DNA from: an uncultured virus (IMG/VR IMGVR_UViG_3300028734_000015)
Taxonomy: Duplodnaviria > Heunggongvirae > Uroviricota > Caudoviricetes
IMG/VR virus record: IMGVR_UViG_3300028734_000015
Strand: one strand, 5' to 3'
Length of the DNA: 31,512 nt
The translations under genes were made by a program, and so were the position numbers. Numbering within the stretch: the first letter of the stretch is position 1; the number at the start of each line of letters is the position of its first letter. The notes below the pieces were generated by a model that made no database searches, was not told the origin of the DNA, and worked only from the letters and a program-made list of their open reading frames with translations. Shown here one piece after another: positions 1-31,512 of this stretch.

Positions 1-446
1 AAAAGAATGCATTATCTATGATAGAGCATAATGTAAATCATTCTATGGTTAAAAACAATATACTTCCTGAGTCATTCAGTAGTAAGAATAGGATTGGAGC
101 ACAAGAGTATGGAGAAGCCGCATCAATGGCCGGTCAATATAATGGACTATATGCTAATGTAAAACCATCTAATATACTTACTTTTGATTTGAAAAACAAA
201 GAAATTATATCAAATATAGAAAGTGTAGTTGAGCCCACTGTAACTGATGTAGTTAATGAGCCAAATAAAGTAGAAGAGACTACATTCACAGTAGAGGATA
301 TGCCTAGTGATGGCATTGATAAAAAGCAAATAGAAACTATAAATGAAGGCTTTAAAAGGTCAGGATTAAAAGAAATGACAGAAGAACAATTTAATAGCAT
401 GGATAAAGACCTGCTAGAGTCACTTAAAGCCTGTTTTGGCGCATAA
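1..446 (+). CDS. 3' end of a large upstream protein (5'-truncated; possibly one of the big crAss-like virion cargo/RNAP-cluster proteins)
   Basis: The frame is open from the window edge (AAG AAT GCA TTA TCT ATG...). Acidic low-complexity C-terminus ends 10 nt before the next large gene. Confidence 0.6.
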   Translation, partial: KNALSMIEHNVNHSMVKNNILPESFSSKNRIGAQEYGEAASMAGQYNGLYANVKPSNILTFDLKNKEIISNIESVVEPTVTDVVNEPNKVEETTFTVEDMPSDGIDKKQIETINEGFKRSGLKEMTEEQFNSMDKDLLESLKACFGA

Positions 447-456
447 AATAATATAT

Positions 457-3400
457 ATGAAACATTGTGTTAATATACAATCAATTGCGTTTAAAACGCT
501 TGTAAATGAGTCTGAGACACACCCTATAATGCTTGCTGCAAAAATGGGTGTGTGGATGGATAGAAACAATACTGATGAGTGGCCAAATTTAGAGCAACTA
601 AACGAGTTAGGCAATTTAGATATGATAAGTCCAGTTGTCAGTAAATCTGGTTTCTATCCTAGTTTGCCAAATAAAAGTATTGATGACCTATATAATAAGA
701 ATTTATCGGTAATGCAAACTGCTGTAAATTCACTAAATAAGGAGTATTATAATAAGTTTATATCAAAGACAAAATTTAATCAATTAACTAGAAAGTATAA
801 TAAATTTGACAAATCAAACATAGAAGTATATATTGTAGATAATAAATCTGCAGATTTTATTAATCCTAGTGATGTTTCTGTTAGATTTAGAGTAAAAGAG
901 TCTTCAATTCAATTGGCATATGCCTCCGCAGTAAAGTCTAATAATGAAATTGCCAATACCCCATTTTCTGATTCTGAAAAGATAAGTATGGCTACTGATA
1001 AGCCTAAATCTATTATATCTCCAGAACAAACAGAGATAAATTTTGATGCTAAATTAAATTCATCTCAATTGGGAATAGCTAATCCAATGTCAAATTCTAC
1101 TATAAATGTAGTATCTAATATTGCCGATAGATTTAAAACTAGATTTGGAATTGGATATGAAGTAGTTTCACCAGAAGAAGCAGTTCGTTTATATAATGAA
1201 GGGTCTCCAGATAGTAAATACATAAAAGGTAACAATGGATTACTAGGATTCTATGATTCAGAAAAGAATATGTCTTATTTAGTATCAAATAGACTTAGTG
1301 CTAAAACTACTATGCACGAAATGTTTGGACATCCATTCTTAAATATGCTTAAGAACAACCCAGATTTAGTACATATATATAATCAGTTAGCATTAGAGGC
1401 AGTTGCTCATTCCGATGAACTGTCGGATATAACAAAATTATATAGTAACTATTCGTCTCCTGAAAAATTAGACGAACTAATAAACACTGTGTTAGAGGAT
1501 AAGTTTACTAGGAAGTTAAAAGAACTAAATAATATATCTACATCTGATGGAAAGTCTAAATCTAGATTTAGCAAATTACTTGATGCTATTAGTAATTATT
1601 TCAAACAATTTAGTAAATTCATTAATAAACTTTTCGATAAATCTAATCCAATAGAAGAAATCAGGCCTGATGCTACGATCGATAATCTTGCTGATTACTT
1701 GATATATGGAGATGGTAAATTAAACTTAATAGGGGGAGAGCAGGCAATAAGAACTGAGTCTGAAATAAGTAATCTATTATCTCATATCGATGCTAAACGT
1801 TTTGATGAGTTTAAACAAAGAAAAATAACACTTAATGAAGCTATTAAATTTAATGATGATTTAACTAGAGAATTAGTAAACCAAAATTTAGTTGATACCG
1901 GAATATATGATATAGATTTTACTAGGAAAAACTTACTATCTAAATTATCATATGTAGATTTTGATAATAAATCTATAGAATATTCTAGTGGGAATAAGAT
2001 GGCCACATTTGAATCTTATAATTTAGGGAATTCACTTTTAATCTCTAATATCTCCATAAAAGACAATACTAAAAATGTAGACATTCCATTTATTCTTAGA
2101 TCAATAGTTGAGTCTTTAGATAAATCAAATGCCAATGAGATTTTATTAAAAATAGATCCAAGTGATAATTTATACAAAGATATTCTTTCTGCATTTAAAG
2201 AAGATTCTATATATACTAAAAATGTCGATGGAGAACGATATGTTGCAATAAGTAAGAATAGCGAAACTATCTCAAATATGGCTTCTTTAGGTAGAAAGTC
2301 AAAATTGAGAGAGGCTGCTAAAATAGTAATACCTTCTGCAAAAGAAAAAGAATCTTCATTACCTACTCAGTTAGAAATAGCCACCAGTAATGCTGAGACA
2401 TTAATGCATAATATAAAAGTAGGATTAAATACAAATTTAAAAATACTTGAAAGGAATAAAAATACAGATGCACATACTTTTAATAGTATGAAAAATCTTA
2501 TAAATTCTATTGATAATGCAGATGCGGCTACAAGTGCTATCAGTTTCTTGAAATTTGCTGAGTTAGATGTTGCTAAAACTAGTTTAAAATTACTAGACAT
2601 ATCTAATGCAATGAAAAATAATGAGGATATAGCATCTTCTGATGTTATGTTTATTAATAGAGATTTTCTACCATTATACAAAAGCGTAATGGACTCTATT
2701 CGTACTATATATGAATCTAGAGATTTTGGAATATTTAATAGTCTACCAAAACACGTTGTAGATGACCTTGTTCATCAAGTATCTGGTATAAATAAGACTA
2801 TTGACGAAATGAGTAGGACAGTTAAGTCTGTTATAAACTATAATGCAACTAAAATATTTGCTAGTATAGCAGATGAAGCTAAATCTCCTACAATGAAGGA
2901 GGTTCTTAAGAAAAGTAATGAGGTCGATAGTGATTTATCATCTATGGGTGTATTCCTTGGTAGTTTGCAAAATAAAAGATCTGAGCACTTGAGGGCTTTG
3001 GATAAAATGATTGTAGATATACAGACTAATATAACTAAAATAGTAGCTACTGATGGTACTCTAAATGATTTAGCAAACTCTTTTACTAATATAAAAAGAA
3101 CTAATCCTATCGCTACTTATAATGAGTTTATGGAGCATGTTGATGGAAAAACTACTGGGTATATTACATCTGATCTATTAAGAGGAAAATTCAATAAAGA
3201 TATATCTGAATTTAGAAAGGCACTTGCTAAAAAGTACGGACTAACTAGTGATTATGCTACTCCATCTGACGCTAATGATTTTAAACAATACAATGAGGAG
3301 TTTGATAAATGGAAATCTGATCATTCAGAAAGAATGTTTTTGCCAGAATACTATAATGCTAAAAAAACTCTATCTTCTGAGGCCTCAGAAGCTCTAAATG

Positions 3401-6400
3401 ACGCAAAACAAAATATGGCTTCGTTTGGATTGGCGTTTAAGAATGCTGATGGAATTATAGATACTAGATTAATGACTCCGGCTGATCTTAACGCATATCA
3501 TGAACTTAGAATAATTAAGAATAATTTAGCATCTACGGTAAATCTCAATGGAGATGAGAAACTAAAAGGGAGTATTGAGAGGAATATAGCAGATGAAATA
3601 TCTGATTTCTACAAACGAATAAATAAGGGAATAAATTATAAAACTAAGATAGATCTTTTTAATGAAACATATAAAAATGTTGTGAAAGAGATGTCTCAGG
3701 ATGATGCAAATACATGGTTTAAAAATAATACTAAAGTTTCATTTACTCAAGAATGGTGGGATAAATTAACATCAATTGAAAAAAATCCACAACTACCAGC
3801 ATATGATGATTTGTATGAAAGAAGAAAAGCTATATTAAACACTTATAGAAACCCAGATACAATGGAAGTCCCTGCTGCTAGGTTAGAATCCATTGTAAAT
3901 AGTAATGGTGAGACTTTGGCTAATTTGGTAAAGAAAATTGATCTAGCTTTAAATAGTGCAAGAATTAAATATGGTCAAAAACCGGGATTGCAATTTAAAG
4001 ATATAGCAAAAATAGAACCTACTGATGAATATAAAAAGGCTTTAAGGGCTGCAGTGCAAGAAGCCTCTATGGGTAATACTAGAGCTGTTGCCGAGTTTGA
4101 TGAAAGGACTGCATATACAGATGGGAATGGATATAGACAATTATATTCTTTATGGACTAAATTATCTCCAAAAGATCAAAAAGATATATTTAATGAGCCT
4201 AATTCTCTATGGTCAGAAATGAGTCCAGATTCAGAGTATATAAATTCAAACTTTGATCCAGATTCGTCAGAAGAAGGTATGATTCCTAAAAGATCTTTAT
4301 ATGACAATAAACATGCATATGATCTAATTCAGAATTCTCCAGCAAAAAAAGATTTTCATGATAAGTTAATAGCTGGATATGCAAAAGCAAATGCTAATTA
4401 TGATTATATTCAACACCCATCTAAATATAGGTTAGCCCAGATACCTGGAAAGTTTCTAGATAGGGCAATACGTGGAGATAGATTTATGTCTGGATTTGCA
4501 TCGGCAATGAAAGATAAAGTAAAATGGAAGGCCTACGACAATATGGAAGGAGACTACGATACTAAAGGTGATTATAGGATAGATGGTAGTAAAGTAAGAT
4601 TTGTTCCTACTAAGTATCGCTCTATGCTAGAAGACAGAGATAGTATCTCTAGAGACGTATTAGGCGCATTTGCTGAGTACTATAAAGCCGCAGTAAATTT
4701 TAGAGAAATGTCTAAGCATTCAAATGACATTGATTTATTACTCGAATCCATAAAGAATCTATCCGTAAGAGATACTAGTAAAAAGGAGATAAAGGGTCCA
4801 GGACAAAGTAATATATATAACAGGGCTTCTAACTTTGTATCTAATACTGTATATGGAGATCAGATGGCTAATCAATATAATCTAAAGATACTTAGTAATA
4901 CTAGATCTATATCTATTGCAAAGCCAGTAAGAGATTTCATTAATTATGTAAGAAAGTTAATGCTTTCTGGAAATTTATTCTCTATAGTTGGTAATTTTTC
5001 TGCATCTGCGATCAATCTAAAGACCGAAGCTACGTGTGGTATATGGTTGAACAATGGAGGTCTATTAAAGGGCATGAGAGAGCTTACAATGTCTTTACCG
5101 AGCCTTATCGCTAGAGACAATGCTTCTTTCTCAAACAATAAACTTATATCCTTTATGAGGGCGTTTGAGGTTACTAAATCTCAACATAGAGACATGCAAA
5201 ATCTGCATGGATTCTCTCCAGTAAAGAACTTACTTTCTAATTTTCATTACGGTCCATATACTGCTGGGGATTTGGTAGTTAAAGGTCCAATGATGGTTGG
5301 AGTTCTTAGTAACTTTAGACCATTTGAAGGTAAATTTTACTCTAGAGAGGAATTCATAACAGAGAGGTTCCCTGGTAAAAGATCTGAAGGAGAATTGATA
5401 TTCGATTCTATTGAGGGTAATCTATATGATGCATTCAAAGTGGTTGATGGAAACCTTAAAATAGACCCTAAATATGCATCAATAATGAATGAAAAGACAT
5501 GGAATTATGTTGCAAACATAGTACATGATCTTGGAAGTAAATTAGACGGTACTTTGACTCAGGCTGATAAAGGTAAATTACATACTGATGCATTTGCTTC
5601 TGCTTTATTCTTAAATAGAGGGTGGATGCAGGTTGCTGCAGAGCAAAGATTTGCTACTAAGAAATATAATTATAGGAAACAACAAATGGCATCAGGTACT
5701 TTAATGACTCCTGGAGCGTCTGCTAAGATTATGATGAGTTTTTTAGCAGAGAAATTGACTGAAATGTCTAAATTTAATTTAACGCATTTAGGTAAAATGA
5801 GTCATATGCAAGATAAATACGAAGCAAATGACATATATAACTTCAGAAAAACACTTGGAGATATATCTAAATTAATATTGGTAGCTGCTGCCACATTGTT
5901 TGCCAAATCATTTGTAGGAAGTTCTGATGATGATAAAAAAAGATCTATAGAACAGTTTATTTTTACTCTATTAATGCGAACGGAAATGGAGTTAGGATCA
6001 AGTATGTCTCCTGCTGATGCATTCGGATTAATACAGTCTCCCACAACAGCTCAAGGGCCTATAACTGAGTTAAAAGAGGTATCTGATGGATTCTTTGATG
6101 GTACATTATTTGATCAAGTTCAAGGTGGTAGATATATGTACTATAAGAAATGGCAAAAGTCATTAATTAAATTAACTCCAGGGTATAAAAACTACTTTGA
6201 AAACTTTATTAAACCCGATTTAAAGGCACGTGAGTACTTTATGAGTAAGAATATGATTGGAATATATAACTTGACTCAGGGAGTTGCTAACATGTTTGAT
6301 AGTACGCACGATAATGCTGATAAGATTAAACAATTAGAGAAACAGAAGTTCGAGAATAAAAGTGTCATAGATAAAGGGGAAAATTCATATAAGCCACTTT

Positions 6401-6525
6401 TCTATCATGAAACTAAGGAAGATAAACTTAGACAGAGAGTCAATGCCAGAAAAAAAGCCAGAGGTTCTAAAATTCTGAATAGAAAAATAAAAATGTTGAA
6501 TAGAGACAGGAATTCCGGGTTGTGA
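457..6525 (+). CDS. Very large (~2020 aa) crAss-like virion cargo-type protein with a zincin-like metalloprotease motif
   Basis: 2029-aa ORF; the ATG at 457 (MKHCVN...) is preferred over the TTG at 436. Contains TMHEMFGHPFL (HExxxH-type) followed by ...LDELI. Size, last position in the + strand block and convergence with a replication module match crAss-like genome organisation. Confidence 0.7.
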   Translation: MKHCVNIQSIAFKTLVNESETHPIMLAAKMGVWMDRNNTDEWPNLEQLNELGNLDMISPVVSKSGFYPSLPNKSIDDLYNKNLSVMQTAVNSLNKEYYNKFISKTKFNQLTRKYNKFDKSNIEVYIVDNKSADFINPSDVSVRFRVKESSIQLAYASAVKSNNEIANTPFSDSEKISMATDKPKSIISPEQTEINFDAKLNSSQLGIANPMSNSTINVVSNIADRFKTRFGIGYEVVSPEEAVRLYNEGSPDSKYIKGNNGLLGFYDSEKNMSYLVSNRLSAKTTMHEMFGHPFLNMLKNNPDLVHIYNQLALEAVAHSDELSDITKLYSNYSSPEKLDELINTVLEDKFTRKLKELNNISTSDGKSKSRFSKLLDAISNYFKQFSKFINKLFDKSNPIEEIRPDATIDNLADYLIYGDGKLNLIGGEQAIRTESEISNLLSHIDAKRFDEFKQRKITLNEAIKFNDDLTRELVNQNLVDTGIYDIDFTRKNLLSKLSYVDFDNKSIEYSSGNKMATFESYNLGNSLLISNISIKDNTKNVDIPFILRSIVESLDKSNANEILLKIDPSDNLYKDILSAFKEDSIYTKNVDGERYVAISKNSETISNMASLGRKSKLREAAKIVIPSAKEKESSLPTQLEIATSNAETLMHNIKVGLNTNLKILERNKNTDAHTFNSMKNLINSIDNADAATSAISFLKFAELDVAKTSLKLLDISNAMKNNEDIASSDVMFINRDFLPLYKSVMDSIRTIYESRDFGIFNSLPKHVVDDLVHQVSGINKTIDEMSRTVKSVINYNATKIFASIADEAKSPTMKEVLKKSNEVDSDLSSMGVFLGSLQNKRSEHLRALDKMIVDIQTNITKIVATDGTLNDLANSFTNIKRTNPIATYNEFMEHVDGKTTGYITSDLLRGKFNKDISEFRKALAKKYGLTSDYATPSDANDFKQYNEEFDKWKSDHSERMFLPEYYNAKKTLSSEASEALNDAKQNMASFGLAFKNADGIIDTRLMTPADLNAYHELRIIKNNLASTVNLNGDEKLKGSIERNIADEISDFYKRINKGINYKTKIDLFNETYKNVVKEMSQDDANTWFKNNTKVSFTQEWWDKLTSIEKNPQLPAYDDLYERRKAILNTYRNPDTMEVPAARLESIVNSNGETLANLVKKIDLALNSARIKYGQKPGLQFKDIAKIEPTDEYKKALRAAVQEASMGNTRAVAEFDERTAYTDGNGYRQLYSLWTKLSPKDQKDIFNEPNSLWSEMSPDSEYINSNFDPDSSEEGMIPKRSLYDNKHAYDLIQNSPAKKDFHDKLIAGYAKANANYDYIQHPSKYRLAQIPGKFLDRAIRGDRFMSGFASAMKDKVKWKAYDNMEGDYDTKGDYRIDGSKVRFVPTKYRSMLEDRDSISRDVLGAFAEYYKAAVNFREMSKHSNDIDLLLESIKNLSVRDTSKKEIKGPGQSNIYNRASNFVSNTVYGDQMANQYNLKILSNTRSISIAKPVRDFINYVRKLMLSGNLFSIVGNFSASAINLKTEATCGIWLNNGGLLKGMRELTMSLPSLIARDNASFSNNKLISFMRAFEVTKSQHRDMQNLHGFSPVKNLLSNFHYGPYTAGDLVVKGPMMVGVLSNFRPFEGKFYSREEFITERFPGKRSEGELIFDSIEGNLYDAFKVVDGNLKIDPKYASIMNEKTWNYVANIVHDLGSKLDGTLTQADKGKLHTDAFASALFLNRGWMQVAAEQRFATKKYNYRKQQMASGTLMTPGASAKIMMSFLAEKLTEMSKFNLTHLGKMSHMQDKYEANDIYNFRKTLGDISKLILVAAATLFAKSFVGSSDDDKKRSIEQFIFTLLMRTEMELGSSMSPADAFGLIQSPTTAQGPITELKEVSDGFFDGTLFDQVQGGRYMYYKKWQKSLIKLTPGYKNYFENFIKPDLKAREYFMSKNMIGIYNLTQGVANMFDSTHDNADKIKQLEKQKFENKSVIDKGENSYKPLFYHETKEDKLRQRVNARKKARGSKILNRKIKMLNRDRNSGL

Positions 6526-6566
6526 TGGAAGGAGTTGAAAGAGTATAAAAAAAATATATAAACATA

Positions 6567-6611
6567 GTGCCGGTAGCGAGTTAATCCTCACTGTCGGCAT
6601 TTTTGTTTTTA
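6567..6611 (+). terminator. Intrinsic terminator at the convergence of the two transcription blocks
   Basis: TGCCGGTAGCGAG-ttaatc-CTCACTGTCGGCA hairpin followed by TTTTTGTTTTT. Confidence 0.8.
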
Positions 6612-6663
6612 TTATTTGTTGGCTCTATTCCTATATCTGCAGGATCGTAGAAGTCTAATGAAT

Positions 6664-7197
6664 TTACCATGACTCCTCCCTTAGATTGAATGATATGATT
6701 GATAAATCAAAATCATCTTCTATGTAATCTTCTTCAGGTAACACTTCTTTCGTTATGTCTTCCTTTGGATTTCCTTCTTCAAATAGAACTTTGAATAGTT
6801 TAGAATCTGCTTTTAGGTTCCAGAATTTGAATATTTTTATCTTTATATCGTACCTTAAATTAAATATTTTATTGTCTAATATTAGGTTTTTACTTGATAA
6901 GTATTCATCTTTTATTTTTATTGCATAAGACTTTACAAATACTCCTGATATCCTGTAATGTGATATCATGTCTTGTTTCTTGTCTTTTGTTATTGAGTCT
7001 ACTTCTATTGTTCTAAACATCGAGGTATCAAATACTAAATGTATGTGATTATCCAAATATGGTTTATTTATGTCGTGATTAAATGCATTCATTAATGCTG
7101 TTTCGTATCCTTCTAAATAATTCTCAGCCTTACCTTCCTCTGTTGTTAATGGAAGTAATAGAAATAGTGATAAATTATAATTGTCATTTAATATCAT
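6664..7197 (-). CDS. Hypothetical protein
   Basis: ORF with an acidic C-terminus; ATG at 7197 overlaps the end of the nuclease gene (alternative start 7221). Confidence 0.7.
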   Translation of the reverse strand: MILNDNYNLSLFLLLPLTTEEGKAENYLEGYETALMNAFNHDINKPYLDNHIHLVFDTSMFRTIEVDSITKDKKQDMISHYRISGVFVKSYAIKIKDEYLSSKNLILDNKIFNLRYDIKIKIFKFWNLKADSKLFKVLFEEGNPKEDITKEVLPEEDYIEDDFDLSIISFNLREESW

Positions 7198-8185
7198 AAA
7201 GTAATGATTCTGTACCATCACCTTCGTAATATTCTCTTGTGTAATCCCATAGTCCGCATTTAAAATGCCAATCTATTTCTGATAAGTCTTGTGTTACTTC
7301 TGTTGCCTTTTGCATTATGATTGAATCTGGAACACTTAAAACTTTTACTTCATTGCTACCGTTTTCAATGGTCACAATATATGTTTCGTTTGTATATTCC
7401 TCGATATCTAAATTAAGTTCGTGTCTAAAATACCAATATATCGCCATCCAATAGAATGCCATTTGCTGCCCATAATCGTATTTCACAAATGAATCTGCGA
7501 AATTGCTATTACTAAGTGTCGTTTTTATATCGATTAATTTTATTACTTTCTTTTTGTGGTCAATAATTAGTCTATCCAATAGAGACTTGCATGCTATTTT
7601 CACGCCATCTGAATTTGTATATTCCCAATTAATATGGAACTCGTTCTGAGTTATTACCTCAGGCGATTCCTCGTTAGTTAATATTAGTTCGTTTGCTTTT
7701 TTGTGTAGCAAAACGTTCTCTTTTGAAATCTTTAATGAATTAAATTGAGACCAGGTCATTGTTTTTTGTCCTGATTTGTTATTTCGTAGCCATTTTATAT
7801 ATGATTTTAATTTTAAAGCCATTTCTAGGGCCGTAGCCTCAATAACTTCTCCAGTCTTTCCAGTTGTGCTATAATTAGATATAAATGCCTCTACGGCCTT
7901 TAAAACTACTGTAGGAGCCTTGCTATCAATATAATCCTGGCAAAACTTTTTTTGTTGTGCTGAAGTTGGCGTTACGAAATTCAATGCTTTGTACATTGAC
8001 TTAAATTCATTTGGTTGTAATAGGAAAGCATGCTTCATTGTTCCATTTTCCATTGCTGGAGATGTCTCATTTGGTATCTTTCCATCTAACTTATCTTTGA
8101 AGTATCTTGGGGATATGTGGAACCAATTTAAACTGGATCTTGACACACGCGAATTGTCTTCGTAATAAGGAATTGAAATATCCAT
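7184..8185 (-). CDS. PD-(D/E)xK nuclease (RecE/exonuclease VIII-like)
   Basis: N-terminal SRSSL and GTMKHAFLL; catalytic KSLLDRL...LIDIKT; YGQQMAFY motif. Confidence 0.8.
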   Translation of the reverse strand: MDISIPYYEDNSRVSRSSLNWFHISPRYFKDKLDGKIPNETSPAMENGTMKHAFLLQPNEFKSMYKALNFVTPTSAQQKKFCQDYIDSKAPTVVLKAVEAFISNYSTTGKTGEVIEATALEMALKLKSYIKWLRNNKSGQKTMTWSQFNSLKISKENVLLHKKANELILTNEESPEVITQNEFHINWEYTNSDGVKIACKSLLDRLIIDHKKKVIKLIDIKTTLSNSNFADSFVKYDYGQQMAFYWMAIYWYFRHELNLDIEEYTNETYIVTIENGSNEVKVLSVPDSIIMQKATEVTQDLSEIDWHFKCGLWDYTREYYEGDGTESLLYDIK

Positions 8186-8202
8186 TTCTATTTGGTTTAA
8201 GT

Positions 8203-8258
8203 AAAAAAATAAGCACGAGGGTCACGTTATCGTCTTCTGAATTCAAACCCTCGTGCTT
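8203..8258 (-). terminator. Terminator-like hairpin
   Basis: 12-bp inverted repeat AAGCACGAGGGT (8211-8222) / ACCCTCGTGCTT (8247-8258), followed on the - strand by ATTTTTTT; the loop is unusually long (24 nt). Confidence 0.55.
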
Positions 8259-8279
8259 TGCTAACCCCTTAGCATATCT

Positions 8280-8600
8280 TTATGCGGCTAATTTAGTACC
8301 GAAGAATTCGAAATATAACTTTTCGATAGTTTCTTTGGTTTTTGCTGCATCTTCTTTTTTCTTTTCAATCTTCAATAATTTGTTAACGTCCAAATCTTCA
8401 ATGTTTTCAACTAATTTGTTAAATTCATTTTCCGCTTCAATTAACTGGTCTAAACAAAAGTCTGCAGCTGATTCGAATTTGCGTTTAATTGAACGTTCCA
8501 CGAGTGGTTCTTTCAATTTCTTTGCAATATCTGCTGTCATGTTATAGAATTTCTTAAATAAATTCTCTTTTGTCACCAATGTTGGTTTTGCTGCTTCCAT
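8280..8600 (-). CDS. Hypothetical coiled-coil protein
   Basis: 106-aa ORF, helical and E/K-rich, tightly packed with its neighbours. Confidence 0.75.
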   Translation of the reverse strand: MEAAKPTLVTKENLFKKFYNMTADIAKKLKEPLVERSIKRKFESAADFCLDQLIEAENEFNKLVENIEDLDVNKLLKIEKKKEDAAKTKETIEKLYFEFFGTKLAA

Positions 8601-8601
8601 T

Positions 8602-9075
8602 TTAATAGTCTGTTTTAATTGTAATAAATGTTGTGTAGTCTAATATCTTTATTGGGTTAGCATCGTTTTTTAGTCTCTCGACTTTCTGCTCTAGTTCCTC
8701 AAGTATTTTGCTATTCCATATTGATTTAGCAGTGCTTATTTGGCTATATAAATCTTTTACGCAAGTCATAGACTTTGATAACGATATATCTTTTTCCATA
8801 ATTGTTTCTCTCCAGTCGCATTCCATTTTCTCTTCTATTTGCTCAATTGGTACTATCGAATATGTATCACTAGAACCTAATGCTATATACCAAGTTCTTC
8901 CATATGATTTATCTGCATCTCTTGGCGTAAATGTAAATGCTGTTCTATGTTTTGTAAATGTCAAGCATCCATATATTTCTTTTGAATCTTTGTACTTTTT
9001 GTGCCAAACTGCTATTTTGCCTGGTTCACCAATTGCTATTATGTGTTTTAAAAATTCTTTTGTTTCTTCTTTCAT
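8602..9075 (-). CDS. Hypothetical protein
   Basis: 157-aa ORF with an AT-rich leader, 1 nt from the next gene. Confidence 0.75.
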   Translation of the reverse strand: MKEETKEFLKHIIAIGEPGKIAVWHKKYKDSKEIYGCLTFTKHRTAFTFTPRDADKSYGRTWYIALGSSDTYSIVPIEQIEEKMECDWRETIMEKDISLSKSMTCVKDLYSQISTAKSIWNSKILEELEQKVERLKNDANPIKILDYTTFITIKTDY

Positions 9076-9230
9076 AATTTTTAATTAAAATTACTGTTGT
9101 TACTCACCTCGGTGTTACTCCGATAAGGGGCATAGTCTAAATCCATAGATAATGCCCCTTTCCTGTTCTGTAATGAGTAGACGATTATAGGTCGTCGTCT
9201 GTATTTTTATCTTCATTCATATGTATAATA

Positions 9231-10427
9231 TTACTTATAAATGTAGAAAATATCTTCTTTTTTTGTCCCTTGCATGTCATTTTTTTTCGAAAATAATGCG
9301 AATTTAACTTCAATGTTTTTTGATTCTGCTTCAGCAAAAATAGTTATTCTCTGGTCTGTATCGTATATGGATCCGGTACCATCTGAGATTACTAATAAAT
9401 ATTGCTTTGTTTTTAGTTTTGGTAGCAATCTGATCTTTTCCAACGTGCAACGACCCATATTGTCGTCACCGCCTTCGGTAATTGCGAATACCTTTTCAGC
9501 TAAATCTGTTTTGTTTCTTATTCGTTGTGGAGCGAATTCTCCTTTTGAATACAGATGCGTATTCCAAAAGCTATTTTCTACGCTTATCCCCATTTTTACG
9601 CAATCATCATATGTTTTTTCCACTAAGGCATTTCGCCAATTGTGGTAACCACCCATACTTCCTGATCTATCAATAATGGTATGCATAAATCTTTCACTTT
9701 CAACTGTCTGTTTCAAATACAATTCTTTGCCTACTATTTTTTTCATAAACAAAGCTTTTGGTTTAATGAATTCCACAACAGATACCTTCTGTAAGTCAGA
9801 AATTTTCGACATTTGTCTATGTTTCTTCTTTTTAGAATTTGTAGTACCTTTTAATTTCTTTAACCAGGCCTCAAGTTCTTTATATCCATCCATATTTTTC
9901 AATGGATTTTTATCTTCTTGATCTTCATGTTTGTTTGAATTCTCGTCTGCACAAGTACTCTCACTTATTTTTTCTTTCTCTTTCTCAATCTCTTTTTCTG
10001 ACGGTTTATATTCCATTATGTCTTTATACTGATTGTATATTGCATTAATGGTTTTCTTTAAGATTGATCCCTCCTCATATTTCCCCGATTCAGCCATAAT
10101 GTCTGATTGCAGTGCTATTTTCTTGAGGATATCCTTGTCTTTTTCATTTTCTTCGTCTTCGAATGCTGATTGAGTTTCGTATCCGTTCAGTTTATTATAT
10201 ACGCTTGGGAGCATTACTGATTCAAATTCAGCGTTTATAGCTTTTGCTTCGTAATACTCCTTTGCACTCACTGGTCCACGCGTCTCTTCGTCAATGGCTT
10301 TTTTATATGTTCTTTCTTCTTCTGAAGCTAGTATCTTTTTAACTGATGCTAGCTTATACAGATCTTCATAATCCATATTATATTTTACATCTTGATAGAA
10401 CGCATGCGCGTTGTTTCCGGCTATCAT
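9231..10427 (-). CDS. von Willebrand factor A (vWA) domain protein, ViaA/CoxE-like partner of the MoxR ATPase
   Basis: MIDAS motif IIDRSGSMG (DxSxS) and LLVISDG; 4-nt overlap with the upstream AAA gene. Confidence 0.8.
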   Translation of the reverse strand: MIAGNNAHAFYQDVKYNMDYEDLYKLASVKKILASEEERTYKKAIDEETRGPVSAKEYYEAKAINAEFESVMLPSVYNKLNGYETQSAFEDEENEKDKDILKKIALQSDIMAESGKYEEGSILKKTINAIYNQYKDIMEYKPSEKEIEKEKEKISESTCADENSNKHEDQEDKNPLKNMDGYKELEAWLKKLKGTTNSKKKKHRQMSKISDLQKVSVVEFIKPKALFMKKIVGKELYLKQTVESERFMHTIIDRSGSMGGYHNWRNALVEKTYDDCVKMGISVENSFWNTHLYSKGEFAPQRIRNKTDLAEKVFAITEGGDDNMGRCTLEKIRLLPKLKTKQYLLVISDGTGSIYDTDQRITIFAEAESKNIEVKFALFSKKNDMQGTKKEDIFYIYK

Positions 10428-11644
10428 GACAACTTCTTTTCTAGCATGATTAATAATTCCTCGGATTCTTTTGAAGCATTGCTTGCGAAAGAATCTTTTG
10501 ATTTAGATGTTACCAATTTGATAATCTCTAAATTTCTTTGAGTGTCAATAAATGAATCGTAATCATTAATTTGTTCGTCTCGTATTGACTTTTTCGTAGC
10601 TACGATTTCGTTAAATAATGATCTGTATACATTTATTCCCGTCTTTGTTTTTAGGTAATTGATAACTGGAGTCATCAAATTGTTTGTAATCTTTTCTGAA
10701 TAAGTCTTCGTCTTGATTACTTCCAGGTTTTTGATGTATTTTGACATCTCAAGAATCTTTCTTGGTGAAAGATCTTTCATTTCTGCAATTGTATCAACCA
10801 TTGCAGCTAATTTATCTTCTCCAAAGTCCGGGTAGCGATTCAAAATCAAACTTGCTGAATTCAGTTTGTCAATTTTGTATTGGAATGGATAAGATACTGC
10901 AAATCTTTGAGTTAATGCCTCTGTTGAGTCATCTTCAATTACTTCTTCATACGTCTTGTTTGTCAATCCGATAATTATTTTTGTCTTAATCGGGAAACGC
11001 TGATTGCCATTTCTGATCTCTTTAGATGTCAAAGTATCCTTTAGTGCGGCCAACACTTGCGGATTTGCATCAAAGATTTCTTCAAAGATCACGATTTCTT
11101 TATTTGCGAACGAATTTTCGCAATTGTATTCGATTGAGCCGGTATCGGTCATCTTTTTAATATTTATGCCACCGAATAAATCTTCTACTGTTGTAGCTTC
11201 TGAAAGTGATTTAATAAATACACGATCTTTTAATTCTGCACAAGAAAATAATTCGTCACAAACTTCTGATTTACCAAATCCGCCTTTACCGTATAATATG
11301 AGATTCATATTATTTGCCAATGCATTTTTGATAACCTGAGAAGGTCCTGACATGTTAATAAATTTCTTGCTGATAATTTCGTAAATCTTATCAGAGTTTT
11401 TATATTCCTCTAATAAAATATCTCCAAACTCAGCAATTATGCTTTTCTTCACTTTACGGAATTTTCGTCCGTCAATTTCTTCGTCAATCCAGGCTCCTTC
11501 TGATATATATGCGCTGTCGTTCTGAATAACGAAATCAAATGTTTCTTTATCGATTACGATAAATTTACTCGTCTTGATTCCGAAATGTTTTTCAGTCTCC
11601 ATTGGACTAATCAGATAATTTTCACTGTTTGTTTTTATATTCAT
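10424..11644 (-). CDS. MoxR/RavA-like AAA+ ATPase
   Basis: Walker A GKGGFGKS, EDLFGG, Walker B IVIFEEIF, sensor LTN, and EALTQRF arginine finger. Confidence 0.85.
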   Translation of the reverse strand: MNIKTNSENYLISPMETEKHFGIKTSKFIVIDKETFDFVIQNDSAYISEGAWIDEEIDGRKFRKVKKSIIAEFGDILLEEYKNSDKIYEIISKKFINMSGPSQVIKNALANNMNLILYGKGGFGKSEVCDELFSCAELKDRVFIKSLSEATTVEDLFGGINIKKMTDTGSIEYNCENSFANKEIVIFEEIFDANPQVLAALKDTLTSKEIRNGNQRFPIKTKIIIGLTNKTYEEVIEDDSTEALTQRFAVSYPFQYKIDKLNSASLILNRYPDFGEDKLAAMVDTIAEMKDLSPRKILEMSKYIKNLEVIKTKTYSEKITNNLMTPVINYLKTKTGINVYRSLFNEIVATKKSIRDEQINDYDSFIDTQRNLEIIKLVTSKSKDSFASNASKESEELLIMLEKKLS

Positions 11645-11735
11645 TTTGATATGTTTTGTTTTTGATTAACAGGGTAACTCCTTCTGCTAATGACGTTAAT
11701 AATAGTGATAGCTATTTGAACTTATGTTCAATTTG

Positions 11736-11859
11736 TTGCCTAGGTGGGAATCGAACCCATGTCACAACCTAATAATGAATCGTTGACTGACTTCACTGTA
11801 GTGAGAATATGTTTCCCTCTTATTATTAAGTTTGTTCTGCCTGCTGAACTTCCTAGGCA
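11736..11859 (-). ncRNA. tRNA-like RNA with an 8/4 acceptor/T helix and an enlarged anticodon arm
   Basis: TGCCTAGG/CCTAGGCA acceptor; D-arm GTTC-AGCAGGCA-GAAC; T-arm TGGG-TTCGATT-CCCA; 11-bp stem plus 45-nt insert in place of the anticodon loop. Confidence 0.7.
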
Positions 11860-11863
11860 TCCT

Positions 11864-12841
11864 TTAATTAACCATTGAGTCAAAGATCTGTAATGCTTTT
11901 GCATATCCCAGTCCTTTAACTAAATCGCTAACGTCTTTTGTTTTATATTTTTTGTTTATAAAGATTGCATTTATATTATATGTTTTGGATATTTTCCTTG
12001 CATATTCCACACCGGCTTTGTCTCTGTCATAAAAAATAAGTATTCTTTTGAACCTCTTTTTTAGGTTATTCATTACGATTTCTGGGATTGTAATGCTCTC
12101 ACTCGAAGGAGCTACTGCGTCATATCCCATTTCACTTAATACCATAACATCCTTTAACGATTTAGTTATTATGAGCAATTCTCCATTTTCTGGTAGCTGC
12201 TCAAACCCCTGTATGTCCAGGGCGTTTAAATTCCCTCTCCATTTAATCGTTTTAGGCCCAAGAGGATTATATATTTTAAATTTATTAAACACTTTGTAAC
12301 AATACAAAGGGCTTTCTGTCTTGTATACTCCTTTTACTATCCCATTTATCACAAACTTAGAAATTGCACTAACTTTGTATATCCTAAGAGTTTCTTTAGA
12401 TATTCCAAAGCTATTCCAAAATTTAATGTCAGTAAGATTTAGTGGCTTTCTGACTACGTTTATAATTGTGTCCTTAATTAATCTTCGTTTGTTTTCTGAT
12501 GATAACATTACTTTTAAGTTGCCTATATTCATGTCATCTGAAATTGTCTTCAAAGTCTCTTCGTACGTTTGCAGCTTTTTAAGTTGTTTAACAAATTTAA
12601 ATACGTTTCCACAATCATCGCTTGCTAGGTCTTTGTACAATAGATCTCCCGTTTTTCTACTCACAAAAACTCCAAATGAGGGATTCTTGTCTTCTCTTAG
12701 TGGACTATTGTAAATGTAGCCTATTTTAAAATCACCAATATATTTTGAAAAAATATCATATTCTGTTACTTTTTCTAGTATACTTTCCATGGTTAATTTT
12801 GGTTTTGCGACTCTATCTAGGACAGTATTTGTACTATACAT
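11864..12841 (-). CDS. DnaG-like DNA primase (TOPRIM)
   Basis: N-terminal SPLREDKNPSF (ZBD-like); TOPRIM motifs LIITKSLKDVM and FYDRDKAG. Confidence 0.85.
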   Translation of the reverse strand: MYSTNTVLDRVAKPKLTMESILEKVTEYDIFSKYIGDFKIGYIYNSPLREDKNPSFGVFVSRKTGDLLYKDLASDDCGNVFKFVKQLKKLQTYEETLKTISDDMNIGNLKVMLSSENKRRLIKDTIINVVRKPLNLTDIKFWNSFGISKETLRIYKVSAISKFVINGIVKGVYKTESPLYCYKVFNKFKIYNPLGPKTIKWRGNLNALDIQGFEQLPENGELLIITKSLKDVMVLSEMGYDAVAPSSESITIPEIVMNNLKKRFKRILIFYDRDKAGVEYARKISKTYNINAIFINKKYKTKDVSDLVKGLGYAKALQIFDSMVN

Positions 12842-12858
12842 ATAATTTGCATTACGAC

Positions 12859-13464
12859 TTAGAAAGGCAACGTAGATGCTTTTGCAGCTACTACTGGAGT
12901 TCCGAATGTTGTTGTGGCAGAGTCTGTTGGGACCTCTTTGTCTCCTATTTCTGGTCGTGTAAATACATCAATATTCAAAGGTTTGATTTTCGATTTATCA
13001 GCCGGAATATCCATGCTTTCAATAAATGTGTATTTGGCATATTTGGGTAATGATGTGTACCCTGTTGCTCCGTAAATAACTTTTACTCTTAGTAATTTGG
13101 CTTTGTCTACTGCATCCATCAGGGATTTAACCCATGAATACAATTCGTCGAATTCACTAAAAGTATAATTTTGTAATGTTTCTTTTTCGTAGAAAGCACC
13201 CATAATTTGCAATATTCTTGCAACTTGGTTGTTTGCTTTTGTGGCAAACTCATCATCTGTGTCTTCTGTTCTTTTATTTGGTTCCCATTCTGTATGGGTT
13301 AACTTTGCTCCGTTTTTTACAAATTCGAACTCAAGGAATAAATTACCCCCTGTTGAGCGTTCTTTTCTTACGTTAACAAAACTTACATTTTCGTGAATAC
13401 CTCCTTCCAAGAAGGCAATGTCTTTTTTCTCAACGTTATAAGCGTTCTGTGTACTGAATATCAT
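12859..13464 (-). CDS. Putative single-stranded DNA-binding protein
   Basis: Beta-rich, ends in ...STLPF (SSB-like PF tail), located between the primase and the ATPase. Confidence 0.55.
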   Translation of the reverse strand: MIFSTQNAYNVEKKDIAFLEGGIHENVSFVNVRKERSTGGNLFLEFEFVKNGAKLTHTEWEPNKRTEDTDDEFATKANNQVARILQIMGAFYEKETLQNYTFSEFDELYSWVKSLMDAVDKAKLLRVKVIYGATGYTSLPKYAKYTFIESMDIPADKSKIKPLNIDVFTRPEIGDKEVPTDSATTTFGTPVVAAKASTLPF

Positions 13465-13479
13465 AATTGTATCTTTCTA

Positions 13480-14226
13480 TTAATCATTAGTTGGCAAATA
13501 TACTTTATCCCAATAGGTTGTAATAACATTATCCTTGTCAGAATCTGCTATTACTATTTTCTTTCCTCTTAGGTGCGGTGCTCTTGCTTCTCTAACTGAA
13601 TTTACTCCTCCTTCAAATGAAATTATAGTCTCATTTGTTTTTCTATATACATACCCCACTGCGTCTGCTTCTCCGCAAACTATATCTCCAAGCTTTCCAA
13701 CCAAATCTATTTGCATCTCAGATAATTCTTGCCCCTCTTTAGTTATTAGACTATCTTTTGTATGCCCTATCAGAATAAAATGGTCTGTTAGGCTTCTAAA
13801 GTTGTCTATTACTGTTTTCACAGCTTCTCTTAAGTACAAATATCCTGCTCCTTTATCCAATGTTCTCACATCAGTTCCAGTCCAGTTTTTTGCTATTGGG
13901 TTTTGTCTATATAGACTAGCGGCATATGGTAAACACATGTCCTCTAATCTTGTAGCATTATCTATTGCAATGTAATTATATGGTTTTGTCCCTGTTTCTG
14001 CAATTTTTGCTTTTATTGCTGTGGCTATTTCTCCAAGATCTGCTACACTTCTGGCTTGAACGGCCATTGCTTCTAAAAATTCAGATCCACCTTCTAAATC
14101 TACGATTAAGCAGTTTTCTAAAGTGGACAATAATGTTGTTTTTCCAGTTTTTGGCTTTCCAAACAAGACTAAGAATCTTGGATTTAATATTTTTGGTATG
14201 TTCTTTATTGTTGGTAGTATAACCAT
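13480..14226 (-). CDS. AAA_24/Sak4-like P-loop ATPase (recombination-associated)
   Basis: Walker A GKPKTGKTT, VDLEGG, IAIDN, LIGH and ADAVGY motifs. Confidence 0.8.
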   Translation of the reverse strand: MVILPTIKNIPKILNPRFLVLFGKPKTGKTTLLSTLENCLIVDLEGGSEFLEAMAVQARSVADLGEIATAIKAKIAETGTKPYNYIAIDNATRLEDMCLPYAASLYRQNPIAKNWTGTDVRTLDKGAGYLYLREAVKTVIDNFRSLTDHFILIGHTKDSLITKEGQELSEMQIDLVGKLGDIVCGEADAVGYVYRKTNETIISFEGGVNSVREARAPHLRGKKIVIADSDKDNVITTYWDKVYLPTND

Positions 14227-14320
14227 TTTACTGTTTCTTTGTTAAAGTAACAGATGGTTTTTTATTTGATAGAATTGATATGTTTTGATAAGTATTTGTT
14301 TTTCCATCTGCATGTTTGGG

Positions 14321-14872
14321 TTATGCAAATATGTTTTCGATAGTAATAGTATATTCAGTTACGTACTGAGGCTTTCTAATACTATAGAATGTTGGGTATT
14401 TAATTGCCTTTGGGACGATTGTGTAACCAACTTTTGTACAAGAAGCAAATTCTTCTACATCGGTGATATTTCCACAAAGTGGGCAGCTTGAATGTGACGA
14501 GTAAATATCAAATTCCTTTTTGGCCGGTTTGTGATTTTGGGCAAATAAAGCCAGGTGTTTTAGTGCGCCTGAAGTTTCTGTCATTAAATCGTAATTTGGC
14601 ATGTTGTGACCATCTTTCAAATAGTCTAAATCTTCAATCCAATTTACATCGTGTGTTTTACTAGTACCAAAAGTCAAATGGCTTCCTGCTGGAGCGTAAT
14701 CAACACCTTTAATATCTCTTCCAAGAATATTTTTAAATGGTGTATCAATTCCGGCTACTGTTAACCATGGGCAAGCTGCAATTACTGTTTCTACAAATGC
14801 TGTTTTTTTCAAACCGAATTTGTCTTGCTTGTTTGTTGGTAATGTTACTGTAAAATTATATCGATTATTCAT
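14321..14872 (-). CDS. Hypothetical protein with a CxxC motif
   Basis: 183-aa ORF in the replication operon; SCPLCG. Confidence 0.75.
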   Translation of the reverse strand: MNNRYNFTVTLPTNKQDKFGLKKTAFVETVIAACPWLTVAGIDTPFKNILGRDIKGVDYAPAGSHLTFGTSKTHDVNWIEDLDYLKDGHNMPNYDLMTETSGALKHLALFAQNHKPAKKEFDIYSSHSSCPLCGNITDVEEFASCTKVGYTIVPKAIKYPTFYSIRKPQYVTEYTITIENIFA

Positions 14873-14883
14873 CTTGTTTCTTT

Positions 14884-15870
14884 TTAAATTTTTATTTCTA
14901 ACTGTTGTTGGGGCCTTTCAGTTTCTTCTTCTTCCGGTTCTTTTAGATTGTTGTATTTCAAGTCGTTGATAAATTTCAATATCTTGAGATCTCCTTCTCT
15001 ATTTTTTAAAAAATGTAAGTATACACAATCTTTTACGGGAAGATTGTTGTAACCATAGGATAATAATCCTAGGACTTCAGGTCTGTGTATAACTATAACA
15101 TAATCCGAACCTTGAAAAACAGCGTCGCTTGATGATAAGTCGCTGCGCTGAGGGTAATGCAATGAACTATTGTTTAACCTTTCTGGTGATTCAATATTTC
15201 TATTCATTTGCGATATTTGTATGATAGAGGTTTTTCCAACTTTTTTAGCCCCTATTAATTCTTTTTCTAAATCCACAATAATTTCTCTTTCTCCGCCAGT
15301 ACCACTTCCTCTAATTAACAAGGTGTGATCTATAATGACTACTAGCCATTTCCCTTTAGCAAGAGTATCTTGAAAGAATTTTATCGTTGTTGCTATTTCT
15401 GCTACATTTCCTGGCGAATCTACATAATAAATTGGATAACTCATTATTGTTTTTGCCTCTTTCTGTATTCCCTCATACTCTTCGTCCGTTATTAAGCCTT
15501 TTTCTGAGGCGCTATATAACTCTGATGTAGTTTTCTTTAGCTTGTACGATAGTTTCCTACCTACTTGCCTGCTTGATAGCATTTCGAACGAGAATGATAG
15601 TATAACTATATTTTCGTGTGGATTTAAATCAATAAGATCAGTTTCTAATGTATTGACAAATGATGACTTTCCAGATCCAGATACGCCAGCTATGGCATAT
15701 ATTGCATTTGGTTCAATTCCGCCCATTGCTAGGCGGTTGAATTTAGGCCATCTTGTTGCTAAGGAGTTTACCTTCTTAGTTCTTCTGTCCTGGATGTAAC
15801 CAACTATTTCATTTGTTGCAGTTGATATATGTCTGTATCCTAGTACTTTACTACTCGATTGCTGTACCAT
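14884..15870 (-). CDS. dnaB: Replicative DnaB-like (SF4) helicase
   Basis: Walker A AGVSGSGKS, FSFEM, IIDH, ISQMNR, DLSSSDAVFQGSD and KNREG; start probably MVQQ (15870) or 15885. Confidence 0.85.
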   Translation of the reverse strand: MVQQSSSKVLGYRHISTATNEIVGYIQDRRTKKVNSLATRWPKFNRLAMGGIEPNAIYAIAGVSGSGKSSFVNTLETDLIDLNPHENIVILSFSFEMLSSRQVGRKLSYKLKKTTSELYSASEKGLITDEEYEGIQKEAKTIMSYPIYYVDSPGNVAEIATTIKFFQDTLAKGKWLVVIIDHTLLIRGSGTGGEREIIVDLEKELIGAKKVGKTSIIQISQMNRNIESPERLNNSSLHYPQRSDLSSSDAVFQGSDYVIVIHRPEVLGLLSYGYNNLPVKDCVYLHFLKNREGDLKILKFINDLKYNNLKEPEEEETERPQQQLEIKI

Positions 15871-16417
15871 AAACTTCTCCCGCATGTTTTTTAATCTTTT
15901 TATCTTTCATAAATTCATCATATAATAACCATTCTTCAGACAATAGCCATTTTGCCATTCTCTTCATATATCCCAATGAATTCCCTCTCTTTCGAGTTTC
16001 GATTTCGAATTTAAGGCAATCCATTAAATGGTCATGTTTTGTTTTACTGTTTCCCACTATTTTATCGTAATATTTTCTGCAACGAGATATATCTCCTCGT
16101 AGATAATCTTTTAATCCATCATTTCTCAACACGGATGCCGGGTATGTTTCAAAGAATTCAGTAAAATAGTCTTTTACTTTAATTTTAGTCTTAAAGTTTT
16201 CAGTAATAATTAGTTTTGAAAAATCCTTTTCGTCAAAGGTTGATTCTTTCGTTAGTATATCCTTGTCTATCAGATTATTAATATCATCTTCATCTAATGG
16301 GATTACATCCAAAAGGGGTCTGATAGGAGTTTTACTCATTAATAAGCTGATTAATATAATCTGATTTACTGTAATTCCAAGGCGCTTTGCCTCTTCTAAA
16401 TCTAGTTCTATCAGCAT
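15851..16417 (-). CDS. Putative replication initiator / replisome-organiser-like protein
   Basis: N-terminal wHTH-like segment, FTEFFETYP and MAKWL motifs; overlaps the helicase start. Confidence 0.55.
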   Translation of the reverse strand: MLIELDLEEAKRLGITVNQIILISLLMSKTPIRPLLDVIPLDEDDINNLIDKDILTKESTFDEKDFSKLIITENFKTKIKVKDYFTEFFETYPASVLRNDGLKDYLRGDISRCRKYYDKIVGNSKTKHDHLMDCLKFEIETRKRGNSLGYMKRMAKWLLSEEWLLYDEFMKDKKIKKHAGEVYGTAIE

Positions 16418-16469
16418 CGTTATTTACTTTTTAAGTTAAATGTGGTGTGATAAAGTTTGAGATATTCTG

Positions 16470-16994
16470 TTATTCTTTCATTAAAACATTTGTGAAAGCC
16501 TGCTCCATTTCTGGAGATAATTTCCCGTTGTGTTCTTTCATGAACTCAACTATCCTTATGATATGTTCTTTAGTCAAACTGCTAACCTTTCTTGTTATCG
16601 GCTCGTCTAATACTTTTTCATCTTTGTTGTACATTGAAGTCCAATATAAACATTCTTCTAGTGCAATTCCTTGTGACATTAAAATGTCTGGTTCTTCTGC
16701 GTGCCATATCATAATATCATTTGGCACTAATTGCATGTTTATAAGTACTTGACCTATTCGTTGGTCTGGATTTTCTTTCCAATATTCCGGAACAGTTGGT
16801 TTGATTGCATATGCAATTTTTTTATCGTAATAAATTTCTTTATCCAATTTCCATCTGTTGTATAACAGGTCATTCCAATCGACTTTCTTTAAAAAATCAT
16901 CTATTCTTTCAATTGGTCTCATTTTTTCTTTTTCTTTTATATTCATAAAAAATGAATTTCTCTTCTCTATTTCCACACAATAATATTTCTCCAA
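16470..16994 (-). CDS. Hypothetical phage protein
   Basis: Contains MRPIERID and WKENPDQRIGQVLIN; the true start may be the downstream M at ~16922. Confidence 0.7.
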   Translation of the reverse strand: MEKYYCVEIEKRNSFFMNIKEKEKMRPIERIDDFLKKVDWNDLLYNRWKLDKEIYYDKKIAYAIKPTVPEYWKENPDQRIGQVLINMQLVPNDIMIWHAEEPDILMSQGIALEECLYWTSMYNKDEKVLDEPITRKVSSLTKEHIIRIVEFMKEHNGKLSPEMEQAFTNVLMKE

Positions 16995-17139
16995 GCGGGC
17001 AATTTATTCTTGTTTCTAATATTTTAATTTCGTCTGTTAATATTCTTTCGAGTATTTTGGATTTATTAAAATTAGCATATGATAATAGATAGTTTTTATA
17101 ATTTATTTTTTGATGAATTGTTAGTTCTGAATATTTCAT
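16909..17139 (-). CDS. Small hypothetical protein
   Basis: 76-aa ORF with an AT-rich leader, overlapping the next gene's start. Confidence 0.55.
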   Translation of the reverse strand: MKYSELTIHQKINYKNYLLSYANFNKSKILERILTDEIKILETRINCPLGEILLCGNREEKFIFYEYKRKRKNETN

Positions 17140-17156
17140 GATATTCTTAGTTAATG

Positions 17157-17358
17157 TGGTGACAGATAATTTGGAGTTACAAACTTGTAGGCGCTTCGTG
17201 GGCGCCTCGTTGTCTGATTTTACGCTTGACTGTCCAGCTAATTATAATAATTTGATTACGAGTCTCTGTATTATAATTGTATGCTGTAACGCAACACCAG
17301 TCTTTAGACCCTTATGAAGCTAACGAACTCTATTTGCTCTTTTTTTAAATTATCTGTC
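17157..17358 (-). ncRNA. Candidate ~200-nt structured RNA closed by a 12-bp stem ending in ACCA
   Basis: GACAGATAATTT / AAATTATCTGTC-ACCA; internal helices AATTATAATA/TATTATAATT, AGGCGC/GCGCCT, GAGTT/AACTC and GACTG/CAGTC. Confidence 0.55.
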
Positions 17359-17363
17359 TTTTG

Positions 17364-17425
17364 TTAAAGCTTGGGAATTGAACCCAATTATACTTATTCT
17401 AGTATATATTACCATTACTTCTTTG
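17364..17425 (-). pseudogene. Degenerate tRNA-like element
   Basis: Perfect T-arm TTGGG-TTCAATT-CCCAA, hairpin TATACT-AGAATA-AGTATA and D-loop-like GTAATGGTA; acceptor stem is poor. Confidence 0.45.
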
Positions 17426-17432
17426 TTTGTTT

Positions 17433-17894
17433 TTATGCTGCATCGTTAATTTCGCTCATTTCATTGAATTTCAATAAATATGCTTCTAATGCAATCTTTT
17501 CTGCATTTAGTTTTTCAATTTCTGTATCAATAAATTTGCGTGTGAATGCAATTTTTTCTGTTTCCTCTTTCTTCGTTGGGATCATTGCCAGTTTTACTGC
17601 TCTTTCTTTGATCTGTTGCAATAAAAAGATTGAGTAAAACGCATTATTTTTAGGAATATCCTTCAAATCTGTTATTCCGAAATTGGTCGCTTGAAGTTTT
17701 ATTTTTGTTTCGATTAATTCGATTTCATTTTTTTTGATTTGTTCGTAGATTGCTTCTAAGTTATATAGAGGCATTAGTCCTATTGGGAACACGTTATTGT
17801 TTATAATAAGGTTCCATGAGGCTTTGATTTCTGCGATTAATATTTCTCGTTTTGCGATTAATATTTCAGGTGTAATTTTAGTAGGTGCTGTCAT
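17433..17894 (-). CDS. Hypothetical helical protein
   Basis: 153-aa ORF with an AT-rich leader. Confidence 0.75.
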   Translation of the reverse strand: MTAPTKITPEILIAKREILIAEIKASWNLIINNNVFPIGLMPLYNLEAIYEQIKKNEIELIETKIKLQATNFGITDLKDIPKNNAFYSIFLLQQIKERAVKLAMIPTKKEETEKIAFTRKFIDTEIEKLNAEKIALEAYLLKFNEMSEINDAA

Positions 17895-18201
17895 TTTGAT
17901 AATTATTTAGTTTTGATTATTACTAATTGTTTATTTTTTTGACTTGAAGCAACCTCCCCGTGTTGAATAATAGGTTTCATCCTACCTATTCAATTGAAAG
18001 GACAAAGCAGCACCTTCCGTTTAAGGTTAGTGCTGCGTTATATTTTCTTTCTAATATTCTAAGCCATAATAAATATTGTTTTTTATATATTGAAATCATA
18101 CTTGATGTAATTATCCATTGGAGTTACCCGGATGCATACAGTTTGAATTTTCAGGGGTTAACCATCAATAAGTTACAATATCTATTATTTAAATTAAAAT
18201 A

Positions 18202-18720
18202 TTATCTTCTGTCTTTTATGACAATTCTTGTTCCTTTGCTATTTAATAGATCGCAGATGTTTTCATTTAGTTCTTTTGCGCTAGGTCCACTTCTGAAAAT
18301 AGTTTCATGAGGCGAAAGCATTCTTTGTCTTGTGTCAATTGTTACCTTTTGACCTATAATTTTTGCTTCCTCTATTTGAGGGTCTTCGTCTATTATATGA
18401 GCTGTATAGAGTTTTGCAATAACTACCGATCGATCATTGTTTCCAACCAATATATCAATAGAGCTCTCGCATGTAGTTGCTATGAAAGGGATTACTCCCT
18501 TTGCATCCATAATTCCTTTAGCAATCACATTTACCACTTCTAGGAAGTCGTAATGATCTTCTGAGTTCCGTTTAAAGACTCTTTCCCACCATGATTTAAT
18601 TACTAAAGATACCTCACCTTTTCCGTTTATTGAAAAACGCTCAGATGGTTTCATGTAGGTATTAACTAATTCAGACAAACGCTGTAAGTCAATATCTGTC
18701 AGACTTGTCTTTTTATCCAT
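18202..18720 (-). CDS. Hypothetical protein
   Basis: 172-aa ORF on the operon strand. Confidence 0.75.
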   Translation of the reverse strand: MDKKTSLTDIDLQRLSELVNTYMKPSERFSINGKGEVSLVIKSWWERVFKRNSEDHYDFLEVVNVIAKGIMDAKGVIPFIATTCESSIDILVGNNDRSVVIAKLYTAHIIDEDPQIEEAKIIGQKVTIDTRQRMLSPHETIFRSGPSAKELNENICDLLNSKGTRIVIKDRR

Positions 18721-18755
18721 ATTGAATATGAATTAAGAGTTCTTGCGAACCCGGA

Positions 18756-19223
18756 TTAGTCTTCTTCTTCTTCGTACAACGGCAAGGCGGCAATGTTTGC
18801 CTTGTTTGCGTCGGTTAAGCACTTGATCTGATTGTTCAGATCGTTACGAATTTCTGTTAAGCGGGCAATTTCGCTTTCGTTTGCTGCGTTAGCAATATTG
18901 ATTGCTTCTTCATAAGATGGGAAATATGCGTCTGGTTCTGTTTCGAAATCGAATTTACCTCCGTCTTCCACAAATTTGTAGTTACTTGGAAAAGCGACTT
19001 TGTTGTCACCTCCGTTTACTATGAGAATCTCTGCTCCACCTGGAGCATGTGTTAATTTCACTTCGTTAACAACGAGTGCTTTTGGCATGCAAATGATAGC
19101 GAGTTTTTCGATACGCAATTTTTTGTCTTTTGCTTTGTGATTTATATCTACTGGTTTTGACACTAAATTGAAGATTGTTGCGCCTGCGAAAAGCCGCTGA
19201 GCTACTTTTTTATTATTTTTCAT
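18756..19223 (-). CDS. Hypothetical protein with a coiled-coil/acidic C-terminus
   Basis: 155-aa ORF on the operon strand. Confidence 0.75.
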   Translation of the reverse strand: MKNNKKVAQRLFAGATIFNLVSKPVDINHKAKDKKLRIEKLAIICMPKALVVNEVKLTHAPGGAEILIVNGGDNKVAFPSNYKFVEDGGKFDFETEPDAYFPSYEEAINIANAANESEIARLTEIRNDLNNQIKCLTDANKANIAALPLYEEEED

Positions 19224-19775
19224 TTTTTCTTTTATGTGTTTTAATATTGATTATTTACTGTGTTTTGAAAACGCTAATTGGGTCTTACTGAGAGTTTAAT
19301 CTGTTCCGACCATGTAAAATAAATTTAATAGTGAAGAGTTACACTCTCTTCCTGGACCCATTACTCTCCAAAGAGTTGGGCATGTAATCCTTATGTCGAT
19401 ATGAGATATCTGTACCTCAGAGTGCTACAACATCGAATTTACGATTCTAATTGCGCTCGTTTTGTTTTAAATAAAAGCGGTTGGTGAATAATGGGCTACT
19501 CCATCTATTCCAGTTATATTTATCATGTGTCACTGTTCTACTTTCTGCGATTGGCCGCATAGGTTTAGTAAATATAATAGCCGTCAATATTTGATAATTT
19601 ATAATTAAAAAGCCATTCTTGTATCGAAGAAAGGCGAAGAACATATTTTGAAAGATTTCGTAACGGATCTTTTATTAGCTCCTATAACAAATGAGGTTAT
19701 GGTATTCTAAAATCCTGTATTGTATCAAGTCTTGAATCTTGAGTTACTAATGATATGGTTTGCTAATTTGTTTCT

Positions 19776-19988
19776 TTAAATCCTATTTAGTGACTGACCT
19801 TCTATATCTCCATAAGCAAGGGGTAAGTAATCATATTCTTGAGTACCTACTTTGTGTACAGTTTGGACCTGCTTGTTCTGGGGCCTTCTCCTATTAAGGA
19901 CTGATTCTTCTATGAGAACCAGGTTTCTAAACTTCGGATTTGGTATTGAAATGTTTATCTTATCGTCTTGTATCGAATGATTCTTCAT
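19776..19988 (-). CDS. Small hypothetical protein
   Basis: 70-aa ORF with the leader TTAAAAACCAGAAAATAAAGAA-ATG typical of this genome. Confidence 0.55.
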   Translation of the reverse strand: MKNHSIQDDKINISIPNPKFRNLVLIEESVLNRRRPQNKQVQTVHKVGTQEYDYLPLAYGDIEGQSLNRI

Positions 19989-20009
19989 TTCTTTATTTTC
20001 TGGTTTTTA

Positions 20010-21209
20010 AGTGTTTGACCTTCCACTTGATTTATCCAGTATCCTCTGGTGCATGGATTGAATAGCCTCCGGCTTCCTTCTGCTCATCCTAAGACATAGG
20101 AGAACGTACTAATATGCTGTAAAAGCTTACTACTCTTTTACTGATGATATAATTTTTCCCAAATATCGTGGGTTTGAAGTTTTCCTGTCTGGCAGGTCGT
20201 ACTCCTAACTAGCCATGTTTAAGTTGCATATTATTACTGTAATTCGCCAGTTTCGGCTTTCGCCTTTCCGTTCATTATCCACACTTACAACGTGCGTTTC
20301 CTATCTACTAGTATAGGCACGGACAACTTTCGATTAACCTTGAAAGCATAACTAGGTTGTTGGTTTTTATTATTATTTCATTCATTTTAAAACCAGTAAT
20401 ATAATGATATGTTCGCTATCTAGGTCCATGGGCCTTTGGTTTTTTAATTGCCAAAAAGACAACTTCAACTATTGGATTTCCACCCCGCGCATTACTAGCC
20501 GGTTTATGTATTCTATTAATAGTTATTATTTTACGTTCTCCTTTAATCTTCCATCTTGCATGGGTTAATCACTGCTATTGCGGTGTAGGGAGCTAATGTT
20601 ATAGATCTATTGTGCTTCTGTATAACCTTGCATAGTTATGCTTTTGCGATCTATATTCGACATTTATACTGTTCCGTTCAGCGCGTGTCTATCTCGGAAT
20701 CTCTTTTTATCCATGAGCATGGCTTGCTTTTTATAGAAGCATAACTACGGCTTTTAGATTGTTCTATTCTTGCCTGGGCTGGCACCTTCGGGAGGCCTGG
20801 ACACCCACTTCTCGATACACTGAGAAGCTTAAACCTGTGACTATTTTAATTAGGTATAGATACCATTACCTTGTTTTACGCGTTTCTCCATTTAAGGATT
20901 ATGGTGACAAGGACGTCTACCATCAGTTTTCCATCGTTTTGGACATTTTATAATGCGGCAGTCCCCAGTCGCTTAATTACGTATCTCTAATATATTTCCC
21001 ACTCAAAGAGAGTTTACTTGTATATTATGGTAATCTTCATTTATTTGGCCCGCTTACAATTATGTTTGAATTGCTGCTGCTCCATCTATAAGTTTTCCAC
21101 GCTTATGATTCGATCACTCCCTTTGATTCTTTAAACTCGTTGGTTCGATGAGTGAACGAGTGCCTGATTGAAACCGCTTTGCCTGCGGTGCCGGTTGACC
21201 CGGTCGATT
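20010..21209 (-). ncRNA. Candidate large structured non-coding RNA
   Basis: About 1.2 kb with no credible ORF, visibly less AT-rich; GNRA hairpin GGC-GAAA-GCC and long-range 10-12-bp complementarities. Confidence 0.5.
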
Positions 21210-21554
21210 TTATTTAGAAACAATTACGCCTGTTTCTAGGTTTAACATTGAACTTTCATCTTCTGCCAATGAAATATCAATTAAGCCTGCTTTAATTTCC
21301 TCTGTAGATAATGTACACACTTTTCTGTGTATCCACATACTATATCCTGGAAGATTACTTACGACACTGTTTATTGCATTTTTTTTAACTAATATTTGAC
21401 CGTTTAGTCGGGCCAGGGATTCTTGTAATGGTTTTTCGAGGAATATATCCCCTCGGACATACGTGTCCAATATACCAATTACTGCCTGTCTTGCTTTAAG
21501 CAAATTGTTTAATCGCACGTTTAGCATACGAATTAGTTGCATTTGTTGTGTCAT
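21210..21554 (-). CDS. Hypothetical protein
   Basis: 114-aa ORF, tightly packed with its neighbours. Confidence 0.7.
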   Translation of the reverse strand: MTQQMQLIRMLNVRLNNLLKARQAVIGILDTYVRGDIFLEKPLQESLARLNGQILVKKNAINSVVSNLPGYSMWIHRKVCTLSTEEIKAGLIDISLAEDESSMLNLETGVIVSK

Positions 21555-21557
21555 TTC

Positions 21558-21962
21558 TTAGGATTGAGCGTCTGCCCAATAAGCTTTAACATAGATATCG
21601 AACTCGGTTTCAGTTAGGAATGGGCACTTTTCAAAGTCTTCTAGTTCTATGAATTGTGAGTCTGGTGTAGTATCCCAGATCCCATTAATCTTAAATCGAG
21701 GCCGAGACCAATCTATTTGTTTTGCATTAACGACTATTTCGTTCAAATTCTTTTCGACAGTAACATTAAGCCATCGAAGTTTTAAGAATTCGTCAAAATC
21801 AAAAGATGGGTTAAACCCCCGTGCTAAAACTGTTTCTACTTTCTCGGTTTTCTCTTTGGGTGAGTCCTCCGATAGAACTATTTGCCGTTTTCCTGATGAA
21901 TACATATACCCTGCGAAGAATATGGCCATAGAAAACATAGTTCTAAAAATCAGTTTTTTCAT
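21558..21962 (-). CDS. Hypothetical protein with an N-terminal signal/TM segment
   Basis: MKKLIFRTMFSMAIFFAGYMY hydrophobic N-terminus. Confidence 0.7.
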   Translation of the reverse strand: MKKLIFRTMFSMAIFFAGYMYSSGKRQIVLSEDSPKEKTEKVETVLARGFNPSFDFDEFLKLRWLNVTVEKNLNEIVVNAKQIDWSRPRFKINGIWDTTPDSQFIELEDFEKCPFLTETEFDIYVKAYWADAQS

Positions 21963-22016
21963 TTAATTTCAAATTATTTTGATAATAACTCGTGAGAATC
22001 TTTTTACCTGAGCTAA

Positions 22017-23048
22017 TTAAGCTTCAGGGTACCCTTTCTCAACATAGGGTTTCCGGCCATAAGATCGTTCCATGCCAGTCCGTATAGATGGTGTCATGCA
22101 AGCTATCAATCGTTTTGCTTCTTTGAGGACTATTTCCTTTTCTGCTGTCGCAATAAGAGCTGCTTTTTCGGCTGCTTTTTTCCCGGCTGCTTTTTTTATA
22201 ACCTCCCCAATATTCATGCGGTGTTCTGCATATAAAAACTCTTTGATCGCTTCTTGGAATTGCTGGTTGTGACTCCATACGTCTTTTTGGTCTTTTGTTG
22301 GTGGAATTTCCATTTGCATCCGTAACTGAGTTATGGCTGTTGGTGTATTCCGTACCGTGTCTTTCAAGATGCGTTTAATGGTGTCTTCGGCTATTCTGCC
22401 TATTTCCACGGCATCCCACGTAGGTAGCCATTTTTTAATCGCTATGAAAGCTGCTATTGGACCATCTAATCGATACTGAGTTGCGATATGAATATCCCAT
22501 TGTGGTATCAATTTATTGTCCGGTAGCATATCTTTAATCTCTGTCCAAGCATCAGCTGGCAAGATATTTTTACCGGTTCCTTTTAAATACAGTTCTATTG
22601 CAGGTTCTATGTTTTTTGCTAGATTCCGTGACAGTAACTTCCGTAACTCTTCCACATAGTCCGCCGTGTCTCCAGCTGGATTGCTGGCCTCCGGTACTAT
22701 AACTGGTGCTTCTGTTGCTGTTGATTTCACTTCTTCCGCATCTGCTTTGAAATCGATTTTTACTTGCGTATCATCGGTTAAACCTACTGAACTGAATTCT
22801 CCTATCGCGAGTTTTAATGAAGGGATATCGAAGTCTCCTCCGGTTAATACCGCAAATTGTGGCGCCACTTCATTCATTGTTGACACAAATATTGTGTCAA
22901 ATACCATATCCATGATATCTAATTGCTTTTGAAGCCGTAGATATTTCTGATCTAGAGGGCCGGAACTTTTAAAGGCTTTATCGCATTTCTGTTGTAAAAC
23001 TTTCCGGTATTCTAGCATGTCCTTGGTATCCATGCTTAATTTTAACAT
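22017..23048 (-). CDS. Hypothetical protein (~343 aa)
   Basis: Long ORF; the ATG at 23048 (MLKLSM) is preceded by AAGGAG and preferred over 23093. Confidence 0.8.
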   Translation of the reverse strand: MLKLSMDTKDMLEYRKVLQQKCDKAFKSSGPLDQKYLRLQKQLDIMDMVFDTIFVSTMNEVAPQFAVLTGGDFDIPSLKLAIGEFSSVGLTDDTQVKIDFKADAEEVKSTATEAPVIVPEASNPAGDTADYVEELRKLLSRNLAKNIEPAIELYLKGTGKNILPADAWTEIKDMLPDNKLIPQWDIHIATQYRLDGPIAAFIAIKKWLPTWDAVEIGRIAEDTIKRILKDTVRNTPTAITQLRMQMEIPPTKDQKDVWSHNQQFQEAIKEFLYAEHRMNIGEVIKKAAGKKAAEKAALIATAEKEIVLKEAKRLIACMTPSIRTGMERSYGRKPYVEKGYPEA

Positions 23049-23130
23049 TTTTTCCTCCTTATTTTTGATAAATAATAGTAAGTTTAAATACAATTACTGA
23101 TTCACAGTTTATTCTTTTAACTTATTCTAG

Positions 23131-23550
23131 TTAGCTTGTATTTGGTTCTATCATATCGCCTCTTGGAGGTTTTGTTAATGTTAATTTATGTACTCCGGGC
23201 ATATTTGGTTTTGCGTTGGAAATAATAATTTCTCCAAGCCGCCTTCCTTCAAAATAGCAGGCATTCATCTCAGGTCCCTTTAGGAATTCAGGAGTCATTA
23301 CGACTACTGACTGAGTATACTTTGCTATCATATTGGCTGCTCCAATTGGCTTAATGGCTTTTTTTACGTTAATGATTACATCATTTTTTATCGTAGATAC
23401 TGCTTGATCCATTCCGATCTTATCTACTTTAACTAATAATGGCTCATTGTTCCGTACAAAATTCCCTGTTCCTATGCCCAATAAAGCTACTACAAGTGTG
23501 CCACAGATAGCTTTGCCGATCCGCAACAAGAATTGATTTCTCATTTTCAT
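23131..23550 (-). CDS. Membrane-anchored hypothetical protein
   Basis: N-terminal hydrophobic helix ICGTLVVALLGIGTG; 6 nt downstream of the sigma gene. Confidence 0.7.
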   Translation of the reverse strand: MKMRNQFLLRIGKAICGTLVVALLGIGTGNFVRNNEPLLVKVDKIGMDQAVSTIKNDVIINVKKAIKPIGAANMIAKYTQSVVVMTPEFLKGPEMNACYFEGRRLGEIIISNAKPNMPGVHKLTLTKPPRGDMIEPNTS

Positions 23551-23556
23551 TTTGTT

Positions 23557-24105
23557 TTACTTTGATTGGTTAATATTTGATATTAAAACTTTTCTGTATC
23601 GATGTATGTAATGCTTAATGGTTCCTAGATCTAGTTTTAGCTTATCGGCTATTTCTTGATATTTTAACCCTTTTTGATACCTTAAGGTAAGCACCTGTTT
23701 TGATCGATCACTTAAACCCTTTAAGGCATTTTCAAATAAACCGTATTCTTCCTTTTTAATCATATCCTTTTCTGGATTACTATTATCAGTATAAATAAAC
23801 TCAGACAATAATTCATCGTCAATATACACATCATTTCTACGTTTATTCATACTGCGAATAAAGTCGATACTATGGTGATTAGCGATTGTCTTGAGCCACA
23901 TCTCAAATGAAATGTTTTTGGTAAATTTGTCAATGTTTTTAAAGGCTTTGAGGAATGTTTCCGATAATAAATCATCAGCGACATCTTTGTTCTTTACTAT
24001 TCTATAAATATTATTGTAGATTACTCCATGATAAGTATCATATAAAAAAGTAAATGCTTTTTGTGAGCCGCCTTTGGCAGCCTCAATTGCTTCGTTCGCA
24101 TTCAT
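23557..24105 (-). CDS. ECF-type sigma-70 family RNA polymerase sigma factor
   Basis: Region 2 (AFTFLYDTY...ADDLLSETFLKAF...FEMWLKTIANH) and region 4 HTH (LRYQKGLKYQEIADKL...GTIKHYIHR). Confidence 0.9.
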   Translation of the reverse strand: MNANEAIEAAKGGSQKAFTFLYDTYHGVIYNNIYRIVKNKDVADDLLSETFLKAFKNIDKFTKNISFEMWLKTIANHHSIDFIRSMNKRRNDVYIDDELLSEFIYTDNSNPEKDMIKKEEYGLFENALKGLSDRSKQVLTLRYQKGLKYQEIADKLKLDLGTIKHYIHRYRKVLISNINQSK

Positions 24106-24383
24106 ATTCTTGAATTTTATTTTGTGGCATTACAACTCCATGCATTTCTGCGTAATGCCTTTGTATCTTTTAGGGGACCCCGTATTGCATAGCTTTTACT
24201 GCGGGTGATACTTTATTGCTTTGTTAAAGCAAAGGTGTAGGGGGAAAGCTGATCAAGGCTGAGTCATCCCCCTTTACTGTCGTACTATTACCACCATGAC
24301 ACAGTCCTGTTCTTTGTTAAGCCTTGAGAGCTTAAAGTGGTTTTGATTTGTCTGCATAAGTAATTAATTTATTTTAGACTGGT

Positions 24384-24632
24384 TTAAATTTCTTTTAAAT
24401 CGTAATACATCAGATAGATTGCTTGTTGTCTGATTCCGAATTCTCTTGTTAATACGCTTACTGGCAGTCTTCCTGCGATTACTTCTGCTACTCTAATGGA
24501 CATCTTCCTGGCTTCGAATAATATTTTTCTTCCTTGGATCATTCCATTCTCTGAAATTTTTAGGATTGCTAATGATAGTTCTCCTTCTGTTTCGCATTGA
24601 TTGATTGTTTGAAATTTTTCTAATTCTGTCAT
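24384..24632 (-). CDS. Small hypothetical protein
   Basis: 82-aa ORF following tRNA-Arg. Confidence 0.7.
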   Translation of the reverse strand: MTELEKFQTINQCETEGELSLAILKISENGMIQGRKILFEARKMSIRVAEVIAGRLPVSVLTREFGIRQQAIYLMYYDLKEI

Positions 24633-24656
24633 TTTAAGTATTATTATTAATATTTG

Positions 24657-24730
24657 TGATCCAAGCAGGATTCAAACCTGCGACCCACACCTTAGAAGGG
24701 TGTTGCTCTATTCAACTGAGCTATTAGACC
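24657..24730 (-). tRNA. tRNA-Arg(UCU)
   Basis: GGTCTAA/TTGGATC acceptor; GCTC/GAGC D-stem; ACACC-CT TCT AA-GGTGT anticodon arm; GCAGG-TTTGAAT-CCTGC T-arm; CCA not encoded. Confidence 0.9.
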
Positions 24731-24777
24731 ATTTTATGCGTTGTGGTACTTGACCGAAGACGCATCCCTTCCTTTTT

Positions 24778-25227
24778 TTACGCAGCCTCAGCTAGAAGTG
24801 CTAATTTTGCTAATACTCTTTTTGTTGGTTTTGCGTGTTGCATTGTTCCTTTTGGAGTATGTTTGCTTTTGTGTTTGGGCAATTCAATTTTCTTGTAGTC
24901 TCTTGCTTTTCTTGCTTCGATAGACATTTTGAATCGTTTTGCTTTAGCTTTTTCTTTTGCAGCCTGGTTCTTTGCCTCTGATTGATGGATTGCAAATGCC
25001 GCTGTTTTTGTTATTGAATTCTGTATTTCACAGATTCCCAATATTGCTGATAATTCATCTGATTTAAATGTACGTGATTTATCATGAGTACAAATAGTAC
25101 TTTTCTTTTCTTTTCTTGTTTCAACAGGGTTTATTCTTGGCATTTTAGAATGAGTTTCAATACATACTAATATGTTTGAATCATTTGAAATACGGAGTAT
25201 TGCCCGCTTACATTTTACTTTTCCCAT
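24778..25227 (-). CDS. Basic (K/R-rich) hypothetical protein
   Basis: 149-aa ORF carrying the 17-nt repeated leader. Confidence 0.7.
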   Translation of the reverse strand: MGKVKCKRAILRISNDSNILVCIETHSKMPRINPVETRKEKKSTICTHDKSRTFKSDELSAILGICEIQNSITKTAAFAIHQSEAKNQAAKEKAKAKRFKMSIEARKARDYKKIELPKHKSKHTPKGTMQHAKPTKRVLAKLALLAEAA

Positions 25228-25244
25228 TTTGATAGTGGTTTTAA

Positions 25245-25766
25245 TTATTGTTTTGCTAATATTTGATCAAGTGATATAGGAATTCCATTTAATCTATCCC
25301 AGCTTGCGCAGAAATATTTAGGATCCTCTATTATTTGTACCTTAACCTCCATCGGTGTATATATTAACTGTTTAATTGTTTTTTCGTGCAAGTGTGCATG
25401 AATATTCATTTTAAACCTTGACATTTGACTTTTTTCAGCCGGAATATGTGTTAATAGATATCCTTTGTAGTTATATGCTCCTCCAATACCTTCTACGTAT
25501 TTTAACAATTCTAATGCGTCTTTTGGTAAATCATGGTTTCCATTTATTGCGATTTTCCTTCCAATTAATCTATCTAATAGATAATAGTAAGTTGGCTTTT
25601 CAAATGTAATGTCGCCTAATAGGTAAACTAATGATCTACTGTGTAAAACTGAATTATATTGTTTTATAATATAATCGTGGTATTCATCTAGATCATCAAA
25701 TCCTCTTAGCTTTGCAATTGCTTCATGCCCTAAATGCAAATCTCCAATGAATCCTACATCAATCAT
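25245..25766 (-). CDS. Calcineurin-like metallophosphoesterase
   Basis: GDLHLGH, LLGDI, NGNHD, THIP and IHAHLH motifs; start MIDVGF at 25766 overlaps the stop of the upstream small ORF. Confidence 0.88.
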   Translation of the reverse strand: MIDVGFIGDLHLGHEAIAKLRGFDDLDEYHDYIIKQYNSVLHSRSLVYLLGDITFEKPTYYYLLDRLIGRKIAINGNHDLPKDALELLKYVEGIGGAYNYKGYLLTHIPAEKSQMSRFKMNIHAHLHEKTIKQLIYTPMEVKVQIIEDPKYFCASWDRLNGIPISLDQILAKQ

Positions 25767-25893
25767 TTTGTCTGAAGAATTTCCACCATACTTTTGCTTT
25801 TTTATTTCTATTTCTAAAAATAACGTAATTTGAATCATCTGCAATTGCCGGCGATTCTTCTAGTTTTCTTGTTATTATTTTTTTGCTTTCCAT
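25759..25893 (-). CDS. Small protein (44 aa) missing from the ORF track
   Basis: MESKKIITRKLEESPAIADDSNYVIFRNRNKKAKVWWKFFRQND*; starts 1 nt after the upstream stop and ends in an ATGATTGA overlap with the phosphoesterase. Confidence 0.6.
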   Translation of the reverse strand: MESKKIITRKLEESPAIADDSNYVIFRNRNKKAKVWWKFFRQND

Positions 25894-25894
25894 A

Positions 25895-26482
25895 TTATTC
25901 AAATGGCAGTTGTGATGTTTCAAATTCGCAATGGGATTCCCAGTTAGTCATCTTTTCAAGGATAATTTCAGTTCCTTTCATTTTAATCATTTCTATTATT
26001 AATTTTACTTCTCTTTTTTGGTCTTTAGTCGACGTCCAATCTTTTAATAGCATACTTTCGAGTATCTTTAAGTTTATGTTCAGATTTTGTTCTGATACTA
26101 TGTTCATTCGAATATCTGTTAATTTTTTGATTATCCAATCTGGTGTATTTATTACATTTGATTGAAATATTATTGGATTTGTGAAATAAAATTGTTTCTT
26201 TGATTGTGTATTATTGAACATCTGTATCATTATTTCTCGATCTGATTTGAATGGTATGTCGCTAGAGAAAATTAAAACATCATATTGCGGACCTAAATCT
26301 ATCCGCTCCATTACTGGTTCGCTATTTATAGTCTTTAATTTTCCTTTTTCTATTTTTTGTTCTAGTTTATACGCATGTCTTTTCTCGAATCCTTCTAACC
26401 TGCCAATGAACACAAAATCAAACCATACTAATGCATAGTAATTCCCTATGATTAGAGTTGATGTGTCTATTAAGCTTGTCAT
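25895..26482 (-). CDS. Hypothetical protein
   Basis: 195-aa ORF with an ATGA overlap with the upstream gene. Confidence 0.75.
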   Translation of the reverse strand: MTSLIDTSTLIIGNYYALVWFDFVFIGRLEGFEKRHAYKLEQKIEKGKLKTINSEPVMERIDLGPQYDVLIFSSDIPFKSDREIMIQMFNNTQSKKQFYFTNPIIFQSNVINTPDWIIKKLTDIRMNIVSEQNLNINLKILESMLLKDWTSTKDQKREVKLIIEMIKMKGTEIILEKMTNWESHCEFETSQLPFE

Positions 26483-26769
26483 ACCTTTATTTCTGTTTGC
26501 TCTTCTATTATTTTGCCTGTGTGGATTTCCTTAGCAGCTCTCAATCTGTAATCTCTTACGATTGTTTTAGCGTTCTGGATGTGTCCTGCAAAAAGAGTTT
26601 GTTGTGGAATGGATGTCTTACGACTAATACTGCAGTTTATTGCATGCATGTCAATCCCTGCTACTTTTGTTGGGTACATTTTGATTCCATTTCGTACTAT
26701 TTTTAGTAGCGAAGTATTCCATGGTTTTGTTTTTGGTGCCCAAACGTTTGATTTCTTTTTTTTCTCCAT
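26479..26769 (-). CDS. Basic hypothetical protein
   Basis: 96-aa ORF carrying the 17-nt repeated leader. Confidence 0.7.
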   Translation of the reverse strand: MEKKKKSNVWAPKTKPWNTSLLKIVRNGIKMYPTKVAGIDMHAINCSISRKTSIPQQTLFAGHIQNAKTIVRDYRLRAAKEIHTGKIIEEQTEIKV

Positions 26770-26811
26770 CTTTGATAGTGGTTTTAAGTAAGTATTTATT
26801 GTTTGTTAATT

Positions 26812-26996
26812 GGCTCCCACGACGTTGATCAAACACTATAGGTTGGTTATTCTACCTCCTATATCGGGGAGTGAACTTTACTCTTAGGCTACAAGGCCTA
26901 CATAGTTAGTCACATTGATTGAATTGTTGCATTTTATTGCGTTTATATCAGCCTATTCATTCCGAGCTATTGTAGCTGTCAAATCCAGGCAGGCCC
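26812..26996 (-). ncRNA. ssrA: tmRNA coding piece (5' acceptor strand plus tag reading frame) of a permuted two-piece tmRNA; 3' end approximate
   Basis: Starts GGGCCTG-CCTGGATTTGAC-AGC (tmRNA 5' consensus, no D-stem); tag frame 26931-26884 reads CNNSINVTNYVGLVA*. Confidence 0.85.
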
Positions 26997-27103
26997 GTTT
27001 CATTGTAAATAAGGCGTTTTAAGGGTACTTTTTTTCGTGGATGAATAATGTATCCAATCTTATCTTGTATTAGCTTAAAACGCCTTAAAGTGGACCTGGA
27101 GGG

Positions 27104-27854
27104 CGAAAATATTTTTAATCTATGTAAACATTTCTGCTCCACCTTACGTTATATGATTATATATAATATATTATGGAAAAACAATGTTTATTTTGTAACA
27201 AAACTTTTAATGCAGATCCCAGAGAGCTTAGGAGATGTCATGCCATTTATTGTAGCATTTCATGTTCTATTAAGCATCGAAATCAATTAATACCCCTACG
27301 CAAATGTAAATGTATTGTTTGCTTAAGCGAGTTTGAAAGTAAATCAACTAAAGCTAAATATTGTTGCAAAAAATGCAAAAGTATTCATTATAGGAGATTA
27401 ATTTCAACCGAGGTGAATGGTACTAGAAGAATTCAATCTATATTGTTGACTTTCCCTTGTGCAAATTGCGGCTGGGATTTATCTTCAAGAGACGTTCATC
27501 ATATAGTTCCATCTTGTTTTGGTGGCAAAAATGAATTAACTAATTTAATTACACTTTGTCCTAATTGCCATAGAATGGCTCATAGAAACCTCCTTTTGGA
27601 GGACAAGTTAAATGAACTTGTTTATTTTCGGACTATATCATCATCCGGCATTTCTGCTTAGGATGTTGGGCGCTTATCTGGTTATTAAGGAAATTCTATT
27701 CCTCCAGTAGTCTCTGCACTTTCAAGCGGTATACCGCAAGCTTAGCTCAGGATTGGCATGTAAAAAATGTTCATTTCTGAGCTTTTTTATTTAGCGTTCC
27801 CTGAATTCACCCAATTTTCGATATGTATTACTACATAAAGGACCCCTATAGTTG
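27104..27854 (-). mobile_element. Group I intron (IC3-like core) in the tmRNA T-loop
   Basis: 5' exon ends in U with P1 GACU^C/GGGUC; P AATTCAGGGAA (27807-27797); Q AATCCTGAGC (27754-27745); R GCAGAGACTA (27717-27708); S GATATAGTCC (27639-27630); P3 TTGGGTG/CGCCCAA; terminal omega-G at 27104. Confidence 0.9.
27173..27661 (+). CDS. HNH endonuclease (probable homing endonuclease) with N-terminal Cys-rich repeats, antisense within the intron
   Basis: CANCG...DVHHIVP...GGKNELTNLITLCPNCHRMAH; two CxxC...YCxxxC units; the only credible + strand gene in the - strand block. Confidence 0.9.
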   Translation: MEKQCLFCNKTFNADPRELRRCHAIYCSISCSIKHRNQLIPLRKCKCIVCLSEFESKSTKAKYCCKKCKSIHYRRLISTEVNGTRRIQSILLTFPCANCGWDLSSRDVHHIVPSCFGGKNELTNLITLCPNCHRMAHRNLLLEDKLNELVYFRTISSSGISA

Positions 27855-27907
27855 AGTCGAACCCTCGTCCAAACTACTAGTCTAATGACTTAGCAGCTGA
27901 TATGAGT

Positions 27908-28390
27908 TTAATATAGTATTTCGATTGTTTTTCGGCAATCTATATCCCATATTGTGAATTCGTGTCTGAAGAATCCTTGCTCTTCTGATACGTCAATTCT
28001 TATTCTGTCATCTGTCATGTAATTTAATACAACTCTTTTCCCTCGAAGTTCTTCACGTTTTGGGAGTTGTTTTTTTACGACAGTGTTATACATTTCAGTT
28101 GGAATACCTTTAGGCATATCCCCTTTTAAATAAAGGTAGATTTTTTTAAGATCATTCGTGTCTCTTTTGTGGAGTAGATCGATCATTAGTGAATGCTTTT
28201 GTTTGTAATTCAACTTTCTTAAAGATATATTATGCAATTTTGGTGTTATTTCCCAGTGATCTGATATGAACTTTTTAAGTTGGTCTGAATTAATTTTGGT
28301 AAATAAGTCTTTTACTGCATCGTATACTTCTGTTTTTGTTTTAGCCTCTCCAATCAAGGATATGGTAATTTCTTCTTGTTCTTTTGTCAT
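27908..28390 (-). CDS. Hypothetical protein
   Basis: 160-aa ORF ending immediately before the tmRNA acceptor piece. Confidence 0.75.
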   Translation of the reverse strand: MTKEQEEITISLIGEAKTKTEVYDAVKDLFTKINSDQLKKFISDHWEITPKLHNISLRKLNYKQKHSLMIDLLHKRDTNDLKKIYLYLKGDMPKGIPTEMYNTVVKKQLPKREELRGKRVVLNYMTDDRIRIDVSEEQGFFRHEFTIWDIDCRKTIEILY

Positions 28391-28531
28391 TATGACGATT
28401 ATTATTGATTAATAATGTTTATTAAAAGTAAAAATAAAGGTACTTTAGGTTCACGACATTGTCACGATTTAATTTCCCTTTATAGGCTATTGGTTAAACC
28501 AATAACTCCACCAATCGGCGTTAGCCAATAT

Positions 28532-28645
28532 CTATATTCGATCTTTCTTACTAAATGGAGCCATTTTCCTTTTTAATTCTGGTTCGTCAGCTCCATCTTT
28601 TCTGAAATCGTTTTGCGGTTTTCCTGCTTTTAGAGATTTACTCAT
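28532..28645 (-). CDS. Small protein (37 aa) missing from the ORF track
   Basis: MSKSLKAGKPQNDFRKDGADEPELKGKWLHLVKKDRI* with the genome-typical leader TTTAAATCAATTAAAAG. Confidence 0.5.
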   Translation of the reverse strand: MSKSLKAGKPQNDFRKDGADEPELKRKMAPFSKKDRI

Positions 28646-28687
28646 CTTTTAATTGATTTAAATGATTTATAATACAGTTAATAATTG

Positions 28688-28761
28688 TAGCCAATATCGG
28701 AATTGAACCGATGACCTCTAGATTTTACAAACCTAGTGCTCTCCCACTGAGCTAATTGGCT
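28688..28761 (-). tRNA. Atypical tRNA: anticodon GUA (Tyr) on a 6-bp stem, or Thr(UGU) with a 9-nt loop
   Basis: AGCCAAT/ATTGGCT acceptor; GCTC-AGTGGGA-GAGC; CTAGG-TTTGTAAAA-TCTAG; short variable loop AGGTC; ATCGG-TTCAATT-CCGAT. Confidence 0.8.
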
Positions 28762-29136
28762 TCCACCACTTTCGATGGATTTTTGGTGATTTTGTCGACT
28801 AATTGGAGAGCCTGTCAATAGACAAAATCTCCTAATTATTTACCAGTAAATATAAAAGTTGTCGACAACTAATATATTATGATATTTACCTAACAACTGA
28901 TGCCATATCATGGGCGATCCTAATTTCTATTTGCGGTAGAGGAGGATAATCATTACATATGATAGAGTTTGTTGTTCTTCTTATATAATTGATTTTCGGT
29001 TTACAAAACCGTTTTAATGTACTTTTTGTATTTATTAATCTTTTAAGTCAACCAAACTTAGCATTAAGAGTATATTTTGCGCTTTTTCAGCAAATATTAT
29101 CACAATGGGGATCGTATAACTTTTTTGATTTTTTAT

Positions 29137-30006
29137 TTAGTACTGTTTAACTGGTAAATAATTCTGCCCTCCTGAAATTTCACCTAATATCCGAAGATAC
29201 TTTTCATTTGGGGTTTTATTTTTGTATTTTGCACATTCAGTTATGTGTATTGCTACAAGTATCTGAAGCACTAATGTTTTATATTGCAGTGTGGGCGTTC
29301 CCATTCTCCATTCAATTGTATTGAACTCAGATTGCGATTTTATATATGAATAAAATATTTGAACTGCTTGGTTGTATACACTTTCAATTGCTCTTTCTGA
29401 GTGGCCTGTTAGGTTTGCTAGTATGTCATTCACTGCATAGCCTATTTTTGTTATTTCACTGCCCCATATGCCTTGTGTTTCTCCCAATACATCTGTACAG
29501 TCTACATGATAATGCATTCCGCTTTTTTCGGCTATTTTGCAATTGTTATTTTTCATCCATTCTAATAGTATGTAAAGAGCTTTCAGTCCTTTCATTCCAT
29601 TTATTCTTAGACGATTTTCTCTTAGTCTTCCAAGGCATACTCCTGGTCTCTCTCCAGAAGTTCCTCCTCCATCCCATCCTGAATTAAATGAGACTGCTCC
29701 ATTTGCCAATAATTGCTTTTCTAATTGCTGACAATTGCATCCATCATATTCTATTTCTATTCCGATGTTAATGGATTTGTAAATTCTTTTCTTTTTTCCA
29801 GGTCTTTTTTGAAATCTACCTTTATCTTTATTGTACATTCTGTATATTTCTCCTGGTTTTTGTATTGCTACGTATTTGTAAGGCCATATCTTATCAAGGA
29901 ATTGGTCCATCATTTTAATGTTTTTTTGTTCTATTCTGAACATTTTGAATGCTATTGTGCTTTCTGATAAAGCTTCAATGCATGATTTTTGCCAATTTGT
30001 TGACAT
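29137..30006 (-). CDS. Putative amidoligase (COOH-NH2 ligase-type) enzyme
   Basis: IGIEIE, SGMHYHV and NTIEWR motifs, characteristic of the putative amidoligase family. Confidence 0.65.
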   Translation of the reverse strand: MSTNWQKSCIEALSESTIAFKMFRIEQKNIKMMDQFLDKIWPYKYVAIQKPGEIYRMYNKDKGRFQKRPGKKKRIYKSINIGIEIEYDGCNCQQLEKQLLANGAVSFNSGWDGGGTSGERPGVCLGRLRENRLRINGMKGLKALYILLEWMKNNNCKIAEKSGMHYHVDCTDVLGETQGIWGSEITKIGYAVNDILANLTGHSERAIESVYNQAVQIFYSYIKSQSEFNTIEWRMGTPTLQYKTLVLQILVAIHITECAKYKNKTPNEKYLRILGEISGGQNYLPVKQY

Positions 30007-30034
30007 GTTTTTGTTTTTTTTGGTGGTTTAACAT

Positions 30035-30064
30035 AACACTCCTTACATAATTGTAAGGAGTGTT
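30035..30064. terminator. Perfect 13-bp intergenic hairpin (terminator or processing site)
   Basis: AACACTCCTTACA-taat-TGTAAGGAGTGTT. Confidence 0.5.
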
Positions 30065-30082
30065 GATTGTTTATTTTTGTAA

Positions 30083-30331
30083 TTAATATCTGCGTGGAGG
30101 TTCTCCGTCGGCCTTTGATTTTGATTTCTCAGGCTCTTGTGCTGGCGTTGGTTTTCCGGCGATAATTATTGCAACTTCTGTTTGCAGGTCTTTTGAGTCT
30201 TTGTAGGCTTTTGTTGACTTAACTGCGGTTGCTAATTCCAAATCTGTTGACTTTGTACCTTTCAATAATGAAGTCACTTTTGCATTTGCTGCAAATCTGT
30301 AATTTAATAACGATAAACGAAATTTACTCAT
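30083..30331 (-). CDS. Small hypothetical protein
   Basis: 82-aa ORF with an AT-rich leader. Confidence 0.7.
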   Translation of the reverse strand: MSKFRLSLLNYRFAANAKVTSLLKGTKSTDLELATAVKSTKAYKDSKDLQTEVAIIIAGKPTPAQEPEKSKSKADGEPPRRY

Positions 30332-30404
30332 GATTTTGATAATTTAGAGTGTTATTTATAAATTGGTGGTTTTAGCGTTTAATCTACCACGCTTAAAGAT
30401 TTTT

Positions 30405-30776
30405 TTATTCTTCTATTGGTATTCCTGGTTTGTTCAGCTCTTGTCCTATAGTGGCTACTGGTTTGATATTTATTAATATTAATCTACATTCTTTTGGGTA
30501 TATATACCTGGTTAATCGTATTACTTCTGATGTTTTTAGATCTGAATAAATACTTACTACCTGTGCGTACGTTTCGTCATAGAATATATAATTTGCCGAT
30601 AACTTTTCTGTGACTCGGGTTGATAATTCATTTTTTGGAATTGATGTCCCTGCTAAAAATTCTGCTTTTTCTATTCGTTTACCTTCTTTAATCCCATTCA
30701 CTTTTGTTGCCTGTGTTACTACCGAAAACAAAAGTATGCAGATTATCACTACAATTGCTAATAAAAGATTTTTCAT
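30405..30776 (-). CDS. Secreted/membrane hypothetical protein
   Basis: Signal-peptide-like MKNLLLAIVVIICILLFSVVTQA. Confidence 0.75.
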   Translation of the reverse strand: MKNLLLAIVVIICILLFSVVTQATKVNGIKEGKRIEKAEFLAGTSIPKNELSTRVTEKLSANYIFYDETYAQVVSIYSDLKTSEVIRLTRYIYPKECRLILINIKPVATIGQELNKPGIPIEE

Positions 30777-30809
30777 TTAAATTGATTTTAAATTGTTAAT
30801 ACTAATTTG

Positions 30810-30881
30810 TGGCAGTCTAGGGATTCGAACCCGTTCTTTCCGCTGTCTATCATAGTGCTCTCATACTATGTAGATACTGCC
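30810..30881 (-). ncRNA. tRNA-like RNA lacking an anticodon arm (9/3-type acceptor/T helix)
   Basis: GGCAGT(AT)CTA / TAGACTGCC-A; T-arm GGG-TTCGAAT-CCC; single internal hairpin CATAGT-ATGAGAGC-ACTATG. Confidence 0.6.
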
Positions 30882-30889
30882 TTGTGCCA

Positions 30890-31195
30890 TTATCTTTTTA
30901 AGATTTCATTCCAATATTGGTATCCATCTTTTGTTTCCGTCCAATCAAACGCTCTTGCTATGAAAGTTCTCCAATATTTTAGTTTATTTAAATATATTGC
31001 TGAATCTATCGTCCTCCAAGTGGTAATATCCACACATTCTGTTGCGTGAAGGCAAACTGGTCCAGGAGCGCTTTCAGTACCTACTCTTAATAGATATGCT
31101 CTTAGTTCTTTAATGAATTTTGATTTAATTCTCAATCTTTTGAGTTTTAATTCAAATTCAGGTTTAAATTGGATGTTAATTTGTTTTTTTGACAT
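30890..31195 (-). CDS. Hypothetical phage protein
   Basis: 101-aa ORF ending AFDWTETKDGYQYWNEI. Confidence 0.75.
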   Translation of the reverse strand: MSKKQINIQFKPEFELKLKRLRIKSKFIKELRAYLLRVGTESAPGPVCLHATECVDITTWRTIDSAIYLNKLKYWRTFIARAFDWTETKDGYQYWNEILKR

Positions 31196-31512
31196 ACTAA
31201 ATTGATTTTAGATTGTTAATTAATATTTTAAAACACCCATACATTAGTTGTAAAGCGGAACCATGGTTCTATTATTCGCCTTATGTATGGGTGTTAATGT
31301 GTTTAGTTACTTTCTTTTCCGTATTCGTAAGCTTTATTATGTAGTATTCATAAGCCTGTGCGCGCCCTGTCACATATTTGACGGCGTTGTACTTTGATTT
31401 CACTAATATTGGTAAGTAATAAATAATAGGTAGGAACTTTATACCCCACTATTGAGCCTCCATGGCGCCTATACGGTTATAATACGCTTTTTATTTGTTA
31501 CTTATTGTTCCC

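What the first reader, a model, noticed from the sequence alone, without database searches (positions are those of the whole stretch)
11736..11859. tRNA mimic with an 8/4 fold and a 45-nt domain replacing the anticodon loop
Seen: well-formed acceptor (8 bp), D-arm and T-arm (4 bp, TTCGATT). The anticodon arm is instead an 11-bp stem (AACTTAATAAT/ATTATTAGGTT) capped by 45 nt with small hairpins. There is no U33-anticodon context even if an intron is assumed, no G3-U70 and no ribozyme core. It starts 4 nt after the primase stop. Established: 8/4 acceptor/T geometry occurs in allo-tRNAs. Inference: a non-decoding tRNA mimic, such as a decoy for anticodon nucleases, synthetases or EF-Tu, or an RNase P/Z processing signal.
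Basis: partly seen in the sequence, partly recalled or inferred. Interest (0 to 1): 0.7.

Follow-up and report, generated by a model that had tools for sequence, protein, structure and literature searches.

The report
Anticodon-less tRNA look-alike after phage primase
Right behind the primase gene of an uncultured crAss-like phage sits a tRNA-shaped RNA fold that cannot read codons, one version of a fold that related phages keep at the same spot, most likely a cut-here mark for the host's tRNA-trimming enzymes.

Summary
On the minus strand, 11859..11736, 4 nt after the primase stop, there is a cloverleaf with intact acceptor, D and T arms. An 11-bp stem capped by 45 nt stands where the anticodon loop should be. 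ARAGORN does not call it, and Rfam tRNA scores 27.5 bits, just under threshold. It is not a lone oddity. Twelve distinct relatives carry a tRNA-shaped element at the same position. Their acceptor and T stems covary strongly, but the anticodon arm is a GNRA hairpin, a long arm, or absent. "8/4" is one substitution away from the family's 7/5; the 12-layer stack is kept. The 45-nt cap has no significant structure and no variants to test. The family shares its A73-C-A trailer with the true tRNAs of these phages. The last 66 nt of the primase ORF form a long covarying hairpin found only in phages that have the mimic. Best reading (about 0.5): a t-element or mascRNA-like processing module cut by RNase P and RNase Z, with the hairpin protecting the new mRNA end. 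An anticodon-nuclease decoy is disfavoured. No RNA data were available, so cleavage is inferred.

The parts
11864..12841 (-). DNA primase ORF (325 aa), stop TAA at 11866-11864
   Evidence: ORF list. PHROG phrog_12622 DNA primase, E 5.5e-45. Neighbours are replication genes of a crAss-like phage.
11867..11932 (-). 66-nt imperfect hairpin made of the last codons of the primase ORF, ending at the stop codon
   Evidence: -22.8 kcal/mol, z about -4.6 to -5.1. It ranks first of 29 minus-strand ORF ends in the window. It is present in 12 of 12 distinct relatives that have the mimic (mean z -3.9), against 34 without it (mean z -0.38), Mann-Whitney p 6e-7. Covariation: 85% of cells paired against 28-48% for slid controls.
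11860..11862 (-). conserved 5' leader GGA
   Evidence: GGA in 9 of the 11 hand-aligned members. Also present before the window's true tRNA-Tyr.
11852..11859 (-). acceptor stem, 5' strand (TGCCTAGG)
   Evidence: Pairs with 11744-11737. The family's acceptor pairs 2-7 are canonical in 66 of 66 cells, with 2-3 pair types each.
11834..11849 (-). D-arm GTTC-AGCAGGCA-GAAC, with A14, G15, G18, G19 and A21
   Evidence: Sequence. It forms in the unconstrained MFE. The family's D stems are paired in 40 of 42 cells.
11766..11832 (-). 67-nt arm at the anticodon position: 11-bp stem (11832-11822 with 11776-11766) plus a 45-nt cap (11821-11777)
   Evidence: The stem forms when the arm is folded alone. Neither the arm nor the cap beats shuffles. 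No similar sequence was found in the phage records, loci or window. Only identical copies are known.
11760..11765 (-). variable region GTGACA (G46 and C48 present)
   Evidence: Sequence.
11745..11759 (-). T-arm TGGG-TTCGATT-CCCA
   Evidence: T-loop motif hit at 11747-11757. The Rfam alignment shows one missing T-stem position. The family's T stems are paired in 52 of 52 cells.
11737..11744 (-). acceptor stem, 3' strand (CCTAGGCA)
11734..11736 (-). discriminator A73 followed by CA
   Evidence: A73-C74 in 11 of 11 family members. The same A-C-A follows 9 of 10 ARAGORN-called tRNAs of these phages.
11716..11731 (-). 6-bp hairpin TTGAAC-ATAA-GTTCAA, 5 nt downstream of the mimic
   Evidence: Identical in the window, L057 and L058. 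L053 has the same stem with a 9-nt loop. There is no covariation, so its RNA nature is inferred from the change in loop length.
10424..11644 (-). downstream ORF (406 aa, ATPase-like)

Best explanation
The element is a non-decoding, tRNA-shaped RNA module transcribed with the phage's replication genes. It serves as a processing signal for the host's tRNA maturation enzymes.

Proposed steps:
1. RNase P recognises the 12-layer acceptor/T stack and the D/T elbow. It cuts between A11860 and U11859.
2. This leaves the primase mRNA ending 7 nt past a 66-nt hairpin, which shields it from 3' exonucleases.
3. RNase Z, or an equivalent 3' activity, cuts at or just after A73-C74. This releases the downstream ATPase mRNA, which begins a few nucleotides before a 6-bp hairpin.
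4. The excised 124-nt RNA is a by-product. It may receive CCA.

The anticodon arm is irrelevant to this job, so the family tolerates a GNRA hairpin, no arm, or the window's 67-nt arm.

Shown: the fold, its conservation by covariation, the shared flanks with true tRNAs, and the linked hairpin. Inferred: every cleavage step, and the protective role of the hairpins.
For: 1. Position and family. I judged 27 primase loci with at least 49% identity by eye and by model R1. Of these, 22 (12 distinct sequence types) carry a tRNA-shaped element on the coding strand, 4-190 nt after the primase stop.

2. Selection on shape, not decoding. On a MAFFT alignment of 9 short members, the 12 acceptor and T pairs are 90.7% paired, against 24-39% when partners are slid. 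Eleven of 12 pairs change on both sides. None of 500 shuffles reaches this. My hand alignment of 11 members, including the window, gives acceptor pairs 2-7 at 66 of 66, T at 52 of 52 and D at 40 of 42. The anticodon position holds GAAA, GUAA or UAAA hairpins, a 5-nt loop, nothing (L058), or long arms (window, L062).

3. The acceptor plus T layers total 12 in the window (8+4) and in 9 of the other 10 members (7+5, counting 1:72). That is the length RNase P, RNase Z and the CCA-adding enzyme measure (established knowledge). L079 is the exception.

4. Same flanks as real tRNAs. A73-C74 occurs in 11 of 11 members. The A-C-A trailer follows 9 of 10 ARAGORN tRNAs in these phages. The window's tRNA-Tyr also has the GGA leader and scores 46 bits on the family model.

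5. Terminal primase hairpin. It is present in 12 of 12 distinct phages with the mimic (mean z -3.9), against 34 without (mean z -0.38), p 6e-7. It covaries and is the strongest of 29 ORF ends in the window.

6. The body can be swapped wholesale. The window, L057 and L058 have near-identical flanks but unrelated stems and loops, while primase third-codon positions are still 66-69% identical. This fits 'any tRNA shape will do'.

7. Precedent. Plant mitochondrial t-elements were found with the same GGTTCRANYCC scan. They direct RNase P and RNase Z cuts that make mRNA ends (PMC1920247, passages read).
Against: - No RNA evidence of any kind exists. No cleavage, CCA addition or transcript end has been seen.
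- The link between hairpin and mimic could be co-inheritance within one clade, not function.
- In the L053 type, about 190 nt separate the hairpin from the mimic. In L079 and L090 the gap is about 55-70 nt. So the hairpin would not sit at the new 3' end in those phages.
- ORFs that precede the other tRNA-type elements in the window have no such hairpin.
- In the L053, L057 and L061 type, the D-loop, variable region and GAAA hairpin are nearly sequence-identical across phages whose primases are only about 59% identical to the window's. That hints at a sequence-specific role beyond mere shape.
- 1:72 is mismatched in 7 of 11 members, and the -1 base is A. Neither is the usual optimum for RNase P.
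- The two long-arm members (window, L062) are not matched full-length by model R1, at 14.5 and 14.1 bits for partial matches. Only 3 of 13 relative loci gave an Rfam tRNA hit at E<=1.
Confidence: 0.5

Rival explanations
1. The excised RNA is itself the product. It would be a stable, CCA-tailed tRNA body acting in trans as a sponge or decoy for a host factor that recognises the top half of tRNA. Candidates are defence toxins that modify or cut acceptor ends, RNase P or Z, the CCA-adding enzyme, EF-Tu, or a synthetase that ignores the anticodon. The variable arm would serve as an optional payload.
For: The top half and elbow are conserved by covariation. In the L053, L057 and L061 type, loops are nearly sequence-identical over a long evolutionary distance. 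The body changes faster than synonymous sites between close relatives, as expected in an arms race. 1:72 is mismatched in 7 of 11 members; in initiator tRNA such a mismatch lowers EF-Tu binding (established knowledge), which would keep a mimic off the ribosome. Phage tRNAs that counter tRNA-targeting defences are known (abstracts listed: PMC11464382, PMC11555353, PMC10264068).
Against: The defence tRNases named in the paper I read act on the anticodon arm (PMC13056530, passages). That arm is not conserved here. No partner gene is evident near the element. There is one copy per genome, and stoichiometric sponging of abundant tRNA-binding factors would need very high expression. This reading does not explain the covarying hairpin at the primase end.
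Confidence: 0.2
2. It is a cis-acting structure that is not cut out. The tRNA-like fold, with the upstream hairpin, would act as a 3'-terminal stabiliser, a transcription stop or pause, or a translational control element at the primase/ATPase boundary.
For: It lies at a gene boundary between two hairpins. At the position of a third, weaker tRNA-like stretch in the window (about 30881..30808), relative G005 has a terminator-like hairpin followed by the same downstream sequence. So tRNA-like folds and terminators can occupy equivalent slots.
Against: There is no U-tract after the element or after the hairpin. A stabiliser or terminator has no need for tRNA-specific tertiary nucleotides (G18, G19, T54, T55, C56, A58, G15:C48) or for the same A-C-A trailer as real tRNAs.
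Confidence: 0.1
3. It is a decaying tRNA gene with no present function, the remnant of a captured tRNA whose anticodon loop was destroyed by an insertion.
For: The window's body has nearly all canonical class-I tRNA tertiary positions, and its D-arm is identical to that of several true tRNAs in unrelated viral contigs. The insertion sits exactly in the loop of a normal 5-bp anticodon stem. The cap shows no structure beyond chance. Only identical copies are known, so selection on this particular copy cannot be measured.
Against: The slot has held an anticodon-less tRNA shape throughout the clade, with compensatory changes in every stem. All 12 stack pairs and 4 D pairs of the window copy are intact, and the flanks are conserved. 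No donor tRNA was found in 185,579 species genomes by two exact-pattern scans.
Confidence: 0.08
4. It is linked to replication. The RNA or single-stranded DNA fold next to the primase gene would act as an origin, a primer or a primase recognition site.
For: tRNA genes or tRNA-like elements lie next to the primase gene, upstream or downstream, in many crAss-like phages.
Against: Cumulative GC skew has no extremum near 11.8 kb; the switch is at about 6.6-7 kb. The upstream neighbours in other clades include ordinary decoding tRNAs, so the association looks syntenic. The T-loop and D-loop signature, and the trailer shared with real tRNAs, point to an RNA handled as a tRNA.
Confidence: 0.05
5. It is a decoding tRNA, for example a suppressor, whose anticodon loop is restored by removing an unconventional intron.
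For: The insertion is in the anticodon arm. Some crAss-like phages recode stop codons without a detectable suppressor tRNA (10.64898/2026.08.21.746148, passages).
Against: No splice choice gives U33 (hand check). There is no ribozyme or intron hit in an Rfam search of 11600-12000 at E<=10, and no bulge-helix-bulge in the perfect 11-bp stem. Relatives have 0-6-nt loops and no insertion. I saw no sign of TAG recoding in the part of the window I checked.
Confidence: 0.02

Closest known systems
Plant mitochondrial t-elements (Forner et al. 2007, PMC1920247; passages read)
   Same: Both are tRNA-like folds with a conserved T-arm (GGTTCRANYCC) and a non-canonical cloverleaf, embedded in mRNA precursors directly after or before coding regions. 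t-elements have mapped RNase P and RNase Z cuts that make mRNA 3' and 5' ends, and the excised pieces carry non-templated C or CCA. The same motif scan picks out the elements here.
   Different: Those are organellar and have experimentally mapped ends. This one is in a phage, has no RNA data, shows much stronger covariation support, and has a linked hairpin inside the upstream ORF.
mascRNA / MALAT1 and menRNA (Rfam RF01684; PMC8457004 and PMC11693755 seen as search listings only, details recalled)
   Same: Both are tRNA-like modules at the end of a long transcript with a reduced, non-decoding anticodon arm. In MALAT1, RNase P makes the upstream RNA's 3' end, which an adjacent structure (the triple helix) protects. 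Here a 66-nt hairpin sits in the equivalent place.
   Different: That system is eukaryotic and nuclear. The protective element there is a triple helix, not a coding-region hairpin. There is no sequence relation, and Rfam gave no mascRNA hit here.
Canonical tRNA (Rfam RF00005), including phage tRNAs
   Same: It has the acceptor, D and T arms, the tertiary nucleotides, and the same leader and trailer context as this phage's tRNA-Tyr and tRNA-Arg.
   Different: It has no 7-nt anticodon loop, no U33, a 57-nt replacement of the loop, and an 8/4 or mismatched 7/5 stack. It scores below the gathering score, and ARAGORN does not call it.
allo-tRNAs with 8/4 geometry (recalled; no paper read)
   Same: The acceptor/T split is possibly 8/4, with 12 layers in total.
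   Different: allo-tRNAs decode and have anticodon loops. Here the 8/4 split is a one-substitution variant within a 7/5 family and can also be read as 7/5 with an A.C mismatch.
tmRNA tRNA-like domain
   Same: Both have an acceptor and T-arm without an anticodon, with a long helix leaving from the anticodon side.
   Different: This element has no G3.U70, no tag reading frame and no pseudoknots, and it has a full D stem. ARAGORN finds no tmRNA.
Engineered 'tRNA scaffold' RNAs, with a payload inserted in the anticodon stem (recalled)
   Same: The window and L062 carry arms of 67 and 52 nt grafted exactly onto the anticodon stem of an otherwise intact tRNA body.
   Different: That is a laboratory design. 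Here the payload shows no significant structure or conservation.

Membership tests
Canonical tRNA (RF00005) | Covariance-model score at or above the gathering score (29 bits) | tested here: not met
   27.5 bits, E 9.7e-4 in a 401-nt search. No hit at gathering level in the whole-window scan.
Canonical tRNA (RF00005) | 7-nt anticodon loop with U33 and a purine at position 37 | tested here: not met
   The loop is replaced by 57 nt. Every possible 7-nt register next to the AACTT/AGGTT stem has A33 (sequence). ARAGORN makes no call.
Canonical tRNA (RF00005) | Acceptor, D and T arms with the tertiary nucleotides A14, R15:Y48, G18, G19, T54, T55, C56 and A58 | tested here: met
   All are present in the segmentation. 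Position 8 is A, not U.
Anticodon-less tRNA mimic after the primase gene of crAss-like phages (family defined here and in earlier scan notes) | Lies on the coding strand directly downstream of the primase stop | tested here: met
   4 nt after the stop. Relatives lie 4-9 nt away in most cases and up to about 190 nt.
Anticodon-less tRNA mimic after the primase gene of crAss-like phages (family defined here and in earlier scan notes) | GGA leader and A73-C74(-A) trailer | tested here: met
   The window has GGA...A-CA. The trailer is present in 11 of 11 members and the GGA leader in 9 of 11.
Anticodon-less tRNA mimic after the primase gene of crAss-like phages (family defined here and in earlier scan notes) | 12-layer acceptor/T stack plus a D-arm, and no decoding loop | tested here: met
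   The window's 8+4 gives 12 layers.
Anticodon-less tRNA mimic after the primase gene of crAss-like phages (family defined here and in earlier scan notes) | Full-length match to the family covariance model R1 | tested here: not met
   Only a partial match at 14.5 bits, E 0.26. R1 models the middle as a linear stretch and cannot absorb the 67-nt arm. L062 fails in the same way.
t-element / mascRNA-type processing signal | tRNA-like fold with a conserved T-arm motif, inside a longer transcript next to a coding region | tested here: met
t-element / mascRNA-type processing signal | Transcript ends coincide with the element's borders, cleavage by RNase P and RNase Z, and CCA on the excised piece | not testable with these tools
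allo-tRNA (8/4) | 8-bp acceptor and 4-bp T stem | tested here: inconclusive
   8/4 gives 12 Watson-Crick or G.U pairs. 7/5 gives 11 plus an A.C mismatch and a 3-nt linker, and it is the register Rfam aligns.
allo-tRNA (8/4) | Functional anticodon loop | tested here: not met
   See above.
Intron-containing tRNA (group I or bulge-helix-bulge) | A ribozyme core or bulge-helix-bulge motif, and a restorable 7-nt loop | tested here: not met
   No intron family was found in 11600-12000 at E<=10. The stem is a perfect 11 bp without bulges. No register gives U33.
tmRNA | G3.U70, a tag reading frame and pseudoknots | tested here: not met
   Pair 3:70 is C-G. ARAGORN finds no tmRNA.

The most novel reading that the evidence does not exclude
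The module is a phage counterpart of the MALAT1/mascRNA arrangement, with one addition. The excised, CCA-tailed tRNA body would be a natural 'tRNA scaffold' that the phage uses to mature and stabilise a small RNA payload grafted onto the anticodon stem. The payload is the 57-nt insert here and a different 52-nt arm in L062. The body itself would turn over quickly because it engages host factors that recognise the top half of tRNA. The processing signal would then have been co-opted, lineage by lineage, into a trans-acting RNA.
Probability: 0.12. Interest if true: 0.8.

Novelty: new variant of a known kind. Interest (0 to 1): 0.6.

Why it matters
If correct, phages of the most abundant gut and environmental phage order use host tRNA-maturation enzymes to cut up their replication-gene transcripts. 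They would do so with a disarmed tRNA and a protective hairpin, the same logic as plant mitochondrial t-elements and mammalian MALAT1/mascRNA.

That would add a processing layer to crAss-like gene expression that gene callers and tRNA finders miss. ARAGORN called none of the family members.

It would also explain some 'tRNA pseudogenes' reported in such genomes. And it offers compact natural parts (hairpin, tRNA shape, hairpin) for controlling mRNA ends in Bacteroidota-type hosts.

My searches found no published description of such elements in phages. They cover open-access papers and bioRxiv only.

Tried and rejected
- **Intron or suppressor tRNA.** No U33 register, no ribozyme hit, and relatives have no insert. 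TAG=Q opens no longer frames in 16.9-21.3 kb.
- **Origin of the 67-nt arm.** blastn of the element against phage records found only chance-level T-arm hits. blastn-short against the window and all loci found nothing beyond identical copies, D-arm hits and T-arm hits.
- **Donor tRNA in host genomes.** Two exact-pattern scans of genome contigs each returned 0 matches.
- **D-arm pattern scan of viral contigs.** It returned 49 loci. Apart from the window's own contigs, they are unrelated; some are ordinary tRNAs with the same D-arm.
- **Pattern scan for the primase end plus leader.** This mostly gave chance hits and I did not use it.
- **Metagenome scan with the primase profile.** It added only duplicates of known types (L144, L145).
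- **A TATTATTAAC motif downstream of tRNA-type elements as a promoter.** It is not enriched in the window, with 8 matches against 9.8 expected. I dropped it as evidence.
- **Origin of replication at the element.** GC skew gives no support.
- **Sigma-70 promoter and terminator scan around the element.** Nothing informative.
- **The mir-148 and mir-239 Rfam hits at 11871-11927.** As family assignments they are spurious. They flagged the primase-end hairpin that I then analysed.
- **Earlier scan notes.** None for this genome or this sequence. A word search found two notes on the same family in other genomes.
Full report
**What the window is.** The 31.5-kb window is the replication module of an uncultured crAss-like phage. 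Its best DNA matches are Crassvirales genomes at 67-72% identity. The neighbouring ORFs are primase, a Sak4-like annealing protein, a DnaB-like helicase, an exonuclease, a sigma factor and a phosphoesterase. From about 6.6 kb to the window's end, nearly all genes are on the minus strand. Two ordinary tRNAs and a group I intron lie on the same strand: tRNA-Arg(UCU) at 24730..24656, tRNA-Tyr(GUA) at 28761..28687, and the intron at 27611-27864.

**The observation.** The primase ORF ends with TAA at 11866-11864, followed by four bases, AGGA. The segments are:
- acceptor, 8 bp: 11859-11852 with 11744-11737
- linker AA
- D-arm GTTC-AGCAGGCA-GAAC
- A26
- 11-bp stem: 11832-11822 with 11776-11766, around 45 nt
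- variable region GTGACA
- T-arm TGGG-TTCGATT-CCCA
- A73, then CA

ARAGORN does not call it. Rfam's tRNA model aligns it end to end at 27.5 bits, under the gathering score of 29. The E-value is 9.7e-4 in a 401-nt search. The alignment has a 63-nt insertion in the anticodon arm and one deleted T-stem position. The unconstrained MFE is -32.3 kcal/mol, z -2.75. It contains the acceptor and D arms but not the T-arm. Enforcing the cloverleaf costs 0.7 kcal/mol.

No 7-nt loop register next to the AACTT/AGGTT stem has U33, and pair 3:70 is C-G.

Two points need qualifying. First, the 45-nt cap has no structure beyond chance: -3.3 kcal/mol, and 385 of 500 shuffles do as well or better. The 67-nt arm as a whole is no better than shuffles either, with 76 of 500 reaching it. 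The case for the 11-bp stem is therefore its exact placement on the anticodon-stem position, not its energy. Second, '8/4' is the reading with the most pairs, but a 7/5 reading with one A.C mismatch and a 3-nt linker is equally possible.

**Relatives.** I used the primase protein, and then a 10-sequence primase profile, to fetch related loci.
- *Close loci.* I examined 27 loci with primases at least 49% identical to the window's (L070-L096). Twenty-two carry a tRNA-shaped element on the coding strand after the primase stop, falling into 12 distinct sequence types. L081 is unclear, L095 and L096 are degenerate, and L091 and L094 have none.
- *Distant loci.* In the 47 more distant loci (L097-L143) the next gene abuts the primase, judged by eye. 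Model R1 was run on 23 of these 47. It hit only upstream of the primase. Some of those hits are ordinary tRNAs (Gln, Leu, Lys) and some are further anticodon-less shapes.
- *tRNA finders.* ARAGORN calls none of the after-primase elements. Rfam tRNA reaches E<=1 in 3 of 13 relative loci: L066 at 38.1 bits, L053 at 37.0 and L061 at 27.0.

**What is and is not conserved.** My segmentation shows the same plan in every member:
- leader GGA in 9 of 11
- acceptor
- D-arm with GG
- T-arm with GTTCRAnTC, or AGCGAKA in one subgroup
- A73-C74 in 11 of 11

The anticodon position differs in every lineage:

| Member | Anticodon position |
|---|---|
| L053, L057, L061, L059, L083 | 4-6 bp stem with GAAA tetraloop |
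| L090 | GUAA tetraloop |
| L066 | UAAA loop |
| L079 | 5-nt loop |
| L058 | nothing |
| L062 | 52-nt arm |
| window | 67-nt arm |

On an unbiased MAFFT alignment of the nine short members:
- the 12 acceptor and T pairs are 90.7% paired, against 24-39% with slid partners
- 11 of 12 pairs change on both sides
- none of 500 shuffles reaches the observed pairing or covariation score

My hand alignment of 11 members, including the window, was built with the structure in mind and so leans towards it. It gives acceptor pairs 2-7 at 66 of 66, T stems at 52 of 52 and D stems at 40 of 42. Pair 1:72 is a standard pair in only 4 of 11 (A.A or A.G in the rest).

The acceptor plus T layers total 12 in the window (8+4) and in nine of the other ten members (7+5); L079 is the exception. 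The family is therefore under selection for the tRNA top half and elbow, and under none for a decoding loop. That rules out a simple decayed tRNA for the family. It makes the window's element a member with an expanded arm.

**8/4 in context.** Relative L062 has the T-arm ATGGG-TTCGAAT-CCCAT. The window has ATGGG-TTCGATT-CCCAC, followed by an acceptor strand that lets G8 pair with that C. One substitution thus moves one layer from the T stem to the acceptor stem while keeping 12. This looks like drift under a length constraint, not an allo-tRNA relationship.

**Turnover.** The window, L057 and L058 have primases 80-83% identical. Their flanks are near identical, including 25 invariant bases starting at A73. 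But the stems, D-loop, variable region and anticodon arm are unrelated. Third-codon positions at identical residues are still 66-69% identical, so the body has changed more than synonymous sites.

The L053, L057 and L061 type keeps nearly identical loops, even though L061's primase is only 59% identical to the window's. By parsimony that type is ancestral, and the window's and L058's bodies are replacements or heavy remodellings. No donor tRNA turned up in two exact-pattern scans of 185,579 species genomes.

**Link to real tRNA processing.** Nine of ten ARAGORN-called tRNAs in these phages are followed by the same A73-C-A as the family. The window's tRNA-Tyr also has the GGA leader and scores 46 bits on the family model. 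The mimic therefore sits in the same flank context as RNAs that must be matured by RNase P and a 3' activity.

**A linked hairpin.** The spurious mir-148 hits drew my attention to the end of the primase ORF. Its last 72 nt fold into one long imperfect hairpin, window 11932..11867, at -22.8 kcal/mol, ending at the stop codon.
- All 12 distinct phages with the mimic have such a hairpin: mean -18.2 kcal/mol, mean z -3.9.
- Thirty-four distinct primase ends without the mimic do not: mean -6.2 kcal/mol, mean z -0.38. Mann-Whitney p is 6e-7.
- On a gap-free alignment of ten, 85.2% of cells pair, against 28-48% with slid partners. Eleven of 25 pairs change on both sides. None of 500 shuffles reaches this.
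- It is the strongest of the 29 minus-strand ORF ends in the window.

There are caveats. The phages with the mimic form one clade, so the association may be inherited together rather than functional. The sequences are coding. In the L053 type about 190 nt lie between the hairpin and the mimic, and in L079 and L090 about 55-70 nt. ORFs upstream of the window's other tRNA-type elements have no such hairpin.

Five bases after the mimic comes a 6-bp hairpin, 11731-11716. It is identical in the window, L057 and L058, and has a 9-nt instead of a 4-nt loop in L053. That loop change fits an RNA hairpin better than a protein operator.

**Mechanism.** The most economical reading is a processing module.
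1. RNase P cuts at the mimic's 5' end.
2. The primase mRNA then ends just past its hairpin.
3. A 3' activity cuts after A73 or C74.
4. The downstream mRNA starts just before its own hairpin.

Every cleavage is inferred. The logic has two precedents. Plant mitochondrial t-elements were found with the same T-arm motif scan, and their RNase P and Z-type ends and CCA-like tails were mapped (PMC1920247, passages read). The second is MALAT1/mascRNA (listings; details recalled). I put this reading at about 0.5.

The main rival, at about 0.2, is that the excised RNA acts in trans as a sponge or decoy for a factor that reads the tRNA top half. The fast turnover of the body, the sequence-conserved loops of the L053 type and the frequent 1:72 mismatch fit it. 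But the phage-defence tRNases named in the paper I read act on the anticodon arm (PMC13056530, passages), which is not conserved here.

The remaining rivals are less likely:
- an uncut cis element, 0.1
- a functionless relic, 0.08
- a replication element, 0.05 (no GC-skew support)
- an intron-bearing decoding tRNA, 0.02

**What is specific to this window.** The window's own contribution is the 57-nt replacement of the loop and the 8/4 register. The insert has no detectable structure, no similarity to anything held, and no sequence variants; three contigs are 100% identical. Nothing can be said about its function. It may be neutral cargo tolerated by a shape-only signal, or a payload on a natural tRNA scaffold.

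**Prior knowledge.** Seven full-text searches found no description of anticodon-less tRNA-like elements in crAss-like or other phages. One preprint mentions two low-scoring 'tRNA-like' pseudogenes in a Crassvirales genome without analysis. Subscription journals are not covered.

Two earlier notes of this scan describe the same family in other genomes and reach the same favoured reading. They are AI notes, not independent evidence. I re-derived the position, the covariation and the lack of an anticodon here. The primase-end hairpin and the shared tRNA trailer do not appear in the summaries I saw.

**Limits.**
- There are no RNA data, and the window's own assembly is not held.
- Covariation counts rest on 9-11 sequences from one clade.
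- Shuffles in my scripts were mononucleotide shuffles.
- The census of distant loci was partly by eye.
- I did not build a primase tree.

Noticed in passing
window 17421..17362 (-): This is a second, smaller tRNA-like element, 11 nt after the stop of ORF 17433..17894. It has a 5-bp acceptor (GAAGT/GCTTT), a D-loop-like AATGGTAATA without a stem, a hairpin TATAC-TAGAATAA-GTATA, a T-arm TTGGG-TTCAATT-CCCAA, and then AACA. The R1 hit is weak (14.5 bits, E 0.25). It is conserved in G003, with a compensatory change in the hairpin, and in G004, with a different 7-bp hairpin and a covarying acceptor pair.
   Followed up: partly
window about 17150-17360 (-): A noncoding stretch is about 95% identical to relative G003, while the adjacent coding DNA is about 78% identical. 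It contains a GGCGCC-CACGAA-GCGCC hairpin. Rfam finds no family. It is probably an unknown conserved RNA or regulatory region.
   Followed up: no
window about 30881..30808 (-): This is a possible third tRNA-like stretch after ORF 30890..31195. It has a 6-bp acceptor (GGCAGT/ACTGCC), a 10-bp arm, a T-loop motif with only 3 stem pairs, and then A-CA. At the equivalent spot relative G005 has a terminator-like hairpin followed by the same downstream sequence.
   Followed up: partly
L053-L056 (= L073-L076), about 190 nt between the primase stop and the mimic: This inserted stretch has several hairpin-like repeats and is absent from the window, L057 and L058. Its nature is unknown.
   Followed up: no
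L013-L015, L018, L033, L038, L043 (unrelated viral contigs): These hold multi-copy 77-nt tRNA genes with encoded CCA. Their anticodon loop reads TTGCAAAA, TTACAAAA or TTGAAAAA, so ARAGORN reports four-base 'anticodons' gcaa, acaa and gaaa. Each is preceded by a terminator-like GC stem plus T-run, and there are three copies in each of two contigs.
   Followed up: no
L103:618-674, L148:236-306, L099:620-686, L108:208-261, L146:507-588 / L101:440-517: In more distant crAss-like phages, further tRNA-shaped elements that ARAGORN does not call lie just upstream of the primase gene. One lacks an anticodon arm (L103), one has a GCAA tetraloop (L148), and one has a 7-bp stem with a 10-nt loop (L146 and L101).
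   Followed up: partly
window 19223-21210: About 2 kb has no ORF of 90 aa or more under code 11, and TAG=Q opens none either.
   Followed up: no
window 27611-27864 (-) and 27173-27661 (+): A group I intron (Rfam 75.8 bits) lies next to an HNH endonuclease ORF on the opposite strand.
   Followed up: no
L059, L060, L062, L083, just after the mimic: A downstream GGGGCA/GGGCG repeat of the acceptor 5' strand could pair with the acceptor 3' strand, giving a fold that competes with the cloverleaf.
   Followed up: no

What the first reader, a model, noticed from the sequence alone, without database searches (positions are those of the whole stretch)
20010..21209. ~1.2-kb ORF-free region with long-range pairing: candidate large novel ncRNA
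Seen: an unusually long non-coding stretch in a compact genome. It has many local hairpins (CCGG-GTCAA-CCGG, CCGC-AGGCAAA-GCGG, GGC-GAAA-GCC at 20255-20264, CCATG-CT-CATGG). It also has distant complementarities: GGAGAACGTA (20099-20108) / TACGTTCTCC (20532-20541) and TAGTTATGCTT (20633-20643) / AAGCATAACTA (20737-20747). I found no group I core, group II domain V or RNase P signature. Established: large structured phage ncRNAs (GOLLD, ROOL) occur near tRNA clusters. Inference: a large RNA of unknown class.
Basis: partly seen in the sequence, partly recalled or inferred. Interest (0 to 1): 0.75.

Follow-up and report, generated by a model that had tools for sequence, protein, structure and literature searches.

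The report
New large folded RNA locus, crAss-like phage
The gene-free stretch is real and is part of a roughly 2,000-base block that encodes intricately folded, evolutionarily conserved non-coding RNA found in no RNA catalogue, in a small group of uncultured crAss-like phages; what it does is unknown.

Summary
The stretch free of ORFs of 80 aa or more runs 19224-21209 (1986 nt, next largest 746 nt) and stays closed under TAG, TGA or TAA recoding. The same gap (1.7-2.3 kb) sits in the same gene order in 13 lineages of uncultured crAss-like phages. RNA islands stay 64-89% identical where the neighbouring protein is only 25-39% identical. Covariation supports helices in three places: a pseudoknotted core at 20805-20926 (94.7% of cells paired against 73% shuffled, 14 of 21 pairs changed on both sides), a three-helix block at 19657-19753 and a 10-bp hairpin at 19485-19511. 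G-U outnumbers A-C 15 to 2, so the RNA is read from the minus strand. No Rfam family matches. The closest known analogue is the pair of abundant early long non-coding RNAs of phage phi14:2, with no detectable homology. One giant RNA or a tandem array is unresolved, and the function is unknown.

The parts
19224..21209 (-). Whole conserved gene-poor locus between the 114-aa gene (21210-21554) and the 155-aa gene (18756-19223)
   Evidence: It is the largest stretch of the window without an ORF of 80 aa or more. The same gap of 1.7-2.3 kb lies in the same gene order in all related loci that span it. No conserved peptide was found.
21174..21203 (-). Two 5' hairpins directly after the upstream stop codon: CCGG-GTCAA-CCGG and CCGC-AGGCAAA-GCGG-UUU
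   Evidence: Read. They are kept in L001 and L009, and the second is also kept in L011. The sequence is conserved, so there is no covariation. They could be the end of the upstream transcript or part of the RNA.
20941..20972 (-). Candidate H-type pseudoknot: GCGAC...GCCGC crossing GGAC...GUCC
   Evidence: Seen in 7 of 11 lineages. By eye it shows one compensatory change (C-G to U-A in L001), an A.C to G.U exchange, and A-U, G.U and G-C at one pair of the second stem. It was not tested with a counting tool.
20805..20926 (-). Core domain A, made of helices H1-H6. H1 crosses H2 (pseudoknot). H6 is the hairpin 20807-20828 with the conserved loop AGUGUAUC, inside the invariant UUUAAGCU...GAAGU
   Evidence: Model R1 finds it in all 11 lineages searched, with E from 2e-27 to 3e-5, and in L038 and L054. 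Pair counts: 94.7% paired against 73.0% shuffled, 14 of 21 pairs changed on both sides, 0 of 500 shuffles as high. H1: 83.6% against 72.2%, 1 of 500. Own-versus-cross duplex test: H2 0/5000, H6 6/5000, H5 42/5000.
20745..20804 (-). Variable stem that ends in a GGC-GAAA-GCC hairpin in 9 of 11 lineages. In the window and L009 the loop holds an insertion
   Evidence: The outer stem covaries by eye in the second group of lineages (GAUUG/CAAUC, AAUUG/CAAUU, GAUUA/UAAUC).
20711..20722 (-).
   Evidence: The stem changes to UCGC/GCGA (L011), CCAC/GUGG (L012) and UCGG/CCGA (L024). Own-versus-cross test: 26/5000.
20255..20264 (-). GGC-GAAA-GCC tetraloop hairpin
   Evidence: Present in the window, L001 and L009. 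It was not seen in the distant lineages.
20082..20105 (-). Hairpin HB1: GUUC-UCCUA-UGUCU-UAGGA-U-GAGC
   Evidence: The stem sequence differs between lineages (UCUCC/GGAGA, UCCUC/GAGGA, GCCCC/GGGGU). Own-versus-cross test: 28/5000.
20001..20028 (-). Conserved module AAGUG-GAAGGUCAAA-CACUU-AAAAACCA
   Evidence: Nearly identical in the window, L001, L009, L017, L023 and L024. No covariation test was made.
19823..19850 (-). Hairpin HC4, between the conserved GUACACAAAG and CCCUUGC. It lies inside the 70-aa ORF 19776-19988
   Evidence: Own-versus-cross duplex test: 0/5000, own mean -7.7 against cross mean -2.6 kcal/mol, n=10. The ORF has a 1-nt indel against L001 and no cross-clade peptide hit.
19657..19753 (-). 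Block D. It has hairpin HD1 (loop AUUCAAGA), outer helix HD3 and hairpin HD2 (loop CUCAUUU), with conserved UUUAGAAYACC and GCUAAUA strands
   Evidence: On a plain MAFFT alignment of 9 lineages: 85.0% paired against 65.8% shuffled, 13 of 16 pairs changed on both sides, covariation 0.533 against 0.207, 0 of 500 shuffles as high.
19485..19511 (-). Hairpin HE, 10 bp with a conserved loop AGNAGC. It lies inside the 65-aa ORF 19447-19644
   Evidence: On a gap-free alignment of 10 lineages: 93.0% paired against 68.9% shuffled, 9 of 10 pairs changed on both sides. Own-versus-cross test: 0/5000.
19435..19447 (-). Hairpin GAAU-CGUAA-AUUC, a possible 3' terminator stem in relatives
   Evidence: The same loop has stems CUAAU/AUUAG (L012) and AUUAU/AUAAU (L023). 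A U-run follows in L012 and L017, but not in the window. The terminator scan did not list it.
19333..19351 (-). Hairpin GAAGAG-AGUGUAA-CUCUUC followed by an A/U-rich tract
   Evidence: L009 has GAUUGG/CCAAUC with the same loop. Only one comparison was made.
19239..19257 (-). Conserved UAAAUAAUCAAUAUUAAAA just upstream of the 155-aa gene. It probably belongs to that gene's expression signals, not to the RNA
   Evidence: Conserved in the window, L001, L011 and L012. It occurs once in the window.

Best explanation
Window 19224-21209 (minus strand) is a conserved locus for structured non-coding RNA in a small clade of uncultured crAss-like phages.

Shown:
- It is not protein-coding.
- It is inherited in a fixed gene order.
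- Its sequence islands are far better conserved than the neighbouring proteins.
- At least three separate parts fold into helices that are kept by compensatory base changes, including at least one pseudoknot. These parts are core domain A, block D and hairpin HE.
- The pairing pattern fits only the minus strand.

Inferred:
- The locus is transcribed with the surrounding early and replication genes. By analogy with phage phi14:2 this would be by the phage's injected RNA polymerase.
- It gives one or more stable, abundant RNAs that act in trans during infection as a scaffold or decoy, alone or with proteins, as is suspected for GOLLD and ROOL.
- A composite is slightly more likely than one 1.9-kb molecule: a row of two or more separately folding RNAs, or one transcript cut into pieces.
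For: Non-coding:
- No ORF of 60 aa or more lies in 20007-21209, and none of 80 aa or more in 19224-21209.
- Recoding opens none.
- Across the 11 lineages the longest stop-to-stop frames are 62-97 aa at varying places. The 61 cross-clade peptide hits are 13-56 aa, fall on both strands and in several frames, and lie over the nucleotide islands.

Conservation:
- blastn matches the region in loci whose 358-aa neighbour is only 25-39% identical.
- The gene order is the same in every locus that spans the gap.

Structure:
- A6: 94.7% of 209 cells paired against 73.0% shuffled; 14 of 21 pairs changed on both sides; slid controls 36-45% paired.
- A7, a MAFFT alignment not fitted to the structure: 85.0% against 65.8%; 13 of 16 pairs changed on both sides.
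- A9: 93.0% against 68.9%; 9 of 10 pairs changed on both sides.
- Pseudoknot helix H1, which was not in the model: 83.6% against 72.2%, 1 of 500 shuffles as high.
- Own-versus-cross duplex tests gave 0/5000 for H2, HC4 and HE.

Strand:
- G.U against A.C cells are 15:2 and 5:2.
- One G-U pair is invariant in 11 of 11 lineages.
- GAAA tetraloops read correctly only on this strand.

Precedent:
- phi14:2 transcribes two long early intergenic regions above most genes, from the earliest time point and without later decline. I read passages of bioRxiv 10.1101/2020.03.07.982082.
- Its record has a 1.7-kb CDS-free stretch at 2905-4601.
Against: - No transcript data.
- No promoter or terminator bounding the RNA was found by the consensus scans.
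- No homology to the phi14:2 regions was found, so that precedent is only an analogy.
- The central part (about 20175-20695) is poorly conserved outside the nearest relatives.
- Sliding-window RNAalifold on three close relatives gave only modest z-scores, -0.2 to -4, and they were similar on both strands.
- The family is small, 13 lineages, so the covariation statistics rest on few sequences, some of them related.
- Nothing in the data points to a particular function.
Confidence: 0.8

Rival explanations
1. The whole locus is one giant ornate RNA of about 1.8-1.9 kb whose 5' and 3' ends are brought together. It would be larger than any known phage or bacterial ncRNA apart from rRNA.
For: - The modules are colinear in all lineages.
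- The scans found no sense-strand terminator inside the gap in the window or in L012, L017 or L027.
- A scan for lineage-specific long-range complementarity put RNA positions 56 and 1862 among its top pairs. Own mean was -11.6 against cross mean -8.6 kcal/mol, with 0/3000 permutations as good. One A-U to G-C exchange separates the window from L009.
Against: - The 56 to 1862 pairing is strong only in the window clade, L024 and L027. In the window itself it has two internal mismatches where L009 pairs.
- A contiguous-helix test of the 5' against the 3' ends was barely above cross-lineage controls, and the positions were inconsistent (39/5000).
- The long-range scan covered only first windows up to RNA position 546.
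- Modules come and go. A 3' module is present in L011, L012, L017, L023, L024 and L027 but absent in the window and L001. Hairpin H3 is absent in L011 and L012.
- phi14:2 has two RNAs, not one.
- Earlier notes of this scan describe arrays of separate RNAs in other crAss-like phages (unchecked leads).
Confidence: 0.3
2. The structured region is a cis-acting leader of the downstream replication genes. It would be an antitermination, attenuation or processing region rather than a trans-acting RNA.
For: - It lies directly upstream of, and is co-oriented with, the 155-aa gene and the helicase, primase and Sak4 genes.
- No promoter of its own was detected.
- In some relatives a hairpin followed by a U-run lies 100-250 nt before the next gene. 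That could be an attenuator.
Against: - A leader of 1.7-2.3 kb with a dozen or more covarying helices is far beyond known cis-regulators, and is costly in a genome that is 79-83% covered by long ORFs.
- The structure begins immediately after the upstream stop codon, not near the downstream start codon.
- The analogous phi14:2 regions accumulate as abundant stable RNAs.
Confidence: 0.1
3. The region is the phage replication origin. The conserved hairpins would act in DNA or in an origin-priming transcript.
For: - It borders the replication module.
- It is a long non-coding stretch with inverted repeats above chance.
Against: - GC is higher, not lower, than the flanks, and neither the GC nor the AT skew turns at the site.
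- No iterons or tandem repeats were found; only short two-copy matches.
- G.U pairs outnumber A.C 15:2 and 5:2, and the GNRA loops are strand-specific. This points to RNA rather than duplex or cruciform DNA.
Confidence: 0.07
4. The region is a decayed or recoded protein gene, or a large self-splicing intron that splits the flanking ORFs.
For: - crAss-like phages are known for introns and recoding. I read passages of bioRxiv 10.1101/2020.07.20.212944.
- The window has a group I intron at 27611-27864.
Against: - No frame opens under TAG, TGA or TAA recoding.
- No conserved peptide was found.
- No group I or II model hit at E up to 10 in the region. The same library found the true intron at 75.8 bits.
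- The gap is present in all 13 lineages at the same site, unlike sporadic mobile introns.
- No longer, fused form of the upstream 114-aa protein was found. This is weak evidence.
Confidence: 0.03

Closest known systems
Abundant early long non-coding RNAs of Cellulophaga crAss-like phage phi14:2 (g004-g005 and g005-g006 junctions; Drobysheva et al., bioRxiv 10.1101/2020.03.07.982082; passages read)
   Same: - It is also a crAss-like phage.
- It has a CDS-free stretch of similar size (about 1.7 kb, record positions 2905-4601) among small early genes upstream of the replication genes.
- It is co-oriented with those genes.
- Its function is unknown.
   Different: - No sequence or structure similarity was detected. 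The best R1 hit has E 0.18 with broken pairs. blastn and nhmmer gave only chance-level or no hits, and 6 of 7 conserved motifs are absent.
- Expression is shown for phi14:2 and not for this locus.
- That paper gives no structure, as far as the passages I read show.
GOLLD and ROOL large ornate phage/prophage RNAs (Rfam families; Kretsch et al., Nature 2025, PMC12286853; passages read)
   Same: - They are large, phage-borne, pseudoknot-rich non-coding RNAs of unknown function, with GNRA loops and conserved cores beside variable parts.
- GOLLD likewise has a universally conserved part and a less conserved part.
   Different: - No match to either model, even at E up to 10.
- This locus is not beside a tRNA island; the nearest tRNA is 3.4 kb away.
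- It is 2-3 times longer than GOLLD (over 800 nt) or ROOL (659 nt in the studied example) if it is one molecule.
- It occurs only in lytic-type crAss-like contigs and in none of 185,579 prokaryote genomes by two motif scans.
- Self-assembly has not been tested.
Group I intron in the same window (27611-27864, Rfam RF00028)
   Same: It is a structured RNA on the same strand of the same phage, with pseudoknotted helices and GNRA-type loops.
   Different: That element matches the family model at 75.8 bits. The finding matches it nowhere, and it separates complete genes, each with its own stop and start codon.

Membership tests
GOLLD / ROOL / OLE / HEARO / raiA (large bacterial and phage ncRNA families in Rfam 15) | Match to the family covariance model at or near the gathering score | tested here: not met
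   No hit at gathering in the window or in 7 related loci. No hit at E up to 10, 5 or 1 in the region or in 4 further loci. That these families are in Rfam 15 is recalled, apart from GOLLD, ROOL and OLE, which PMC12286853 says were taken from Rfam.
Group I intron | Match to RF00028 (the P3-P9 core) | tested here: not met
   No hit in 18900-21600 at E up to 10 or 5. Positive control: the same library finds the intron at 27611-27864 with 75.8 bits.
Group I / group II intron | It interrupts a gene whose exons join into one reading frame, and is sporadic among relatives | tested here: not met
   The upstream ORF ends with its own stop and the downstream ORF has its own start, in all loci. The gap is present in every lineage. 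No longer, fused form of the 114-aa protein was found (weak evidence).
Group II intron | Domain V / D1-D4 models of Rfam | tested here: not met
   No hit.
RNase P RNA, tmRNA, 6S, SRP, rRNA | Match to the Rfam model | tested here: not met
   No hit in the locus. A permuted tmRNA was found elsewhere, in L012. This shows that the scan can find such RNAs in these phages.
phi14:2 early long non-coding RNAs | A long CDS-free stretch among early genes of a crAss-like phage, on the same strand as those genes | tested here: met
phi14:2 early long non-coding RNAs | Sequence or structure homology to the phi14:2 intergenic regions | tested here: not met
   R1 with filters off: best hit E 0.18 with unpaired stems. 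blastn at word size 7 gave only chance-level hits, the nhmmer profile gave none, and the conserved motifs are absent. Only domain A was tested with a covariance model.
phi14:2 early long non-coding RNAs | An abundant transcript from the earliest time point that does not decline | not testable with these tools
Replication origin | AT-rich unwinding region, repeated initiator sites, and a turn in the skew | tested here: not met
   GC is 0.38-0.40, above the flanks, and the cumulative skew does not turn. No repeat family was found beyond short two-copy matches.
Protein-coding gene (standard or recoded) | An open frame conserved as a peptide among relatives | tested here: not met

The most novel reading that the evidence does not exclude
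The whole 1.9 kb is a single RNA, the largest ornate non-ribosomal RNA known from a phage. Its ends would be paired like an rRNA processing stem. It would be built from several pseudoknotted domains carrying GNRA loops and conserved self-complementary single-stranded motifs (ACGU, GUAC, AAGCUU; read from the alignments, inference only). Like GOLLD and ROOL it would assemble into an RNA-only multimer, one that crAss-like phages make early in infection.
Probability: 0.2. Interest if true: 0.85.

Novelty: new variant of a known kind. Interest (0 to 1): 0.68.

Why it matters
crAss-like phages are among the most abundant viruses of Bacteroidota hosts, and most of their early genes are unexplained.

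- **What this locus adds.** One cultured member is reported to make very abundant early non-coding RNAs of unknown function. In the passages I read, no structure is given for them. Here a different crAss-like clade devotes about 2% of a roughly 95-kb genome to RNA whose fold is under clear selection. That argues such RNAs are a recurrent and functional part of the infection programme.
- **What it makes testable.** The work gives a defined core (R1, 124 positions), a set of 13 natural variants, and concrete helices to mutate or probe.
- **Why structural biologists may care.** If the RNA is one molecule or self-assembles, it extends the small list of large ornate RNAs (GOLLD, ROOL, OLE) that have become targets for cryo-EM.

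Tried and rejected
- **Recoded CDS.** Rejected.
- **Small ORFs 19776-19988 and 19447-19644 as real genes.** Rejected. They have no cross-clade peptide hits and a frame-shifting indel against L001, and covarying helices lie inside both.
Rejected.
- **GenBank phages.** blastn with the 1.2 kb gave no match. tblastn with both flanking proteins gave no match.
- **Nearest held virus record G001 and crAss-like phage cr10_1.** No match to the region or to R1. G001 is a 57%-complete fragment, so this says little.
- **Bacterial and archaeal genomes.** Two motif scans gave 0 hits.
- **RNAalifold on the plain MAFFT alignment of domain A.** It recovered only part of the structure, because the variable helices were misaligned.
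- **Structure-aware MAFFT (Q-INS-i).** It could not run because MXSCARNA is missing.
- **Sliding-window RNAalifold z-scores on three close relatives.** Weak, and similar on both strands.
- **Helix H4 (AUGC/GCAU).** Not significant in the own-versus-cross test (1460/5000), although 4 of its 5 pairs changed on both sides in the fitted alignment.
- **Hairpin HC2.** Not significant (2376/5000), probably because of misalignment.
- **Promoters.** The host-type motif TAnnTTTG (recalled consensus) has no minus-strand match between 13709 and 25601. The sigma-70 scan was at or below the shuffle level.
- **A terminal 5'-3' stem.** Inconclusive. duplexfold on long windows was uninformative.
- **The 358-aa neighbour.** No Pfam or PHROG hit. 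The AlphaFold model (pLDDT 73.6, all-helical) has no PDB match at E of 0.001 or better.
- **The motif GTCCAAAYKGTACACAAA.** It matched 16 contigs. Of the 7 not seen before, 6 are unrelated chance matches and 1 (L054) is a family member.
Full report
**What the window is.** The window is part of a phage genome. From about 6.6 kb to the right-hand end nearly all genes lie on the minus strand. They include an exonuclease, a primase, a Sak4-like annealing protein, a DnaB-like helicase and a sigma-factor-like protein. The primase is 50-56% identical to those of Crassvirales phages such as cr10_1. Two tRNA genes (24656-24730 and 28687-28761) and a group I intron (27611-27864) lie on the same strand.

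**Checking the observation.**
- The stretch 20007-21209 has no ORF of 60 aa or more. None opens when TAG, TGA or TAA is read as sense.
- The gap is larger than flagged. The longest stretch of the window without an ORF of 80 aa or more is 19224-21209 (1986 nt), and the next longest is 746 nt.
- The two distant complementarities are real, and there is a third.
- Three perfect inverted repeats of 11 nt or more were found, against 0.17 expected. None of 300 shuffles reached three.
- These long-range pairs are not kept in the two nearest relatives. Paired positions in L001 and L009 are 5/10 and 5/10, 6/11 and 3/11, and 8/12 and 9/12. They are not the conserved architecture.

**Relatives.**
- The 358-aa protein encoded 0.8 kb upstream has 12 relatives, at 100% down to 28% identity.
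- With their alignment and with DNA motifs I collected related loci from viral and metagenome contigs. They fall into 13 lineages: 11 are used in most analyses, and L038 and L054 were added later.
- Every locus that spans the site has the same order. Genes of about 139, 340, 138 and 118 aa come first. A gap of 1.7-2.3 kb without long ORFs follows. Genes of about 157, 174 and 152 aa come after it.
- blastn with the flagged 1.2 kb finds matches of 64-89% identity in all these loci. That includes loci whose neighbouring protein is only 25-39% identical.
- GenBank phages hold neither the region nor the flanking proteins.
- Two motif scans of 185,579 prokaryote genomes found nothing.

**Not coding.**
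- In the 11 gaps the longest stop-to-stop frames are 62-97 aa, at varying positions and on either strand.
- The 61 cross-clade peptide hits are 13-56 aa. They occur in several frames and on both strands over the same nucleotide islands.
- The window's two small ORFs (19776-19988, 70 aa; 19447-19644, 65 aa) have no cross-clade peptide hit.
- The first has a 1-nt indel against L001. Covarying helices lie inside both.

**Structure: core domain A.** The best-conserved island, domain A at window 20805-20926, holds these helices:
- a fully variable helix H2;
- a hairpin H3;
- helices H4 and H5;
- a hairpin H6 with the conserved loop AGUGUAUC, inside the invariant UUUAAGCU...GAAGU;
- a helix H1 whose 3' strand lies between the two strands of H2. 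H1 and H2 therefore form a pseudoknot.

A covariance model built from six lineages (R1) finds the domain in all 11 lineages, with E from 2e-27 to 3e-5. On the resulting alignment:
- 94.7% of 209 cells pair, against 73.0% in shuffles;
- 14 of 21 pairs have changes on both sides;
- slid controls pair at only 36-45%;
- all six pairs of H2 have compensatory changes, with three or four pair types each.

That alignment was fitted to the model, which favours pairing. The double changes and the slid controls do not depend on the fitting. H1 was not in the model and still pairs at 83.6% against 72.2%, with 1 of 500 shuffles as high. An alignment-free test pairs each lineage's 5' window with its own or with another lineage's 3' window. 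It gave 0/5000 for H2, 6/5000 for H6, 42/5000 for H5, 213/5000 for H1, and no signal for H4.

**Structure: beyond the flagged coordinates.**
- Block D (19657-19753), on a plain MAFFT alignment of nine lineages, pairs at 85.0% against 65.8%. Thirteen of 16 pairs have changes on both sides.
- Hairpin HE (19485-19511), on a gap-free alignment of ten lineages, pairs at 93.0% against 68.9%. Nine of 10 pairs have changes on both sides.
- Several further helices covary by eye: a small pseudoknot at 20941-20972, HC1, HD-type stems and the terminal hairpins. These were not formally tested.
- The central part (about 20175-20695) is conserved only among the nearest relatives and carries large insertions and deletions.

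**Strand.** In the supported helices, G.U cells outnumber A.C cells 15 to 2 and 5 to 2. One G-U pair is invariant in 11 of 11 lineages. The GAAA tetraloops read as such only on the minus strand. The RNA is therefore co-oriented with the flanking genes.

**What it is not.**
- No Rfam 15 family matches, either at gathering or at loose E-values. This covers the window and 11 related loci.
- The same scans found the group I intron, the tRNAs and a permuted tmRNA elsewhere.
- An origin of replication is unlikely. GC is above the flanks, the skews do not turn, there are no iterons, and the pairing is strand-specific.
- An intron is unlikely. The flanking genes are complete, the gap is universal in the clade, and no fused form was found.

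**One RNA or several.** This is open.
- For one RNA:
  - The order is colinear.
  - The scans found no sense-strand terminator inside the gap.
  - There is a candidate pairing of RNA positions about 56 and 1862 (0/3000).
- Against one RNA:
  - That pairing is uneven across lineages, and a stricter test was weak (39/5000).
  - Modules are gained and lost between lineages.
  - phi14:2 has two such RNAs.
  - Earlier notes of this scan describe arrays of separate RNA genes in other crAss-like phages. These are unchecked leads.
- My long-range scan covered only part of the locus.

**Comparison with what is known.**
- The nearest published analogue is in Cellulophaga phage phi14:2. Two long early intergenic regions there are transcribed above most genes and persist through infection, and their function is undetermined. 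I read passages of bioRxiv 10.1101/2020.03.07.982082.
- Its record has a 1.7-kb CDS-free stretch at 2905-4601.
- I found no homology between that stretch and this family, so it is an analogy of place and kind only.
- GOLLD and ROOL are similar in kind. They are large, ornate, phage-borne RNAs of unknown function that form RNA-only cages. I read passages of PMC12286853. They are unrelated to this family by model search.
- Three literature searches found no description of a structured RNA family of this sort in crAss-like phages.
- A term search of the Yutin et al. preprint found no occurrence of non-coding, noncoding, intergenic or ncRNA. Its supplements were not seen.

**How it most likely works.**
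- Shown: selection acts on an RNA fold on the minus strand, across at least 1.45 kb (20926 to 19485).
- Inferred: the locus is transcribed early with its neighbours. It yields one or more stable RNAs that act in trans as a scaffold or decoy.
- The neighbouring proteins gave no clue.

**Verdict.** It is a new family of large structured phage RNA. The kind was already hinted at in print for crAss-like phages and by GOLLD and ROOL. Its function, transcript boundaries and single-or-modular nature remain open.

Noticed in passing
window 27611-27864 (-) and 27167-27661 (+): A group I intron (Rfam RF00028, 75.8 bits) lies just downstream of the 166-aa frame 27908-28408 (-). A 164-aa frame on the opposite strand overlaps the intron's 3' part. 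That frame has Cys-rich and His-rich motifs that look like an HNH homing endonuclease. I did not work out which gene is interrupted.
   Followed up: partly
L012:2193-2375 (+): A permuted tmRNA (RF04321, 55.7 bits, gathering score 47) lies about 3.6 kb upstream of the 358-aa gene homologue in one related phage. No such hit was found in the window.
   Followed up: no
L001:2413-2604 versus L007: Two contigs that are 99% identical across the locus differ by an insertion or deletion of about 163 nt in the variable central part. Peripheral parts of the RNA locus therefore turn over quickly.
   Followed up: no
window 20840-20898 and about 19885-19905; also 21075-21090 and 19495-19506: Short motifs recur in the 5' and 3' halves of the locus on the same strand. 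They include the hairpin AUCCUUAAAUGGAGAAA / GUCCUUAAUAGGAGAAG, GAUGGAGCAGC / GAUGGAGUAGC, GGCGAAAGCC and UAGUUAUGCUU. They could be repeated binding or docking modules, or chance.
   Followed up: partly
L041 (NC_021806.1) 2905-4601: The phi14:2 record carries nine 'removed' small-ORF features in a 1.7-kb stretch between g004 and g006 that now has no CDS. This stretch matches the published abundant early non-coding RNAs. I did not examine its structure.
   Followed up: partly
window 436-6525 (+): A 2029-aa ORF on the opposite strand has no PHROG hit. In a crAss-like phage it may be one of the giant virion or RNA-polymerase-type proteins. Not examined.
   Followed up: no
window 23557-24105 (-): A 182-aa protein matches phage RNA polymerase sigma-factor families (phrog_1740, E 9e-30). 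It lies 2.3 kb upstream of the RNA locus.
   Followed up: no

Follow-up and report, generated by a model that had tools for sequence, protein, structure and literature searches.

The minus strand of the window (the whole stretch of 31,512 nucleotides analysed here, IMG/VR record IMGVR_UViG_3300028734_000015) very probably carries a phage-encoded, circularly permuted (two-piece) tmRNA gene whose T-loop is interrupted by a mobile group I intron, as an earlier note made from the letters of the DNA had proposed. The fold and boundaries of the intron, the fold of the tmRNA after excision, the presence/absence polymorphism of the intron and the decay of its nuclease gene in one allele were all established computationally. 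The window encodes a primase, a DnaB-type helicase, a Sak4-like protein and a sigma factor, with the replication genes and the sigma factor on one strand and in synteny with cr4_1, cr118_1 and cr56_1, and its best DNA matches are phages of the Suoliviridae, one family of crAss-like phages; the cited literature describes crAss-like phages as the most abundant human gut viruses. All tmRNA and intron features lie on the minus strand and the 5' end of the acceptor piece falls after the stop of the ORF at 27908..28390. The features are as follows:

27855..27879, minus strand: end of the 5' exon (tmRNA acceptor piece), from the ARAGORN 3' tRNA domain after in-silico excision, the sequence, and T-stem covariation across 32 relatives
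within 27855..27879, minus strand: GUAGUU, proposed P2a 3' strand
27870..27867, minus strand: GGAC
27866..27862, minus strand: T-stem 5' strand GAGGG
27861..27855, minus strand: the whole 7-nt T-loop TTCGACT
27104..27854, minus strand: group I intron of 751 nt, from Rfam RF00028, the excision test, boundaries shared with relatives and an empty-site allele
27589..27858, minus strand: ribozyme core, from the Rfam alignment, covariation and RNAalifold
27858..27841, minus strand: P1, GACT^C (27858..27854) with GGGTC (27845..27841)
27837..27822, minus strand: P2 with a GUAA loop
27814..27808 with 27672..27666, minus strand: P3, TTGGGTG with CGCCCAA
27805..27799 with 27752..27746, minus strand: P4, TTCAGGG with TCCTGAG
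27737..27726, minus strand: P6a
27712..27708 with a stretch inside 27641..27631, minus strand: P7, GACTA with TAGTC
27707..27678, minus strand: P7.1-type hairpin of 30 nt between P7 and P3'
27665..27642, minus strand: P8, CATCC...GGATG
27621..27603, minus strand: P9
27602..27589, minus strand: P9.1
27173..27661, plus strand (antisense to the intron): HNH homing-endonuclease-type ORF of 162 aa, from Pfam, PHROG and comparison with cr4_1
27104..27172, minus strand: intron 3' tail of 69 nt beyond the antisense ORF, from the sequence and comparison of intron ends
27090..27103, minus strand: start of the 3' exon, from ARAGORN, the sequence and comparison with relatives
27103..27099, minus strand: T-stem 3' strand CCCTC
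27098..27092, minus strand: acceptor 3' strand CAGGTCC
27091 and 27090, minus strand: discriminator A27091, then C27090
26997..27089, minus strand: intervening segment between the tmRNA pieces (about 94 nt), a hairpin, from its fold compared with shuffles
26793..26996, minus strand: tmRNA coding piece, from ARAGORN and the resume context, with an approximate 3' end that is ARAGORN's

A covariance-model search finds a group I intron, as the earlier note had anticipated: RF00028 matches the minus strand at 27864..27611 with 75.8 bits (gathering 50; E 9.2e-18), over its full length (model positions 1-253 of 253). The Rfam alignment and the coordinates agree with the core motifs named in that note, namely the U-G pair of P1, P3, P4, P7 (GACTA/TAGTC), P8 (CATCC/GGATG) and the omega-G. 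When 15 homologous introns were compared over 53 pairs in 11 helices, 92.6% of the cells were paired and 28 of the 53 pairs showed compensatory changes; none of 500 shuffles scored as high, a count that overstates significance because the sequences are related, and slid controls gave 37-47%. P7, with four of its five pairs invariant across this set, hardly varies and is therefore uninformative for covariation. RNAalifold independently recovered P3, P4, P5, P6 and P8, and compensatory changes in P9 and P9.1 are visible in the intron alignment.

In the Michel-Westhof scheme, introns of subgroup IC3 have a compact core lacking extra helices between P7 and P3', and a P7.1-type element is a mark of IA-type introns that is absent from classical IC3 tRNA introns. 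The hairpin at 27707..27678 consists of two helices (9 and 10), with compensatory changes in two of four and four of five pairs respectively, and because it covaries, contradicting a compact core, we rejected the suggested assignment to IC3; in appearance the intron is presumably IA-like. The kinship with tRNA-gene introns that came with that assignment is partly right, since the same P3-P4 core motif occurs in introns that interrupt apparent tRNA 5' halves in bacterial MAGs. The 3' tail carries AACGTAAGGTGGAG at 27150..27137, a block conserved among relatives, and its terminus (...ATATTTTCG) ends in the omega-G. No helix returning this 69-nt tail and the omega-G to the core across the ORF region of ~420 nt was identified; the candidates UUUCU (after P9.1) with AGAAA (tail), UCUAUG with CAUAGA, and GUGGAG with a strand of P9.1 were tried, none being convincingly conserved in the window, L001 and L114.

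Joining T27855 to C27103 yields the T-arm GAGGG-TTCGACT^CCCTC with a loop of 7 nt, and when exactly 27854..27104 was removed in silico ARAGORN called a permuted tmRNA, so that the claimed restoration of the T-arm by excision holds. ARAGORN made no tmRNA call on the unspliced DNA, nor on any of 200 random 751-nt deletions placed within 25500..29500. It does tolerate loop-length errors of ~2 nt and still scored 36 of 81 shifted boundary pairs, and the exact boundary therefore rests not on ARAGORN but on the 7-nt loop, the rule of a -1 U and an omega-G, and the empty-site alleles of relatives. Against Rfam the unspliced window reached 15.2 bits with RF04321 (E 3.4; gathering 47) and 6.8 bits with RF00023, low scores that are expected of a split gene; both ARAGORN and Rfam miss the gene because the intron splits its acceptor piece. 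The -1 base, T27855, stands opposite G27844 in P1 as a U-G wobble and the last intron base is G27104, the omega-G. A -1 T and a terminal G are likewise found in all 18 of the resolved tmRNA introns of relatives, and the internal guide sequence of each related intron matches its own 5' exon. The insertion point lies after T-loop nucleotide 7, which, judging from the legend of Fig. 2 in PMC11915505, would be subsite 8 in the numbering of that paper. A P10 of 4 bp (AGGG with CCCT) had also been proposed; it is out of register and had to be given up, as it re-uses the G that is paired with the -1 U, and in the standard register P10 comprises 2 bp, G27845-C27103 and G27846-C27102.

The spliced tRNA-like domain has a 7-bp acceptor stem (GGGCCTG/CAGGTCC) with G3-T (G3-U70), the discriminator A27091 and a T-arm with a 7-nt loop of TTCRANY type, and the gene order is permuted, the 3' domain preceding the 5' domain in ARAGORN's 'Permuted' call. 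CCA is not encoded, C27090 being followed by TT. The intervening hairpin folds at -20.8 kcal/mol (z -2.53; equalled by 2 of 200 shuffles) on a basal stem of 14 bp (27087..27074 with 27023..27010). At 26996 the coding piece opens with GGGCCTG, the acceptor 5' strand, and it holds TGGATTTGAC as a D-loop analogue; its tag reading frame (26940..26884) encodes AIKCNNSINVTNYVGLVA and then a stop, has a resume codon and gives a C-terminus that is hydrophobic. The resume context, ATAAAC followed by GCA, parallels the ATAAAC followed by GGC of relatives, and ARAGORN's tag label 'not identified' means that the tag is absent from ARAGORN's list.

Six of seven intron-less relatives pass the gathering score of 47 bits for RF04321, tmRNA_permuted (59.9, 59.4, 50.7, 49.2, 48.9 and 48.6), the seventh reaching 43.4, and cr125_1 scores 46.3 bits; partial matches to the betaproteobacterial tmRNA model stand at 41 bits against a cut-off of 84. 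In RefSeq, five of the 13 matching phage records have a 'transfer-messenger RNA, SsrA' annotation under the match, and the phages so annotated are five crAss-like phages, including cr125_1. Across a comparison of 32 rows there are nine T-stem sequences, all fully complementary, and nine acceptor-stem variants, all paired. G3-U70 with the discriminator A appears directly in 31 rows (in L119 a wrong upstream 7-mer was picked, the real GGGCCTG lying 20 nt further on) and CCA is encoded in one. This covariation among aligned sequences supports the predicted tmRNA stems. None of the 28 window ORFs scanned matches SmpB (PF01668), and the function of the tmRNA would thus depend on host SmpB. A sigma-70 promoter scan, which does not extend to promoters of Bacteroidota type, returned 7 sites against 6.7 expected and is thus uninformative.

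The composite gene, an intron within a permuted tmRNA, was recovered by in-silico excision at 15 of 38 IMG/VR loci, in two GenBank records and on one MAG contig, across different assemblies and at three T-loop subsites: after loop nucleotide 7 in the window, L001, L002, L119, L134, L143 and L193, after loop nucleotide 6 at 11 loci, and after loop nucleotide 1 in L120. The other 23 IMG/VR loci were not resolved as tmRNA-hosted, and relatives of the same intron core also interrupt phage protein genes. At this locus the GenBank records of cr4_1, cr118_1 and cr6_1 list only 'hypothetical protein' or 'endonuclease'. The introns of relatives score 65.7-96.7 bits against RF00028. In cr6_1 (L003; 96.7 bits) no boundary pair with a -1 U and an omega-G rebuilds a 7-nt loop, and a canonical loop would require an intron ending in A. 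In cr56_1 (L209) an antisense 'endonuclease' adjoins the tmRNA coding piece with no RF00028 match at E <=0.01, from which it follows that degenerate states exist.

The intron-bearing cr4_1 (L001) is collinear with the intron-less L052: the upstream 222 nt are 99.1% identical and the downstream 326 nt 95.7%, and L052 lacks precisely the intron of 754 nt, give or take one ambiguous nucleotide (C/C). A single tmRNA lineage comprises L119 (intron at subsite 8), L120 (subsite 2) and the intron-less L153, L155 and L157, and L125 has lost 372 nt of the nuclease gene, leaving an intron of 333 nt with its core and boundaries intact. Taken as sequence patterns, this presence/absence polymorphism and the gene decay in L125 would lend indirect support to homing cleavage. 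The intron-less alleles in related phages to which the earlier note had pointed thus exist in sister lineages (L052, L153, L155, L157), from which all the empty sites come; none was found of the window's own tmRNA lineage, and a 25-mer taken from the window's coding piece matched nothing exactly in IMG/VR. A degenerate 21-mer search returned eight loci (L151-L158), among which L151 is the same contig as L119, L152 is a standard tmRNA by ARAGORN, and L154, L156 and L158 received no ARAGORN call, RF00023 identifying L154 and L158 as long standard tmRNAs with no group I match. The nearest genome record (G001, a 57%-complete fragment) matches neither the locus nor RF00028.

The antisense ORF, whose placement opposite to the intron the earlier note does not mention, encodes an HNH domain (Pfam PF01844, E 2.2e-10, residues 96-138), matches the HNH endonuclease family PHROG 1271 (E 2.7e-21) and is 67% identical, without gaps, to the intron ORF of cr4_1. 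Its 3' end (27589..27661, 73 nt) overlaps the complement of P8 3', J8/7, P7 3', P9 and P9.1, and the endonuclease ORF is antisense in 17 of the 18 tmRNA introns examined. Pairing of an antisense transcript with the precursor could hinder folding of the intron. The arrangement resembles phage group I introns with HNH nicking endonucleases, such as I-HmuI of Bacillus phage SPO1, in that an HNH-family gene occupies the peripheral region of a phage group I intron with a presence/absence polymorphism of homing type. Endonuclease genes of the SPO1 type are typically co-oriented with the intron and reside in protein-coding host genes, whereas the window's ORF runs antisense, terminates within the complement of the core, and sits in a host gene whose product is a structural RNA. 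Group I introns of nuclear rDNA, as covered in the available text of PMC9548176, offer a likeness in having the endonuclease gene opposite to the ribozyme and a non-coding RNA as host gene, but these are eukaryotic nuclear introns with His-Cys box enzymes and spliceosomal introns in the gene, and there is no sequence relationship to the window. Antisense or opposite-strand endonuclease genes are not mentioned in a 2014 review (PMC3984707) and in PMC2988022 'antisense' is used only for segD, two papers that do not amount to proof of absence.

We infer self-splicing, processing, charging, a role in infection and a target for the endonuclease. A single precursor would contain the acceptor piece as far as the T-loop, the intron, the T-stem 3' and acceptor 3' strands, the 94-nt hairpin and the coding piece. 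The intron would fold from P1 to P9.1 and external guanosine would attack after U27855, paired with G27844; omega-G27104 would then dock and the exons would be ligated, closing the T-arm as GAGGG-TTCGACT^CCCTC. Host RNase P is expected to cleave 5' of G26996 and host enzymes to trim the 3' end after A27091, with CCA presumably added to the acceptor piece since only C27090 is encoded. The two RNAs, held together by the acceptor stem GGGCCUG/CAGGUCC (G3-U70) and charged with alanine, would cooperate with host SmpB in adding the tag (A)AIKCNNSINVTNYVGLVA to stalled nascent chains. The HNH protein, made from its own antisense transcript, may cut or nick the conserved T-arm DNA of co-infecting phages whose tmRNA alleles lack the intron, and repair of this DNA would copy the intron in (homing).

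Dependence on proteins for splicing in vivo is common among group I introns. We consider it unlikely that this intron is removed non-autonomously, its splicing requiring a protein cofactor from host or phage, or a certain stage of infection, so that maturation of the tmRNA would be conditional. Its length (751 nt), its large peripheral insertion and its weak P10 fit such a requirement, as would modulation of its folding by the antisense HNH transcript; against it, there is no maturase signature, the sole intron ORF being the opposite-strand HNH nuclease, and the nuclease-deleted intron of L125 (333 nt) retains the core and boundaries. We consider it very unlikely that the gene is inactivated, in the sense that the ribozyme splices poorly or not at all and nothing but the selfish element maintains what has become a decaying tmRNA pseudogene. 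This would accord with the 2-bp P10, with the missing helix between the 3' tail and the core, with the 73 nt of core that the nuclease gene overlaps on the opposite strand, constraining both, and with the degenerate state seen in cr56_1. The RF00028 match, however, is full length and free of truncation, every core helix is intact and covarying, the exons keep all tmRNA identity elements, a complete tag frame and the resume context of the family, and the -1 U and omega-G persist in 18 of 18 resolved introns at three subsites. Such retention, together with the intact elements, is expected under selection for precise splicing and not for a dead gene. That T-arm halves and tmRNA-like pieces lie on either side of the intron by chance, or that the contig is an assembly chimera, is extremely improbable and refuted to the limit of sequence evidence, since for all ARAGORN's tolerance of shifted boundaries (36/81) random deletions gave a tmRNA call in 0 of 200, the architecture recurs in different assemblies (15 of 38 IMG/VR loci, two GenBank genomes, one MAG contig), empty-site alleles exist and the Rfam E value is 9e-18.

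The preferred reading, a permuted phage tmRNA gene split by a mobile intron, is assembled from parts that are each familiar. Intron-form tmRNA genes were reportedly first described by Williams in 2002. The available text of PMC11915505 gives 883 unique sequences of intron-form bacterial tmRNA, with insertions at four subsites of the T-psi-C loop, and bears out the earlier note in that one-piece tmRNA genes, mostly those of Bacillota, can have an intron in the T-loop. The window's gene is like these in its T-loop target, a -1 U paired with G in P1, the omega-G and the reconstitution of the loop. It nevertheless falls outside the tmRNA_intron class (a one-piece gene with a T-loop intron), as the intron is present but the gene is permuted; Table 3 of PMC11915505 separates 'intron' (one-piece) from 'permuted' and has no combined class, and the gene described here is permuted and phage-borne. 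Endonuclease genes were reported there, in the text available, for 23 of 844 introns and were detected as LAGLIDADG, whereas that of the window is HNH and antisense. Bacteroidota MAG tmRNA genes (L159 and L200, resolved; L179, Saprospiraceae, by sequence) carry an intron of 253-264 nt at the window's subsite with the same P1 design, the similarity of the window's intron to those of L159 and L200 being confined to short core blocks. Two-piece forms suggested by ARAGORN account for 53 of 133 unique phage tmRNA structures in the available part of PMC9004378, 50 of them marine or aquatic, with phage Melnitz as an example. With permuted tmRNAs (RF04321, Caulobacter type, phage Melnitz) the window shares the order of acceptor piece, intervening segment and coding piece, the G3-U70 pair, the discriminator A and the tag frame; unlike those known, its acceptor piece is split by an intron and it belongs to a gut crAss-like phage, not a marine one.

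Our literature search found no paper on an intron in a permuted tmRNA gene, the form-by-taxon table of PMC11915505 (covering 79 phage sequences) and Williams 2002 being outside its scope, and the word 'tmRNA' does not occur in the main text of Yutin et al. 2021 (PMC7886860). The earlier statement that no example combining intron, permutation and phage was known therefore stands as far as this search of papers reaches, but not for sequence data, as the form is common, though unannotated, in public crAss-like phage sequences. What the papers found do not describe is the combination of known parts, a permuted, intron-split and phage-borne tmRNA that annotation tools miss; such a composite gene is to be expected, rather than being a new mechanism, because the homing target is conserved.

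A further proposal, which we regard as unlikely, is that splicing gates the maturation of phage tmRNA, with antisense HNH transcription opposing or timing it, and that introns shuttle between Bacteroidota chromosomes and phages. If so, the two-piece tmRNA would be functional only once spliced, and rescue and tagging would begin at a set point in infection, the antisense HNH RNA being complementary to P8-P9.1 of the ribozyme; one-piece host genes and two-piece phage genes share an identical T-arm target, which would permit the shuttling, and the phage tmRNA gene would be a reservoir seeding the rare T-loop subsites (2 and 8) in bacteria.

The permuted-plus-intron gene adds a form to those tabulated in the 2025 tmRNA database and widens the range of T-loop subsites 2, 7 and 8 to include phages. 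A further feature is the HNH gene, consistently antisense and ending within the complement of the ribozyme core. In practical terms, tmRNA searches should be run on intron-masked phage sequence, and the intron-plus, intron-minus and nuclease-deleted alleles offer natural material for experiments on homing into a gene for a structural RNA. For the family, the finding means that members of the Suoliviridae carry their own two-piece tmRNA, which in many genomes is invisible to standard annotation.

A group I intron match (RF00028) spanning the whole model lies on the minus strand of the window at 27864..27611 (75.8 bits against a gathering threshold of 50; E 9.2e-18), and it was recovered again in a permissive Rfam scan of the window. 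ARAGORN called no tmRNA in the unspliced window, its only calls being tRNA-Arg(tct) at 24656..24730 and tRNA-Tyr(gta) at 28687..28761, whereas deleting 27854..27104 in silico by coordinates gave a product in which a permuted tmRNA was called. None of 200 random 751-nt deletions within 25500..29500 produced a tmRNA call. The Rfam score and a call obtained only after excision thus uphold the proposal of the earlier note, a group I intron in the T-loop of a permuted tmRNA.

Features of the intron-split tmRNA gene (junctions from sequence, tmRNA parts from ARAGORN after excision, P9 and P9.1 from alignment)
27870..27840, minus: 5' junction, ...GGAC GAGGG TTCGACT / CAACTATAGGGGTCC...
27112..27088, minus: 3' junction, ...ATATTTTCG / CCCTC CAGGTCC A C TT...
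T27855, C27854, G27104 and C27103, minus: exon end, intron start, intron end and start of the 3' exon
27858..27854 with 27845..27841, minus: P1, GACT/C with GGGTC, its U-G pair being T27855 opposite G27844
27879..27855 and 27103..27090, minus: 3' tRNA half
from 26996, minus: 5' tRNA half, starting GGGCCTG
26940..26884, minus: tag frame, reading AIKCNNSINVTNYVGLVA then stop
27621..27603, minus: P9
27602..27589, minus: P9.1, 5-bp stem with a 4-nt loop
27173..27661, plus: HNH endonuclease ORF, 162 aa (PF01844, E 2.2e-10; PHROG 1271, E 2.7e-21)

ARAGORN tolerates about 2 nt in loop length, and a score was still given to 36 of the 81 boundary pairs that had been shifted, so the single-nucleotide boundary is set by the 7-nt loop, the -1 U/omega-G rule and the natural empty sites. 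A C/C ambiguity permits a 1-nt slide, and -1 U and omega-G occur together only with T27855 as the last exon base and G27104 as the last intron base. Read from the minus-strand sequence, these splice sites are the same as those first proposed; the P10 put forward with them as 4 bp is 2 bp. We infer splicing, processing and function of this intron-split tmRNA.

Judged by their sequence, the exons are taken to form a real permuted tmRNA. The resume context (ATAAAC/GCA) parallels that of relatives (ATAAAC/GGC), and between the two pieces lie 94 nt that fold as a hairpin whose basal stem has 14 bp (-20.8 kcal/mol, z -2.53). With the intron still in place the window scored 15.2 bits on RF04321 (tmRNA_permuted), the cut-off of which (47 bits) was reached by six of seven intron-less alleles (59.9, 59.4, 50.7, 49.2, 48.9 and 48.6), the seventh (L038) scoring 43.4 bits. 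Across 32 genes (18 intron-bearing, 14 intron-less) we found nine T-stem and nine acceptor-stem variants, complementary without exception; G3-U70 and discriminator A are kept throughout (31 rows read directly; in L119 the GGGCCTG lies 20 nt beyond the scripted pick), and CCA is encoded in one gene. The closest DNA matches of the window are the Suoliviridae crAss-like phages cr4_1, cr118_1 and cr6_1 from human faeces, in whose records the homologous place bears no annotation but an antisense 'hypothetical protein' or 'endonuclease'; of 13 phage records that match, 5 (cr125_1 among them) have a RefSeq 'transfer-messenger RNA, SsrA' annotation beneath the match. In IMG/VR, 109 loci fitted a T-arm pattern, the T-arm being uninterrupted in all of them, and ARAGORN called tmRNAs in 69; among these are permuted tmRNAs that lie on contigs of ~83-102 kb and have crAss-like tags (e.g. 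GNTSYVTDYTRLVA, GNVNNIVDYTCVA, GNFYVTDYTRIAA).

Covariation supports the group I fold. The alignment comprised the window core and 14 homologous cores found in tmRNA and protein genes of phages, and from it RNAalifold independently recovered P3, P4, P5, P6 and P8, with compensatory changes in 16 of 31 pairs. In an explicit structure comprising P1, P2, P3, P4, P5, P6, P6a, P7 (as a pseudoknot), a P7.1-type hairpin and P8, 92.6% of cells were paired and 28 of 53 pairs showed two-sided changes. No shuffle among 500 scored as high, a count that overstates significance because the aligned sequences are related; sliding the partners by 1-3 columns, the fairer control, gave 37-47%. P7 is uninformative here because four of its five pairs are invariant. 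P9 and P9.1 show compensatory differences among the window, cr4_1 (L001), L002, L119 and L114. The IC3 subgroup suggested earlier is not borne out, given the covarying P7.1-type hairpin between P7 and P3'.

The composite recurs in public crAss-like phage sequence and is not unique to the window; the earlier note had no example to cite of an intron, a permutation and a phage location together. A 21-nt P3-P4 motif identified 38 IMG/VR loci, 15 of which were resolved as permuted tmRNA genes by in-silico excision and ARAGORN, as were GenBank cr4_1 and cr118_1. Excision and ARAGORN placed the introns at three T-loop subsites.

After loop nt 7: window, L001, L002, L119, L134, L143 and L193
After loop nt 6: 11 loci (intron length 705 nt; in L125, 333 nt)
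After loop nt 1: L120 (intron length 831 nt)

At all three, the resolved introns follow a T (-1), end in G and have a guide sequence that fits their own 5' exon. No tmRNA host was recovered by this procedure for the remaining 23 of the 38 loci, which from their flanks appear to lie in protein genes. Close core relatives lie within phage protein genes at the non-tmRNA loci of L113-L150 (e.g. L121, L124, L130, L137, L141, L149), where the insertion point is a conserved motif of the ...AIAPTGSIGILAG type that resembles a ribonucleotide-reductase-type site. In cr6_1 (L003, NC_055894.1; 2520-2545, 3400-3425) RF00028 matches with 96.7 bits directly after ...GGACACGGGTT, at a different subsite; a canonical 7-nt loop requires an intron ending in A (...TTAAGA/CGACTCCCGT), omega-G giving an 8-nt loop instead, and ARAGORN called a tmRNA from neither reading. 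A Sphaerochaeta sp. MAG record (L193, MSGT01000071.1, 100,100 bp) holds an intron-split permuted tmRNA of the cr4_1 type, its boundaries identical; the size and content of the contig make it a probable crAss-like phage genome that was binned with a bacterium.

Intron-less alleles in related phages, which the earlier note had proposed looking for, were found. The intron-less L052 is collinear with cr4_1 (identity 99.1% in the 222 nt upstream and 95.7% in the 326 nt downstream) and lacks exactly the 754-nt intron. The lineage in which L119 carries the intron at subsite 8 (after loop nt 7) and L120 at subsite 2 (after loop nt 1) also has alleles without it, namely L153, L155 and L157, and in L125 a deletion of 372 nt has removed most of the nuclease gene. 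Such presence, absence and decay among alleles is what a homing element is expected to leave.

The nuclease gene runs antisense to the intron, a point absent from the earlier note. The same orientation is found in 17 of 18 tmRNA introns examined, the 18th being the deletion allele. The window ORF is 67% identical to that of cr4_1 without gaps; to the nearest solved chains, similarity is confined to the HNH motif. The 3'-terminal 73 nt of the window ORF (27589..27661) are complementary to P8 3', J8/7, P7 3', P9 and P9.1; the stretch encoding the conserved C-terminal '...TISS...' is the complement of the J8/7-P7 block. An AACGTA-GTGGAG block (27137..27150, minus strand), conserved in the window, L001 and L114, lies ~30-40 nt upstream of the antisense start codon, and bacterial subsite-8 introns terminate in AACGTATTG; the block may serve the nuclease gene as promoter or regulatory element, or may be left over from the ancestral intron 3' end. 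In cr56_1 (L209, NC_055890.1; 1148-1904) an antisense 'endonuclease' CDS lies immediately upstream of the tmRNA coding piece, with no RF00028 or RF04321 match at E 0.01 or better, and may represent either a degenerate intron or a nuclease gene inserted without one.

Structured RNAs, all above their Rfam cut-offs, cluster beside the tmRNA gene in relatives (L001 1018-1179; L003 1086-1231 and 2368-2489; L114 818-983; L069 3064-3206; L052, L125, L208 and L209). They comprise RAGATH-9 (8 loci), RAGATH-22, RAGATH-20, RAGATH-7-assoc, which ends 8 nt ahead of the cr6_1 acceptor piece, and the Hatchet ribozyme; RAGATH-type or Hatchet RNAs were absent from the window at Rfam gathering thresholds. Two large phage contigs (L154, L158) carry standard tmRNA genes of unusual length (517 and 549 nt; RF00023 96.4 and 77.3 bits) missed by ARAGORN, and a twister-P1-like match below its cut-off adjoins that of L154. 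Elsewhere in the window, a 2029-aa ORF (436..6525, plus strand) had no Pfam or PHROG match; from its position and size it may encode a giant crAss-like virion or RNA-polymerase-type protein.

A GTDB genome scan with the core motif returned 49 loci. Excision and ARAGORN resolved two, from Bacteroidota MAGs (L159, L200), as standard tmRNA genes with 253-264-nt introns without a nuclease. Their subsite and P1 design are those of the window, whereas the window's host gene is permuted and similarity between the introns is limited to short core blocks. A Saprospiraceae locus (L179) has the same junction by sequence; ARAGORN gave no resolution. At many other loci the intron interrupts an apparent tRNA 5' half, introns with the P3-P4 motif lying within apparent anticodon loops in many bacterial MAGs (L160-L207, e.g. 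L160, L161, L166, L172, L177), and the tRNA-type introns checked also have a 33-36-nt insert between P7 and P3'. Other loci of L160-L207 hold a sense-strand HNH-like frame (...CxNCHxExH...) reaching P2, which implies that the intron family uses both gene orientations, in different hosts.

Standard, intron and permuted tmRNA gene forms are recognized, and 79 phage tmRNAs are recorded (PMC11915505). All 883 intron forms have the intron in the T-loop, mainly at position 7, with position 8 confined to Saprospiraceae, position 3 to Bacteroidia and position 2 to Anaerolineae and one Myxococcota; LAGLIDADG genes number 23 among 844 tmRNA introns (PMC11915505). We inferred this numbering from the Fig. 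2 legend of that paper and its comment that a -1 U is available at every subsite. Phage-borne two-piece tmRNAs have been published (PMC9004378), as have group I introns in core genes of Delta-group crAss-like phages (Yutin et al., 2021, PMC7886860), the main text of which nowhere mentions tmRNA. Table 3 of PMC11915505 has no entry for a permuted-plus-intron class such as that of the window, and no paper describing an intron within a permuted tmRNA gene was found in the literature searched, which took in neither Table S2 of PMC11915505 nor Williams (2002). We class the permuted-plus-intron tmRNA of these phages as a new combination of known kinds.

Follow-up and report, generated by a model that had tools for sequence, protein, structure and literature searches.

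How does an endonuclease gene come to be read from the strand opposite its own intron, and to end within the complement of that intron's catalytic core? This question is raised by the window analysed here, a 31,512-nucleotide stretch of DNA from an uncultured virus of the Caudoviricetes, in which a group I ribozyme on the minus strand and an HNH reading frame on the plus strand share sequence.

A group I intron in the T loop of a permuted tmRNA gene

The gene that houses the intron is a circularly permuted tmRNA gene whose T loop is split by a group I intron. On the minus strand, the full Rfam group I model (RF00028, model positions 1-253) matches 27864..27611 with 75.8 bits, well above the gathering score of 50 (E = 9.2e-18), and ARAGORN calls a permuted tmRNA once the strand is spliced in silico at 27855|27103, bearing out the proposal of a first-pass annotation that the interrupted gene is a tmRNA. 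From the unspliced strand ARAGORN returns none, and Rfam likewise misses this copy. U27855, paired in P1 to G27844 as a U.G wobble, is the last base of the 5' exon, G27104 is the omega-G and C27103 opens exon 2; among splits with a -1 U and an omega-G, only 27855|27103 rebuilds the T arm and yields an ARAGORN tmRNA. The rebuilt acceptor stem, in which CAGGUCC of exon 2 faces GGGCCUG, is of the G3:U70 type. The parts of the split gene are these:

27104..27854, minus strand: group I intron of 751 nt, inserted after T-loop nucleotide 7, with -1 U27855 and omega-G27104
27855..27879, minus strand: tmRNA acceptor-piece exon 1, the 5' half of the 3' tRNA-like domain (ARAGORN on the in-silico spliced strand)
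27866-27862, minus strand: exon 1 T stem GAGGG, whose pairs covary in relatives
27861-27855, minus strand: exon 1 T loop UUCGACU, read from the sequence
27090..27103, minus strand: tmRNA acceptor-piece exon 2, with T stem 3' strand CCCUC and acceptor 3' strand CAGGUCC plus A
26811..26996, minus strand: tmRNA coding piece (ARAGORN, permuted tmRNA; 3' end approximate)
26996-26990, minus strand: 5' acceptor GGGCCUG of the coding piece (ARAGORN)
26940-26884, minus strand: tmRNA tag frame, AIKCNNSINVTNYVGLVA followed by a stop

Inside the intron, the elements of the ribozyme and of a long-range closing helix are placed as follows:

27611..27864, minus strand: ribozyme core per Rfam (RF00028), P1/P2 to P9
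27712-27708, minus strand: P7 5' strand, ribozyme core
27670-27666, minus strand: P3 3' strand, ribozyme core
27665-27661/27646-27642, minus strand: P8, ribozyme core
27635-27631, minus strand: P7 3' strand, ribozyme core
27623..27629, minus strand: closing helix 5' strand GAAAAUA, directly 3' of P7
27621-27615/27609-27603, minus strand: P9 hairpin, opposite HNH codons, with compensatory changes in three pairs
27602-27598/27593-27589, minus strand: P9.1 hairpin, opposite HNH codons, with compensatory changes in two pairs
27105..27111, minus strand: closing helix 3' strand UAUUUUC, directly before omega-G27104

An eight-pair version of the closing helix had been proposed from the letters alone. 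Seven of these pairs form the long-range pairing beside the omega-G, and runs of 7 or more contiguous pairs arise in 72 of 20,000 random 9-mers of window composition; the eighth, C27630:G27104, would take up the omega-G, is not seen in relatives and was dropped. A helix of 6-7 bp (7 bp in the window, 6 bp in relatives) occupies the same place in 11/11 aligned relatives, in four sequence versions with compensatory changes, and L015 carries what by eye is a fifth version. Counted by column, the closing helix is only 70% paired because MAFFT sets a one-base gap in a different register; an alignment-free recount gave the 11/11.

Over the structure as a whole, 94.4% of helix cells are paired in the alignment versus 32-50% in slid controls, a comparison that favours the window structure because that structure was drawn from the window itself. 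Seventeen pairs have changed on both sides, a count reached in 0/500 shuffles. Covariation supports the P3-P7 pseudoknot, P4, P8 and P9, with few independent lineages in the alignment: eight of the 11 rows are near-identical, and the base for covariation comes to some four to five lineages (the window, cr118_1/cr4_1, the cr1_1 family and L015). The P1 U.G wobble is present in every one of the 11 rows.

The HNH gene on the opposite strand and its overlap with the core

That the HNH ORF is antisense to the intron RNA, as first described, holds: the ORF is on the plus strand and the RF00028 match on the minus strand, and the two are therefore opposite. The ORF is intact and lies wholly within the intron limits 27104-27854, accompanied by these plus-strand features:

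27105..27172, plus strand: AT-rich spacer from the intron 3' end to the ATG, candidate promoter or 5' UTR
27137-27153, plus strand: conserved block CTCCACCTTACGTTATA, shared by relatives that have the ORF and deleted from L017, which lacks it
27173..27661, plus strand: zinc-ribbon and HNH endonuclease gene, 162 aa, ATG start, last 24 codons (27589-27661) overlapping the ribozyme
27744..27792, plus strand: hairpin AGCUCAGG...CUGAGCU then UUUUUUAUUU, complement of P4-3'/P5a, about 85-130 nt past the HNH stop

The product matches the Pfam HNH family PF01844 with 41 bits, above its 21.4-bit cut-off (E = 2.2e-10), PHROG 1271 (E = 2.7e-21) and the EcoKMcrA HNH (E = 7.9e-6), and its nearest solved relatives by sequence are the HNH domains of EcoKMcrA and IscB. 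Across 47 sequences, residues C96, C99, H109, H110, N124, C129, H133 and H137 and the N-terminal zinc-ribbon Cys pairs are invariant, and C132 is kept in 90% or more. The AF2 model has a mean pLDDT of 89.9, with the strands (107-110 and 125-128) and helix (130-137) of a possible beta-beta-alpha-metal fold; from residue 151 on, the tail has low pLDDT, 58 then 33. A Foldseek search of the PDB with this model gave no match at E <= 0.001, its best matches being weak (E > 1e-3), confined to the HNH domain and inclusive of 6GHC and 4H9D. The endonuclease carries two zinc ribbons at its N-terminus and an HNH domain of McrA type, and probably acts as a nickase. All 14 full-length copies have intact ORFs of 162-169 aa (lengths 162, 165 and 169 aa), and over residues 1-138 a dN/dS of 0.12-0.30, with pS of 0.42-0.72 and near-saturated synonymous change, indicates that the protein is under purifying selection.

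The last HNH codons had been said to overlap P7 and P8, and they do so. In all, 73 nt of coding sequence (27589-27661) lie opposite P9.1, P9, the closing-helix 5' strand, P7-3', J8/7 and P8; the RTISS codons face J8/7 plus P7-3' (UAGUC, 27635-27631), and the stop TAG (27659-27661) faces two loop bases and the final base of the 5' strand of P8. A T[IV]SS motif occurs near the C-terminus in 45 of the 47 family protein clusters. The near-invariant TISS is there only because the strand opposite it is the J8/7-P7 core of the ribozyme. The HNH frame stays open through the complement of P9.1, P9, P7, J8/7 and P8 up to its first stop, so that ribozyme sequence determines the residues of the tail. In five of six pairs, synonymous sites have diverged less in the overlapping tail (pS 0.23-0.54). 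In cr6_1, where a related ribozyme interrupts the T loop at a different position, the intron holds a second, unrelated nuclease gene whose ORF likewise ends, as GTISSPCVAA and a stop, in the P8 loop; the ORF of cr128_1 has its stop just past P7. The locus is a natural example of dual coding, in which the protein motif TISS is set by a ribozyme on the opposite strand.

Of the earlier suggestion that the spacer 27105-27172 serves as the HNH promoter, the AT-richness stands (68 nt at 20.6% GC, as low in only 3.6% of 68-nt windows), and neither a sigma-70 nor a TAnnTTTG site was found there. The sigma-70 scan gave 7 sites versus 5.3 expected, none of them on the plus strand in 27105-27172. TAnnTTTG is the -7 promoter motif of Bacteroidota; upstream of the ORF it is absent in the window and in L001, L002, L009 and L013 (four of the six relatives checked), and present only in L003 and L015. 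The block CTCCACCTTACGTTATA has a single occurrence in the window and is therefore not a recurring phage promoter. Downstream of the gene, the plus-strand fold of 27662-27800 has z = -2.5, and the hairpin at 27744..27792 may, going by its predicted structure, terminate the HNH mRNA; the ribozyme constrains the same sequence anyway.

Recurrence, alleles without the ORF or the intron, and the host ssrA site

A permuted tmRNA gene split in its T loop was found in 15 of 33 sources (the window and L001-L032). At 15/15 solved loci the split tmRNA is opposite in strand to the HNH ORF, and the spliced gene is called 'Permuted' in each. The endonuclease is the lone plus-strand CDS among minus-strand neighbours in five RefSeq crAss-like genomes. 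The intron follows T-loop nucleotide 7 in the window, and nucleotide 6 in members of the cr1_1 family. For L004, L005 and L015, ARAGORN called no tmRNA after splicing, even with relaxed rules and long flanks (the L004 junction being one base off once); by eye, the intron and the flanking T-arm halves are present in all three. The distant HNH relatives L018-L032 gave no group I intron at gathering and no split tmRNA, and are therefore uninformative on orientation. The nearest virus record, G001, had no match to the region.

Alleles lacking the ORF or the whole intron occur among the relatives. L017 keeps a 333-nt intron from which the ORF is deleted but for a remnant, in keeping with the patchy presence of the ORF among intron homologs that had been anticipated; as the only one of 15 loci without the ORF, it is thin evidence for the loss phase of a homing cycle. 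The intron-less tmRNA alleles named in the first-pass annotation as the expected target do exist in related phages, with near-identical exon sequence. Spliced L016 and intron-less L101 are 97.1% identical over 560 nt and collinear across the junction, and cr10_1, cr50_1 and cr60_1 have annotated tmRNA genes without an intron. The intron-less relatives L101, L151 and L152 match Rfam RF04321 and are annotated as tmRNA.

Host ssrA had been named as a further possible target, and the insertion site is indeed common to the ssrA of the Bacteroidota host clade: around it, 33 of 34 nt are identical in Bacteroides sp. GD17. The same T arm is found in many other Bacteroidota genomes, and the flanks beyond the 34 nt differ. 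The HNH protein was not found in three Bacteroidales genomes, and a search of 301 genomes of GD17's order did not find the family in 300 of them; in the remaining one only the HNH motif was matched, and weakly. On this evidence the family seems to be carried by phages.

Explanations of the layout and known relatives

In all likelihood the T loop of this crAss-like phage's permuted tmRNA gene harbours a mobile group I intron whose P9 region holds an inverted homing-endonuclease gene (HEG). The minus-strand pre-tmRNA would fold into the ribozyme, the 7-bp helix closing off the insert of about 510 nt and setting the omega-G beside P7, and self-splicing would rebuild the tmRNA T arm. The endonuclease would be made from a separate plus-strand transcript and would cut intron-less tmRNA alleles of co-infecting relatives, whereupon repair would copy the intron in. 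We infer splicing, plus-strand expression, nicking and homing from sequence. Collaborative homing, in which a free-standing nuclease stands beside an ORF-less intron, was considered and rejected, the ORF lying inside the intron between the closing-helix strands.

The 73 nt of coding sequence opposite the core could also be read, following the first-pass annotation, as one half of an antisense pair, which we consider unlikely: the HNH mRNA would bind the pre-tmRNA, or convergent transcription would interfere, making expression and splicing exclusive or timed apart. The 3' part of the HNH mRNA would be complementary to P9-P7-P8 and, if read on, to P3-P7.1-P6-P4; with the plus-strand hairpin and its U-run about 85-130 nt past the stop, the 3' UTR would span most of the core. 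The overlap is family-wide (45/47 clusters) and recurs with the unrelated nuclease gene in cr6_1. However, a frame merely open to its first stop explains it equally well, given tails that end at 162, 165 or 169 aa and the stop just past P7 in cr128_1, and the tail is predicted to be disordered. A bolder version, in which the backwards HEG on the core complement is a selected design of crAss-like tmRNA introns, an antisense switch times homing against tmRNA maturation, and the shared 34-bp T-arm target lets the phage hit host ssrA with its own copy immune, is likewise doubtful.

It is quite improbable that the element acts as a weapon, the intron shielding the phage gene and the nuclease cutting host ssrA and intron-less rivals in favour of the phage's own tmRNA and tag. 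The 33/34 identity in GD17, the T arm shared by many Bacteroidota and the phage-borne look of the HNH family (not found in 300/301 genomes) would suit such a role, but homing enzymes of the HNH type recognise long, asymmetric sites, the sequences flanking the 34 nt differ, and ordinary inter-phage homing explains all observations. That the ORF is silent or in decay, carried along without current endonuclease function, we find hardly credible: the failure to find a promoter and the loss of the ORF in L017 are set against a dN/dS of 0.12-0.30 with near-saturated synonymous change, 14/14 intact full-length copies, catalytic and zinc residues invariant in 47 clusters, and a confident AF2 fold.

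Read as an intron with an inverted homing gene, the layout is real, family-wide and an only moderately new form of a known selfish element. A literature search found no description of a crAss-like tmRNA intron or of an antisense intron endonuclease in tmRNA or crAss-like phages. The closest parallels in layout are the antisense HEGs in the nuclear rDNA introns Dsq.L2066 of Didymium squamulosum (I-DsqI, in P9.2) and Dir.S956-2 of D. iridis (PMC9548176), which likewise sit antisense to the ribozyme within an extension of P9, in a non-coding host gene, need a separate promoter and have raised the question of antisense interference. They differ in being eukaryotic, with His-Cys box enzymes, Pol II transcripts, spliceosomal introns and poly(A), and their expression, predicted for the window, is there shown by experiment; the available text of that source describes no ORF overlap with the catalytic core such as the window has (PMC9548176). 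Antisense HEGs, so far studied in nuclear rDNA introns, are hereby extended to a prokaryotic virus, a setting that allows simple tests of their expression and of mRNA interference with splicing. Among phages, the intron in the major capsid gene of mycobacteriophage LittleE also carries an antisense HEG, a -1 U and a 3' G, and its splicing was confirmed by RT-PCR and N-terminal sequencing (PMC3706429). Its host gene is instead protein-coding, the intron is only 'most likely group I', the ORF is labelled HNH in a figure legend and LAGLIDADG-like in the text, and neither core overlap nor a family-wide survey is reported in the available part of the paper (PMC3706429).

By sequence, the window protein is nearest the EcoKMcrA and IscB HNH domains, not I-HmuI. 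I-HmuI and I-BasI, homing endonucleases of the HNH type from phage group I introns, are nickases, and their introns, like that of I-PfoP3I, carry the HEG in sense orientation. I-PfoP3I resembles the window protein as an HNH enzyme inside a phage group I intron and, according to the available account, nicks one strand near the insertion site (PMC3428280). The same [CxxC]2 zinc core is present in the zinc-ribbon HNH nicking endonucleases of phages, in 4H9D (Gme HNH) and in 6GHC (EcoKMcrA); the phage enzymes share the extra N-terminal zinc ribbons too but, as described in the available text, adjoin cos or terminase genes and lie outside introns (PMC3592412).

The crAss-like phages are among the most abundant human gut viruses. 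Annotation passes over their intron-split tmRNA genes: the RefSeq records cr1_1, cr4_1, cr55_1 and cr118_1 have no tmRNA feature at the intron-split locus. The founding case of a group I intron in the T-psi-C loop of tmRNA is reportedly that of Clostridium botulinum, attributed to Williams in 2002. A tmRNA intron survey describes the same T-loop group I intron with -1 U, omega-G and a T arm rebuilt by splicing, and from the wording of its legend, nucleotides 7 (window) and 6 (cr1_1 family) are its positions 8 and 7 (PMC11915505). In the survey as available, P9 is followed in some tmRNA introns by a homing endonuclease gene, of LAGLIDADG type (36/883) and not HNH as in the window; its main text makes no mention of HNH, orientation or antisense, includes no intron above 700 bp against 751 nt here, and counts only 79 phage sequences (PMC11915505). 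It also lists standard, intron and permuted forms separately, whereas the window gene is permuted and intron-split, not one-piece (PMC11915505). With the two-piece tmRNAs (RF04321; cr10_1, cr50_1, cr60_1) the window copy shares the order acceptor piece, spacer, coding piece, differing from them in its intron, and it adds a combined permuted and intron-bearing form, together with an HNH-type HEG, to the tmRNA intron catalogue.

The interrupted tmRNA gene and its intron

The window is DNA of a crAss-like phage; among named genomes it is closest to Suoliviridae from human faeces. From ~6.6 kb to 31.2 kb, all long non-overlapping ORFs lie on the minus strand except a 162-aa ORF at 27173-27661, which matches Pfam PF01844 (41 bits; cut-off 21.4) and PHROG 1271 (E 2.7e-21) and has the HNH domain of EcoKMcrA as its nearest solved relative by sequence (E 7.9e-6). 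Opposite this ORF, on the minus strand, Rfam places a complete group I intron core (27864-27611; 75.8 bits, gathering score 50), bearing out the first-pass annotation's claim that gene and intron occupy opposite strands.

Features of the interrupted tmRNA gene in the window
27866-27862 and 27861-27855, minus: 5' half of the T arm, GAGGG then UUCGACU (sequence reading)
Directly after the T-arm 5' half, minus: P1, GACU/C with GGGUC, including the wobble U27855.G27844 (sequence reading)
27104, ~750 nt downstream, minus: omega-G, then CCCUC CAGGUCC A, the other T-stem strand and the acceptor 3' strand (sequence reading)
~95 nt beyond the acceptor 3' strand, minus: GGGCCUG, the matching 5' acceptor strand, with G3:U70 (sequence reading)
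27854-27104, minus: group I intron, 751 nt, after T-loop nucleotide 7 (ARAGORN on the spliced strand)
27173-27661, plus: HNH endonuclease ORF, 162 aa (Pfam, PHROG and EcoKMcrA similarity)

Joining 27855 to 27103 in silico yields an ARAGORN permuted tmRNA call with the tag AIKCNNSINVTNYVGLVA followed by a stop, whereas ARAGORN makes no tmRNA call on the unspliced strand; the intron is therefore placed at 27854-27104, limits that enclose the HNH ORF entirely. When unspliced, the gene goes unrecognized by both standard finders, ARAGORN and Rfam, and the RefSeq relatives with the intron (cr1_1, cr4_1, cr55_1 and cr118_1) are annotated without a tmRNA feature at the site. Two forms that tmRNA catalogues list are united in the host gene (window 26811-27879, minus, spliced): it is circularly permuted, and its T loop is split by a group I intron. 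In several relatives a tRNA gene lies within a few tens of bases after the tmRNA coding piece (L001 2276-2341 and, in the intron-less L101, L151 and L152, 925-990, 717-782 and 826-896), and tRNA processing possibly defines the 3' end of that piece; window ~26811-26875 gives no tRNA call, only sequence ending ...GGGAGCCA.

Ribozyme structure and the tail of the ORF

The first-pass annotation had also proposed a long-range helix looping out the ORF. Seven of its base pairs stand: GAAAAUA (27629-27623), which immediately follows the P7 3' strand, pairs with UAUUUUC (27111-27105), which immediately precedes omega-G. An eighth, which uses omega-G, is not seen in relatives and is dropped. Pairing this good arises in only 72 of 20,000 random 9-mers drawn at the window's composition. 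The closing helix, 6-7 bp long, occupies the same place in all 11 aligned relatives, in four versions with changes on both sides (GAAAAUA/UAUUUUC, UAAAUA/UAUUUA, UAGAUA/UAUUUA and AGAUUC/GAAUCU), and was read by eye as GGGUUU/AAACUC in IMG/VR locus L015. When the ribozyme structure drawn from the window was counted on the 11-locus alignment, standard pairs filled 94.4% of helix cells (32-50% with partners slid) and 17 pairs were changed on both sides, with none of 500 shuffles as high; eight of the 11 rows are near-identical, leaving ~4 or 5 independent lineages, and the structure came from one of the sequences tested. Helices P7.1 and P7.1a, between P7 and P3', suggest that the intron may belong to subgroup IA. 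The P9.1 hairpin (CCUCCAAAAGGAGG, window 27589-27602, minus), followed by UUUCU, was picked out as resembling a terminator on the intron strand; its role is probably structural only, because termination there would lose exon 2 and the coding piece.

The reported overlap of the ORF tail with the ribozyme core is likewise borne out by sequence reading, with 73 nt (24 codons) lying opposite ribozyme elements, and the original observation is correct in detail. The HNH stop codon faces the last base of the P8 5' strand and two loop bases, the RTISS codons are the complement of J8/7 and P7-3', and the codons upstream of RTISS lie opposite P9 and P9.1. Compensatory changes occur in P9 in three pairs and in P9.1 in two, and this stretch is therefore constrained as both RNA and protein. 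Full-length HNH copies (14 intact, 162-169 aa) show dN/dS of 0.12-0.30 over residues 1-138, with 0.42-0.72 synonymous differences per site; for the overlapping tail the figure is 0.23-0.54, lower than over residues 1-138 in five of six pairs, which is what a further constraint on the other strand would predict. AlphaFold models the 162-aa protein confidently (mean pLDDT 89.9) as a pair of small zinc-ribbon-like units at the N-terminus and a beta-beta-alpha core, and Foldseek matches the model to HNH-domain proteins only (EcoKMcrA, IscB, Cap5 and Gme HNH), all weaker than E 0.001. Over the final twelve residues model confidence drops to 58, then 33, which fits a run-on tail dictated by the RNA.

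Recurrence, the protein family and signs of mobility

A script took each -1U/omega-G split from which a 5-bp T stem and TTCRANN loop can be rebuilt and then sought an ARAGORN tmRNA call; of 33 sources, 15 gave a T-loop-split tmRNA (the window, L001-L003, L006-L014, L016 and L017), and in all 15 the tmRNA is permuted and lies on the strand opposite the HNH ORF. The intron follows T-loop nucleotide 7 in the window, cr118_1 and cr4_1 (751-759 nt) and nucleotide 6 in the cr1_1 family (705 nt). The T-loop positions of homologous introns, ~73-77% identical, thus differ by one nucleotide (window 27855/27103 versus L003 2872/2166 and L006-L016 2654/1948), the last loop base having shifted from the 5' exon to the 3' exon. 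For L004, L005 and L015, intron and flanking T-arm halves were found by eye, with no ARAGORN tmRNA call after splicing; L018-L032, distant HNH relatives only, have no intron at Rfam gathering. The gathering run on the 12 IMG/VR loci L006-L017 listed the intron in seven; L008-L012 are the five without it, and L008-L010 are in the 11-locus alignment, aligning over the whole intron with loci that match.

Protein searches returned 50 HNH-family clusters at E <= 1e-5, of which 47 were aligned after excluding three fragments of 95-121 aa; the zinc cysteines and H/N/H residues are invariant. T[IV]SS falls within the last 40 residues in 45 of the 47 (exceptions: P0040, with AISS, and P0044, which ends earlier), and the TISS codons are complementary to J8/7-P7, a near-invariant sequence, so the whole family appears to lie backwards in this ribozyme. 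A related ribozyme, its core 79-82% identical and sited by eye after T-loop nucleotide 2, accompanies a different nuclease:

L004 (cr6_1) 1930-2739: related ribozyme and endonuclease VII-like gene
L005 (cr128_1) 1898-2705: related ribozyme and endonuclease VII-like gene

This gene (PHROG 3322 / endonuclease VII-like) lies on the strand opposite the ribozyme and gives no HNH Pfam match. In cr6_1 its ORF ends in the P8 loop too (...GTISSPCVAA, then stop), and in cr128_1 it stops just past P7. A canonical 7-nt T loop in L004 would require omega-A; otherwise the loop would have 8 nt.

Locus L017 has a 333-nt intron that keeps the core and closing helix together with only the last 46 codons of the ORF, the block upstream of the ATG also being absent. 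Uninterrupted alleles exist: L101, an unbroken permuted tmRNA gene, shares its tag with L006, L007 and L016, which bear the intron, and spliced L016 is 97.1% identical to L101 over 560 nt, straight across the junction. Rfam tmRNA_permuted matches L101, L151 and L152, and the RefSeq crAss-like phages cr10_1, cr50_1 and cr60_1 have annotated tmRNA genes that lack the intron, with a T arm and acceptor of nearly identical sequence.

Expression signals, alternative readings and precedents

The block CTCCAC..ACGTTATA, in the AT-rich spacer 27105-27172 (20.6% GC) upstream of the HNH ORF, is conserved among relatives that have the ORF and occurs once in the window. A sigma-70 scan found no plus-strand site in the spacer, and the Bacteroidota -7 motif TAnnTTTG is absent in most relatives checked. 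A plus-strand hairpin formed by the complement of P4/P5a, with a U-run after it, lies 85-130 nt past the HNH stop; it could end the HNH mRNA, but this sequence is in any case set by the ribozyme. Within the block, GUGGAG (window 27137-27142 plus, read on minus) is complementary over 6 bp to the acceptor 3' end CUCCAC in relatives, versus only 5 bp with window exon 2 (27090-27095) and no compensating change, and the block is deleted in ORF-less L017. It may serve as promoter, 5' UTR or RNA pairing.

We conclude that a permuted phage tmRNA gene in the window very probably contains a mobile group I intron carrying an antisense gene for an HNH homing endonuclease, and that the tail of this gene is dual-coded with the core of the ribozyme; splicing, plus-strand expression, nicking and homing are inferences from the sequence, as would be any antisense effect on splicing. 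An HNH mRNA pairing with the pre-tmRNA to which it is antisense, and so affecting splicing, is an unlikely account of the arrangement. Still less probable is a nuclease directed at host ssrA or the tmRNA genes of rival phages. In favour of that reading, the 30-nt T-arm/acceptor pattern is common in Bacteroidota genomes and Bacteroides sp. GD17 matches the window exon junction at 33 of 34 nt, and the HNH family was found in only one of 301 genomes of GD17's order, in a match covering the HNH motif only.

The mobile-intron arrangement is well supported and family-wide, but represents no new principle. A catalogue of group I introns in the tmRNA T loop (PMC11915505, available portion) counts 883 intron-form genes, 36 of them with LAGLIDADG endonuclease genes. 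There, "intron" and "permuted" are separate gene forms, whereas the window gene is both; that portion reports no intron >700 bp, compared with 751 nt here, and its main text mentions neither HNH nor orientation, whereas the gene in the window intron is HNH and antisense. Antisense endonuclease genes are described in group I introns of nuclear rDNA (PMC9548176, available portion), and the LittleE capsid intron offers a phage precedent (PMC3706429, available portion). Our literature search found no description of a crAss-like tmRNA intron, nor of an HNH gene in a tmRNA intron.

RAGATH-9, RAGATH-22, RAGATH-7-assoc and RAGATH-20 RNAs lie 0.1-1.5 kb upstream of relatives' tmRNA genes, RAGATH-7-assoc ending ~40 nt before the L004 T arm; the window has none at Rfam gathering.

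RAGATH RNAs in related loci
L002 4542-4703
L003 3555-3755
L004 2777-2898 and 4035-4180
L006-L017
L153 251-352

The T-arm/acceptor motif was also used to fetch 80 viral contigs from IMG/VR (L033-L112); 38 of them have an ARAGORN call for a permuted tmRNA and 23 for a standard tmRNA. Two-piece genes for tmRNA therefore seem widespread among uncultured phages, far outside the crAss-like group.
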